A DNA stretch of 44,678 bases from a virus (lineage: Duplodnaviria; Caudoviricetes): positions 1-44,678 of IMG/VR virus record IMGVR_UViG_3300044878_000164, one strand, 5' to 3'. The notes below the pieces were generated by a model that saw only the letters and a list, made by a program, of their open reading frames with translations, was not told the DNA's origin and made no database searches. This document shows positions 1-44,678 of this stretch, piece by piece (position 1 is the first letter of the stretch; every line of letters begins with the position of its first letter). A program made the translations under genes and the position numbers.

Positions 1-127
1 TACGTCCGGCAAGCGTTCGGGCTCCCCGCACGGCATCCGACCGCGACCGCCGCGTGGGAGGCGTCCGCGAGCAAGCACCGGGACCGCAAGTTTCCCGCCG
101 GGCTCTGGCTGCCCGTGTGGTTCTCCC
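1..127. repeat. Terminal direct repeat (left copy), circular-assembly overlap
   Basis: 1-127 is identical to 44552-44678. Confidence 0.97.
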
Positions 128-690
128 TGGCCAACGAGCCGGCCGGGCACGTCGCACTCATGGCCCCGGACGGGTCGGTGTACTCCACGTCCGACCTCGG
201 GACCGTCCCGCACCAGCACCTCGACCTGTCCGACCTCATGAACTACTACGCCCGCTACGGAATGAGACTCACCTACCTCGGCTGGACCGAGGACGTCGCA
301 GGCTACGCCGTACTCACTGACGGCGGCATCGCCGCGCAAGGCTCAATCAAAGAAGGAGACACCCTAGACATGGCAAACGAAGACCAGCTCGAGCGCCTAC
401 TCAAGGCCGCGGACCGCATCAACGGCGTCGTGCGCGATTCCCCCGTCCTGAACGTAAAGGACGGGGCCTACATGAACCTGACCCGCGACGCGCAGCACGC
501 CGAAGTCATGGCGGCGCTCGGGAACACCCTCGATAAGAAGGACGGCGGCTACATCGTCGGCCTGATCCACGCCACGAAGCCCGGCGAAGAAGACCCCGAG
601 GCCGCGGCCGACAACCTCCTGCAGATCCTGCCGGAAAAGATAGCCGCGCAGGTCGTCGCCCTCATGGGCCAGAAGCTGGGAGGCAAGTAA
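1..690 (+). CDS. Endolysin, 3' part (starts at 44486 across the junction); CHAP/NlpC-like Cys-His peptidase/amidase
   Basis: Frame 1 is open from base 1 and continues MGYTQTVTPNPNIPCQPGWCLQ-YVRQAFG...GHVALMAPDG. The WCLQYV and GHVA motifs fit, and it lies directly upstream of a holin-like gene. Confidence 0.8.
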   Translation, partial: YVRQAFGLPARHPTATAAWEASASKHRDRKFPAGLWLPVWFSLANEPAGHVALMAPDGSVYSTSDLGTVPHQHLDLSDLMNYYARYGMRLTYLGWTEDVAGYAVLTDGGIAAQGSIKEGDTLDMANEDQLERLLKAADRINGVVRDSPVLNVKDGAYMNLTRDAQHAEVMAALGNTLDKKDGGYIVGLIHATKPGEEDPEAAADNLLQILPEKIAAQVVALMGQKLGGK

Positions 691-1001
691 TGGGCGATCA
701 CACAGCGACACCCGTGGCCACGCAGGAGCGCAACCCGCGCTCCGCAGTGCTGCGCACAGCGCTGGCCGTCACCGTCGCGGCGTTTCCGCTTCTGAACGGC
801 GTGCTGCTGGCCGTGATGGACGCGCTGCGCCCCTACGAGGTGTACCTGCCCGGCTGGGTATTCCTTGGCCTCAACGGGACGCTGATCGCGGCGACCGCAC
901 TGGCGGCAGTCGTGACCAGGGTCCTCGCCGTCCCCGGTGTCAACGAGTGGCTGCGCAAGTACCGCGTGCTCCGCTGGTTCACGCCGGAGGACAGCGCCTA
1001 G
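690..1001 (+). CDS. Holin-like membrane protein
   Basis: Two hydrophobic segments, RVLAVPGVNEWL motif typical of actinophage holins, TAATG overlap with the endolysin. Confidence 0.75.
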   Translation: MGDHTATPVATQERNPRSAVLRTALAVTVAAFPLLNGVLLAVMDALRPYEVYLPGWVFLGLNGTLIAATALAAVVTRVLAVPGVNEWLRKYRVLRWFTPEDSA

Positions 1002-1008
1002 CCCGACG

Positions 1009-1041
1009 AAAAAGCCCCCACCCTCTTCGGAGGGTGGGGGT
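1009..1041. terminator. Intrinsic terminator between convergent genes
   Basis: AAAAA-GCCCCCACCCTC-TTCG-GAGGGTGGGGGT hairpin; U-tract on the minus strand. Confidence 0.85.
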
Positions 1042-1063
1042 CATTCGTGCGTTAAATCGCCTC

Positions 1064-2218
1064 TTAGCCGGCGGCCGCTACTTCCAGCCGCTCATCCTTG
1101 AAGTCCCTAACCGCGGGCGCAAGCGCTGCCTTGAGCAATCGACGGCTCATCGGTGGCAGCGTCACGATCAGTGCTGATACCTCCACCACGGACTCTGACT
1201 CATCAAAGCCGGGCAAATCAGCGCCACGCATCCTGTCGTTGACCTCATCGGTCGCTGATGGCATGACACATTCCAGCACCAGGCGTCCGTCTTCGCCCAC
1301 AACAACCGTTTCGACGAGGTCGAATGCCGAAAGCCACAGCGTCTTACCGCCACCGTAGGCGGAAGTCGTCAAGACCTTTGTGGTGGTGTTGGCCCCAGCC
1401 ACGCGCAGGGAAGCATTCGTGTGAGCCAGGTTGAACAGGACACCTCGGACCTCTGTGCCCGGGGGCAGGACCAGTTCAACGCTTTCGGAGTGGCGCAGCT
1501 GCACGAAGCACCGGCCGATTCGTGCGGTCGAACGGTCCACGACGGTCGCTTCAACCGCGTCAGGGAGCTCCACAACGAGGCTCGTCCTCACGGCATCGAC
1601 CACCCGGCTCGTCCGGACGGTCGAAAGTTCGCCGGAATCAAACATGTGCGTGAGGTGCTCTGCCGCCCACTGCCCGAGCTGCTGAGCGATCCTCGGCGCC
1701 AGATGCGGCTCATCGTTGAAGAGTTCGCGGATCGGCTCACCGGTCTCCTCCGCATAGTCCGTTACGAACTTGTATCCATCGAGGCAGATGATCCCATGCT
1801 CGACACATGCGTCAAGCATGAACTGCCGGATGCTCTTCTGCGGGTCCGTAGTGGGGTTCACGGAAAGGCCGGCGGTCGGCATCAGAAGCATCACCGGTAT
1901 GACGTTCTGAGCCGCGGCCCAGGCAGTGATGTCAATGAACTGCTGGTGCGCCTGTTCGGGCACGAACATGTCGAGATTCATAAGGCGCTGCTGGTTCGGG
2001 GCCAGATCCAAGACGATGAAGTCAGCTTCCATGCCTTCGAGTTCCTTCAGGAGAACGGGCAGCACGCACGAATGGCTGGCACCGATCGCAAAGCTGCCGA
2101 CGATCGGGAGACCTGCCTCCCGAAGACCATCCGCGTAGCCGCCCTGAATGAACGAGTTTGATGTCCCGGCCACGAGGACCCGGGGGGCCCCAGTGGGGTG
2201 GTCGCTGTTTGCAGTCAT
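1064..2218 (-). CDS. SGNH/GDSL hydrolase-family accessory protein
   Basis: Block I-like AGTSNS, block II AIGAS, block III DLAPN, block V DEPH; GGAG RBS; opposite strand, next to attP. Confidence 0.7.
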   Translation of the reverse strand: MTANSDHPTGAPRVLVAGTSNSFIQGGYADGLREAGLPIVGSFAIGASHSCVLPVLLKELEGMEADFIVLDLAPNQQRLMNLDMFVPEQAHQQFIDITAWAAAQNVIPVMLLMPTAGLSVNPTTDPQKSIRQFMLDACVEHGIICLDGYKFVTDYAEETGEPIRELFNDEPHLAPRIAQQLGQWAAEHLTHMFDSGELSTVRTSRVVDAVRTSLVVELPDAVEATVVDRSTARIGRCFVQLRHSESVELVLPPGTEVRGVLFNLAHTNASLRVAGANTTTKVLTTSAYGGGKTLWLSAFDLVETVVVGEDGRLVLECVMPSATDEVNDRMRGADLPGFDESESVVEVSALIVTLPPMSRRLLKAALAPAVRDFKDERLEVAAAG

Positions 2219-2301
2219 GAGGTCTCCGCTGGCTCTATCAGTAGTGAACTATGACATTCTCACACGGCGGCGCACCTGATCCGGGCGGCTACGATGGCGC
2301 C

Positions 2302-2658
2302 ATGGCATCGTTCACCCTCGACGGGGAAACCTACGAGTACCTCCGCCCGGATCCCGGGCACCCGGCGGAGGAGACCCGATCATGGGAGTACGGGAACTAC
2401 CCCAAGGTCATGGCCAGCGTCCCTCTCGCTGGCGGCCGGACGGTGGATGTCTACGCCGTCGCCGAACGCTGGAACCCGTCTTATGTCCTCGTGGCCTGGG
2501 CCGACGACGCCGGGCACAAGCACTGGGCGTGGGTCCCCGCCGGCAACATCCGGCGCGTCACGGACTCCGAATGGGACATCGAGGAATACCGCCGCTGCCC
2601 CGAAAAGCTACGCCCCATCCGCTGGGGCAACAGGCTCCCGGGGTTTCTGCCCGCCTGA
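2302..2658 (+). CDS. Hypothetical protein (Trp-rich), probably leaderless
   Basis: High-GC codon pattern; TACGAT at 2290-2295 is 6 nt before ATG 2302. Confidence 0.7.
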   Translation: MASFTLDGETYEYLRPDPGHPAEETRSWEYGNYPKVMASVPLAGGRTVDVYAVAERWNPSYVLVAWADDAGHKHWAWVPAGNIRRVTDSEWDIEEYRRCPEKLRPIRWGNRLPGFLPA

Positions 2659-2662
2659 CTCT

Positions 2663-2684
2663 TTGGGAGGATTCTGGGAGGATC
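2663..2684 (+). repeat. Integrase arm-type site pair (left)
   Basis: TTGGGAGGATTCTGGGAGGATC, identical to 2918-2939; contains TGGGAGGAT twice. Confidence 0.75.
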
Positions 2685-2782
2685 AGCCCCGGCAGGGCAT
2701 GGTCACTTACTGTAACTTCCCTAGCTTTCCCGTGGATTACTCAGGGAATTTTCCCGGCCGCGACACGCCGTCGGGGGAACAG

Positions 2783-2823
2783 AAAACCCCGCCAATCCGG
2801 GGAACTTACCGGACTGGCGGGGT
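2783..2823 (-). terminator. Terminator downstream of the attP tRNA fragment
   Basis: Minus strand ACCCCGCCAGTCCGG...CCGGATTGGCGGGGT-TTT, just 3' of the tRNA fragment. Confidence 0.75.
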
Positions 2824-2833
2824 AGGGAATTCT

Positions 2834-2881
2834 GTGGGTCCTACCGGGATCGAACCGATGACATCCACGGTGTAAACGTGG
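2834..2881 (-). other. attP common core: 3' portion of tRNA-Val(TAC)
   Basis: Reverse complement CCACG-TT-TAC-AC-CGTGG ATGTC ATCGG-TTCGATC-CCGGT AGGACCC-AC gives anticodon arm, T arm and 3' acceptor strand. No 5' half. Adjacent to the integrase 3' end. Confidence 0.9.
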
Positions 2882-2896
2882 GGATATTGCCCGGTA

Positions 2897-4039
2897 TCAC
2901 GCGGGTTTTTCGAGCCCTTGGGAGGATTCTGGGAGGATCGTGGCGGCGTGGGCGTTGATGAGGGCGTCCATCCGGGCCGCGACGTCGGACAGTTCCTGGT
3001 CGAACAGGCCCGCGTACACGTCGAGGGTGATCTTCGCGGACGCGTGCCCGAGCATCCTTTGGACGGACTTCACCGATGCCCCGGAATGGATCGCCAGGGA
3101 CGCCGCGGTGTGCCGCAGGTCGTGGACCCACAGCTCGGCCGGGAGTCCGGCAGCGGTGACGGCGGGGTCGTAGTCGCGGCGTTTGAAGTTGTTCGACCGC
3201 ATCGCCTTTCCCCGCGGGGTCGGGAACAGCAGGTCGTCCCGGCTCTTCCCCACCAGCCGGGGTGCCAGCATCCCGGTAATGAACGTCGTCACCGGCACGT
3301 CCCGTTCCTGCCCGCCCTTCGGCGGGCCGATGAGCATGCGGCCTTCGACGTCGGTGATGGACCGGGCCACCCGGATCCGCTGGCGCCGCAGCTGGACATC
3401 CTTTACCCGCAGTTCGGCGGCTTCGCCAAAGCGGAGCCCGGTGGTCGCAAGGAACCAGATGAGGTCACGGTAGTGGGGTTTGATGGCGTCGGCCAGTGCT
3501 TCTACTTCGGGGATGGTCAGGTAGATGTGCTCCCGCTTCACCCCTTTGGGGAGGTTCACGCCTTTGGCCGGCGAGGCGGTGAGTCTCCCTTCTTCGACGC
3601 ACCAGTTCAGGAACGACCGGAACCGGCCGTAGATCGTGTCGACGGTGCGGGCGGCTTTCCCCATTCCGGACACCCATGCCTGGATGTCGGCGCGGGTGAT
3701 GTCGGCCAGGATCTTCCCGCCCCAGTACGGTTTGATGGTGGCGCGGATGTCGGACTTGGTCGCGGCGAGGGTGGACGGTTTGAGCTGGGCCTGCGCGGTG
3801 ACCCATTCCTCTAGGAGGTCACGGACGAAGACCCGGCCGCGGTCTTGGGAGACGTAGGTCCCGGAACGCTGGTTGTGTTCCACCCATGTGAGGTGGGCTT
3901 TGGCTGAGTCCTTCGAGGCGAAGGCTAGCTTCCGGTCCTGGCCGGCCTCGGTCCATACGGCCTGCCAGCGCTTCCCCTTCCCGTAGAGCGGGGTCCGGGT
4001 TTTGTCCTTCCGGACCCAGCGGTCGTCGACGCGGGACAT
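2897..4039 (-). CDS. int: Tyrosine integrase
   Basis: TGLRFGE (R), HDLRH, LGH and DVY catalytic motifs. Probable start MSRVDDRW at 4039 overlaps the upstream stop (TAATG). Confidence 0.95.
   Translation of the reverse strand: MSRVDDRWVRKDKTRTPLYGKGKRWQAVWTEAGQDRKLAFASKDSAKAHLTWVEHNQRSGTYVSQDRGRVFVRDLLEEWVTAQAQLKPSTLAATKSDIRATIKPYWGGKILADITRADIQAWVSGMGKAARTVDTIYGRFRSFLNWCVEEGRLTASPAKGVNLPKGVKREHIYLTIPEVEALADAIKPHYRDLIWFLATTGLRFGEAAELRVKDVQLRRQRIRVARSITDVEGRMLIGPPKGGQERDVPVTTFITGMLAPRLVGKSRDDLLFPTPRGKAMRSNNFKRRDYDPAVTAAGLPAELWVHDLRHTAASLAIHSGASVKSVQRMLGHASAKITLDVYAGLFDQELSDVAARMDALINAHAATILPESSQGLEKPA
2918..2939 (+). repeat. Integrase arm-type site pair (right), inside the int 3' end
   Basis: Identical 22-mer to 2663-2684, on the other side of the core. 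Confidence 0.75.
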
Positions 4040-4356
4040 TAGAGGAGCTCGTGGCCGATGAGGCGCTGCATGATGAGCCATTCGTCGACGTCGAGGTCGG
4101 CGAGGTAGGCGCGGACGTCGGCGGGGCCGACGCAGAGGGCCGCGGCGATCATGTCGACCCTGTGTTCGGTGCGGGCCGCGTTGAGGAGCGCCCGGGGTGA
4201 GATGAGGCGGCGGGCCGCCCGCGCTGCGGCTTGTGCGCAGCGGTCGGGGCAGTCGGTGCCGTAGTAGGTGTGCGCCTCGGCGTGCACCCTTGATGACCGG
4301 TCGATTTCGTGCAGTCCCCCCAGGGGCTTTTCTTGCAACATCTGTAATGCCCTCAC
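4039..4356 (-). CDS. ImmA/IrrE-like protein, short, with degenerate HExxH (HAEAH)
   Basis: Sits between repressor and integrase. RSSRVHAEAHTYYG...AARRLI...IAAALCV resembles ImmA/IrrE (LAHELGH...AARRLI...IAxELxV). Confidence 0.6.
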   Translation of the reverse strand: MRALQMLQEKPLGGLHEIDRSSRVHAEAHTYYGTDCPDRCAQAAARAARRLISPRALLNAARTEHRVDMIAAALCVGPADVRAYLADLDVDEWLIMQRLIGHELL

Positions 4357-4466
4357 TAATGAAATCCACCCCTCGGTGGGGTGCCGCTGTCAGGCTACAG
4401 GGTTCCGTAGGTTTCCGTAATTGTCGGGGGTGTGTGCTTGCTGCCGGGGACTGCTGTGAGACCTGT

Positions 4467-4892
4467 TTACCGGGCGATAAACCTGTTTTTATAGTTACGG
4501 AATCGATATGTTAGCTCCGCGAGGAGTTCCTCGTCGGTGAGCTGGTTGGCGCGGGTTACCGGGCCTTCCCGATAGCCGTTTTCCTCCTGGTCGAGGTCCG
4601 CCCAGGTCGCCTCGCCGGCCCCTTCGCGCATGGTTGCCAGCGTCACCGAACCCGGGGCGATGTCGGCGGCTTCATCCAAGACTTTTTTGATCGATCCGGC
4701 CCGCCATTTGAGGGCGCGTTCTACCTTGCGCTGGCTGTTTTCCGTAGGGACTCGGGTGCCTCTTTCCATCGTGGCGTAGGTCTTGGCGTCGAGTTCGGCG
4801 ACCTTTGCGAAAGCGACCTGGGAGACTCCTGTTGCGAGGCGGGCGTCTTTGATGAGCTGGGCGATGGTTTGGAGGGCTTCTTCTGGTTTCAC
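4467..4892 (-). CDS. Immunity repressor (XRE-family HTH)
   Basis: LIKDARLATGVSQVAFAKVAELDAKTYATMERGTRVP HTH; divergent from cro; probable leaderless GTG start at 4892. Confidence 0.8.
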   Translation of the reverse strand: MKPEEALQTIAQLIKDARLATGVSQVAFAKVAELDAKTYATMERGTRVPTENSQRKVERALKWRAGSIKKVLDEAADIAPGSVTLATMREGAGEATWADLDQEENGYREGPVTRANQLTDEELLAELTYRFRNYKNRFIAR

Positions 4893-4898
4893 AGCCCC

Positions 4899-4927
4899 AT
4901 CGTCCTGTACTTTGTTTGCCCTTACAA
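4899..4927 (-). promoter_or_regulatory. Repressor promoter (sigmaA-like, leaderless)
   Basis: Minus strand TTGTAA-17 nt-GACGAT-6 nt-GTG. Confidence 0.6.
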
Positions 4928-4977
4928 GTGGCGTGGTTTCCTGAGCTTTCCCTTGGAACGCCCAAGTTTCCGGCGAT

Positions 4978-4993
4978 TCGAACACATATTCGA
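4978..4993. promoter_or_regulatory. LexA (SOS) box, actinobacterial type
   Basis: TCGAAC-ACAT-ATTCGA versus consensus TCGAAC-N4-GTTCGA (1 mismatch), in the repressor/cro intergenic region. Confidence 0.65.
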
Positions 4994-5046
4994 AAATTAC
5001 ATACCTGTAGTTCCCGCACCCGAAACGCCCGGTTGGAGAGAATTAC

Positions 5047-5075
5047 TTGCATGTTTCCCTAGGATTCCCTAGGAT
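5047..5075 (+). promoter_or_regulatory. Early lytic (cro) promoter with overlapping operator-like repeats
   Basis: TTGCAT-17 nt-TAGGAT-6 nt-ATG 5082; TTCCCTAGGA occurs twice across the spacer and -10. Confidence 0.75.
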
Positions 5076-5081
5076 GCCTGT

Positions 5082-5354
5082 ATGACCACAACAGCCAAAC
5101 GGCCCTACAAGCCCCGCCGCCACAACGACACCGACCCCGCCAAAACCGGCCGCCTGATCCGCCAGCTCCGGATCAACAAGGAGATGAGCCAGGCCGAACT
5201 CGCGACGGCCGCCGGCTACACGCACCAGGCCAGCATCTGCCGGATCGAGGCCGGGACGATGCCCATCCCGGACGGGAAACTGATCAAGGTGGCCCGCTAC
5301 CTCGGGGTGGACCCGGACAAGATCCGCAAGCCCGCCGTGAAGGTCGCCCGATGA
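5082..5354 (+). CDS. Cro-like XRE HTH regulator
   Basis: LIRQLRINKEMSQAELATAAGYTHQASICRIEAG HTH; first gene of the rightward early operon. Confidence 0.85.
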   Translation: MTTTAKRPYKPRRHNDTDPAKTGRLIRQLRINKEMSQAELATAAGYTHQASICRIEAGTMPIPDGKLIKVARYLGVDPDKIRKPAVKVAR

Positions 5355-5788
5355 GCGCCCGGCATCGAGTGGGCCTCGTCGGATGCGCCTCAACGAAGCT
5401 ACGCCGCCCGGCGCCGGCACGCGAGCTCTACGTGTCGCAGCTGTTCAAGAAGGCCTCCGCCTACGCCGAAACCACGTGCGATCGCTGGTACATCCTCTCC
5501 GCCAAACATGGACTCGTGCACCCGGACTCGGTCCTTGAGCCGTACGACATGAAGCTCGGCGCGAGCACCAGCGGCCAGGAACCCATTCACAACTGGGCGG
5601 ACCGCGTACGCAAGCAGTTGGCGGCTGAACTGGGGGACGTTCCCGGCGTGGGTCTCGTTGTCCTCGCCGGCGCCCAGTATCAGACCATCGTTCGCCCCTG
5701 TCAGTGGCCGTTCGAGATCCCCATGCAGGGGCTCGGCATCGGTCAGCAGCTTGGATACCTCACGAGCCAGCTGCGGGACGCGGCATGA
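5351..5788 (+). CDS. DUF6884-like protein
   Basis: LVGCASTK...ARELYVSQLF...WYILSAKHGLV...PYD...LAGAQY...GLGIGQQL pattern. Confidence 0.7.
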   Translation: MSARHRVGLVGCASTKLRRPAPARELYVSQLFKKASAYAETTCDRWYILSAKHGLVHPDSVLEPYDMKLGASTSGQEPIHNWADRVRKQLAAELGDVPGVGLVVLAGAQYQTIVRPCQWPFEIPMQGLGIGQQLGYLTSQLRDAA

Positions 5789-5940
5789 AAGAAAAAGTGA
5801 AGCTGTGCCGGGCGATCGGTGGCAACGACTTGGACGCTGCCCACATGTGCCTCTGCTCCAGCGCCGACTGGCATCTGGAAGCCGGCCTCAAGTACCACGG
5901 GTGCGATTGCGGCCGGTCATGGAAAGGCGAGGCCCGGTGA
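5785..5940 (+). CDS. Small Cys/His-rich hypothetical protein
   Basis: ATGA overlap; HMCLC...HGCDCGRSW. Confidence 0.6.
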   Translation: MKEKVKLCRAIGGNDLDAAHMCLCSSADWHLEAGLKYHGCDCGRSWKGEAR

Positions 5941-6128
5941 GTGAGCCCATGAAGCGTGGGACGCGCCGAAACCTGTCCACCCAGCCCATCCAAGGCAGCC
6001 GAGCCAAACCGGCCAAGGTCAAACACGAACCCATCAGTCCGGATGAACTCGCGGAGATCGTCGAGCACGCCCGGCTGACCCGAATTGAAATCGACATCGC
6101 CGAATACGGCAGGAGGAAAGCATCATGA
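5937..6128 (+). CDS. Hypothetical protein
   Basis: GTGA/ATGA coupling on both sides. Confidence 0.55.
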   Translation: MSEPMKRGTRRNLSTQPIQGSRAKPAKVKHEPISPDELAEIVEHARLTRIEIDIAEYGRRKAS

Positions 6129-6544
6129 TCACCCAACAGCGACTCAACGAGATCCGCGAGACCGTTACGGCCGCCACTCCGAACGGGCCGTGGCAGGCAT
6201 CCTGGGACAGCTGCGACGAGGAGTACTGCAGCTGCCCCGACGGCGGCCGCTTCATCCACGCGATCTACGGGCCCAACAGCGTGAGCTACAGCAAAGAGCC
6301 GGAAGACAGCGTGCTCCGGGTCTACGCCAAGCAAGTCACCGAGGTCTGCGACTTCACGAATGAAGCTGCCCAGTTCGTCGCCGAAGCACCCCAGGTCGTC
6401 CACGAGCTCCTCGCCGAGGTCGAACGCCAACGAGCAAGATCCAAGTTCTTCGAGCGAGCTGCAGCAAAAGCCACGCGGAAACTAAACGACATGGCCGATG
6501 CTCACGAGCAGTGCGATGTCAGCCAGGAGGAGCAAGCATCATGA
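6125..6544 (+). CDS. Hypothetical phage protein (Ea22-like AATPxGPW...AQFVAEA pattern)
   Basis: RBS AGGAGG, coupled start/stop, motif common in phage early proteins. Confidence 0.7.
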   Translation: MITQQRLNEIRETVTAATPNGPWQASWDSCDEEYCSCPDGGRFIHAIYGPNSVSYSKEPEDSVLRVYAKQVTEVCDFTNEAAQFVAEAPQVVHELLAEVERQRARSKFFERAAAKATRKLNDMADAHEQCDVSQEEQAS

Positions 6545-6807
6545 CGCAGGCAATAGCCCTTGAAGACCTGGACTGGATGGCGGATGCCCACGAGGTGCTG
6601 GTCAAGGTGGCCGCGGAGGGGAAGCCGTTCGATGCGTACGCTCTCACCGAGAAGGCCGAGCTCCGCGATCCGCCGTCGCCGGCCATGTGGGGGAAGCTCT
6701 TCCGGCAGGCGAACGATGCGGGCGTGATCAAGGTTGTCGGGTTCCACAGGTCCCGCCGCCCGGGCCGCTCCGGCGGAGCCTGCCGGGTCTGGCAGGTAGC
6801 GGCATGA
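6541..6807 (+). CDS. Hypothetical protein, possibly winged-helix
   Basis: RBS GGAGGAG; WGKLFRQA...GVIKVVG...S.R...RVW pattern. Confidence 0.65.
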   Translation: MTQAIALEDLDWMADAHEVLVKVAAEGKPFDAYALTEKAELRDPPSPAMWGKLFRQANDAGVIKVVGFHRSRRPGRSGGACRVWQVAA

Positions 6808-6980
6808 AACCCATCCATGTTTATCAGTGCAAGAAGGACTGCTGCGTGGTCCGGGTTCCGTCTAAACGGTTTTGGTTCGTCCGGACACCTGCGGGCCGGG
6901 AGACGTTCTCATCCTTCCGTGACGCGACGTTCTACGCCGGTTACGTGGCCTCTGCCATCCCCCAGGAGGTAACAGCATGA
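6804..6980 (+). CDS. Hypothetical protein
   Basis: ATGA coupling; 58 aa. Confidence 0.55.
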   Translation: MKPIHVYQCKKDCCVVRVPSKRFWFVRTPAGRETFSSFRDATFYAGYVASAIPQEVTA

Positions 6981-7171
6981 GCGCGGACGCGAAGGTCTCC
7001 GAGGTCGCCGAGCACCTCGGCCTGCACCCCGAAAGTGTCCGCATCCTGGCCCGATCCAACGAGTTCCCCAACGCATACAAGACCGGGGCCGGGAAAGTGA
7101 ACTCCCCTATCCGGATCCCCTGGTCTGATGTGGAGGACTACCGGAAGAAGCAGCCGAGGGTCCACGGATGA
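6977..7171 (+). CDS. xis: Excisionase-like HTH (MerR/HTH_17)
   Basis: KVSEVAEHLGLHPESVRILARSNEFPNAYK...IRIPWSDVEDY; GGAGG RBS. Confidence 0.7.
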   Translation: MSADAKVSEVAEHLGLHPESVRILARSNEFPNAYKTGAGKVNSPIRIPWSDVEDYRKKQPRVHG

Positions 7172-7362
7172 GCGCCACGCTGTTCGACGCCTACACAACG
7201 TATTGCTTCTACGGCTGCGACCATGTCGTCGTCGACGTCGACCCTGTGAAGTCCAACGACACGATGGAGCGCCACTACTGGGACAACCACTACACCCAGC
7301 AGGACCGCGACACCTTGCGGGCCGCCGGCCAGCCCGCAAGTCGCGTCGGAGTGAAGTCGTGA
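7168..7362 (+). CDS. Small hypothetical protein (C/H-rich)
   Basis: ATGA coupling; CFYGCDH...MERHY. Confidence 0.6.
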   Translation: MSATLFDAYTTYCFYGCDHVVVDVDPVKSNDTMERHYWDNHYTQQDRDTLRAAGQPASRVGVKS

Positions 7363-7652
7363 CTCCGGAGGAGCTGTTGTTCGCTGCGGTCCGTCAGGCG
7401 ATCAACGACGCGGAGGGTGCGGCCGGCACCCCGGACCACCTGCTGGATCTGCAGACCGCGGCTGCTCTCGGGGCGATGCGCCGCCTCGGCTGGGTCAAGG
7501 CGGCCGGGTGGGAGTACGCCGTGATGGACCGGGACGTGACGGCGGAGATCGGCTTCAACACGGAGTCCCAGGCGCGGGCGTGGCTCGTGGAGCACCCGGG
7601 CCCGTTCATGGTGGAGCGCCGCCCTGTCGGGGTGTGGGAGCCGCTGTCGTGA
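7359..7652 (+). CDS. Hypothetical protein
   Basis: GTGA coupling; WEYAV...ERRPVGVWEP pattern. Confidence 0.6.
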   Translation: MTPEELLFAAVRQAINDAEGAAGTPDHLLDLQTAAALGAMRRLGWVKAAGWEYAVMDRDVTAEIGFNTESQARAWLVEHPGPFMVERRPVGVWEPLS

Positions 7653-7715
7653 CACCTGATTACCGTGGATTACCGAGCCCTCCCTATTTTTTTGCCCTTT
7701 TCCCGCGCTTTCATG

Positions 7716-7791
7716 TGGAATATTAGGGAAACCTAGGGTAAGCTCGGGTACATAGAACAAAGAGGCCCGGAAGCGCGAACTTCCGGACCTC
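7716..7791 (+). promoter_or_regulatory. Promoter/operator region with 10-bp repeats and leader hairpin
   Basis: TGGAATATTA GGGAAACCTA GGGTAAGCTC GGGTA, then CAAAGA and hairpin 7762-7791. Confidence 0.6.
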
Positions 7792-7819
7792 ACACCACCA
7801 CTACCAGTCAAAGGAACTA

Positions 7820-8200
7820 GTGATGATCAAGCTCAAGTCTAACCCGGCACCCTACGAGTTCACCAAGGACACCGCCTCAAAGCTCATCTTCGCCGAGGTC
7901 AAGCACTTCACCGAAGAGTGCAGCATCCACGGACCCTCCGAAGACGAACTGCAGACCCTCACCCGCCGCCTGTCCTGGCTCGTCGACCGTGACATCCGCT
8001 GGACCGACGTCGATCTCCTCGTCTCCTACGCCAAGGAGCTCCGCACCATCGACGCCGGAACCCACCCGAACCTCCGCGTCGACGCTGCCGGCACCGTCGA
8101 CAACACCGGCCACCTCACCGACTCCCTGATGCTGAACATGTTCTGGGAAATCAACCTCACCCTCGGCGACCTGCGCCCCCGTCTGGAGCTGGCGGCATGA
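7820..8200 (+). CDS. Hypothetical protein
   Basis: AAGGA RBS; strong C-ending codon bias. Confidence 0.75.
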   Translation: MMIKLKSNPAPYEFTKDTASKLIFAEVKHFTEECSIHGPSEDELQTLTRRLSWLVDRDIRWTDVDLLVSYAKELRTIDAGTHPNLRVDAAGTVDNTGHLTDSLMLNMFWEINLTLGDLRPRLELAA

Positions 8201-8343
8201 ACGTCCTCATCCTCCTCCTCGCAACTATCGCCGCAGGTGTGGCCATCCCCTGGGCCCGCCGCAAGGACGCCGCCGACGCGCACCTGATCCACAACCCCGC
8301 ATGCGTGGACTGCGCGGCGGATGACGAATGGCTCGGACTATGA
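8197..8343 (+). CDS. Small membrane-anchored protein (48 aa; not in ORF track)
   Basis: MNVLILLLATIAAGVAIPWARRK...CVDC; ATGA coupling at both ends. Confidence 0.6.
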   Translation: MNVLILLLATIAAGVAIPWARRKDAADAHLIHNPACVDCAADDEWLGL

Positions 8344-8534
8344 GCGCCGCGATCGAAGCCGAAGTGTTCTACTGCCCTGTCGAGACCCGCGCCGCCCGGA
8401 TGTATGAAGACCCGGAGCCCGCCGAGTTCTGCGAGAACGAAGTCCTCGTCGAAGGCGAACCTTGCAAGGAGCACGGCGGCGAAGAAGAGCCGGACTGGGA
8501 CGCGATCCGCAAAGACGAACGGCTCGACCGGTGA
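8340..8534 (+). CDS. Small acidic Cys-containing hypothetical protein
   Basis: ATGA coupling; YC...FCENEV...PCKEH...EPDWD. Confidence 0.6.
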   Translation: MSAAIEAEVFYCPVETRAARMYEDPEPAEFCENEVLVEGEPCKEHGGEEEPDWDAIRKDERLDR

Positions 8535-8710
8535 GCGCCTGCTACTGCGGCGGCCTGTACCGCTGCGAGATCTGCCGCCGGGACGTCTGCTTCTGCCCCG
8601 GCCACGAAGACCCCACCCCGGACACCCAGGAGGCCGTGACCTCCGGATACGTAAACCCATCCCAAGCCCGCATCGAAGCGTGGCAGACCAAGCAGGAGCT
8701 GACCCGATGA
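8531..8710 (+). CDS. Small zinc-finger-like protein
   Basis: CYCGG..RCEICRRDVCFCPGH; coupled at both ends. Confidence 0.6.
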   Translation: MSACYCGGLYRCEICRRDVCFCPGHEDPTPDTQEAVTSGYVNPSQARIEAWQTKQELTR

Positions 8711-9813
8711 GCACCACATTCCGCGAACCGACCGGCAAGCCCACATGGCCGATCCTCCTCATTGCCGGCGGCGAGAAGGCAGGCAAGTCCTACGCATCCG
8801 CCAAGGCCTCCGCCTCTGACCTCATCGGCCAGACCTACTGGATCGGCGTCGGTGAGGACGACCCGGATGAGTACGGCGCGATCCCCGGGGCGCGGTTCCG
8901 GATCGCCAAGCACAGCGGCACGCACCACTCCATCGTGGAAGCACTGCGGGACGCCTCCAAACAGCCCCGGATCGACGGCAAGCCGAACCTCCTGGTCGTC
9001 GACTCCGGAACCCGTGTCTGGGAAATGCTCTCCGACGAAGCCCAGGAGCGTGCGAACATGCGAGCCAAGAAGGCGGCCGAGAAGTACAAGCGGGACTTCG
9101 ACCCGGAAGCTGAAGCCACCATCGGTCCTGACCTGTGGAACCGTGCCACCGGACGCTGGCAGGACGTTATGGAGATCCTCCGTGAACACGACGGCCCCTC
9201 CATCATCACCGCCCGCCTGGACATCGTGACCATCATGGACGCCAAGGGCCAGCCGACCAAAGACAAGACGTCGAAGGTCAAAGCCCAGAAATCGCTCCCG
9301 TTCGACGTCGGCGGCATCGTGGAAATGCCGGAGCGCGGGAAGGCGTACATCAGCGGCATCCGTTCGTTGAAGCTGGACCTGCCCGTCGGTGAGAAGCAGC
9401 AGGTCCGGGACTTCTCGGTGGATTGGCTGTGGCGCCAGCTCGGTCTGGACGTCGAGGGGGCGACGTCTCCGCGTCAGCATTCCGGAGCCGATGGCCAGGC
9501 ATCGGCCGCGGTCCCGGACACCGCTCCCGCCCAGCCTGCCGAGCCTGCCCAGCGCCCACAGGGGAACCCGAACGAGGACGCCGGGGCATCGGCACTGCAC
9601 GCCCGGCAGGCAGCCGCCCGCGCAGCCGCCCCCGTCTGGGGTCCGGAGCAGGCCGAACAGCTCGAAGTCCGGATCTACGAAGCCAAGGGCAACGTCGACA
9701 TCCTCCGATCCCTGTGGAAGTCCGCGCAGGGCATGGGCGCCCCGCAGGAAGTCCTCGACCGCATCGCCAACATCAACAAGCCGCAGACCGAAACGAAGGA
9801 GCAGGCAGCATGA
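8707..9813 (+). CDS. AAA/RecA-like ATPase (Sak4/AAA_24-like recombination protein)
   Basis: Walker A GGEKAGKS, Walker B LLVVDS; upstream of SSB. Confidence 0.8.
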   Translation: MSTTFREPTGKPTWPILLIAGGEKAGKSYASAKASASDLIGQTYWIGVGEDDPDEYGAIPGARFRIAKHSGTHHSIVEALRDASKQPRIDGKPNLLVVDSGTRVWEMLSDEAQERANMRAKKAAEKYKRDFDPEAEATIGPDLWNRATGRWQDVMEILREHDGPSIITARLDIVTIMDAKGQPTKDKTSKVKAQKSLPFDVGGIVEMPERGKAYISGIRSLKLDLPVGEKQQVRDFSVDWLWRQLGLDVEGATSPRQHSGADGQASAAVPDTAPAQPAEPAQRPQGNPNEDAGASALHARQAAARAAAPVWGPEQAEQLEVRIYEAKGNVDILRSLWKSAQGMGAPQEVLDRIANINKPQTETKEQAA

Positions 9814-10427
9814 GCGCCCAGACCGAAGAACAGACCGACGAGATCGTCCAGGTCGACATCAAGGCCGAGAACCTCCGGTTCGTGTTCAAGAAGACCATCG
9901 TCGACGCCTTGTCCGCGGAGATCAAGCAGGACCGGGAAGAGCACATCAAGCCCCTGCTTGAGGAGTGGCGCCGCTCCGGGAACAAGTCGTTCTCCGTGAC
10001 CCTCCCGGACGGGACGAAGATCGGCCAGGTCACCCTGACCGAGGGCAAAGACGCCACGGTCATCGCGGACGACACGGCGTTCTTCCTGTGGATGAAGGCG
10101 AACCACCCGGAAGAGATCGAAACGGTCATCGTGCCGGAGAAGGTCATCCCGGCGTCGTCGTACGAGCAGGTGAAGCCGGCGGCCCTGAACCGTCTGCTCG
10201 AGGAGGAGTTCGCGATGGAGGACGGGATGGTGATCACGAAGGAAGGCGAGCCCGTCCCCGGTGTCGAGTACCTGAAGGCCCCGGAGCCGTCCCAGTTCTC
10301 CGTGACGTACGCCGGGACGAAGGCGGTCGACAAGGACCGCACGAAGCAGAAGCTGTTCGAGGCGTACCGCCGCGGCGAGTTGGCACACCTGAACCTCGGC
10401 TCCGCACTCCCCCAGATCGAGGCCTGA
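9810..10427 (+). CDS. Hypothetical protein (Gam/Gp157-like recombination module)
   Basis: SVTLPDGTKIG...GEPVPGVE motifs typical of Mu-Gam-like proteins. Confidence 0.6.
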   Translation: MSAQTEEQTDEIVQVDIKAENLRFVFKKTIVDALSAEIKQDREEHIKPLLEEWRRSGNKSFSVTLPDGTKIGQVTLTEGKDATVIADDTAFFLWMKANHPEEIETVIVPEKVIPASSYEQVKPAALNRLLEEEFAMEDGMVITKEGEPVPGVEYLKAPEPSQFSVTYAGTKAVDKDRTKQKLFEAYRRGELAHLNLGSALPQIEA

Positions 10428-10789
10428 TGAGCACGCCCACGACGAACGACGTCATCCTGACCCTCGCCCAGTTGGGCCGGGATCTGGACAACAAGCAGGA
10501 CGAGATCGCACGCCTGGACGAGGAAGCCGTCCGGGCCCGGTCCCGGTTTGAGGTGTCCTTTGCGCGGGCGTTCATCCAGGCGGCCGGCGCCGAGGGTCTG
10601 CGGAAGCAGACCGCGGTGCTGGAGACCGAGGCCGCGAAGCTGGACGCGGAGATCGCGGACCAGAAGTTGAGGGCAGCGCGGGAAGCGATCCGGGTCCTTC
10701 GGGACCGGCTGGATATTGGGCGCTCCCTCAACTCCGCGATCCGCTCCGAGTGGGCCGCGCAGGGCGCCGGGCAGGCGATGGCGGCGTGA
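10427..10789 (+). CDS. Coiled-coil hypothetical protein (UvsY-like)
   Basis: Heptad-rich helix ...LRDRLDIGRSLNSAIRSE; TGATG coupling. Confidence 0.6.
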   Translation: MSTPTTNDVILTLAQLGRDLDNKQDEIARLDEEAVRARSRFEVSFARAFIQAAGAEGLRKQTAVLETEAAKLDAEIADQKLRAAREAIRVLRDRLDIGRSLNSAIRSEWAAQGAGQAMAA

Positions 10790-11160
10790 ACGGGTTCAGC
10801 AAGGCCCAGAAGATCGCCATCTCCGCCCGAGACCTCGGATGTGTCGTTCACGGCGCAGGCGGGGACTGCGTCGGGGACCTGATCCACCACCACCGGAAGG
10901 GCCGCGGCGCCGGCGGGGTGAAGTCCCGCAACCGTGTCGCGAACGGCCTGCTGGTCTGCGCCCGCTGGAACACTCTCGTTGAGGCCATGCCGGATCTCGC
11001 CGCCCAGGCGCGGAAGAAAGGCTGGAAGCTCCGCACAGATCACGAGATCGACACCCTCCCCGTCTGGATCCCCAAACTCGGCCAGTTCGTCCTCTTGGAC
11101 GACGACGGCCATTACACCGATTTGCACCACACCATCATCACTAGTCAGGAAGCAGCGTAA
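10786..11160 (+). CDS. HNH endonuclease-like protein
   Basis: RDLGCVV...[11 protein letters not shown]...ANGLLVC...A.KKGW. Confidence 0.7.
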
Positions 11161-11162
11161 AC

Positions 11163-11657
11163 ATGGCAGGCGAAACAACAATCACGGTCATCGGAAACCT
11201 CACGAACGATCCGGAGCTGCGGTTCACACCGTCGGGCTCCGCGGTCGCAAACTTCACGATCGCGTCCACGCCCCGCACCTTCGACCGGCAGTCCAATGAG
11301 TGGAAGGACGGGGAGACGCTGTTCCTCCGGGCCAGCGTGTGGCGTGAAGCTGCGGAGAACGTGGCCGAGTCCCTCACCAAGGGTATGCGCGTCATCGTCT
11401 CCGGCCGCCTGAAGAGCCGCAGCTACGAGACGAAGGAAGGCGAGAAGCGAACGGTGATCGAGTTGGAGGTCGACGAGATCGGCCCCAGCCTCCGGTACGC
11501 GAACGCGAAGGTTAACCGGACGCAGCGGTCCGGCGGCCAGAGCAACGGCGGCGGCAGTGGCGGCCAGGCATCCGGCGGGAACTGGGGCGGAACCCAGTCG
11601 CCGGCCGCGCAGGAAGACCCCTGGGGCAACGGCCCGTCGTCGGAGCCGCCCTTCTAA
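11163..11657 (+). CDS. ssb: Single-stranded DNA-binding protein
   Basis: [25 protein letters not shown]...; acidic EPPF tail. Confidence 0.97.
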
Positions 11658-11675
11658 ACACCCTCGCATCATCCT

Positions 11676-11710
11676 GGGACCCGTTCGGCTTTGGCCGGGC
11701 GGGTCCTTTT
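11676..11710 (+). terminator. Intrinsic terminator after ssb
   Basis: GGGACCCGTTCGGC-TTTG-GCCGGGCGGGTCC-TTTT. Confidence 0.85.
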
Positions 11711-11784
11711 GCGTGCCTCGGGCGTTCTAGGTAGTCCTCACCAATACCTGAGTACACGACACGGCGAAAAACGCGTACATGGTA

Positions 11785-11863
11785 GGTAAAGCTAGGTGTT
11801 TCGCGGTAAGCTGTACTTGTTCAACCAAAGAAAAAGCCCGTCAGTGCGGGAACACTGCCGGGC
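11785..11863 (+). promoter_or_regulatory. Promoter region with repeat motif and leader hairpin
   Basis: GGTAAAGCTAGG...TAAGCT (11807), CAAAGA, hairpin GCCCG-T-CAGTG-CGGGAA-CACTG-C-CGGGC. Confidence 0.55.
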
Positions 11864-11893
11864 CAACCATCCACAAAGAAACGGTCTCTCTAA

Positions 11894-12112
11894 ATGAAGA
11901 ATAACCGCAATACAGTCGCGCCCGCAATACCTCAGGATTCCCTCATCATCCTCCGGGAAGTATCCGAGGCCTACGAACGCCTCAAGGTCGCCCGCAAAGT
12001 AGCAGCCAAAACCGCCCAGGCACACCACACGTACGAGGAGATCGGCGAAGCGCTCGGCGTCACCGCCGGCCACGCCCACGTGCTCATCAACGGCCGCCGG
12101 AGGGCCGCATGA
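11894..12112 (+). CDS. HTH DNA-binding protein
   Basis: HTYEEIGEALGVTAGHAHVLI. Confidence 0.75.
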   Translation: MKNNRNTVAPAIPQDSLIILREVSEAYERLKVARKVAAKTAQAHHTYEEIGEALGVTAGHAHVLINGRRRAA

Positions 12113-12573
12113 GCGCGTTCGTGAAGGCGTACCCCCGCGCCAAGGTCACCCGCCACCCGAAGATCAACGGCTGGGTCATCGACCTGATCCAGCGTGAAGG
12201 GGCCCGCCCGAAGCGCGTGGCCGCCACATACGCGACCGCAGCGTTCGCGGACCGGGCCGCCCGGGTGAAGCTCGGCGCCACTGCCCCCACGGTCTACAAG
12301 CCGCTCCCCCAGCACGTCCGCCCGCTGGATTCCGCCCGGGTGACTGTCGAGCCGGAGGCCCGCACCGCGCAGGCTCCCGAGGCGCCCGCTGACGCCCGCC
12401 GCACCCGCGCACCCCACGGCGAGCGCAGCACCGGGACCTGCACGCCCTGCGGCCGGCCAATGCGCCCCGCAGGATCGAAGGCCACCGACTACCCCGGCAC
12501 GACCCTGCGTCAGCGTGATGGCATCTGCCAGACCTGCTACCAGAAGGCCAAGCGCGAGGGAGCTGCAGCATGA
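12109..12573 (+). CDS. Hypothetical protein with C-terminal zinc ribbon
   Basis: CTPCGRPM...GICQTCY; coupled genes. Confidence 0.7.
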   Translation: MSAFVKAYPRAKVTRHPKINGWVIDLIQREGARPKRVAATYATAAFADRAARVKLGATAPTVYKPLPQHVRPLDSARVTVEPEARTAQAPEAPADARRTRAPHGERSTGTCTPCGRPMRPAGSKATDYPGTTLRQRDGICQTCYQKAKREGAAA

Positions 12574-13820
12574 GTCTCACAGTCTCCGACTTCTTCTGTG
12601 GCGCCGGCGGGTCCAGCTCCGGCATCATGCAGGTCCCCGGCCTGCATGTGAAGCTCGCCCTGAACCACTGGGAGCGCGCCATCGAGACGCACGGCTACAA
12701 CCACCCGGACACCGACCACGCATGCGCTGACATCGCGCACATCCGGCCCGAGTACACACCCCGGACGCACCTGCTGTGGGCCTCCCCGGAATGCACCAAC
12801 TTCACCGTCGCCAAGGGCGTTAAGCGTGAGCAGTGGGACGGGCAGGACTCCCTGTTCACCGACGGCCTGCCCGACGAGGCCGCGCAGCGCTCCCGCGCCA
12901 CAATGTACGACGTGCCCCGCTTCGCCGAAGTCCACCAGTACGAAGCCATCATGACCGAGAACGTCGTCGAGGTCACCGCATGGAAGCCGTTCCGCGGCTG
13001 GCTGCAGTCCATGGGAGACCTCGGCTACGAGCACAAGATCATCAGCCTCAACTCCATGCACGCCCAGGCGTTCGGGCCCGGCGCCCCGCAGTCACGGGAC
13101 CGCGTCTACATCGTGTTCTGGCGCAAGGGCAACAAAGCCCCGGACTTCGAACGGCTCCGCCCGATGGCCGAATGCGAGAAGCACGGCATGGTCCGCTGCA
13201 TCCAGGCATTCAAGGACCCGTCCAAGATTGTCGGGAAGTACCGGCAGCAGTACGTCTACCGCTGCCCGAACACCAGCTGCCGGAACGCGGTCCTTGAACC
13301 CGCCGTGAAGCCTGCCTCGGACGCGATCGACTGGACCATCAAGGGCGCCCGCATAGGCGACCGGAAGAAGCCCCTGGCCGCCGCCACCATGCGGCAGATC
13401 GTCGAGGGCTTGAACCGCTACCCGAACGCCAAGAGCATCCTGACGCAGTTCTACGGCTCACCGTCCCCGAAGCCGACCACGGACCCGTACAGCACGTTCA
13501 CCACCCGGGACCGGCACGGCCTCGTCGTCACCCTACGGTCGAACGCTGTCGCCACCCCCGCCAGCGAGAAGCCGTTCACCACCATAACCGCCGGCGGCAA
13601 CCACCACGGCCTCATGACCTACACCGAGCACGACGTCGCCGACGTCGCCTTCCGGATGATCCAGCCGCACGAGCAGATGTGGGGCATGGACTTCCCGAAG
13701 GACTACACCATCCTCGGCACGATGAAGGAACGCACCATGCAGGCCGGAAACGCGGTCACTCCCCCGGCTGCCCGCGACCTCGCGTCCATCGTCGCTGACT
13801 CACTGGAGGTGGCGGCGTGA
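12570..13820 (+). CDS. DNA (cytosine-5) methyltransferase
   Basis: Motifs I FCGAGG, IV SPEC, VI ENV, VIII QSRDR, X AGNAV. Confidence 0.92.
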   Translation: MSLTVSDFFCGAGGSSSGIMQVPGLHVKLALNHWERAIETHGYNHPDTDHACADIAHIRPEYTPRTHLLWASPECTNFTVAKGVKREQWDGQDSLFTDGLPDEAAQRSRATMYDVPRFAEVHQYEAIMTENVVEVTAWKPFRGWLQSMGDLGYEHKIISLNSMHAQAFGPGAPQSRDRVYIVFWRKGNKAPDFERLRPMAECEKHGMVRCIQAFKDPSKIVGKYRQQYVYRCPNTSCRNAVLEPAVKPASDAIDWTIKGARIGDRKKPLAAATMRQIVEGLNRYPNAKSILTQFYGSPSPKPTTDPYSTFTTRDRHGLVVTLRSNAVATPASEKPFTTITAGGNHHGLMTYTEHDVADVAFRMIQPHEQMWGMDFPKDYTILGTMKERTMQAGNAVTPPAARDLASIVADSLEVAA

Positions 13821-14029
13821 GGGTTTACACGAAAGCGAACTTCCCCGAACGCCTGGAGCAGGCGCGGAAGCTTCTGGAGGACGGCGCATCGCGGATGGAG
13901 GTCACCCGCTCCACGGGGGTAACCCGGGAGGCCCTGGTCAAGTACTGCCCCGGCATGAAGTGGACCTTCACGCAGGCCGGGCAGTTCCGCGCCCTGACCC
14001 GCGACACGAAAGTCCGGGGTGGGCTATGA
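13817..14029 (+). CDS. HTH protein, paralog 1
   Basis: ARKLLEDGASRMEVTRSTGVTREAL. Confidence 0.7.
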   Translation: MRVYTKANFPERLEQARKLLEDGASRMEVTRSTGVTREALVKYCPGMKWTFTQAGQFRALTRDTKVRGGL

Positions 14030-14232
14030 GCTGGAGCCGCGCACCCATCGCCCGTGAGCGCCTCGACCGGGCGGAACTGCTGCTCCGGGAAGGGGCTTCG
14101 CAGAAGGAAGTGAGCACCACGACGGGGATCTCCCGCGGGGTGCTGAACAAGCACTTCCCGGAACTGAAATGGACCTCGAAGCAGGCCGGAGAGTTCCGGG
14201 CCGCGACCCGATACGTGAAGGTGAGCATCTGA
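14026..14232 (+). CDS. HTH protein, paralog 2
   Basis: AELLLREGASQKEVSTTTGISRGVL; aligns end to end with the upstream gene. Confidence 0.7.
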   Translation: MSWSRAPIARERLDRAELLLREGASQKEVSTTTGISRGVLNKHFPELKWTSKQAGEFRAATRYVKVSI

Positions 14233-15143
14233 TGGCCTGGTTCAAGGTGGACGACAAGCTCCACTCGGCCCCGAAGCTCCTGAGCATCCCCCGCAAGTAC
14301 CGGCTGGCTGCCCTCGGGCTGTGGACCCTCGCGGGGTCGTGGAGCGCCGACCAGCTGACCGACGGGATGATCCCGGAGTACATGGTGGAGGAATGGGGAG
14401 GCACAAAAACGCTCGTCGAGTGGCTCGTAAAAGCTGACCTGTGGCAAAAAATCGAGGACGGAACCCAGTTCAAGAACTGGGAGGAGTACCAGCCCACGAA
14501 GGCCGACATTGAAGCGGAGCGGGAGAAAAACCGCGAGAAACTGCGGAAATGGCGGGAACGTAACCGGGAGAGTAACGAGGGTGTAACCGGGTTACAGGAC
14601 GGTTCGAAACCGGGTAGTAACCCCGCCCCCGACCCGACCCGACCCGACCCGACCCCTATAGAAGAAGCTAAAGCTTCTTCTGGCAGCACCCGGGAAGACG
14701 TGACCAAGCTCTGCACCATCCTGGCGGATCTGATCGAACGCAACGGCTCGCTCCGGCCGGAGATCACCAAGACGTGGACCGATGAGGCCCGCCGCATGAT
14801 CGACCTCGACGGCCGCGAGCCGGCCAAGGCGGAGAACCTGATCCGCTGGGCTCAGGGCGACACGTTCTGGCGGAAGAACGTCCTGTCGATGGGTAAGTTC
14901 CGGGCCAAGTACGACCAGCTACGGCTGGCCGCGGTGGAGGACTGGGAGAAGAACAAAACCGGGGCGTCCCCGGATGGGCTGATCGACGTCGACGCGGTCC
15001 TCGGCCGTGACGTGTGGTCGCCCGGGACACCCCCGGCGGGGCTGGATGTTGCCGGGGAAATTGAGTGGAAGAAACAGCAGCGGGCCGCGCACAAGGCCGA
15101 ACGGCTCGAAGAAGCAAAGCAGAAATTGGGGGTAGCGGCATGA
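14232..15143 (+). CDS. Replication initiator (lambda O/DnaD-like)
   Basis: MAWFKVDD N-terminus, PDPTRPDPTP linker, FWRKNVLSMGKFRAKYDQL C-terminal motif; upstream of DnaB. Confidence 0.8.
   Translation: MAWFKVDDKLHSAPKLLSIPRKYRLAALGLWTLAGSWSADQLTDGMIPEYMVEEWGGTKTLVEWLVKADLWQKIEDGTQFKNWEEYQPTKADIEAEREKNREKLRKWRERNRESNEGVTGLQDGSKPGSNPAPDPTRPDPTPIEEAKASSGSTREDVTKLCTILADLIERNGSLRPEITKTWTDEARRMIDLDGREPAKAENLIRWAQGDTFWRKNVLSMGKFRAKYDQLRLAAVEDWEKNKTGASPDGLIDVDAVLGRDVWSPGTPPAGLDVAGEIEWKKQQRAAHKAERLEEAKQKLGVAA
14560..14655 (+). repeat. Putative origin iterons (GTAAC repeats) plus (CCCGA)5
   Basis: GTAAC at 14560, 14572, 14583, 14617; inverted GTTAC at 14591; GAAACCGGG at 14606; (CCCGA)5 at 14628-14652. 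Confidence 0.6.
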
Positions 15144-16441
15144 ACGACAGGACACCACGGCAGGACATCGGCGCGGAGCGGGCAGTGATTGGGGCGGCGA
15201 TGCTTGACCAGCGCGTCCTGGAGGACATCAACCTCAAGGGTGAGGACTTCTACCGGCCCCAGCACGAGGAGCTGTGGGACCTGATCCTCACCGAGTCACG
15301 GGCCGGGCGCCCTGTCACACCGCTGGCGCTGGTCCAGAGGCTGATCTCGGCGCCTATCGTGGGTCTGGAGCCCACCTACCTGCACGAGTGCATGGAAGCG
15401 GCCCCGGTCCGCGCCGCAGTCCCGCACCACGCCGGGATCATCGCGGGCCTGGCGCGGCTTCGGAGGCTGGCCGACGTCGGCGCGCAGCTCCAGCAGATGT
15501 CCATGACCTCGGCGTGGGACGAAACTGAGCAGGTCCTCGACGACGCCCGCGCCGTGCTGGACACGACCGCCAACGAGGCAACCGGCATCCGGGTCCGCAC
15601 CTTCGCGGACGCACTCGAGTCTGCCATCGACCTGTGGTCCTCCCCCAAGGGCAAGTCCTACCCGACCGGCTGGTCCGATCTGGACCGGAAGTTCAACGGC
15701 GGCTGGCACCCTGGCCAGCTGACCATCATGGGCGCCCGCCCGGCCGTCGGCAAGTCGCTGGTGGCCGGCTGCGCAGCCGTGGCCGCTACGGGCTACGGGG
15801 TGGGTTTCTTCTCACTGGAGATGAAGGAGCACGAGGTTGTCGGGCGCATGACGGCCGCCTCCGAGGGCGTGGACCTGCACCACCTGAACTCATTCGAGCT
15901 GACGGACGCTGACTGGTCGAAAGTTGCCCGGCTCCGGGCGAAGTCGGCCGAGTGGCCGGTGTACATCGAGGAACTTTCCCGGACAACGATGGCGCAGATC
16001 CGCGCCACTGTGCGGACGTGGAAGCGCCGCGGCCCGGTCCCGCTGGTGATCATCGATTACCTGCAGCTCGTGGCGCCGGCTGACACCCGGGAGCAGCGCG
16101 AACGTCAGGTCGCACGGATCGCGGAGGACTGCAAGCACCTCGCGAAGGAGTTCGACACGCACGTCCTCGCGCTGGCGCAGGTGAACCGCGGCTCCACGCA
16201 GCGGGCCGATACCCGGCCCACGATGGCGGACCTGCGTGAGTCCGGCGGGATCGAGGCGCACGCGGACAACATCATCCTGCTGCACCGTGATGACGATGAG
16301 ATGGAGGGCGAGATCGAGTTCATCATTGAGAAGAACCGGCATGGAGAGACGGGGAAGATCCGTTTGGCGTGGCGGCCGCACTTCGCGTCGGTCAACTCGA
16401 TGGCACCTGAGCCGAGCGACTTCCGGCACGGCATCGCGTGA
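15140..16441 (+). CDS. dnaB: DnaB-like replicative helicase
   Basis: GARPAVGKS, FFSLEM, IIDYLQL, LAQVNR, DLRESGGIEAHAD, KNRHG. Confidence 0.95.
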   Translation: MNDRTPRQDIGAERAVIGAAMLDQRVLEDINLKGEDFYRPQHEELWDLILTESRAGRPVTPLALVQRLISAPIVGLEPTYLHECMEAAPVRAAVPHHAGIIAGLARLRRLADVGAQLQQMSMTSAWDETEQVLDDARAVLDTTANEATGIRVRTFADALESAIDLWSSPKGKSYPTGWSDLDRKFNGGWHPGQLTIMGARPAVGKSLVAGCAAVAATGYGVGFFSLEMKEHEVVGRMTAASEGVDLHHLNSFELTDADWSKVARLRAKSAEWPVYIEELSRTTMAQIRATVRTWKRRGPVPLVIIDYLQLVAPADTREQRERQVARIAEDCKHLAKEFDTHVLALAQVNRGSTQRADTRPTMADLRESGGIEAHADNIILLHRDDDEMEGEIEFIIEKNRHGETGKIRLAWRPHFASVNSMAPEPSDFRHGIA

Positions 16442-16827
16442 GGGAGTGGGTGATTGACCTGCCGTGGGCGACTCCCCCGGTGAAGCCGAACGGCGGGTAT
16501 TCGAACCGGTACGCGCATTCGGCGAAAGTCGCGCAGGCCCGGCAGGTCATGGGCCTGCTGGGCCGGGCCGCCGGCATCCCTCCCCTGGTCCGGTGTGAGG
16601 TGTTGCTGACCTGGCATGTCGGGGACCGGATCGCCCGGGACGCCGACAATCTCGTGTGGACATTAAAGCCGCTGTGCGATGCGCTCTCGTCGGGGAAGAA
16701 GCACACGGACCACCCGATCGTGGCGGACGATACGCCGGAGTTCATGGTCAAGCCCATGCCGGTGGTGTCGTTCGTGAAAGGCCAGCGGAAGCGGCTGAGT
16801 GTCCGCATCCGGGAGTTGAGCACGTAG
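16438..16827 (+). CDS. rusA: RusA-like Holliday junction resolvase
   Basis: RDADNL...KPLCDAL...IVADD. Confidence 0.8.
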   Translation: MREWVIDLPWATPPVKPNGGYSNRYAHSAKVAQARQVMGLLGRAAGIPPLVRCEVLLTWHVGDRIARDADNLVWTLKPLCDALSSGKKHTDHPIVADDTPEFMVKPMPVVSFVKGQRKRLSVRIRELST

Positions 16828-16846
16828 GGATTTCTCACCAATTCAA

Positions 16847-16921
16847 GGGAAACCTAGGGAATATTGTGCTACTCTGTAATCACAAAGAAGAAGCCCCGCG
16901 ACGTCAGGCAACGTCCGGGGC
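16847..16921 (+). promoter_or_regulatory. Promoter/operator region with leader hairpin
   Basis: GGGAAACCTA GGGAATATTG TGC-TACTCT (extended -10), CAAAGA, hairpin 16893-16921. Confidence 0.6.
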
Positions 16922-16945
16922 AATGACCGGGAAGGAACCCCGATA

Positions 16946-17134
16946 GTGGCAATTGTATCAACACCGGAGCTGGAGGCGTCGAAGCTGTACCGCCAGCTCA
17001 TCAAGGCCCGCCGCAACGCCGAAGAAACCACGGCCCGCGCCGCCACCACGTACCGCGAGGCCGAAGCCTCCCGCGAACACCTGGCCAACCTCGAAGCCGA
17101 GTACCGGGCCGTGAAGCGGGAGTGTGTCGCATGA
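16946..17134 (+). CDS. Small coiled-coil hypothetical protein
   Basis: AAGGA RBS; helical. Confidence 0.6.
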   Translation: MAIVSTPELEASKLYRQLIKARRNAEETTARAATTYREAEASREHLANLEAEYRAVKRECVA

Positions 17135-17400
17135 GCGCCCGCGACGAACTGTTCCAGTTGATGTTGGGGCGAACCACAACGAAAGCCGTGGAGCGTATCC
17201 TCGCCGCCGGCTATTCTAAGCCCCGCACCATCACCACCGCCGAAGAACTCGACGCGCTCCCGGTCGGTTCGGTCGTGAAGGACAACGACGGCCACGCCCA
17301 TCTGAAGTACCCGCGAGGCTGGGTCCGCACCGGTCAGGAACCGTACAGCACCCCGGAGGGCATCCTTCCGGCGCTCGTCGTCCACGAGGCCAGCGCGTGA
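17131..17400 (+). CDS. Hypothetical actinophage protein (ITTAEELDALPVGSVV motif)
   Basis: Motif is common in actinophage early proteins; ATGA coupling. Confidence 0.7.
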   Translation: MSARDELFQLMLGRTTTKAVERILAAGYSKPRTITTAEELDALPVGSVVKDNDGHAHLKYPRGWVRTGQEPYSTPEGILPALVVHEASA

Positions 17401-17495
17401 GGGCGGCGCGGTGGACGTTCCGCCGTCGTCTCGCCTGCTTCTTCGGTGAGCAGCTGATCCCCGGCCGGCACTACCAGTTCCGGGTGAAGGCATGA
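17397..17495 (+). CDS. Possible 32-aa microprotein
   Basis: Exactly fills the gap, with GTGA and ATGA overlaps. Confidence 0.4.
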   Translation: MRAARWTFRRRLACFFGEQLIPGRHYQFRVKA

Positions 17496-17995
17496 GCGGG
17501 GCTATGGGATCTCACCAGTCCGCGGCCATGAAGTCGGACGTATGGCTCACACCGCCGCACATCGTGGAAGCGTTAGGCCCGTTCGACCTCGACCCGTGCT
17601 CCCCCATCGGACGGCCGTGGGACACCGCGGCCAAGCACTACACGGCGGAGGATGACGGTCTGTCCTTCGAGTGGGAGGGACGCGTGTGGATGAACCCGCC
17701 GTACGGCGCGCAGGCCGCAACCTGGCTGGAACGGCTGGCCAAGCACAACGACGGCATCGCGCTCGTGTTCGCCCGGACCGAGACGCGCATGTTCTTTGAC
17801 TGGGTATGGCCATACGCCTCTGCCCTGCTGTTCATCGAAGGACGGCTGCACTTCCATCGTCCGGACGGCACCCGTGCGAAGGCCAACAGTGGCGCCCCGT
17901 CCGTCCTCATCGCCTACGGGGACGCCGCCGCCCGCCGACTCATCAACTCCGCCATTGCCGGCGCCCGCATCGACCTGCGGAGGATGGCCGCATGA
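17492..17995 (+). CDS. Phage DNA N6-adenine methyltransferase (Dam-like)
   Basis: DVWLTPP, FDLDPC, DGL..W, VWMNPPY, ARTET, GRLHF. Confidence 0.88.
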   Translation: MSGAMGSHQSAAMKSDVWLTPPHIVEALGPFDLDPCSPIGRPWDTAAKHYTAEDDGLSFEWEGRVWMNPPYGAQAATWLERLAKHNDGIALVFARTETRMFFDWVWPYASALLFIEGRLHFHRPDGTRAKANSGAPSVLIAYGDAAARRLINSAIAGARIDLRRMAA

Positions 17996-18120
17996 CCACC
18001 CATTGCCGGTGCTGGACCGAACCCGCCCGAGTCCACGCCGGGCTCTGCTGCATGGCCACCGCAGGGCAGACCTGCCACGAAACGACCGGGCAAACCGCCC
18101 ACCAGGAAGGAACACGATGA
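17992..18120 (+). CDS. Cys-rich microprotein
   Basis: HCRCW...HAGLCC...TCH; coupled at both ends. Confidence 0.5.
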   Translation: MTTHCRCWTEPARVHAGLCCMATAGQTCHETTGQTAHQEGTR

Positions 18121-18317
18121 GCGACACTGACCAGCTCGCCGCCATCGAAGCCCGGGCCCAGGCGTACGCCGACCACGGCACTCCCGGGCTGGCCGCACCC
18201 GCTGACCGTGCCTACCTCCTCGCCATGGTGCGGGAACAGCGGGCCAAGTTGGACCTGCTCACGATGGCGAAGGAAGAAGCCGACGAGCGCTGCTGCTGCG
18301 GAGTGTGCGGGATATGA
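18117..18317 (+). CDS. Hypothetical protein
   Basis: AGGAAGG RBS; LAAIEARA...APADRAYLLAMV. Confidence 0.6.
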   Translation: MSDTDQLAAIEARAQAYADHGTPGLAAPADRAYLLAMVREQRAKLDLLTMAKEEADERCCCGVCGI

Positions 18318-18436
18318 GCCAGCGGCTGCCGGACTACGAAGCCCTCCGCGCCGCTCAGGCCCGGGCGCAGGAAGCCGACCGGATCGGCCCCGACCAGGAA
18401 CGCTGCGACGCCTACGAGAGAGAAGACCACGGATGA
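18314..18436 (+). CDS. 40-aa hypothetical protein
   Basis: Coupled at both ends (ATGA). Confidence 0.45.
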   Translation: MSQRLPDYEALRAAQARAQEADRIGPDQERCDAYEREDHG

Positions 18437-18825
18437 GCGAACACCTTTGGGAAGTCGAGCACGACTACTACGGGCCCGAGGGGAGCTACTGGGCGAACCA
18501 AGCCCAGCAGGGACCGTACATCAACCGCTTCGAATCATGGGCCGACTTCGCAGAAGAGGGGATGCACTCCGCGCCGCCCGGTCTGAACTTCCTCTACCGC
18601 TGGGACTGGCATGCCTGGCACCTTGAATACCCCAAGGACTACCCGGACGGGAAACTCGGCCATGAGCTGGAACTGTTCTGGATGATGCCACGCAAGGGGA
18701 TCATGGCCCGGTCCTCCATCAGCGTCACAGAGGCTGACGAGCCCGCAGTCTGGGTGTGGCTCACAAAGCACGCCGACTACATGCGCGGCATGTGGGCGCC
18801 GTTCAACATGGGTCCCCATGCCTGA
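18433..18825 (+). CDS. Hypothetical Trp-rich phage protein
   Basis: HLWEVEHDYY...NFLYRWDW...RKG...WAP. Confidence 0.7.
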   Translation: MSEHLWEVEHDYYGPEGSYWANQAQQGPYINRFESWADFAEEGMHSAPPGLNFLYRWDWHAWHLEYPKDYPDGKLGHELELFWMMPRKGIMARSSISVTEADEPAVWVWLTKHADYMRGMWAPFNMGPHA

Positions 18826-18970
18826 GTGTGAGGCGGAGCGCCGGATCAAGCAGGCCCTGTACGTGATGGAGAACGACTGGGCCGCTGGCACGTTCGACTA
18901 CGGCAAGATCAAGGGCCTCCTCACCGGGAAGCCGTCCGAACAGTGCGCCCACGCGGACTTGGCCGCCTGA
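18818..18970 (+). CDS. 50-aa hypothetical protein
   Basis: Overlapping start; phage-like codon usage. Confidence 0.5.
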   Translation: MPECEAERRIKQALYVMENDWAAGTFDYGKIKGLLTGKPSEQCAHADLAA

Positions 18971-19019
18971 GCAGGTGAAACCCGGTGAAACTGGCCGCAT
19001 GACACCCGCCGGAGTGTTC

Positions 19020-19053
19020 GGGAAACCAAGGGAATCCACGGTAAACTTAGGAC
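19020..19053 (+). promoter_or_regulatory. Leaderless promoter with 10-bp repeats
   Basis: GGGAAACCAA GGGAATCCAC GGTAAACTTA; TAAACT at 19042 is 6 nt before ATG 19054. Confidence 0.65.
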
Positions 19054-19818
19054 ATGACATGTGGGGGATGCACTGGGGAAGCTAACGTCAAACTCTGCCC
19101 GTCCTGCCGGGACGTCCTGATCCAGGACCTCGCCGAGACAGACAGCATCATCGGGGACCTGCGCACCACCATGGCCCGGCAAGACAAAGGCGCAGACAGC
19201 ATCGGCGGCGGGGGCCCTTCCGGCTCCCGCCCACCGATCAACCTCGACGCCCTCGACCGGTACGAGCAGCTCCGCGAAGTCCTCACCGGCTGGGCCACCC
19301 AACTCGAAGGCCGGGCGTACCTCGTCCTCGTCCGCACCGAAGACGTCGCCTCCTACCTGCTGGCCAACATCGAGAAGGTCCGCACCGCCGAATGGGCGTA
19401 CGACCTCCTCGACGAGCTGCGGGACGCGATGAACGCCGCACGCATGGCCACGGACCGGGCCGCCGACCGGATCAGCCTGGGCATGTGCGGGGAAGCAGTC
19501 GAGGGGATCGTCTGCACCGACACCGTCACAGCGATCACCGGCGCCGCCTACGGCCGCTGCCGAACCTGCGGGACCAGCATCAACGTCAAGGCCTACCAGC
19601 TCACCCGCATCAGCGCCGCATGGCACGTCCGCGGGAACCTCCCCGAAATCCTCCGGGCACTCAAAGCCCACGGATCGGTCAACATCCCCCTGGAGCGGGC
19701 AAAGAAGTGGGTGCAGCGCGGGAAGCTCATCCCCGGTGTGGACGGGAAGTTCTCCCCCGCCGAGATCCTCGACCACCACCGGGCGACGAAGCAGGGCCAG
19801 GCGGAACTGGCAGCGTGA
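19054..19818 (+). CDS. Zinc-finger/HTH protein, putative late-gene regulator
   Basis: CGGC..LCPSC, LGMC...C...CRTCG, C-terminal AKKWVQRGKL wHTH; last gene before the late promoter. Confidence 0.65.
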   Translation: MTCGGCTGEANVKLCPSCRDVLIQDLAETDSIIGDLRTTMARQDKGADSIGGGGPSGSRPPINLDALDRYEQLREVLTGWATQLEGRAYLVLVRTEDVASYLLANIEKVRTAEWAYDLLDELRDAMNAARMATDRAADRISLGMCGEAVEGIVCTDTVTAITGAAYGRCRTCGTSINVKAYQLTRISAAWHVRGNLPEILRALKAHGSVNIPLERAKKWVQRGKLIPGVDGKFSPAEILDHHRATKQGQAELAA

Positions 19819-19846
19819 CACGTTACCGAGGATTGGGGAGAAATGG

Positions 19847-19875
19847 TTGACTTTCCCTAATCTTGTCCCTAAGAT
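19847..19875 (+). promoter_or_regulatory. Near-consensus sigmaA promoter (putative late promoter)
   Basis: TTGACT-17 nt-TAAGAT. Confidence 0.8.
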
Positions 19876-19924
19876 GTTCTTAGAGTGCGAGAAGTGGCTG
19901 AGACCCCACCCGCGCACACGAACT

Positions 19925-19969
19925 TGAAGCCCCGCCAGTGTCCCCCCAGGCCGGCGGGGCTTCACTTTT
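19925..19969 (+). terminator. Intrinsic terminator or attenuator just downstream of the late promoter
   Basis: 12-bp perfect stem TGAAGCCCCGCC/GGCGGGGCTTCA followed by CTTTT. Confidence 0.7.
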
Positions 19970-19972
19970 CCA

Positions 19973-20257
19973 ACCATGAGGGCGCCGCTACCGCCCGGAT
20001 GGTCATAGATAGGAACCGACCCCCAGGAGGTCACTATCTGCCGCGCTGGCTTACGCGCACGCCGCTCGCTGGGAAGCGCCGGCACCGACTCCCGCGTGAC
20101 GGCGGGCCAAGACCGTCACTCCGTCGGGCCCGGGAGGACTGCAGAACCTCCCGGGTCTGGCAACAAGGACGTACCCTGCTGAGCGGAACACGCAGGCAGG
20201 GGAACAGCGGCCGTAGAACTCATGCCGGTAAACAGCGAGGCCGGACGCAACCGCTCA
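19973..20257 (+). ncRNA. Putative structured non-coding RNA (hairpin series plus possible pseudoknot)
   Basis: Back-to-back stems at 19973-20003, 20007-20039, 20061-20083, 20085-20127, 20128-20156, 20174-20201 and 20208-20243; loop TGAGCGG (20180-86) is complementary to CCGCTCA (20251-57); no credible ORF. Confidence 0.5.
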
Positions 20258-20333
20258 GGGCGAGTGAGACAAATGGGTAAGTCAACGTGTCCAGAGCGTC
20301 ACGGGATTGCGGGTTCGACTCCCGCCTCGCCCA
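20258..20333 (+). tRNA. tRNA-like element with non-canonical anticodon arm (possibly Trp-CCA-derived)
   Basis: Acceptor GGGCGAG/CTCGCCC-A; D arm GAC-AAATGGGTAA-GTC; T arm GCGGG-TTCGACT-CCCGC; anticodon arm CGTG-TCCAGAGCGT-CACG (10-nt loop). Confidence 0.6.
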
Positions 20334-20386
20334 CGGCGGCCCCATGCCGCTCCCATGAGTAAGACCGCCGGACTATTCACCCGGCA

Positions 20387-20439
20387 GGACTGTATGGCCT
20401 GGAGGTTTCCCCTCCGCCGGTTCGATCCCGGCCAGTCCA
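20387..20439 (+). ncRNA. Minimal tRNA-like element lacking a D arm
   Basis: GGACTG/CAGTCC-A acceptor-like stem, hairpin GGAGG-TTTCC-CCTCC, canonical T arm GCCGG-TTCGATC-CCGGC. Confidence 0.5.
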
Positions 20440-20549
20440 CTGACGGGGAAAGCGTATCGACCAACCATCGAGGCAACGCGATCCAGCGAGTACCCGTCCA
20501 CCCATCGACCCATTGACCCAATGCACGTTGAGAGGCTGACGGGGACCCC

Positions 20550-21149
20550 ATGCAATGCAAGGCGACGAAGCGGTCTGGTGATCGGTGTGGGAATCCGCCG
20601 ATCAAGGGTGCGACCGTGTGCCGGATGCATGGTGGGAAGGCGCCGCAGGTTGTGGCGGCGACTGCCCGGCGTAGGGCTGAGGCCGCGGCTCGGGAGCAGA
20701 TGGAACGCGCCGTGGTCACGTTGGGTCTGCCGATCGATGTGGATCCGGGTAAGGCGCTGCTAGACGAGATCCACTGGACGGCCGGCCATGTCGCGTGGCT
20801 CCGCTCCAAGGTGCAGGAGCTCGAAGGCGACGAACTCGTCTGGGGCAAGGTCCTCCACCGTGAAGGCGTTGGCCCGGAAGGGCCCGTGGATGTAAGTGAC
20901 CACAAGTCGGCCCCGAACACCTGGTACCAGCTCTACATGGCCGAGCGGGAACACCTCGCGAAGGTCTGCTCGCTCGCCTTGAAGGCGGGCATCGAGGAGC
21001 GGAAGGTCAAGCTGGCCGAGTCCCAGGGCCTGCTCGTCGCCGATGTGATCCGCCGAATCCTCGGCGCGCTCGGGCTTACCCCTGCCCAGCAGTTGCTCGT
21101 GCCTGAGATCGTGCCCCGTGAGCTGCGCGCCCTCGCCGCCGGAGACTGA
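20550..21149 (+). CDS. terS: Terminase small subunit (HGGxSTG-type N-terminus)
   Basis: CKATKRSGDRC...VCRMHGGKAP; upstream of TerL. Confidence 0.75.
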   Translation: MQCKATKRSGDRCGNPPIKGATVCRMHGGKAPQVVAATARRRAEAAAREQMERAVVTLGLPIDVDPGKALLDEIHWTAGHVAWLRSKVQELEGDELVWGKVLHREGVGPEGPVDVSDHKSAPNTWYQLYMAEREHLAKVCSLALKAGIEERKVKLAESQGLLVADVIRRILGALGLTPAQQLLVPEIVPRELRALAAGD

Positions 21150-21174
21150 CCGTCCAATCTGAGGGGCTGAGCGC

Positions 21175-21648
21175 ATGATCGAAGTGTCGCTGGTCGTGTT
21201 CTTCGTTCTCTTGCTGGCCGTATTCTCCCTGGGCCTCGTGCCGGCGAAATTCCCGGCGCTGCTCTCGCGGCCGTCCAAGGTTCGCCATCAGATCGCGGCG
21301 CAGGACTACCGGGAGGAACTGCGGCTGCGGAAGAAAGCCGAACACGACGAATGGTACGCCCAGTGGACGGCGCTGATCCCGCGCAAGCCGGAGCCGCCCG
21401 CCTTGATCTGGTACGACGACTGCAGTTGCGAGTCGGTGTACGACATCAATCTGTGCGACCGCTGGGGCACTCACACCATTACGCGCATCGCCCCGGACTG
21501 CAAGAATCACGGCCACGCCAGCTGGTACGCGGAGAAGCTGGTCGAGCATAAGGCCGAGCTGCGGTCATGGGTTCAGATGAACGTGCCCAGTCTGGCGCAG
21601 AACCCGTACCAGTATCCGCGGCGCCCCGCCGTCAAGGTACACGCTTAG
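21175..21648 (+). CDS. Membrane-anchored hypothetical protein between terS and terL
   Basis: N-terminal transmembrane helix; CSC...C..HGH. Confidence 0.6.
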   Translation: MIEVSLVVFFVLLLAVFSLGLVPAKFPALLSRPSKVRHQIAAQDYREELRLRKKAEHDEWYAQWTALIPRKPEPPALIWYDDCSCESVYDINLCDRWGTHTITRIAPDCKNHGHASWYAEKLVEHKAELRSWVQMNVPSLAQNPYQYPRRPAVKVHA

Positions 21649-21657
21649 GAGGACGCC

Positions 21658-23208
21658 GTGAGCGTGGACATGTGGGAAGCCGCTGCCCGCATGTTCGAGC
21701 CGCCCCCGCCCGAACCTGACCGGCCCCAGTGGGACTCCCCTGGCGACCTCGCCAAAGCCGTTGACCCCTCCACTATCCAGACCCCCGCGCTTGACCTCAT
21801 CGACCAGGCGTTGATGGACGTCGAGAACGGCCTCTGCGACCGGCTCATCATCTCCATGCCACCGCAGGAGGGGAAGAGCACCCGTGTGACGAAGGTCGGG
21901 CCGCTGTGGTTCCTGACCCGCAACCCGGAACGCCGCATCGCCGTCGTATCGTACTCCGCCGGGCTCGCGCTCACCTTCGGGCGGGACATCCGGAAGTTCA
22001 TTACGGACAACCAAGGCCAGGAAGGCACCCTCGACCTTGGCCTGCGGATCAGCCCCGACAACGGGGCGGCGTCCGAATGGACCCTGGACAAGCACAAGGG
22101 CGGGGTGAAGGCTGTTGGCCTCACCGGCGGCCTGACCGGTAAGCCCGCCGACATCCTGTTCATCGACGACCCCGTGTCGAACCGTGAACAGGCCGAATCC
22201 CCAACCTTCCGGGAACGGGCCAAGAACTTCTGGCGCTCCGTCGGCTCCACCCGCCTCGCACCCGGCGCGCCCGTGATCCTGATCCTCACCCGCTGGCACG
22301 TCGACGACATGGCCGGCTTCCTGCTCTCCCAGCCCGACAAGGCCCGGTGGCGGGTCATCAACATCCCCGCCCAAGCGAACCACGACCCCGACGAGGGCGA
22401 GACGGACCCGCTGGGCCGCGAACCCGGCGAGTGGATGGTCTCCGCCCGGACCAACGAGAAGACCGGCCAGTCCCGCACCCCTGCCGAGTGGGAGCAGATC
22501 CGGATCCAAGCCGGACCCCGCGACTTCTCCGCCCTCTACCAAGGCTCACCGAACCCGGAGACGGGCAACGTGTTCCCGAAGGAATGGGTGCGCTACGACC
22601 AGCCGCTGTGGATCGAACAGCCCGACGGCTCACGCCGCGTCCCGGGCATCGGCCGCGACGACCACGAGCTGATCCAGTCGTGGGACCTCACGTTCAAGGA
22701 CAAGCCCACATCGGACTTTGTCGTCGGGCAGGTCTGGCTCCGGGTAGGCGTGCAGGCCTACCTGCTCGACATGGTCCGGGCCCGGCTGAACTTCAACGCC
22801 TCCGAAGAGGCCGTGCTGGCGATGTCCGCGAAGTGGCCGCAGGCGGTGGCGAAGTTCATCGAGGACAAAGCCAACGGGCCGGCCGTGATCAACTCCCTCC
22901 AGAAACGCCTGGTGGGTCTGATCCCGATCGAACCCGAAGGTTCCAAGTTCGCCCGCGCCTCCGCCGTGTCGCCGCTGGCACACGCCGGCAACATCATCTT
23001 GCCGACGGCCGAGCTGCTCCCGAACGTGGAGGAGCTAATCGAGGAAGCGAAAGCTTTCCCGAACGGCGCGCACGACGACACCATCGACGCCATGTCGCAG
23101 GGCACCAACCGGCTCCTGCTCATGCCGCTCACCGCGGCGGATGACCTCGTCGAACCGGACGAATACGAGGAAGCGGACCTTCGCGGGTACGCCATCACCC
23201 CTTACTGA
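21658..23208 (+). CDS. terL: Terminase large subunit
   Basis: Walker A MPPQEGKS, Walker B LFIDDP, TRWH, nuclease SWDLT, IEDKANG, FPNGAHDDTIDA. Confidence 0.95.
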   Translation: MSVDMWEAAARMFEPPPPEPDRPQWDSPGDLAKAVDPSTIQTPALDLIDQALMDVENGLCDRLIISMPPQEGKSTRVTKVGPLWFLTRNPERRIAVVSYSAGLALTFGRDIRKFITDNQGQEGTLDLGLRISPDNGAASEWTLDKHKGGVKAVGLTGGLTGKPADILFIDDPVSNREQAESPTFRERAKNFWRSVGSTRLAPGAPVILILTRWHVDDMAGFLLSQPDKARWRVINIPAQANHDPDEGETDPLGREPGEWMVSARTNEKTGQSRTPAEWEQIRIQAGPRDFSALYQGSPNPETGNVFPKEWVRYDQPLWIEQPDGSRRVPGIGRDDHELIQSWDLTFKDKPTSDFVVGQVWLRVGVQAYLLDMVRARLNFNASEEAVLAMSAKWPQAVAKFIEDKANGPAVINSLQKRLVGLIPIEPEGSKFARASAVSPLAHAGNIILPTAELLPNVEELIEEAKAFPNGAHDDTIDAMSQGTNRLLLMPLTAADDLVEPDEYEEADLRGYAITPY

Positions 23209-23233
23209 CACCCCCAACAGATCGGAGGGCCCT

Positions 23234-24763
23234 GTGCCTGGCATCATGGAAGCCCTCGGCCTGCGCAGCAAGACCACGGAACCGACAGTCGCCGCGTGGC
23301 GGCTGGAGGACGCCGCGTACCGGCTGGAGACGGCGAACGAGAACCTAGCCCGCCTGCAGCTCATGTACGAGGACGCCGGCTGGGAATCGCTGACCGCGAC
23401 GGGCCGCACCGAGTTCACCCGTGACGGGTTGGCCCGGAACGCGGAACTGTGCCGGGTGATGTTCATCGCCAACCCGCTCATGAAACGCGGCCTCGGCATC
23501 CGGGCCTCCTACGTCTTCGGGCAGGGTGTGGAGATCAACGCCCGCGACGAGGACGTCGACGCCGTGGTGCAGGAGTTCCTGGACGACGAGGGCAACCGTG
23601 ACGCCGTCACCGGCGCGCAGGCCCGGGTCGTGCTGGAGAACGAACTCGGCACCGACGGGAACGTCTTCCTCGCCCACTTCACCAACCCCCTCACCGGCAG
23701 GGTGAAGGTCCGACCGCTGCCGTTCGATGAGATCGTGGAGATCATCACCGAACCCGGGGACAAAACCACGCCGTGGTTCTACCGGCGCCGCTGGGTTGAG
23801 ACGACCCTGACGTCGACGTTCGGGTCCATCTCGGTGGAGAAGGAAGCCCTGTACCCGGCGCTGAAGTACCAGCCGCTGACGAAGTTCAAGACCTTCGCCC
23901 AGGTCCCGGTGATCTGGGACGCCCCCGTCCTGCACGTGAAGGTCAACCCGGTCGGGGTTTGGGGTGTGGGCGACGGGTTCGCGGCCCTGCCGTGGTGCCG
24001 GTCCTACAAGGAGTTCCTTGAGGACTGGGCCACCCTGTGCCGGGCATTGTCCCGGATCGCGTTCCGCGCCTCCTCCTCGAAGGCCAAGGCGTCCCAGACG
24101 CAGCGGGCCGGGCTCGAAGCGCTCAACAAGCTCGGCGCCGGTTCGTCCGTGTCCCTTGGTGAGGGCCAGTCGTTGGAGGCGGTGCCGAAGACCGGCGCGA
24201 CTCTCGACTCCGAATCAGGCCGGCCGCTCGCAGCGATGGCAGCCGCCGCCCTCGGCGTCACCGTCACCATCCTCCTCGCCGACCCCGGCATCACCGGCGC
24301 CCGCGCCACCGCCGAAACTTTGGACCTCCCGCAGCGCCTCGAAATGCAGGGCCGGCAGGAAGTCTGGGCGCAGGCCTACCGGGCGTCCCTCGGGTACGTC
24401 ATCGAGCAGGCCGTCATCGCCCCCCGCGGCGCCCTGAAAGGCACTGTGGTCCGTGACGGGGACCGGCTCCTCGTGGACCTGGGCGACAAGGACGCGACCG
24501 TCGAGGTCGTCTGGCCGGACCTCGCAGAGATCCCCCTCGACATCCTGATGGCCGCACTGGAGAAGGCCGACGGCATGTCCGTCCTGCCGCCGCTGGAAAT
24601 CCTCAAGCTCGTGCTGCGGGCGTTGAAGATCCGCGACATCGACGACATCCTCGACGACGTCACAGACGACCAGGGGAACTACATCGCGCCGGCCGTCACC
24701 GCCGGGGACGCGGCGGCCAAGGCGTTCCGCGACGGCAAAGACCCGGCGGCGGCGCTCAAGTGA
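23234..24763 (+). CDS. Portal protein
   Basis: Follows TerL; ~510 aa; NPLMKRGL...DGNVF...ATAETLD. Confidence 0.85.
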   Translation: MPGIMEALGLRSKTTEPTVAAWRLEDAAYRLETANENLARLQLMYEDAGWESLTATGRTEFTRDGLARNAELCRVMFIANPLMKRGLGIRASYVFGQGVEINARDEDVDAVVQEFLDDEGNRDAVTGAQARVVLENELGTDGNVFLAHFTNPLTGRVKVRPLPFDEIVEIITEPGDKTTPWFYRRRWVETTLTSTFGSISVEKEALYPALKYQPLTKFKTFAQVPVIWDAPVLHVKVNPVGVWGVGDGFAALPWCRSYKEFLEDWATLCRALSRIAFRASSSKAKASQTQRAGLEALNKLGAGSSVSLGEGQSLEAVPKTGATLDSESGRPLAAMAAAALGVTVTILLADPGITGARATAETLDLPQRLEMQGRQEVWAQAYRASLGYVIEQAVIAPRGALKGTVVRDGDRLLVDLGDKDATVEVVWPDLAEIPLDILMAALEKADGMSVLPPLEILKLVLRALKIRDIDDILDDVTDDQGNYIAPAVTAGDAAAKAFRDGKDPAAALK

Positions 24764-24903
24764 GGCTGTGGCTTCACCGTCTTGTGTGCTCGGTGTTCGG
24801 GCACGACTGGAGCCATTACTTCTACCCCGATGGTGACGACTGGTTCGGCGCGCCTCACAACAGACGCGTCTGCCGCGACTGCCTCACCGACGAAGCCCAA
24901 TAG
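24760..24903 (+). CDS. 47-aa zinc-ribbon microprotein (DUF1660-like; not in ORF track)
   Basis: MRLWLHRLVCSVFGHDW...RVCRDC; GTGA overlap with the portal stop. Confidence 0.65.
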   Translation: MRLWLHRLVCSVFGHDWSHYFYPDGDDWFGAPHNRRVCRDCLTDEAQ

Positions 24904-24912
24904 GAGGCAAGG

Positions 24913-25944
24913 ATGGCGGTCACGGCCGATACTCTGCGGATCGTTGACCGCCTCCGCGCCGACCTGGAACGCATGACGGACGCCCAGACCCTCACCCTCA
25001 CCCGGGCATGGGTCGAAGCGTACGACGCTTTGGCGCCGGAGTTTCAGGCCGCCGTCGTGGAGCTGGTCGCCGCCGGCGGGAACGTGTCCCGCTCCACTGT
25101 GGCGAAAAACATCCGGCTCCGCGACGCCCTGCAAACCAGCCGGGCCATGCTGGACGAGCTGGCCCGCACCACGGAGACGGTCGTGGCCACAGACGTCGGG
25201 CAGGCCGTCCTGGACGCGGTCGACGGGCACCACGCCATCGTCGCCTCCCAGCTCCCACCCACAACACCGGGGGTCAGCTTCACCCGCATGTCCCCCGACG
25301 CACTCGCCGCGATCGTGGAGCGCACCACCAAGCAGATCCACTCCGCGACCGTGCCGCTCCCGGCCGACGTGGAGCGGGCCATGAAAGCCCAGCTGGTCCG
25401 CGGTATCGCCGTCGGGGACAATCCGCGCCGGACCGCGTCGAAGATCATGGCCGCCACCGAGCAGCGGTTCAACGGCGGACTCACCCGGGCGCTGACCATC
25501 GCCCGGACCGAGACCCTGGACGCGCACCGGACCGCCACACGGGCGTCGGAGAAGGTCAACACGGACATCCTCGAAGAGTGGGAGTGGCACGCCGCGCTCA
25601 CGGCCCGTACCTGCCCGTCCTGCTGGGCGAAACACGGCACCCGGCACCCGTTGGAGGAGCCGGGCCCGAACGATCACCAGAACGGCCGCTGCGCCCGCGT
25701 CACCGTCACCAAATCGTGGGCGGACCTCGGATTTACGGGGATCGAAGAACCCGCGTCGCTGACACCGGACGCGCAGGCGACATTCGCGAACCTCACCCCG
25801 GACGCACAACTCGCCGTCATGGGCCCGGCCCGGCTCGAACTGCTCAACTCCGGCAAGATCGCCTGGGCTGACCTGTCCACCGTCAAGCAGACCCCCGGCT
25901 GGCGCGACTCATACGCCGTCACCCCGGTGAAGGATCTGCGCTAG
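24913..25944 (+). CDS. Minor head protein (Mu F / SPP1 gp7-like)
   Basis: RALTIARTE, WEWHAAL..RTCPSC..KHG, HQNGRC. Confidence 0.88.
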   Translation: MAVTADTLRIVDRLRADLERMTDAQTLTLTRAWVEAYDALAPEFQAAVVELVAAGGNVSRSTVAKNIRLRDALQTSRAMLDELARTTETVVATDVGQAVLDAVDGHHAIVASQLPPTTPGVSFTRMSPDALAAIVERTTKQIHSATVPLPADVERAMKAQLVRGIAVGDNPRRTASKIMAATEQRFNGGLTRALTIARTETLDAHRTATRASEKVNTDILEEWEWHAALTARTCPSCWAKHGTRHPLEEPGPNDHQNGRCARVTVTKSWADLGFTGIEEPASLTPDAQATFANLTPDAQLAVMGPARLELLNSGKIAWADLSTVKQTPGWRDSYAVTPVKDLR

Positions 25945-26108
25945 GTCCCGTCACTCAGGGACGGCTCGTACTGGACGGTCCCGCACCACTTGCACGCCAC
26001 CTCAAGGGACGCCCCGGTCGGTCGCAGGTGTATGACACTCGCCTTCCACTCATGCCCCGGGCATTCCCCAGGCGCACCCGCATTCTCGTTCCGGTCATCA
26101 AGGCCCAC
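25941..26108 (-). CDS. 55-aa antisense zinc-ribbon microprotein, leaderless (not in ORF track)
   Basis: MGLDDRNENAGAPGECPGHEWKASVIHLRPTGASLEVACKWCGTVQYEPSLSDGT; TAGAAT -10 is 6 nt before GTG; fills the intergenic gap. Confidence 0.6.
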   Translation of the reverse strand: MGLDDRNENAGAPGECPGHEWKASVIHLRPTGASLEVACKWCGTVQYEPSLSDGT

Positions 26109-26128
26109 ACGCCCATTCTAGGAGCCCC

Positions 26129-26377
26129 ATGTCCCAGACGCCCAGCATCGGCCGCATCGTCCACTACCACTCGTACGGGACACCGGGCGGCGAGTACCTG
26201 CCAGAACCCCGCGCCGCCATCATCACAGCAGTGGGAATGGAACCCCTCCCCGACGGTTGGCCACCCCATCCGGTGGCGCTGGCCGTCCTGAACCCCACGG
26301 GCATGTTCTTCAACACCGACGTGCCCTTCTCCCCCGAACCCAAGCCCGGCCACTGGTCCTGGCCCCCACGCGTCTAA
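26129..26377 (+). CDS. Conserved phage hypothetical protein (PSIGRIVHY...WSWPPRV)
   Basis: GGAG RBS; recognisable motif. Confidence 0.75.
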   Translation: MSQTPSIGRIVHYHSYGTPGGEYLPEPRAAIITAVGMEPLPDGWPPHPVALAVLNPTGMFFNTDVPFSPEPKPGHWSWPPRV

Positions 26378-26388
26378 GGAGGCTGTCA

Positions 26389-27627
26389 ATGCCGAAGCTC
26401 ATCACCGAGGCCGGAACCCTCACCGCCCCATCCGCGACCGGGAAGCTCCTCATCACCCTGATCACCCCCGGGTGGGGCTCCAGCGGCTACTACTCGGACA
26501 AGGTCCTTGAGCAGGCCGCCAAGGACAAGGTCTTCCCGGCCGGCACGCAGATGCACATCGACCACCTGTCCTCCTCCGAGGAGTACGACCGGCCCGCCGG
26601 GTCACTGACCACGCTGGCCGCCGTGCTCGAAGAGGACGCCACCTGGGACCCGAACTACGTCGACGAAGAGACGGGCAAGAAAGGGCGCCTGGCCGCGCCC
26701 GCCCTGCTCGGGTCCAAGTTCCGGCCGGAGATCACCGAGTTCGCCAAGTACATCGGCACCTCGGTAGCCGTCGGTGTGGACATGAAAGCCGGTGAGGCCG
26801 AGGGCCGCCGCGGGCAGATCATCGAAGCAATGTACCCGCACAAACTCAACCGCGTCGACTTCGTCACCGTCGCCGGACGCGGGGGGAAGATCGACAAGGT
26901 CATCGAAGCCCTCGCCTCCCGCGCCCACGAGGTCACCGCCAACGACCTCCGCTCCCAGCTGCGCGAACTCGTCAAGGCCGCGTACGGCGACGACCAGACC
27001 TACGTGTGGCTCGAAGACCACGACGACACCAGCGTCTGGTTCAGCCTCGAAGGCCCTGTGAAGGCCACCACGTACCAGGTCGGCTACACCGTCACCAACG
27101 ACGTCGCCGCGCTCACCGGCGACTCCACCGAGGTCCGCAAAGTCACCCAGTACGTCCCCGTCACCACTCCCGCAACGGAGTCCGCAACTGTCCCGTCCAA
27201 TCCGGCCGGGGTAACCGAAAATCAGGAGGAAGCCACCATGGCAACCATTGATGACGCAGAGCTCGCGCAGCTCCGCGAAGCAGCCGGCCGGGTTCCCGCG
27301 CTGGAATCCGAGAACACCACGCTGAAGACGGAGAACGCCACCCTCGTGAAGGACGGCCGTACCTCGGCCGCCGAGGCCATCGTCGCCGAAGCGTTCGGCG
27401 ACATCGAGGCCAAGACCACGCGCACGTCGCTGGTCCGCGCCGCCCTGGCCGCCGAAGCGTTCAACCCGGACGAACTCAAGGCCACCGCCGTTGAAGCGGC
27501 CGCCGAGATCCGTGCCGAACGCGGCGAAGGCAACGTCCACGGCGCCGGCGACACCGCACCCCACGCCCGCGAAGCAGTCACCGTCTCCGACGCGGACATC
27601 CTCAAAGCCCTCAAGGGAGGCAAGTAG
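26389..27627 (+). CDS. Capsid maturation protease-scaffold fusion
   Basis: GWGSSGYYS, HIDH, GTSV, VDFVTVAGRGG protease-like N-terminus; Ala/Glu-rich helical C-terminus. Confidence 0.75.
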   Translation: MPKLITEAGTLTAPSATGKLLITLITPGWGSSGYYSDKVLEQAAKDKVFPAGTQMHIDHLSSSEEYDRPAGSLTTLAAVLEEDATWDPNYVDEETGKKGRLAAPALLGSKFRPEITEFAKYIGTSVAVGVDMKAGEAEGRRGQIIEAMYPHKLNRVDFVTVAGRGGKIDKVIEALASRAHEVTANDLRSQLRELVKAAYGDDQTYVWLEDHDDTSVWFSLEGPVKATTYQVGYTVTNDVAALTGDSTEVRKVTQYVPVTTPATESATVPSNPAGVTENQEEATMATIDDAELAQLREAAGRVPALESENTTLKTENATLVKDGRTSAAEAIVAEAFGDIEAKTTRTSLVRAALAAEAFNPDELKATAVEAAAEIRAERGEGNVHGAGDTAPHAREAVTVSDADILKALKGGK

Positions 27628-27630
27628 ACC

Positions 27631-27978
27631 ATGAAGAACCAGCGCTACACCAACGCCAAGCACATCGAAGTCACCTTCCCCTACGCCCGCGTATCCGGTG
27701 AGCCGGTCCGCGTCGGGTCCATCTGCGGCGTGGCCGTGAAGGACACCGCCAACGGCGAGCGCGCCGCGGTCTGGCTGGACGGGTCCTACGACCTGCAGGT
27801 CACCGGCGCCGTCGCATCCGAGGGCCTGCCGGTCTACATCACCCCGGCCGGTGCCCTGAACACCACATCCACCGGGAACTACCTGTTCGGCGTTTCGCTG
27901 GGCACGAAGGCCGCAGCCGCGGGCCCCCTCGAAGTAGCCCCCATCGGCTACACCAACCAGACCGCCGCCGGCGCCTAA
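27631..27978 (+). CDS. Capsid decoration/cement protein (DUF2190-like)
   Basis: SGEPVRVG..CGVA...G.Y.L.V...VY; between scaffold and capsid genes. Confidence 0.75.
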   Translation: MKNQRYTNAKHIEVTFPYARVSGEPVRVGSICGVAVKDTANGERAAVWLDGSYDLQVTGAVASEGLPVYITPAGALNTTSTGNYLFGVSLGTKAAAAGPLEVAPIGYTNQTAAGA

Positions 27979-27989
27979 GGAGCACTGAC

Positions 27990-29072
27990 ATGACCGTTCT
28001 CAACACCGGCGACATTCTCGCCAAAGAAGGCTTCCGGGTCGCCCCGTCCGTCCGCGAGCGCATGCTCGAAGCCGCGAAGCTCTTCAACGAAGGCGTCGCG
28101 GGCAAGTCCGCGGCCGCCGAGTACCGCATGAAGGAAGCGTTCTCCACCTCGGACTTCCCGAAGCTCCTCGGTGCAGCGTTCCAGGTCGAGGCCCGGGACC
28201 GCTACCAGGACACGACCCCGGAGTGGCAGGGCATCGCCGCCGAGCGCAAGGTGATCGACTTCCGCCCCGCGAAGGTCATCGACGTCAACGGCGGTCGCGA
28301 CGCGTTCGAAGACGTCTCCGAAGGCGAAGAGTACAAGGGCCGGTCCCTGACCGAGGCCGAGTTCACGTTCTCCGCCGGCAAGACCGGTAACAGCTTCGGC
28401 CTCACGTTCGAGGCACGGAAGAACAACCAGTACTACCAGCTGCTGGACTTCCCCGGCCGCTTCGGCACGTCCGCACGCGCCACCGAGGACGCCAAGGTCT
28501 TCGGCACGTTCGTGGACGCCGCAGGCCCCAAGGCGGCGTTCTTCTCGGTCATCGGGAACAAGACGCTCACCGCGGACAACCTGCTCGCCGCGTACAAGAC
28601 CGTCGTGGCCCGCAAGGACGCCGACGGCATCCCGGTGAACTTCGGCGGCCGTCCGCTCACCCTGCTCGTGCCCCCGGCGCTGGTGTTCGAGGCCGAGGCC
28701 ATCGTCAACGAGCCGACCGTGTCCAACGGCGGCACGTCGACGAAGAAGAACCCGCTGTTCGGCAAGTTCACCGTGGTGTCCTCGTGGCGCCTGGCCGTCA
28801 TTGACCAGTCCGCGAACGCCAACACCACGTGGTACCTGCTGCCCCCGAAGGACTCGGACGCCGCGTCCTTGGGCAAGGTCACCATGGTCGGCGAAGAGAC
28901 CGTGGACATCCGCGTCAAGCGCGACCAGGGCGAACGCCCCGACGGCGGCGCGATCGGCATCGAAGAGGGGTCGTTCAACGACGACACCATCTGGTTCCGC
29001 GGCCGCCACATCACCGGCGGCGCGAAGCTCGACACCACGGGCGCTTACGCGTCCACCGGCACCACGGCCTAA
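27990..29072 (+). CDS. Major capsid protein
   Basis: STSDFP.LL, LLVPPAL, WYLL, F..D.I.FRGRH motifs of Mu gpT-like capsids; position. Confidence 0.88.
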   Translation: MTVLNTGDILAKEGFRVAPSVRERMLEAAKLFNEGVAGKSAAAEYRMKEAFSTSDFPKLLGAAFQVEARDRYQDTTPEWQGIAAERKVIDFRPAKVIDVNGGRDAFEDVSEGEEYKGRSLTEAEFTFSAGKTGNSFGLTFEARKNNQYYQLLDFPGRFGTSARATEDAKVFGTFVDAAGPKAAFFSVIGNKTLTADNLLAAYKTVVARKDADGIPVNFGGRPLTLLVPPALVFEAEAIVNEPTVSNGGTSTKKNPLFGKFTVVSSWRLAVIDQSANANTTWYLLPPKDSDAASLGKVTMVGEETVDIRVKRDQGERPDGGAIGIEEGSFNDDTIWFRGRHITGGAKLDTTGAYASTGTTA

Positions 29073-29083
29073 ACAGTGGACCC

Positions 29084-29114
29084 GGTGCCCGGCTGACCAG
29101 CTCAGCCGGGCACC
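29084..29114. terminator. Hairpin after the capsid gene (terminator or stability element)
   Basis: GGTGCCCGGCTG-ACCAGCT-CAGCCGGGCACC; no U-tract. Confidence 0.55.
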
Positions 29115-29140
29115 ACCCCCAACACTTCAGGAGGCGCACC

Positions 29141-29497
29141 GTGGCCGATTACACCACCCCCACCGGCCAGGTCCGGCTCCACACAGCAGACCTCGACGAC
29201 GCCAACCCTGTTGTCTCGGACGAGATCATCAACGGCTACCTCACCATGCATAGCGGGGACGTGCTGCTGGCCTCCGCCGACGTCCTCGACGCCGTCGCCA
29301 CCACGGAGCTGCTGCTGGCGAAGAAGATCCGCACCCAGGACCTGTCCACCGACGGGCCCGCGGTCGCCGCCGAGCTGCGGAAGAAAGCCGCCGAGCTTCG
29401 GACCCGCGCCTATGACGCGTCCGGCGCCGGCGCGTGGTTCGACGTCGTCGGATTCGAACCGTACGGGCACCTCGAAGGCGTGGAGTACCGGGCATGA
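29141..29497 (+). CDS. Head-to-tail adaptor
   Basis: YTTPTGQVRL..AD...SDE.I..YL; follows the capsid gene. Confidence 0.75.
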   Translation: MADYTTPTGQVRLHTADLDDANPVVSDEIINGYLTMHSGDVLLASADVLDAVATTELLLAKKIRTQDLSTDGPAVAAELRKKAAELRTRAYDASGAGAWFDVVGFEPYGHLEGVEYRA

Positions 29498-29925
29498 GTC
29501 CGCTTCCCGGCTACAAGGTCATCCCGGACGGCTGGGCCGCCCATCACCGCCCCACCGCGAACGCCACGATGACGGCGCCGTGCACGATCGGCCGGATCAG
29601 TGGCGGGCCTCCCCCGTACCCGAAGCCGGAAGGCTGGACCGGTGAAGAGCTGATCCACACCACGGTCTGCCGGGTGCAGGAACTCAAACGGGAGGGTGGC
29701 GGCGTGCCGGGCGAACAGCCCACGGCGGAACGCCAGTACCTTGTCCCCGTCCCGCTCACCAACGCTGACGGCGTGCCCCTCCCGGAGCTGCGCGCCGGGG
29801 AACGCGGTGACATCATCCACGCCCTCGGCCGCCACCTCCGCATCGTCAACATCATGTTCGGCTCCCAGGAATGGGAGCGCGACCTGATCTGCGTGGACAA
29901 CCAGACCCAGCAAAACCCGGCCTAG
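29494..29925 (+). CDS. Head-to-tail stopper (DUF6093-like)
   Basis: Position; MTAPCTI...CRVQ...Y.V.VP...GDII. Confidence 0.7.
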   Translation: MSPLPGYKVIPDGWAAHHRPTANATMTAPCTIGRISGGPPPYPKPEGWTGEELIHTTVCRVQELKREGGGVPGEQPTAERQYLVPVPLTNADGVPLPELRAGERGDIIHALGRHLRIVNIMFGSQEWERDLICVDNQTQQNPA

Positions 29926-29934
29926 GAGGCACCC

Positions 29935-30294
29935 GTGAACGACCCCCTCCGCCAGCTCTCCGCCGACATCGCCCGCGCAGCCCGGACCACCGGCGCCCGC
30001 GCCCAGATCGTGATCCGCAAGACCGCCATCGACATCGAGTCCAGCGCGAAGCAGACCGTGGCCGTGGACACCGGGAACCTCAAGGGCTCCATCGGGCACT
30101 CCGACCTACGCACCGTCGGCCGCTCCGGTTCCCTCGTCGTGGAGATCGGCCCGACCGCCTCCTACGGGGTGTTCCTCGAACAGGGCACGTCACGGATGGC
30201 GCCGCAGCCGTTCATGGGCCCAGCCGCCGACCGGCACACCCCCGGCTTTGAGCAGGCCATGGCCCAGCTTGGGGTTGAGGGCCTCAATGGTTGA
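29935..30294 (+). CDS. HK97 gp10-like neck protein
   Basis: AVDTGNLKGSI...YGVFLEQGTSRMAPQPFMGPA. Confidence 0.85.
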   Translation: MNDPLRQLSADIARAARTTGARAQIVIRKTAIDIESSAKQTVAVDTGNLKGSIGHSDLRTVGRSGSLVVEIGPTASYGVFLEQGTSRMAPQPFMGPAADRHTPGFEQAMAQLGVEGLNG

Positions 30295-30703
30295 CGTCGA
30301 AGCCCTCACCGGCACCGTGCTAGCCGCGTTGCGCACCATCCCCGGCGTCACCGTCTACGACGGGTACGTCCCGGCAGCTGTCCCGGAAACCGGCGGCTAC
30401 CCGGACCCGTACATCGTGCTCTGGTCAGGGATCGGCGACAACCCCGAAGAGGCCCTGGCCAACGGCGTCCACGACACGGACTCGCTCATCTGGGACTTCC
30501 AAACAACCGCGGCCGGCGCGGACCCCGGGATCTGCCGCAACGTCGCCCAAGCCGCCGCGGCGAAGCTCACCAACCTGAAGGTCGGCACCGGCCGGGTCAA
30601 ACCCAACCCGGACGGCTTCAAACAGCAGTCCCCCATCCTCGACACCCAAACCACCCCGGCCCGATTCATGCTGCCGCGCCCGTGGCGGCTCGGAACGAAC
30701 TAG
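30287..30703 (+). CDS. Tail terminator
   Basis: VYDG.VP...PYIVLW; position. Confidence 0.7.
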   Translation: MVDVEALTGTVLAALRTIPGVTVYDGYVPAAVPETGGYPDPYIVLWSGIGDNPEEALANGVHDTDSLIWDFQTTAAGADPGICRNVAQAAAAKLTNLKVGTGRVKPNPDGFKQQSPILDTQTTPARFMLPRPWRLGTN

Positions 30704-30711
30704 GAGAACCC

Positions 30712-30906
30712 ATGGCAGATGACGGATTCGTCACCGCGGTCGGCCCGGACGGCAAGAAACGCCGGGTCCCCAAGCACTACCTCGACAACCCGGCATTCGG
30801 GTACAGACTCCCGCCCTCCACACGGGTCCGGGAACCGGCCACTCCGGCCACAGTACGAGCAACCGAACCGGCCCGGCCGGAGAAAAAGAAGGAGGTTAGC
30901 GAGTGA
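30712..30906 (+). CDS. Small hypothetical protein
   Basis: AGGAG RBS; GKKRRVPKHYLD. Confidence 0.6.
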   Translation: MADDGFVTAVGPDGKKRRVPKHYLDNPAFGYRLPPSTRVREPATPATVRATEPARPEKKKEVSE

Positions 30907-31421
30907 AATCACTGGCTGACGGCAAGAAGAAAATCACCCTGCTGACCGAGGCTCCCGTCAACGAGGAAGCCCCCACCGCGACCGAGCTGAACGCGGGCGA
31001 GGACATCAGCTGCAACGTGCTGGACTCCGACTTCAACTGGACCAACACCGACAGCGCAACCTTCGACGAGAAGCCCGCCTGCGCCAAGGGCCAGGTGCTC
31101 GCCCTCGGGGCAAGCAACTACGACCTCGCCGCCACGTTCATCCGGGAATACCTGGAGTCCGGCGGCACTATCGGCGCGGCTGACATCGCCGGCCTCGACG
31201 CCGGCTATCAGGCGGTCAAAACCAAGGGCAGCGTCGTGTGGATTTACGTCCGCGAAACGGCCAAGGACTCCGACGAGGACTGGGCCGCAGCCGACGAAAT
31301 CTACCTGGGCGGCAAGGTCCAGTCGGATGCACCGGCCCGCGTGAACAACGACGGCAACATCAAGCGGCGCATCAAGTTCCTGCCGCAGCGCATGTTCGAG
31401 GACATCGCCGTAGCCGCGTAA
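30903..31421 (+). CDS. Major tail (tube) protein
   Basis: APTATELNAGEDISC motif; precedes the chaperones. Confidence 0.85.
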   Translation: MKSLADGKKKITLLTEAPVNEEAPTATELNAGEDISCNVLDSDFNWTNTDSATFDEKPACAKGQVLALGASNYDLAATFIREYLESGGTIGAADIAGLDAGYQAVKTKGSVVWIYVRETAKDSDEDWAAADEIYLGGKVQSDAPARVNNDGNIKRRIKFLPQRMFEDIAVAA

Positions 31422-31428
31422 CAAGGCT

Positions 31429-31466
31429 GCCGGCCGGGTGGTTTTCCAAGGTTCCACCCGGCCGGC
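31429..31466. terminator. Hairpin after the major tail gene
   Basis: GCCGGCCGGGTGG...CCACCCGGCCGGC, 13-bp stem. Confidence 0.55.
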
Positions 31467-31515
31467 GTTCCACCCCCAACCTTGCCCCACACGTTCAAAG
31501 ACCTTGGAGGTCCCC

Positions 31516-32091
31516 ATGACTGAAACCGCCCCGGCCACATTCAACGTCGAAGACTGGCTGACTGACGCCGCACTCCCGGAGGAGTCGGCCACGATCTACA
31601 AGCGGGCCGACGTCGTCGCCGAACTGACTGACCTCAAACGCCAGATCGGCATCGTCACGGACGCCCAGGACGCGGAGCCCACCGCGGGCGCCAAGCGCCC
31701 GGCCACCCTGATCCGGCAGTACGAGCAGCTCCTCCGGACATTCTCCGGATCCGCACTCACCATCTACGTGCGGGCGCTCACCGGTGACGAGCTCCGGACC
31801 ATGAAGGCCTCCCACGAGGAGCGCACCAAGGACCTCACCCCCGAAGCGGCCAACCTGGAGTTCGGCTACGACCTGCTGGCCGCCGCCATCGTCGCGGTCA
31901 AGCCAGCCGGATCCAAGGAACGCCAGCCGGCCCAGTTCACCCCGGCCAAGGTCAAGGCCATGGAAGAAGCCATCGGCGCAATGCAGATGCAGCTCATCCT
32001 CGCCGCACGGCAGCAGGCGCAGAACGGCGTACCCACCGTGGACGCCGATTTTTTGCCCAAGCGCTCTGGCACGGAAGCTGGCCCGGAGTAG
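31516..32091 (+). CDS. Tail assembly chaperone (gpG-like)
   Basis: GGAGG RBS; between tail tube and tape measure; slippery T TTT TTG near the end. Confidence 0.8.
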   Translation: MTETAPATFNVEDWLTDAALPEESATIYKRADVVAELTDLKRQIGIVTDAQDAEPTAGAKRPATLIRQYEQLLRTFSGSALTIYVRALTGDELRTMKASHEERTKDLTPEAANLEFGYDLLAAAIVAVKPAGSKERQPAQFTPAKVKAMEEAIGAMQMQLILAARQQAQNGVPTVDADFLPKRSGTEAGPE

Positions 32092-32411
32092 TCCAGGTCC
32101 TCAAAACGGCGCGTGCCAGCGGCAAACCACCGATGCACTGGTTCAGCCCGCGCCGCGGCGAGTGGACCGACAAGGACTACGTCCTGTCCCTGGCGCTGAC
32201 CATCTACGAGGACGGGCTCTGCGGCTGCGGCCAACCCATGGCCGTGGCCCACCACCCCGACAACGACGGCTGGTACGACGCCAAGAAAACCCAGTGCCAC
32301 TCCTGCGCCAAGCGCGAGCAAGCCAACACCGGGAAACAGGACCCTCCCCCCGGGGAGAAGGTCTACACCATCTACACCCGGCCCACGGACAAGCCCCTGC
32401 CACCGCTCTAA
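31516..32411 (+). CDS. Tail assembly chaperone, -1 frameshift product (gpGT-like)
   Basis: Heptamer TTTTTTG at 32049-32055; the -1 frame reads AQALWHGSWPGVVQVLKTARASGKPP and joins ORF 32133-32411. Confidence 0.8.
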
Positions 32412-32429
32412 CCACGCCCAGGAGGCACC

Positions 32430-35414
32430 ATGGCCACGCGCTCAGTTATCGTCCGTCTCGAAGCCGAGGTTGCCGGGTTCGTGGCCGGTATGGGCCGGGC
32501 AGGCCGGGCGACTGACGACGTCGCCCGGCAGGTAGTGCAGTCCCGCCGCTCCATCGAGGAAAACTCCGCCGCCATGGACAAGGCGGGCAACGACCTGCTG
32601 ATCTTCGGCGCGGCGTCTGTCACCGCGCTGGGCGCCAGCGCCAAGGCCGCCATGGACTGGGAGAGCGCGTGGGCGGGCGTCACCAAGACCGTCAACGGCA
32701 CCCCTGCCGAAATGGATGCGCTGGAGGCGAGCCTCCGCGGGCTGGCCAAGACCCTGCCCCTGACCCATGAGGAAATCGCGGGTGTGGCCGAGGCCGCGGG
32801 CCAGCTGGGCGTGGCACGCGAAGACGTCGCAGGCTTCACGAAAACCATGATCGACCTCGGGGTCAGCACCAACCTGACCGCCGAAGAGGCGGCCACCCAG
32901 ATCGCGCAGATCAGCAACGTCATGGGCACCATGGCCCGGGAAGGGTCCGAGGGCGTTGCCCGGTTCGGCGCCACCCTCGTGGCCTTGGGTAACGCGGGCG
33001 CTTCCACGGAAGCCGAGATCCTGTCGATGTCCCAGCGGATCGCGGGCGCAGCGGCCACCGTCGGCGCATCGGAGACGGACGTGCTGGCCCTGTCCAACAC
33101 GCTGGCGTCGATGGGCATCAAAGCTGAGCTGGGCGGCGGCGTCACCACCCGCGTGCTACTCAAGATGTACGCCGCCGTCCAGGACGGCGGCGAGAAGCTG
33201 GACGCCTTCGCCAAGACGGCCGGCACCAGCAGCGCCGACTTCGCCAAAGCCTTCGGGGACTCCCCGGTCAAGGCGCTGGACATGGTCGACAAGGGTCTGG
33301 CCCGCGTCAAGGCCGAGAACGGCAACGTCGTCGCCAGCATGAAGGACATGGGCATCAAGGGCACCGAGGAGCTCCAGGTCATGCTGGCCCTCGCGGCCTC
33401 CGGCGACCTGCTCTCCGACTCCCTGGCGCTCGGTTCCAAGGCGTGGACGGAAAACACGGCCCTCGTCAACGAGGCCAACAAACGCTACGACACGACGCAG
33501 TCCAAGATCACCATCGCGTGGAACAACATCAAGGACGCGGCGATCGACGCCGGGGCGGTGCTGCTGCCCATCATTCAGGGCGTGGCGGAGTCCGTGACGG
33601 GGCTGGCCCAGACCTTCGGCAGCCTGCCCCAGCCGGTGAAATCAGCCGTGACGCTGTTCGTTGGCGTTGTGGGGGTGGCCGCCGTGCTGGGCGGCAGCAT
33701 GTTGAAGCTGACCACCCGCTTCGCTGAGAGCCGCGCATCCATCCTGGCCCTGAACGCTGCGGGGTCCCGGCTGCCGGGCACCCTGACCGCCATCGGCAAG
33801 GGCGCGGGCGTGGCCCTCGCCGCCGTCATCGGCTTCGAGGCAGTCAAGGGTCTGAGCAACTCCCTGCAGGCACCCACCGACTCGCTGGAGACCTTCACCC
33901 AAGCCCTGGTAGGACTCGGCAGCAACTCCGGCGCTCTGGACAACCTGTTCGCCAAGATCAGTAACAGCGACTTCGAGGGCAGCATCAGCAACGCCGGCGC
34001 CGCCATGGAACGGCTCGTCAACCAGAAGAACCCCATGGAAGCCATGGAGTCCTTCGGGGCGACCGTTCTCGGCATCGATAACGGCATGGCCAAACTGGCC
34101 GACGGGTTCGACAAGACGGACAAGGCCATCGCCAGCGCGGCGACGTCCGGCAAGATGGATCTCGCCGCCGCGGGCTTCAAGAAGGTGGCCGATTCCGCCA
34201 AGGAGCACGGCGTCAGCCTTGAGGAGGTCGGGAAACGATTCCCGACGTACCTGAACGCGCTGCGCCAACAGGCAAGCGATGCGGGCAAGTCCGTCACCGA
34301 GCAGGAGCTCCTGAACTGGGCCCTGGGCAAGACGCCCGATTCGATGAAGGACGCCGCCGGCGGCGCGGACATACTCAAGGACTCCCTCGCCAAGACCGGT
34401 GTGGAGCTGGACGGTGTCATCACCGACATGGACAAGTTCCTTGAGCAGCTGTTCGCGACCGGGCAGATCACCATGTCCGCCCGTGACGCGAATGCCGCGT
34501 ACAACGAGGCGCTCCGTGGGATCCCGGCCACCCTGAAGGAGATCGCGGATTCCAACGGCAAGATGGGCGCCACGCTTCTCAAGAACGGCAAGGACTTCGA
34601 CCTCTCCACGGAGGCAGGAGCGAAGGCCAACGAAGCGTTCCAGAACCTGGCGCGTAAGGGAATGGACGAGGTCACCGCCCAGGCCAAGGAAGGTATGGGC
34701 CAGGAGGACCTGCAGAAGAAGCTGACGACCACCTACGAGGACCTGGTCAAGTCAGCCGATCAGATGGGCATCCACGGGCAGGCCGCCAAGGACCTTGCCC
34801 GGGACGTGCTGGGCGTGCCGGACGGGGTGGACATCCACACCTGGATGGACGACCAGGCCAAGAAGGTGGCCGAGGATACCAAGAAGGCCGTCGACGCCAT
34901 CCCGAAGTACGTCTCGGTCACCATCGAGACCTTCAAGACCAGCTTTGAGAAGCGCGTGGGACTCGCTCCCACGGGCATCTCTGACGGGTCGGCCGGGCAG
35001 GGCGCCGGGGTATACGCCCCGGGCTTCCTCGGACCGAAGAAGGCCGGCGGCGGCGACCTCGACATGGCCCCCGGGGCCAAGGGCGTTGACAGTCAGCTGT
35101 TCATCGGGGCCAAGGGTGAGCACGTCCTCACCGCCCCGGAGGTCGACGCGATGGGCGGCCAGCAGGCCGTCTACCGGTTCCGCGCCCAGATCCGGGCAGG
35201 GAACGTCCGCGGCTACGCGGGCGGCGGCGGCATCGGCACCATCGGCGCGGTGGCGTCCTCCCAGTCGCTCCGAGCAGCAGCCGGGGGTGGTGGCACCCAC
35301 TTCGACTTCAGCGGGGCCACCTTCACCGCACTGGACCCCGCCGGACTACGCCGCGAAGTCGTTGCCGACATCACCTACGAGCTGAACAAGAAGAGCGGGG
35401 TGCGCATTGTCTGA
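32430..35414 (+). CDS. Tape measure protein (TP901-like core)
   Basis: 994 aa, Ala/Gly-rich helical; WESAWAGVTKT, AEAAGQLG motifs; follows the chaperones. Confidence 0.92.
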   Translation: MATRSVIVRLEAEVAGFVAGMGRAGRATDDVARQVVQSRRSIEENSAAMDKAGNDLLIFGAASVTALGASAKAAMDWESAWAGVTKTVNGTPAEMDALEASLRGLAKTLPLTHEEIAGVAEAAGQLGVAREDVAGFTKTMIDLGVSTNLTAEEAATQIAQISNVMGTMAREGSEGVARFGATLVALGNAGASTEAEILSMSQRIAGAAATVGASETDVLALSNTLASMGIKAELGGGVTTRVLLKMYAAVQDGGEKLDAFAKTAGTSSADFAKAFGDSPVKALDMVDKGLARVKAENGNVVASMKDMGIKGTEELQVMLALAASGDLLSDSLALGSKAWTENTALVNEANKRYDTTQSKITIAWNNIKDAAIDAGAVLLPIIQGVAESVTGLAQTFGSLPQPVKSAVTLFVGVVGVAAVLGGSMLKLTTRFAESRASILALNAAGSRLPGTLTAIGKGAGVALAAVIGFEAVKGLSNSLQAPTDSLETFTQALVGLGSNSGALDNLFAKISNSDFEGSISNAGAAMERLVNQKNPMEAMESFGATVLGIDNGMAKLADGFDKTDKAIASAATSGKMDLAAAGFKKVADSAKEHGVSLEEVGKRFPTYLNALRQQASDAGKSVTEQELLNWALGKTPDSMKDAAGGADILKDSLAKTGVELDGVITDMDKFLEQLFATGQITMSARDANAAYNEALRGIPATLKEIADSNGKMGATLLKNGKDFDLSTEAGAKANEAFQNLARKGMDEVTAQAKEGMGQEDLQKKLTTTYEDLVKSADQMGIHGQAAKDLARDVLGVPDGVDIHTWMDDQAKKVAEDTKKAVDAIPKYVSVTIETFKTSFEKRVGLAPTGISDGSAGQGAGVYAPGFLGPKKAGGGDLDMAPGAKGVDSQLFIGAKGEHVLTAPEVDAMGGQQAVYRFRAQIRAGNVRGYAGGGGIGTIGAVASSQSLRAAAGGGGTHFDFSGATFTALDPAGLRREVVADITYELNKKSGVRIV

Positions 35415-36153
35415 GCAACTGACCACATGGGCCGGTCGGACCCTTCACGGGACCGACCGGTTCGGGCAGTGGATCACCCTCGAATCGACCTGGGACGACA
35501 CCCCCGACACCAAAGGCGAAGAGGAAGACCGGCCAAACGCCGACGGCGAGTACGACTTGCCGATCTTCTACGCTGCCCGGTACATCACCGTCACCGGGCA
35601 CCTACACACCGCCAGCCACGCCAAGACCCACGAGGCCATGCACTGGTTCAACGGCGCCATGACGGGACGGTTCGTCGTCTCCGGGCACGGGCCCACGCTC
35701 TGGTGCGACGCCAAGCGAAACAGCGGGACCAAGTTCACCATCATCACGGACACGTTCGCGCAGTGGCAGATCAAGCTCAAGGCCGTGAACCCCCGCAAGT
35801 TTGGCGCCTCAAATGATTTTGTGCGCACGAACGGGACCGTGAGCGTCTTCCACCGAGGGAACTACGGCGCCCTGCCGACCGTGATCGTCCGCGGCTCGGC
35901 GGCGAACGGGTACCGGATCAACGGCCCCGGTGGGAAGCAGTACAAAGTGTCCCGGGCGCTCGTGACCGGGGTCCCGCACCGGATCGAGTTCCGCGACGGG
36001 CTCCTCCGGGTCGACGGGAACCTGGTCCCAGACGGCGTGGACCGAGCCGACGTCTGGCCGGTCCCGGCCGGCACAGCGACGGACTTCGACATCAACGTAC
36101 TCAACGGCGGCACAGCCGAGGCCACGATCACCGTCACCGACACCTACATCTAG
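35407..36153 (+). CDS. Distal tail (Dit-like) minor tail protein
   Basis: Immediately after the tape measure gene; LKAVNPRKF, HRGNYGALP. Confidence 0.7.
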   Translation: MSEQLTTWAGRTLHGTDRFGQWITLESTWDDTPDTKGEEEDRPNADGEYDLPIFYAARYITVTGHLHTASHAKTHEAMHWFNGAMTGRFVVSGHGPTLWCDAKRNSGTKFTIITDTFAQWQIKLKAVNPRKFGASNDFVRTNGTVSVFHRGNYGALPTVIVRGSAANGYRINGPGGKQYKVSRALVTGVPHRIEFRDGLLRVDGNLVPDGVDRADVWPVPAGTATDFDINVLNGGTAEATITVTDTYI

Positions 36154-36164
36154 GAGGGCAGCCC

Positions 36165-37244
36165 ATGGCCTGGTCCGTTCAGTCCTGCGACTCGACCACG
36201 GGCGCGAAGATCGGCGGGAAGATTCCGACGGCGGCGTTCCCGTGGGAGCGGGTCCTGAACTCAGGCGGATCCGGCCGGGCCGTCTTCAAACTCGGAGACC
36301 CCTCATTCGACGAGCTGGACATGCGCGACCTGACCGACCATGTCCGGCGGACCCTCGTCCTCGAATGGGACGGCGAACCCGTCGCGGCCGGCCTGGTCTG
36401 GAAGCGGACCTGGGACCGGGACACGCAGACCCTCACGGTCGACCACGAGGACCTCTGGTCCATTCTGAAGCGCCGCTTCCTCGTCCCGCAGAACACGACC
36501 GGCGTAGCGAAGGCGGCGCCGATCGTGTTCAGCAACGTGTCCGTCTCGACCGCCGTCAAGAAAACCCTGCAGGCCGTGACGTCCGATTTCCCGATGGCCT
36601 ACTGGGGAGACTTCACCGGATCCCGGAAAGAGACCTACGAGGCCTACCTGCTCAAACCTGCAGCGGACGCTCTGGAGGACCAGATCCGCCAGCCCGACGG
36701 CCCGGACCTGGACCTTCGCCCGATCTACACGGAAGGGCGGCTGCAGTGGCAGATGCGCTCGAACCAGGAGTTCGGGACCTACACCTGGAATCTCTCCGCC
36801 GCGCAGTCCGGGATCTCCGGCCTGCAGGTCATCGAGGACGCGACGAACCTCTCCAACAACGTCTTCGCCGTCGGGCAGGGCACCGAAGCGGACACCCTGA
36901 TCCGGGCCGATACCGCGCCGTCCCCGTATCCGCTGCTCCAGAGCATGGAAGCGGGCAAGGACGAGGACTCGATCGCGAAGCTCGACGGGATCGTCGCCGA
37001 GGGCCTGCGGATCCACGCCAAGCCGACCGAGCAATGGAGCTTTAGCATCCTCGCGAGCGGCGGCAACGGCGACATCCGGGACCAGACGAAGGTCACAGAC
37101 CTGCGGCTGAACGGTCTCCTGAGTCTGCACGACCAGGGCGACCGATGGCTGCCGCCGGGCAAGACCCAACACCGGCTGATCCGTTACTCCGGGGACATGC
37201 GCGAAAAAATTAGGCTCGAATTTCAACCGACCGGAGGGTCCTAG
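36165..37244 (+). CDS. Minor tail protein (baseplate hub-like)
   Basis: Position; WERVLN.GGSG, NNVFAVGQG, YPLL. Confidence 0.7.
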   Translation: MAWSVQSCDSTTGAKIGGKIPTAAFPWERVLNSGGSGRAVFKLGDPSFDELDMRDLTDHVRRTLVLEWDGEPVAAGLVWKRTWDRDTQTLTVDHEDLWSILKRRFLVPQNTTGVAKAAPIVFSNVSVSTAVKKTLQAVTSDFPMAYWGDFTGSRKETYEAYLLKPAADALEDQIRQPDGPDLDLRPIYTEGRLQWQMRSNQEFGTYTWNLSAAQSGISGLQVIEDATNLSNNVFAVGQGTEADTLIRADTAPSPYPLLQSMEAGKDEDSIAKLDGIVAEGLRIHAKPTEQWSFSILASGGNGDIRDQTKVTDLRLNGLLSLHDQGDRWLPPGKTQHRLIRYSGDMREKIRLEFQPTGGS

Positions 37245-37937
37245 ATGGCTGGTCTCGATGACCTGACCCGCGGCGAGCTCGCGAAGATGAAGCGCGACAT
37301 CCGCGAGCTGCAGATGGCCGCGCCGCTGCGGAACGCCGCCGTCGGCGCGGGCGGGATCCGGGTCCACTCCGGCGGCGTAATCACGATCGAGAACGGCGGC
37401 CTCCGCGTCACCGGAACCGCGGAGATCATAGGTACCCTGATCGCTTCGGGAGTCATCGACTTCACCGGAGACGTGACGATCTCCGGGCCGCTGACCATTG
37501 AAGGGACAACGGACATCACTGGGGACACGACCATAAGTGGTGATTTGGACGTCGAAGGCCCCATGAAGACCACCGGCACCCTCTCAGTCGAAGGCGTTAC
37601 CACGCTGAAGAACGACCTCAACGTGACCACGGGCGGGAAGATCAAGGTCGGCTCGTCCATGACTCTTGACCCGTCCGTCTCCTCCGGTGCGCTCGTGTTC
37701 TCCAACGGCGCCCAGGTCTTCACCGACGCAACCACGGTCCAGATGTTCAAGGGCGGCAGCGTTGTGCAGATCGACAGCAGCTCGGCGAAGCTACAAGCCA
37801 CCGGCGGCTACGTGAACGTTGACAGCGCCGGCGTTCGCCTCGACGGGCCGCTTAGAAACAGCAGCCCCTCGACGATTACCGGAGTTAGCCCAAACGTCTA
37901 CATGGACGGCAACGGCAACATCAAGAAGATCACCTAG
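37245..37937 (+). CDS. Minor tail protein (beta-strand repeats)
   Basis: Short coiled coil then repeated (I/V)xG strands. Confidence 0.65.
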   Translation: MAGLDDLTRGELAKMKRDIRELQMAAPLRNAAVGAGGIRVHSGGVITIENGGLRVTGTAEIIGTLIASGVIDFTGDVTISGPLTIEGTTDITGDTTISGDLDVEGPMKTTGTLSVEGVTTLKNDLNVTTGGKIKVGSSMTLDPSVSSGALVFSNGAQVFTDATTVQMFKGGSVVQIDSSSAKLQATGGYVNVDSAGVRLDGPLRNSSPSTITGVSPNVYMDGNGNIKKIT

Positions 37938-38338
37938 AGGTTGTCAGTGTTGTACTTCGTGCAGAAATTTCGGCTCGCATGCACAGCGATAGCATCCCCG
38001 TTGTCCTGCTTGATGTTCGTATTGCCGGCAAGTGCGGCTATCTCCGTGTGGGTCTTCCCCTGAGCGAATAGCTGGCACGCCTGCGCGGCTCCTTGGAGAA
38101 GTTCATCATCCGAGGGAATCACACCGTCACGCCAGGCGTTCGGCGATTTCTTGACCCCAGCAAGGAACTTGTCGCGGTTCGTTGGATCGGTGAACTCCGG
38201 GGCCAGTGTCGCCGTGGGCACCGCAACCAGCGGCGCGACCCCCTGAAGGGGCGCGGGTGACGATTCAGGCGAGGTCTGGGCCGAGCACCCCGTCAGCCCG
38301 AGCGCAACGACAAGTACGAGTCCCCCAAGTTTTCCCAT
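37934..38338 (-). CDS. Lipoprotein (DUF732-like), leaderless moron
   Basis: Signal peptide with lipobox LTGC; DDELLQGAAQACQ...ASRNFC; TACACT is 6 nt before ATG. Confidence 0.75.
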   Translation of the reverse strand: MGKLGGLVLVVALGLTGCSAQTSPESSPAPLQGVAPLVAVPTATLAPEFTDPTNRDKFLAGVKKSPNAWRDGVIPSDDELLQGAAQACQLFAQGKTHTEIAALAGNTNIKQDNGDAIAVHASRNFCTKYNTDNL

Positions 38339-38421
38339 GCGCTGAGTGTAACGAACCGCGCCCCGAATTAATACACCAAGGCCCCTCGACGGCCTTCTTC
38401 CCCATGCCCAGGAGGCAGCAC

Positions 38422-40167
38422 ATGGCGACCTTGACAGGTTCCACGAAGGATTTCAGGCCTCAGCCGCTGGGCTCTACCGCGTTGGTGATCATCACCCCGT
38501 TCGGGCCCGCAGCCTCGACGTCAAAGTCTCTGCTGGTGTCCAAGCCGATCATTGTCACGCCGGCATCGGACGGGGCGTTCAGCGTTGACCTTGCGTCCTA
38601 CGCCGGCACGAACCCGCCTACCGCCTACCACGTCCGGGTGGAGTGGCTGGACTCAGCAGGGAACTACTCGGCTGGCGAAGACTTCCCCTGGCCCCTCGTC
38701 GTCACTGGCGACGGCGCACTGACGGACATGTTCGCCATCCCCACGGCTACCGGCTTCCTCACCAAGGGCGACAAGGGCGACAACGGCGACACCGTCATGC
38801 AGGCCGCCTTCGATGCGCTCGTGGCACGGATGCCGAAGCCGGGAGCGCCGGACCGCTTCCGCGTCCGGGACAAGAACAAGAAGATCGCTTTCCAGATCAC
38901 ACCGGAGGGTAATGCCGACGTCGCCGGCGCCAACCTGAAACCGTCCGATGGGTTCAGGATCCGCGACCTTGCCGGCCGGATCGCGTTCGAGGTCAAAGAA
39001 GACGGCAAGACGTACATCTACGACCCTGCGTTCGGAGTCAGCGGGGGCGCGGCGGCAAGCGCCGCTCCCGTGAAGCTGCTTCATGCGTTCCTTGCCGTAG
39101 GCCAGTCGAACATGTCCGGCCGCGGGCTGCCTACCAGCGCCGCCCTTGACCCACTTGACGCCCGGATTCTGCAGTACGGGGCGACACGGCGGAAGATCGA
39201 ACCGGCCACGGTCCCGCTGGACATGCACGACGCCGCCTCAGGGCTCTCTCCGGCGACGACGTTCGCACGCGAGTACCTGGCGATGCAGCCGCCGAACGTG
39301 GGCGTCCTGCTTATCCCGGCCGCGCACGGCGGCATAGGGTTCACGACAGCGGCGGACGCGCTCACCTGGACCCCGAACGCGGCCAGCGCGCCGCAGTACG
39401 ACCTCCCCGCCCTCGCTGTGGCACAAGCGCTCGAAGCGATCGCAGCTGCGACCGCAGCAGGCTACACCGTCGTTCTGCGGGGGATCCTGTGGCATCAGGG
39501 GGAAGCTAACGGCACAATGTCGCAGACGTCCTACGCGACGAACCTTGACACGCTGATCGCCTACCTCCGCCAGCAACTGTCCGCGCCGACACTTCCGTTC
39601 GTTGCCGGGCAGATGTGCCCGGAAGGCATGGACGTCACGCCGTCGAAGTACAACGTGGATAAGGCGCACCAAGCAACCCCCGCCCGTGTTGCTTACGCCG
39701 GGTTCGCGCCGGCAACCAGGGACGGGCACAACGTCGGAGACACCACCCACTTCTCCCGCGTCGGCATCGAATACCTCGGCAAAACGTACCTGTCCGGATA
39801 CTGGCAGGCAGTCGGGAACGTCCTCGCGGCGCCCCCGTCCGCCCCCGTGAGCGTCACAGCAACAAAGACCGGAACCGCCGTCACCGTTTCATGGAAGGCT
39901 CCCCCGGCCAAACTCACGGCCGCCCAGGAGTTTGACCTGAACGGCACCGGGCTCAACACCATCTGGACCGCTCCGGCATCCCACATCGACGCCTACAAGG
40001 TGGAGACGAAAACCGGGACCGGCGCGTGGACCACGGCGACACGTGACGCGCCGATGAACCTCAACGAAACGGTCACTGTCCCCGCCGGCACCACTCAGGT
40101 CCGCGTCACCGCACTCAACGGCGGCACCGCCTCCGCACCCGTCACCACCACCGCCATAGGAGCCTAA
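38422..40167 (+). CDS. Tail-associated sialate O-acetylesterase (SASA/SGNH) with FN3-like C-terminus
   Basis: AVGQSNM, ILWHQGE, DTTHF catalytic motifs; PSAPVSVTA...VTVSWKAP...VRVTALN. Confidence 0.8.
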   Translation: MATLTGSTKDFRPQPLGSTALVIITPFGPAASTSKSLLVSKPIIVTPASDGAFSVDLASYAGTNPPTAYHVRVEWLDSAGNYSAGEDFPWPLVVTGDGALTDMFAIPTATGFLTKGDKGDNGDTVMQAAFDALVARMPKPGAPDRFRVRDKNKKIAFQITPEGNADVAGANLKPSDGFRIRDLAGRIAFEVKEDGKTYIYDPAFGVSGGAAASAAPVKLLHAFLAVGQSNMSGRGLPTSAALDPLDARILQYGATRRKIEPATVPLDMHDAASGLSPATTFAREYLAMQPPNVGVLLIPAAHGGIGFTTAADALTWTPNAASAPQYDLPALAVAQALEAIAAATAAGYTVVLRGILWHQGEANGTMSQTSYATNLDTLIAYLRQQLSAPTLPFVAGQMCPEGMDVTPSKYNVDKAHQATPARVAYAGFAPATRDGHNVGDTTHFSRVGIEYLGKTYLSGYWQAVGNVLAAPPSAPVSVTATKTGTAVTVSWKAPPAKLTAAQEFDLNGTGLNTIWTAPASHIDAYKVETKTGTGAWTTATRDAPMNLNETVTVPAGTTQVRVTALNGGTASAPVTTTAIGA

Positions 40168-40168
40168 C

Positions 40169-40774
40169 GTGGACATCGATCTGCAAACCTACTTCACCAG
40201 TTCGCTTCTCCCCTCGTCCCCGGCCCCCGGGTTCAGTGACAACTTCGACCGGACGCCCGGCCCGCTCGGCAAGACCAGCGGCGAGGGACGCGACTGGAAG
40301 TACTTCTCGAGCGATGCTGTGGCGAACTGGCAGATCACCGCCAGCGGCCGGGCACGCCTGGCGAGTGGCGGCGGCCTGAACATCGCCGCCGTCGATTCGT
40401 TCGCCAGCGACGGCACCCTTGCGCTGCAGTTCATGGCGAACAGCGGCAGCAACACCCACTCGGGCCCCGCGTTCCGCGTCCAGGACATCAACAACCACTA
40501 CTTCATCCAGCAGCCGACCGCTGCGGAAGGAATCGTCCTTTACGTGCGCGTAGCGGGCGTGGCGACGCGCATCTACACCGGGACGACGACGTTGAAGGCC
40601 AACGACATCGTCAGCGTGACCTTGCAGGGCACCACGATTTCGGTGGCCGTCAACGGGACTACGAAGTTCACCGTCACGGATTCGACGTTCGTGGGCGAAA
40701 CCCGGCACGGCATTTTCACCAACAACGATTCCACCGGCTACGAGTGGGACAACGCCAGCTTCACCGCAGCCTAG
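40169..40774 (+). CDS. Beta-sandwich (ConA/lectin-like) minor tail protein
   Basis: FSDNFDR..., GTTISVAVNG, WDN C-terminus. Confidence 0.6.
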   Translation: MDIDLQTYFTSSLLPSSPAPGFSDNFDRTPGPLGKTSGEGRDWKYFSSDAVANWQITASGRARLASGGGLNIAAVDSFASDGTLALQFMANSGSNTHSGPAFRVQDINNHYFIQQPTAAEGIVLYVRVAGVATRIYTGTTTLKANDIVSVTLQGTTISVAVNGTTKFTVTDSTFVGETRHGIFTNNDSTGYEWDNASFTAA

Positions 40775-40783
40775 GAGGCTCCC

Positions 40784-43654
40784 TTGTCGTACACCGACAG
40801 CATCAGCACCAGATGGGTTGTGGGCCAGTTCCTTGCCGGCGTCACGGACGGCGTGGACGCGGACCAGGAACCGGACGGCATCCCGGCGCAGGGGACCGTC
40901 ACTTTCACGGCATCGCCGGCGTACCTCCCGGTCCCCGTGGCGGATCCGAACCCGTTCACTGTCCTGCCCCAGCCGCGCATCGCAGTGTTCGACGGGGCAG
41001 GCTACCTCTGCACGCCTACCCCGGGCACCAAGGACCCCGCGTACCGTGGGATGCGGCTGGAAACGACCAACGACGCGGACTCGTCCGTGGTGGACTGGAC
41101 TTGGTCCGCCGTCTACAACATCACGAACAGCGTCCGACCCGTCCCGACCCACAGCTTCGCGCTGCCGGCCAGCGACCTCGCGCTGGACCTGACGACCGTC
41201 GTCAAGGTCCCGTCCTCCGCGGGGCTCGGCACGGAGCAGGCCGAAGCCCTGGCGGCGACGGCTCAGGCTGCAGCGACCCAGGCAGCATTGGAAGCCGAAG
41301 CAGCAGCAGCGGCTGCCGAGTCCGCGGCCGGCGCCGCGCAGGTCACGGACTCTAACATCAGCGCCCTCATCACCAACCCGGCGACGGACACGGCGCAAGC
41401 CACAAAGGCGTTGGTGGACGAAGCGGCCGCCACGAAGCTCGAAGCCGAAGACGCCGCGGCAACGTACCAGCAGATCAGCACCCTTGGTGCGGCTCTCGCT
41501 GTGCAGGCAGCCACGGATGGCACGGGCACCAATACCGCGATCAAAGACATTGCGGACACGGCGGCGGCCGCAGCGGCAGGCCCGAAGCTCAACACCGCCG
41601 ACCTGGACGCATCAAACGCAGCGCTCGTGAACAACAGTGGTTCCGCATGGTGGACTGCCCTGCTGGTCTGGCTGAAAACGATCTTTTCCGGCAAGCGTGA
41701 AATCGTCGTCAACGTCACCGAGTTCGGCGCGAAGGGCGACTGGGTTAGCGGCACGGGCACCGGCACCGACAACCTGGCCGCCTTCAACGCCGCCTACGCC
41801 TACGCTGCCTCCATCACCGGATATGCGGTCAAGCTCTACATCCCCGCAGGTAAGTACCGGCTCAGCGACACATGGAACATTTACAGGTCATCGGCCAGTA
41901 CAAACGCGATCACCATTGAGGGCGCGGACGCGCTGAGCACGTTCCTTGTCAGCGACTTCTACGGGGCCGGGAAGGCCCTCGTCTCGTGCGTTGACCCCGC
42001 CAAGACATCCCGGTCGTACGCCACTAACCTCCGAAAGCTACAGTTCCGCTACGCGGTCCTCGCAGGGGCTGTCCCGGTATATCTGGACGTGATGGGTGCA
42101 GGCGAATCGCGATTCGAGGAACTTCGGTTCAACTCGGGCAACAACACCCACTTCCGGGCGTCCAGTTTGCAGAACGTGCGCATGCGGGACGTTGTTTCGT
42201 TCTACGGTGGCGACCACTTCAACTACAAGGCAACGGACGCGCTCACGTTTGACGTTACCAGCGGCGGGGCTGTCACTGCGTCAGCGGCGATCTTCGCGGC
42301 AGGCGACGTTGGAAAAATCTTCAACGTCTTCCCAGCCACGGAAGACCAGCGGATCAAGTACGCCATCAGCGCCGTTGCCGATTCGACCCACGCGACCGTG
42401 ACGATCGGGACGGGCGGGACGATCATTGCTGCCACCGCTGCTAAGGGGTACTTCGAAGCGGCGCAGGCGTCGATGACCTCAGGGTCCACAACGCTGACAG
42501 CGGACGCGCCCTGCTTTACCGCATCCGATGTTGGCCGGGTGATCTACGTCCGCGGCGCTCGCGCCGGATCATGGGGCGCGGGCAACCTCCGGGCCACCAT
42601 CGCCGCCTACACCAATGCCAGCACTGTCACCCTGGACACGGCAGCGGACCTGACCGTGGCCCGGGTACCGTTCACCACGCCGGCCGTGGACTTCTATAGC
42701 ACCCCCGGCGCCAGCGTCCTGAACGCGGACTCCAATGACGTGAAGATCGACCTGCTTCACATCGAGAACTACTCCGGCGTTGGCCTCTGCACTACCCCGA
42801 ACATCTTCTTCCACATCGACAAGATGAAGATTCACGGCGAGCATGACCCCGTTGACATCAGGCACTCCACCGCAGCCATGTGGCTGGATGACTATGCGGG
42901 GACCATCAATGGCGAGCTGGACGGCGCAGCGACCGGTGACTCCCGGATTCATATCTCGGACATGAACGACACACTCACCTTTGAATGGCTGGCCACCCGC
43001 CGCGTCCGCGGCGAGACCATCTTCAAGGCTGAAACCATGACCGACCCTAAGGGGTTTGTTGAGGTCAAGTCGTTCACCGCCTACAAGACCACCACATCTG
43101 GCAACCCGTTCGACCTCGTCGCGGATCCGAACGCGCAGCCTCGCATTGTGTTCACGGGGTTGGTCAACATGCTGGGCGACTCGCTCCCGCCACGCATCTA
43201 CAACGGCAAGGACAACTACACCACCCCGCAGGGCATGCTCACCCTGCCGGGGGCGACTATCACGGGGCCGAACGGCGGGCGTCTGGTCCTTGAAGATCAG
43301 GGCACAAAGAAGTACAGCCTGGGTAATACAGTCGGCGGCGGAACATCGTTCACCATCACAGACGAATCGCTGGCCCTGGTGCGGCTGCTGATTGCCAGCA
43401 CTGGGGCGATCACCCCGGGCGCAAACAACACCCAGCCGCTCGGCACGACCGCGACGCGCTGGTCAGACGTGGCATCCAACCAGTTCACGGTGGGTGCAGC
43501 TGGCATCACCACCACGACGGGCGTCGGCACCCCCGAAGGTGTAGTTGCTGCCCCAATCGGCAGCACCTACATCAACACGTCTGGTACCGCCGGGACCATC
43601 AAGTACGGCAAGAAAACCGGATCGGGAAACACCGGATGGGTCGCCATCTGGTGA
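40784..43654 (+). CDS. Tail spike / depolymerase (pectate-lyase-like beta-helix)
   Basis: N-terminal anchor, Ala-rich stalk, VNVTEFGAKGD...TDNLAAF...LYIPAGKY, C-terminal GTPEGVVAAPIGS...K..G.GNTGW. Confidence 0.8.
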   Translation: MSYTDSISTRWVVGQFLAGVTDGVDADQEPDGIPAQGTVTFTASPAYLPVPVADPNPFTVLPQPRIAVFDGAGYLCTPTPGTKDPAYRGMRLETTNDADSSVVDWTWSAVYNITNSVRPVPTHSFALPASDLALDLTTVVKVPSSAGLGTEQAEALAATAQAAATQAALEAEAAAAAAESAAGAAQVTDSNISALITNPATDTAQATKALVDEAAATKLEAEDAAATYQQISTLGAALAVQAATDGTGTNTAIKDIADTAAAAAAGPKLNTADLDASNAALVNNSGSAWWTALLVWLKTIFSGKREIVVNVTEFGAKGDWVSGTGTGTDNLAAFNAAYAYAASITGYAVKLYIPAGKYRLSDTWNIYRSSASTNAITIEGADALSTFLVSDFYGAGKALVSCVDPAKTSRSYATNLRKLQFRYAVLAGAVPVYLDVMGAGESRFEELRFNSGNNTHFRASSLQNVRMRDVVSFYGGDHFNYKATDALTFDVTSGGAVTASAAIFAAGDVGKIFNVFPATEDQRIKYAISAVADSTHATVTIGTGGTIIAATAAKGYFEAAQASMTSGSTTLTADAPCFTASDVGRVIYVRGARAGSWGAGNLRATIAAYTNASTVTLDTAADLTVARVPFTTPAVDFYSTPGASVLNADSNDVKIDLLHIENYSGVGLCTTPNIFFHIDKMKIHGEHDPVDIRHSTAAMWLDDYAGTINGELDGAATGDSRIHISDMNDTLTFEWLATRRVRGETIFKAETMTDPKGFVEVKSFTAYKTTTSGNPFDLVADPNAQPRIVFTGLVNMLGDSLPPRIYNGKDNYTTPQGMLTLPGATITGPNGGRLVLEDQGTKKYSLGNTVGGGTSFTITDESLALVRLLIASTGAITPGANNTQPLGTTATRWSDVASNQFTVGAAGITTTTGVGTPEGVVAAPIGSTYINTSGTAGTIKYGKKTGSGNTGWVAIW

Positions 43655-43666
43655 CACCAACGACGC

Positions 43667-43695
43667 GTGGCCCCGGAGCGCAAGCCCGGGGCCAC
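43667..43695. terminator. Hairpin after the tail spike gene
   Basis: GTGGCCCCGG-AGCGCAAGC-CCGGGGCCAC. Confidence 0.5.
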
Positions 43696-43731
43696 ACCCA
43701 TGCCGCCAAGGAGGCGCAATGAAAGACCCCC

Positions 43732-44187
43732 ATGATTGAGGGCCTGAAGAGGCCCGAACGGCGCGTCATGATCGGCCGGAACATCATCCTCACCATGGGC
43801 GCGCTCTACGCGTTCCGGCAAGCCGCCTACTACGCCACCATTCCTCCCGAAAGCCTTTCTGGAGCGCAGGAAATCATCACCGCGGACGGGCATGCGCTCG
43901 GGGCGTGGTCGGCGCTCTGGGGCGTCGTGGCGATCCTCTGCGTCGTGGACATGGTCAACCGCCACACCAGACAAGGGCTAAGCCTCCTCGCAGGGGTGGC
44001 GCTCGGCTGGGGCATCGGCTACCTGCTCATATGGGCGTTCGACGGGTTCCAGGACTTCGCCCTCGTGAACTCCGCCATCGGCTGGCTCGCCCCGTCCGTG
44101 TTCATCTTCGGATTCGTGGCGAAGGTCAGCGCGCTCCAAGACATGATCACGGAGCTACAGGGCACCCGCCGGACCGAGGGGAACTGA
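43732..44187 (+). CDS. Multi-pass membrane protein of the lysis cassette
   Basis: About 4 transmembrane segments; the start could be the upstream in-frame ATG (MKDP) after GGAGG. Confidence 0.7.
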   Translation: MIEGLKRPERRVMIGRNIILTMGALYAFRQAAYYATIPPESLSGAQEIITADGHALGAWSALWGVVAILCVVDMVNRHTRQGLSLLAGVALGWGIGYLLIWAFDGFQDFALVNSAIGWLAPSVFIFGFVAKVSALQDMITELQGTRRTEGN

Positions 44188-44477
44188 TGGACTGGGCACA
44201 AATAGGCCCCGGCGTCCTCGTGGCCGGCATCGGCTTCGGCGGGGCGTGGATGACCTCAAAGATCCAGAACAAGGGCCGCCCCGAGAATGCGCTCATCGAC
44301 CAGCTGCAGGAAGAACTCACCCGGCAGGGCGGCCGCATCGACGGCCTCGAAACTGAGCAGAGAAAATCCAAGCGCCGCGAAATGATCCGCGACAACTACA
44401 TCAACCGGCTCCGCGACCACATCAACGCCGGCAACCCGCCCCCGCCGCCCGAATGGCCGCCGGACCTCTACGACTAG
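44187..44477 (+). CDS. Membrane-anchored coiled-coil protein of the lysis cassette
   Basis: One transmembrane helix, coiled coil, Pro-rich C-terminus; TGATG overlap. Confidence 0.7.
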   Translation: MDWAQIGPGVLVAGIGFGGAWMTSKIQNKGRPENALIDQLQEELTRQGGRIDGLETEQRKSKRREMIRDNYINRLRDHINAGNPPPPPEWPPDLYD

Positions 44478-44485
44478 GAGCACGC

Positions 44486-44678
44486 ATGGGCTACACGCAG
44501 ACAGTCACCCCGAACCCCAACATCCCGTGCCAGCCGGGCTGGTGCCTGCAATACGTCCGGCAAGCGTTCGGGCTCCCCGCACGGCATCCGACCGCGACCG
44601 CCGCGTGGGAGGCGTCCGCGAGCAAGCACCGGGACCGCAAGTTTCCCGCCGGGCTCTGGCTGCCCGTGTGGTTCTCCC
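44486..44678 (+). CDS. Endolysin, 5' part (continues at base 1 through 690)
   Basis: AGGAG RBS; in frame with ORF 1-690 via the terminal overlap. Confidence 0.8.
   Translation, partial: MGYTQTVTPNPNIPCQPGWCLQYVRQAFGLPARHPTATAAWEASASKHRDRKFPAGLWLPVWFS
44552..44678. repeat. Terminal direct repeat (right copy)
   Basis: Identical to 1-127. Confidence 0.97.

Follow-up and report, generated by a model that had tools for sequence, protein, structure and literature searches.

Exchangeable RNA modules and tRNA-like elements between a putative late promoter and the terminase genes of a temperate Arthrobacter-type phage

The gap and its setting

What is carried by the 731 nt (19819-20549) that separate the genes at 19818 and 20550 in a phage genome whose genes mostly overlap? 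The window, i.e. the whole stretch of DNA analysed here, is a virus record of 44,678 nt that carries integrase, terminase large subunit, portal and tail genes in a PHROG profile search, and the phage is a temperate soil phage of the Arthrobacter type. Every one of the 34 phage records that match the gap by BLAST is an Arthrobacter phage, which makes Arthrobacter or a close relative the probable host. The gap is flanked by a 254-aa phrog_908 protein upstream and by a 199-aa protein in small-terminase position downstream (Table 1). It had been described as a non-coding cassette of structured RNA that would form either a single multi-domain RNA or several small RNAs, in a genome where most genes overlap their neighbours. 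The latter point is borne out, as 30 of the 47 plus-strand junctions in a hand-picked, incomplete gene list overlap or are at most 10 nt apart.

The view that the gap holds no credible ORF also stands, 19876-20549 being non-coding by codon GC content, PHROG search and the ORF lengths of relatives. Its sole long ORF (19885-20280, 131 aa, GTG start) has codon-position GC values of 0.68/0.64/0.67, i.e. no periodicity, compared with a GC3 of 0.81-0.90 in five real genes; it has no PHROG match, and its equivalents in the five relatives examined end after 14, 14, 40, 14 and 38 codons. Coding by this ORF or by five others, on both strands, was rejected: those on the plus strand lack codon periodicity, and a minus-strand ORF with some periodicity is mostly the mirror image of the upstream gene. 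Folding energy is less informative. The gap folds better than its shuffles (z of -4.45 in one run, -3.7 to -3.9 in another), but scores below -4 were also obtained for 2 others among 20 windows of this size from the same genome, so that z alone is weak evidence; with coding windows reaching -4 and -7, it was rejected as proof of structured RNA. The coding windows 30801-31474 and 28601-29274, within head/tail genes, gave z of -7.1 and -4.2 (10 shuffles each), and perfect 13-bp inverted repeats at 29084-29114 and 31429-31466, which resemble terminators, may not account for them. Elsewhere in the window, a DNA methyltransferase gene (phrog_111) lies at 17492-17995, and a search near the integrase for a T-arm-like sequence as attachment site found none.

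A near-consensus promoter had been placed at the start of the gap, and TTGACT-17-TAAGAT is indeed found there (1 found versus 0.2 expected), with a -10-like hexamer seen by eye at the equivalent place in relatives. The inverted repeat over its -35 box might be an upstream terminator or an operator; the relatives L008 and L009 have a different hairpin at that place. The 254-aa protein matches phrog_908 at 1e-31 and, weakly, phrog_1568 ('DNA binding protein') at 7e-4. Among the same-position genes of GenBank Arthrobacter phages, 10/11 match its profile (E<=2.5e-16), and several carry a helix-turn-helix annotation. No antiterminator match was found for it in Pfam or PHROG. Its predicted fold (pLDDT 80, pTM 0.50) had no Foldseek match at E<=0.001; the best Z, 8.5, was to a four-helix bundle, and residues 2-138 matched generic helical bundles only. 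As the predicted fold matched nothing informative, the regulator role is one that we infer.

Behind the promoter, module P may work as DNA or as nascent RNA. It is followed by hairpin A, the strongest of the gap (-27.8 kcal/mol). A hairpin with a T-run lies within about 150 nt of the promoter in 12/22 promoter regions, and the window is not among them: hairpin A occupies the site of the intrinsic terminator of many relatives, the full U tract is absent, and no canonical terminator was found in the gap. This layout of putative regulator gene, promoter and early hairpin looks like lambda Q/PR'/tR'. As a separate observation, 6 bases in the loop of hairpin A (19938-19944) are complementary to the small-terminase gene's ribosome-binding region (20537-20545), and a similar complementarity is present in L009 and L110 and absent in L008.

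Table 1. Features of the gap and of its flanks (positions in the window)
Feature	Position	Strand	Description	Basis
Conserved protein, 254 aa, phrog_908	19054..19818	+	Cys-rich; putative late-transcription regulator (role inferred)	
Inverted repeat, 13 bp	19829..19864	+	overlaps -35 box; possible upstream terminator or operator	
Sigma-70-type promoter	19847..19875	+	putative late promoter	pattern count; relatives by eye
Module P	19884..19916	+	promoter-proximal conserved element, weak fold (-6.8)	
Module A	19925..19964	+	strong hairpin, C6 loop, short U tract only	
Module B	19973..20003	+	hairpin with internal loop	7 distinct sequences
Module C	20007..20083	+	stem P1, H-type pseudoknot, GNRA-capped hairpin	
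Module D0	20088..20122	+	short conserved element, seen solely in front of D	4 sequences
Module D	20119..20168	+	hairpin of about 14 bp, palindromic loop hexamer 20139-20144	
Module E-F	20171..20254	+	tandem-GA stem, then outer stem enclosing hairpin and crossing contact	
Degenerate tRNA-Trp(CCA)	20258..20334	+		ARAGORN, Rfam
Module G	20334..20385	+	two short hairpins around conserved single-stranded stretch	
Mini-tRNA, 53 nt	20387..20439	+	acceptor of 6 bp, a single hairpin and a T arm; D arm lacking	
Module H	20440..20501	+	outer stem, GAA/AGUA internal loop, inner stem	
Module I	20499..20545	+	weak hairpin ending at ribosome-binding site	window and L015
Putative terminase small subunit, 199 aa, phrog_3678	20550..21149	+		by position; PHROG search
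Terminase large subunit	21658-23208			PHROG search

Modules, their covariation and their order

Profile and pattern searches delimited P, A, B, C, D0, D, E-F, the tRNA, G, the mini-tRNA, H and I; the gap holds about ten modules, which range from 35 to 90 nt. Every one of the ten stem segments named in the original prediction folds locally, although boundaries and pairings had to be corrected. The inventory of stems was real but had overlooked the hairpin at 19925-19964 and both pseudoknot-type contacts; the stem at 20174-20257 is structured but consists of two domains; the 20120-20127 part of a nested stem at 20085-20127 pairs downstream, inside module D; and the single helix at 20334-20370 has to be given up, since homologues favour two short hairpins at 20334-20386. 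The GNRA-loop hairpin at 20061-20083 is present as the capped hairpin of module C, whose pseudoknot pairs 20040-42 with 20048-50 next to a stem of 20043-46 with 20055-58. In module E-F, the tandem GA is flanked by GUA/GAA and the crossing contact joins 20219-21 to 20237-39. The internal loop of module H resembles the loop-E motif, and module I travels with the small-terminase gene (window and L015).

Compensatory changes among homologues were found in C, E-F, D and H, while G covaries weakly. Copies of C were accepted at E<1e-8 only and parsed by their flanking anchors alone. The three pseudoknot pairs are intact in 31/31 distinct copies (24 CCC/GGG, 4 GCC/GGC, 2 CGC/GCG and 1 CGG/CCG), a diversity that only about three version changes account for. 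When the pseudoknot bases were left free, the scan returned 80 loci with 67 distinct parses, and the pairs were present in 7/7 intact modules, 5 of them on new contigs, versus 3/60 chance matches. Double changes affect 11/21 pairs of C (score 0.199 versus 0.103 shuffled, 0/500; 29 of the 31 copies). For E-F, they were seen at 8/21 pairs on a plain alignment of 14 sequences and at 9/21 on a model-fitted alignment of 16, which leans to the model (0.404 versus 0.150 shuffled, 0/500); in the crossing contact, which lies outside the model, the third pair is kept in 14/15 sequences with five pair types and the middle position is G-A in 5. Compensatory changes were also found at 8/14 pairs of D (9 sequences), at 4/6 inner pairs of H (11 sequences) and at 1/10 pairs of G (5 sequences). 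Because the copies come from related phages, these counts overstate the independent events, and relatedness alone can beat the shuffle controls. A strand test comparing G-U with A-C gave no signal for C (23 to 22) and a weak one for E-F (24 to 12). Since the crossing pairs covary, they cannot arise from inverted repeats in double-stranded DNA. Judged by these changes, C, D, E-F and H give a minimum of four RNA motifs with good support that Rfam 15 lacks, and two of them, C and E-F, have pseudoknot-type contacts.

Relatives were taken from 19 annotated GenBank phage regions, from viral and metagenome contigs and from bacterial genomes; loci from pattern scans were mostly chance, and only those matching module profiles were retained. 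Dozens of phages and prophages carry these modules, singly or in shuffled order. By BLAST, 0/34 matching phage records cover 80% of the gap (best 24%, in two pieces), and the order of modules varies over the 33 cassettes compared. In the window C comes before D, and in L008 and L050 D comes before B and C; D precedes E-F in the window and follows it in L015; E-F precedes H in the window and comes after it in L075, L095 and L102. E-F is placed directly ahead of a gene in Cole, QuinnAvery, Elesar and Gusanita. Moreover, module borders are where contigs from four DNA metagenome runs are joined (20003 to 20119, 20083 to 20344, 20169 to 20344, 20261 to 20329, 20388 to 20437), and one metagenome contig jumps back from 20170 to 19992, which amounts to an order reversal; the window itself may stem from one of these runs. 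Module C sits 2.3 kb into the operon in L014, the cassettes of L009, L015 and L110 have none, and both C and E-F are also found without a nearby tRNA. Natural subsets of the modules exist in the cultured phages Faja, MidnightRain, Richie, BrayBeast, Cole and MargaretKali, whose host is harmless.

The proposal of one multi-domain RNA of the GOLLD/ROOL type is not supported: coverage is low (0/34 at 80%), relatives show reversed order, and the top long-range helix in the global fold, 20064-20077 with 20478-20491, clashes with a covarying local hairpin. The other proposal, several small RNAs delimited by tRNA-like elements, fits: there is covariation within modules, their order is shuffled, they are also found alone, and they directly adjoin tRNA-like ends. 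That they are conserved RNA folds which have been shuffled is very probable.

In bacterial genomes, the DNA query matched 18 of 401 family-level genomes. The 10 bacterial loci that were read comprise 4 true modules in phage-like surroundings (L242, L243, L244, L248), 4 host tRNA-Leu arms and 2 chance matches. Model C matched 3/17 and 1/151 genomes (L273 and L274 were left out of inspection), model E-F matched 0/17, and of 3 loci from a genome scan anchored on the protein, one was useful.

Several observations on relatives can be added. Modules missing from the window are present in L001 (2250-2310), L004, L047, L260, L261 and L270. Module K, not in the window, begins and ends with the same motifs as E-F, and hairpin J, also not in the window, is followed by a tRNA-like element in 6/6 real copies. 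An apparent H-type pseudoknot was seen by eye just ahead of module D in L261 (1427-1480), L262 (1343-1400) and L006 (2147-2190); its second stem is compensated in MargaretKali, and it also trips a loose HDV-like descriptor. In L276 (410-600), module H follows a tRNA and precedes a terminator, and a capsid-scaffold-like gene lies downstream; modules therefore also occur deeper in late operons. At 1130-2400 of L268 (Gordonia phage Rabbitrun), a cluster of tRNAs separated by long structured spacers lies beside an annotated RNA-binding protein and matches a cassette from L055.

tRNA-like elements and a proposed processing pathway

The gap could not be assigned to a known RNA family beforehand, and the Rfam scan indeed gave tRNA as its only credible match. 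GOLLD and ROOL, both of which we take to be included in Rfam 15, had no match in the gap at gathering threshold or E<=10 and none in 20 related loci at E<=1. These 20 loci gave tRNA-clan matches and sub-threshold matches on tRNA-like elements only; Plastid-ycf2 and tmRNA matches, which were below threshold and on tRNA-like elements, were rejected.

Both tRNA-like elements had been recognised beforehand. The first, placed at 20258-20333, is a tRNA-Trp(CCA) by ARAGORN, and at 20258-20334 it reaches 39.5 bits versus a threshold of 29 for the Rfam tRNA model in E-value mode; the fast gathering scan missed it. Its acceptor and T arms are good, and its D and anticodon stems are weak: the anticodon stem has an A-C mismatch and a G-U, positions 32 and 73 are G and A, and the CCA end is not encoded. 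Trp tRNA identity involves a 5-bp anticodon stem, a pyrimidine at 32 and G73, and the structure drawing of this element showed no intact anticodon arm with Trp identity. Given the weak stem, G32 and A73, charging with Trp is doubtful. The second element, identified by hand as a D-armless mini-tRNA, scores 15.4 bits to Rfam tRNA, and no cloverleaf with a D arm was found in it.

To compare cassettes, we used a detector that demands an acceptor plus T helix of 11-12 bp; it is biased to such shapes, missed several elements seen by eye and, since it requires both arms, cannot show that they are always kept. It returned, from 33 cassettes, 31 tRNA-like elements with lengths of 48-84 nt, among which 9 do not exceed 64 nt. 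The base after the discriminator is C in 31/31, with a small bonus given by the detector for an 'AC' 3' flank, and CCA is encoded in 3. The elements range from near-canonical tRNAs (Rfam 48-62 bits), which in some cassettes may simply decode, through forms with enlarged anticodon loops to D-armless minis; several are annotated 'tRNA-OTHER' or 'Undet' in GenBank. Four tRNA-Leu(CAA)-like genes (L015 287-360, L095 816-888, L050 1196-1268, L026 1169-1241) are 73-74 nt long with a short variable loop; Leu tRNAs usually have a long variable arm.

The borders of G and H coincide with the ends of these elements. H begins at the base right after the discriminator in 13/13 copies and in the 2/2 real new copies found with the H pattern alone (15/15; 3 of 5 new loci lacked the 3' half and were dropped), behind at least nine different elements by eye. 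G does so in 4/4 copies plus one more (5/5). What follows the other modules is more varied: after C there is a tRNA-like element within 8 nt in 15/32, a ribosome-binding site and gene in 8, D0 in 3 and other sequence in 6, and after E-F a gene in 10/14 and a tRNA-like element in 3. As C and E-F occur without a nearby tRNA, tRNA cutting cannot be required for them everywhere.

We therefore propose, with a probability of about 55%, that the gap is an array of roughly ten independently folding modules and two tRNA-like elements, exchanged as units among Arthrobacter phages, likely transcribed from the late promoter and likely cut, at the tRNA-like elements, into small and stable RNAs by the host's tRNA-processing enzymes. 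Transcription would start near 19882, hairpin A would halt part of it, much as a true terminator seems to do in many relatives, and the 254-aa protein would switch on or permit read-through late in infection. Both tRNA-like elements, whose acceptor and T arms would be kept while the decoding arms decay, would then be excised by RNase P at their 5' side and, at their 3' side, by RNase Z or by 3' trimming, leaving B-C-D0-D-EF, G and an H-capped packaging mRNA. Taken together, this transcription control and this cutting seem rather probable to us. Far more speculative, and on the doubtful side, is a role of the products: the compact folds might protect the newly made RNA ends against nucleases, with a higher output of late genes as the result, and both the freed pieces and the tRNA shells may act as sponges for host proteins that bind RNA or attack tRNA.

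A bolder version of this array can be put forward tentatively. Temperate actinophages might possess a mix-and-match toolkit of ten or more undescribed folds, inherited like accessory genes, in which tRNA shells serve purely as cut signals and one or more of the folds would be a self-cleaving ribozyme of a new kind, a bacterial exonuclease-blocking pseudoknot or a counter-defence factor made of RNA. Modules C, D, E-F and H are each of a size that suits direct biochemistry. The array also offers a way to explain why Arthrobacter phage annotations contain odd 'tRNA-OTHER/Undet' calls, and it makes testable an old question, the role of small RNAs from phage tRNA regions.

Alternative explanations and known systems

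HK022 put and the Bacillus EAR element are nascent-RNA elements that promote read-through, and the modules might likewise act in cis on transcription of the late operon, with the tRNAs as passengers. The position of the cassette right behind the late promoter would suit such a role, as would the hairpin and T-run near the promoter in 12/22 regions with C next in line, or 2.3 kb into the operon in L014. However, C is located after the terminator and not before it, several cassettes (L009, L015, L110) do without C, and the constant start of G and H at a tRNA 3' end would be left unexplained, so that we find this account unlikely.

A second possibility, which we consider improbable, is that some modules, among H, G, E-F and C, belong to new classes of self-cleaving ribozyme and process the tRNA ends in the manner of theta ribozymes. 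H and G occupy the position reported for theta ribozymes, the tRNA 3' end (PMC10879173), and the compact folds, pseudoknots and conserved internal loops would be in keeping with catalysis. Nevertheless, no Rfam ribozyme matched in the window or in 20 related loci, H starts with C-U and not with the G1 of HDV-like ribozymes, and no hammerhead core was found in the window. Our own loose, uncalibrated descriptor of a nested double pseudoknot with G1 and a catalytic C in J4/2 was negative in the window and at every G and H start; matches of the loose descriptor in 12/33 cassettes were treated as chance.

To a similarly small degree, the freed RNAs could be primarily trans regulators or decoys, with C-rich loops binding to ribosome-binding sites rich in G, in the way of 6C RNA, and tRNA shells titrating anticodon nucleases, a reading that is compatible with the modular array rather than exclusive of it. 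In 19.8 kb of cassettes there are 37 occurrences of CCCCCA versus 4 of its complement, and the remaining 43.9 kb of the window has 18, although these counts are not independent; inspection by eye places the motif in the loops of hairpin A, terminators, module C and tRNA-like arms. 6C RNA is reported to work through C-rich loops (PMC6486639), but its two adjacent C-rich stem-loops had no Rfam match in the window and 20 loci, where only single C-rich loops were seen. Phage tRNAs are reported to counter tRNA-cutting defences (PMC11555353); this published counter-defence, however, supplies functional tRNA, which is beyond D-armless elements.

A single large RNA, or a self-assembling cage like GOLLD or ROOL, is very improbable. 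Size and neighbourhood are similar (10.1101/2024.12.08.627333), and the loop of D exists in two palindromic versions with 9 and 9 copies, a kind of change taken in the same source as a sign of intermolecular kissing; yet the D listing is restricted to palindrome-bearing copies and a single switch could yield the split, while full-length homologues and a conserved long-range helix were not seen, and order is reversed and modules occur solo. That the region is a decaying tRNA cluster with DNA-level sites (operator, pac) and incidental hairpins can hardly be correct: the genome ends of several relatives lie near it and low z occurs in coding windows too, but crossing pairs covary, GNRA loops and T loops are retained, and the C pseudoknot results largely rule it out.

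The modular array can be compared with several described systems, of which T4 RNAC/RNAD, the Pleft RNAs of L5 and theta ribozymes come closest. In lambda and Stx phages, the late leader holds Q, PR', tR', 6S RNA and tRNAs ahead of the late genes. The gap appears similar in its succession of putative regulator gene, putative late promoter, early terminator-like site and accessory RNAs or tRNAs; it may differ in its upstream protein, for which profile and fold searches gave no Q-like match, and it differs in its cargo of many RNA folds. GOLLD and ROOL are also ncRNAs of several hundred bases found near tRNAs in phages and prophages, with pseudoknots and kissing loops (10.1101/2024.12.08.627333), but each is described there as a single colinear fold, whereas the gap is a shuffled mosaic (24% best coverage) without an Rfam match to them. 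Theta ribozymes share the start at the 3' end of phage tRNAs of many types; those described are HDV-like and come from gut Bacteroidota/Bacillota phages (PMC10879173), while G and H fail the HDV-like descriptor. UG27 ncRNA arrays are prophage arrays of structured RNA with gain and loss of units (10.64898/2026.09.22.753630), but according to that account they repeat one fold that templates a reverse transcriptase; the units of the gap are different folds, and no reverse transcriptase was found among 14 window proteins scanned.

Among actinophages, the closest likeness is Pleft of L5/D29, an ORF-free region of about 500 nt behind a promoter (PMC5712189). The L5 ncRNA of about 500 nt is very abundant, is processed to 100-400-nt species and is toxic when cloned; that promoter is early, these RNAs share their 5' end, and the accessible part of the account describes no tRNA-like elements or modules. 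The gap had no BLAST match to any mycobacteriophage. Highly transcribed non-coding regions are also reported for Rhodococcus phage WC1 (PMC10986025). The accessible part of PMC12628072 gives tRNA counts only, and no account of these module cassettes was found in the literature searched. Fremin 2023 lists 10,006 viral candidate RNAs (PMC10690425); five module motif strings were absent from its searchable supplement files, which leave out the alignment archives and one table, and single modules may be present in these alignments as unnamed candidates.

In bacteriophage T4, RNAC and RNAD are small RNAs with no known role from a phage tRNA region (PMC3014915), compared here by description and Rfam scan only. 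They are two fixed RNAs accompanied by working tRNAs in a lytic coliphage, whereas the gap combines about ten exchangeable motif families with mostly degenerate tRNAs in the late leader of a temperate phage. The cassette is a real feature and, as we read it, a new variety of the small RNAs of phage tRNA regions, with several motif families that are undescribed.
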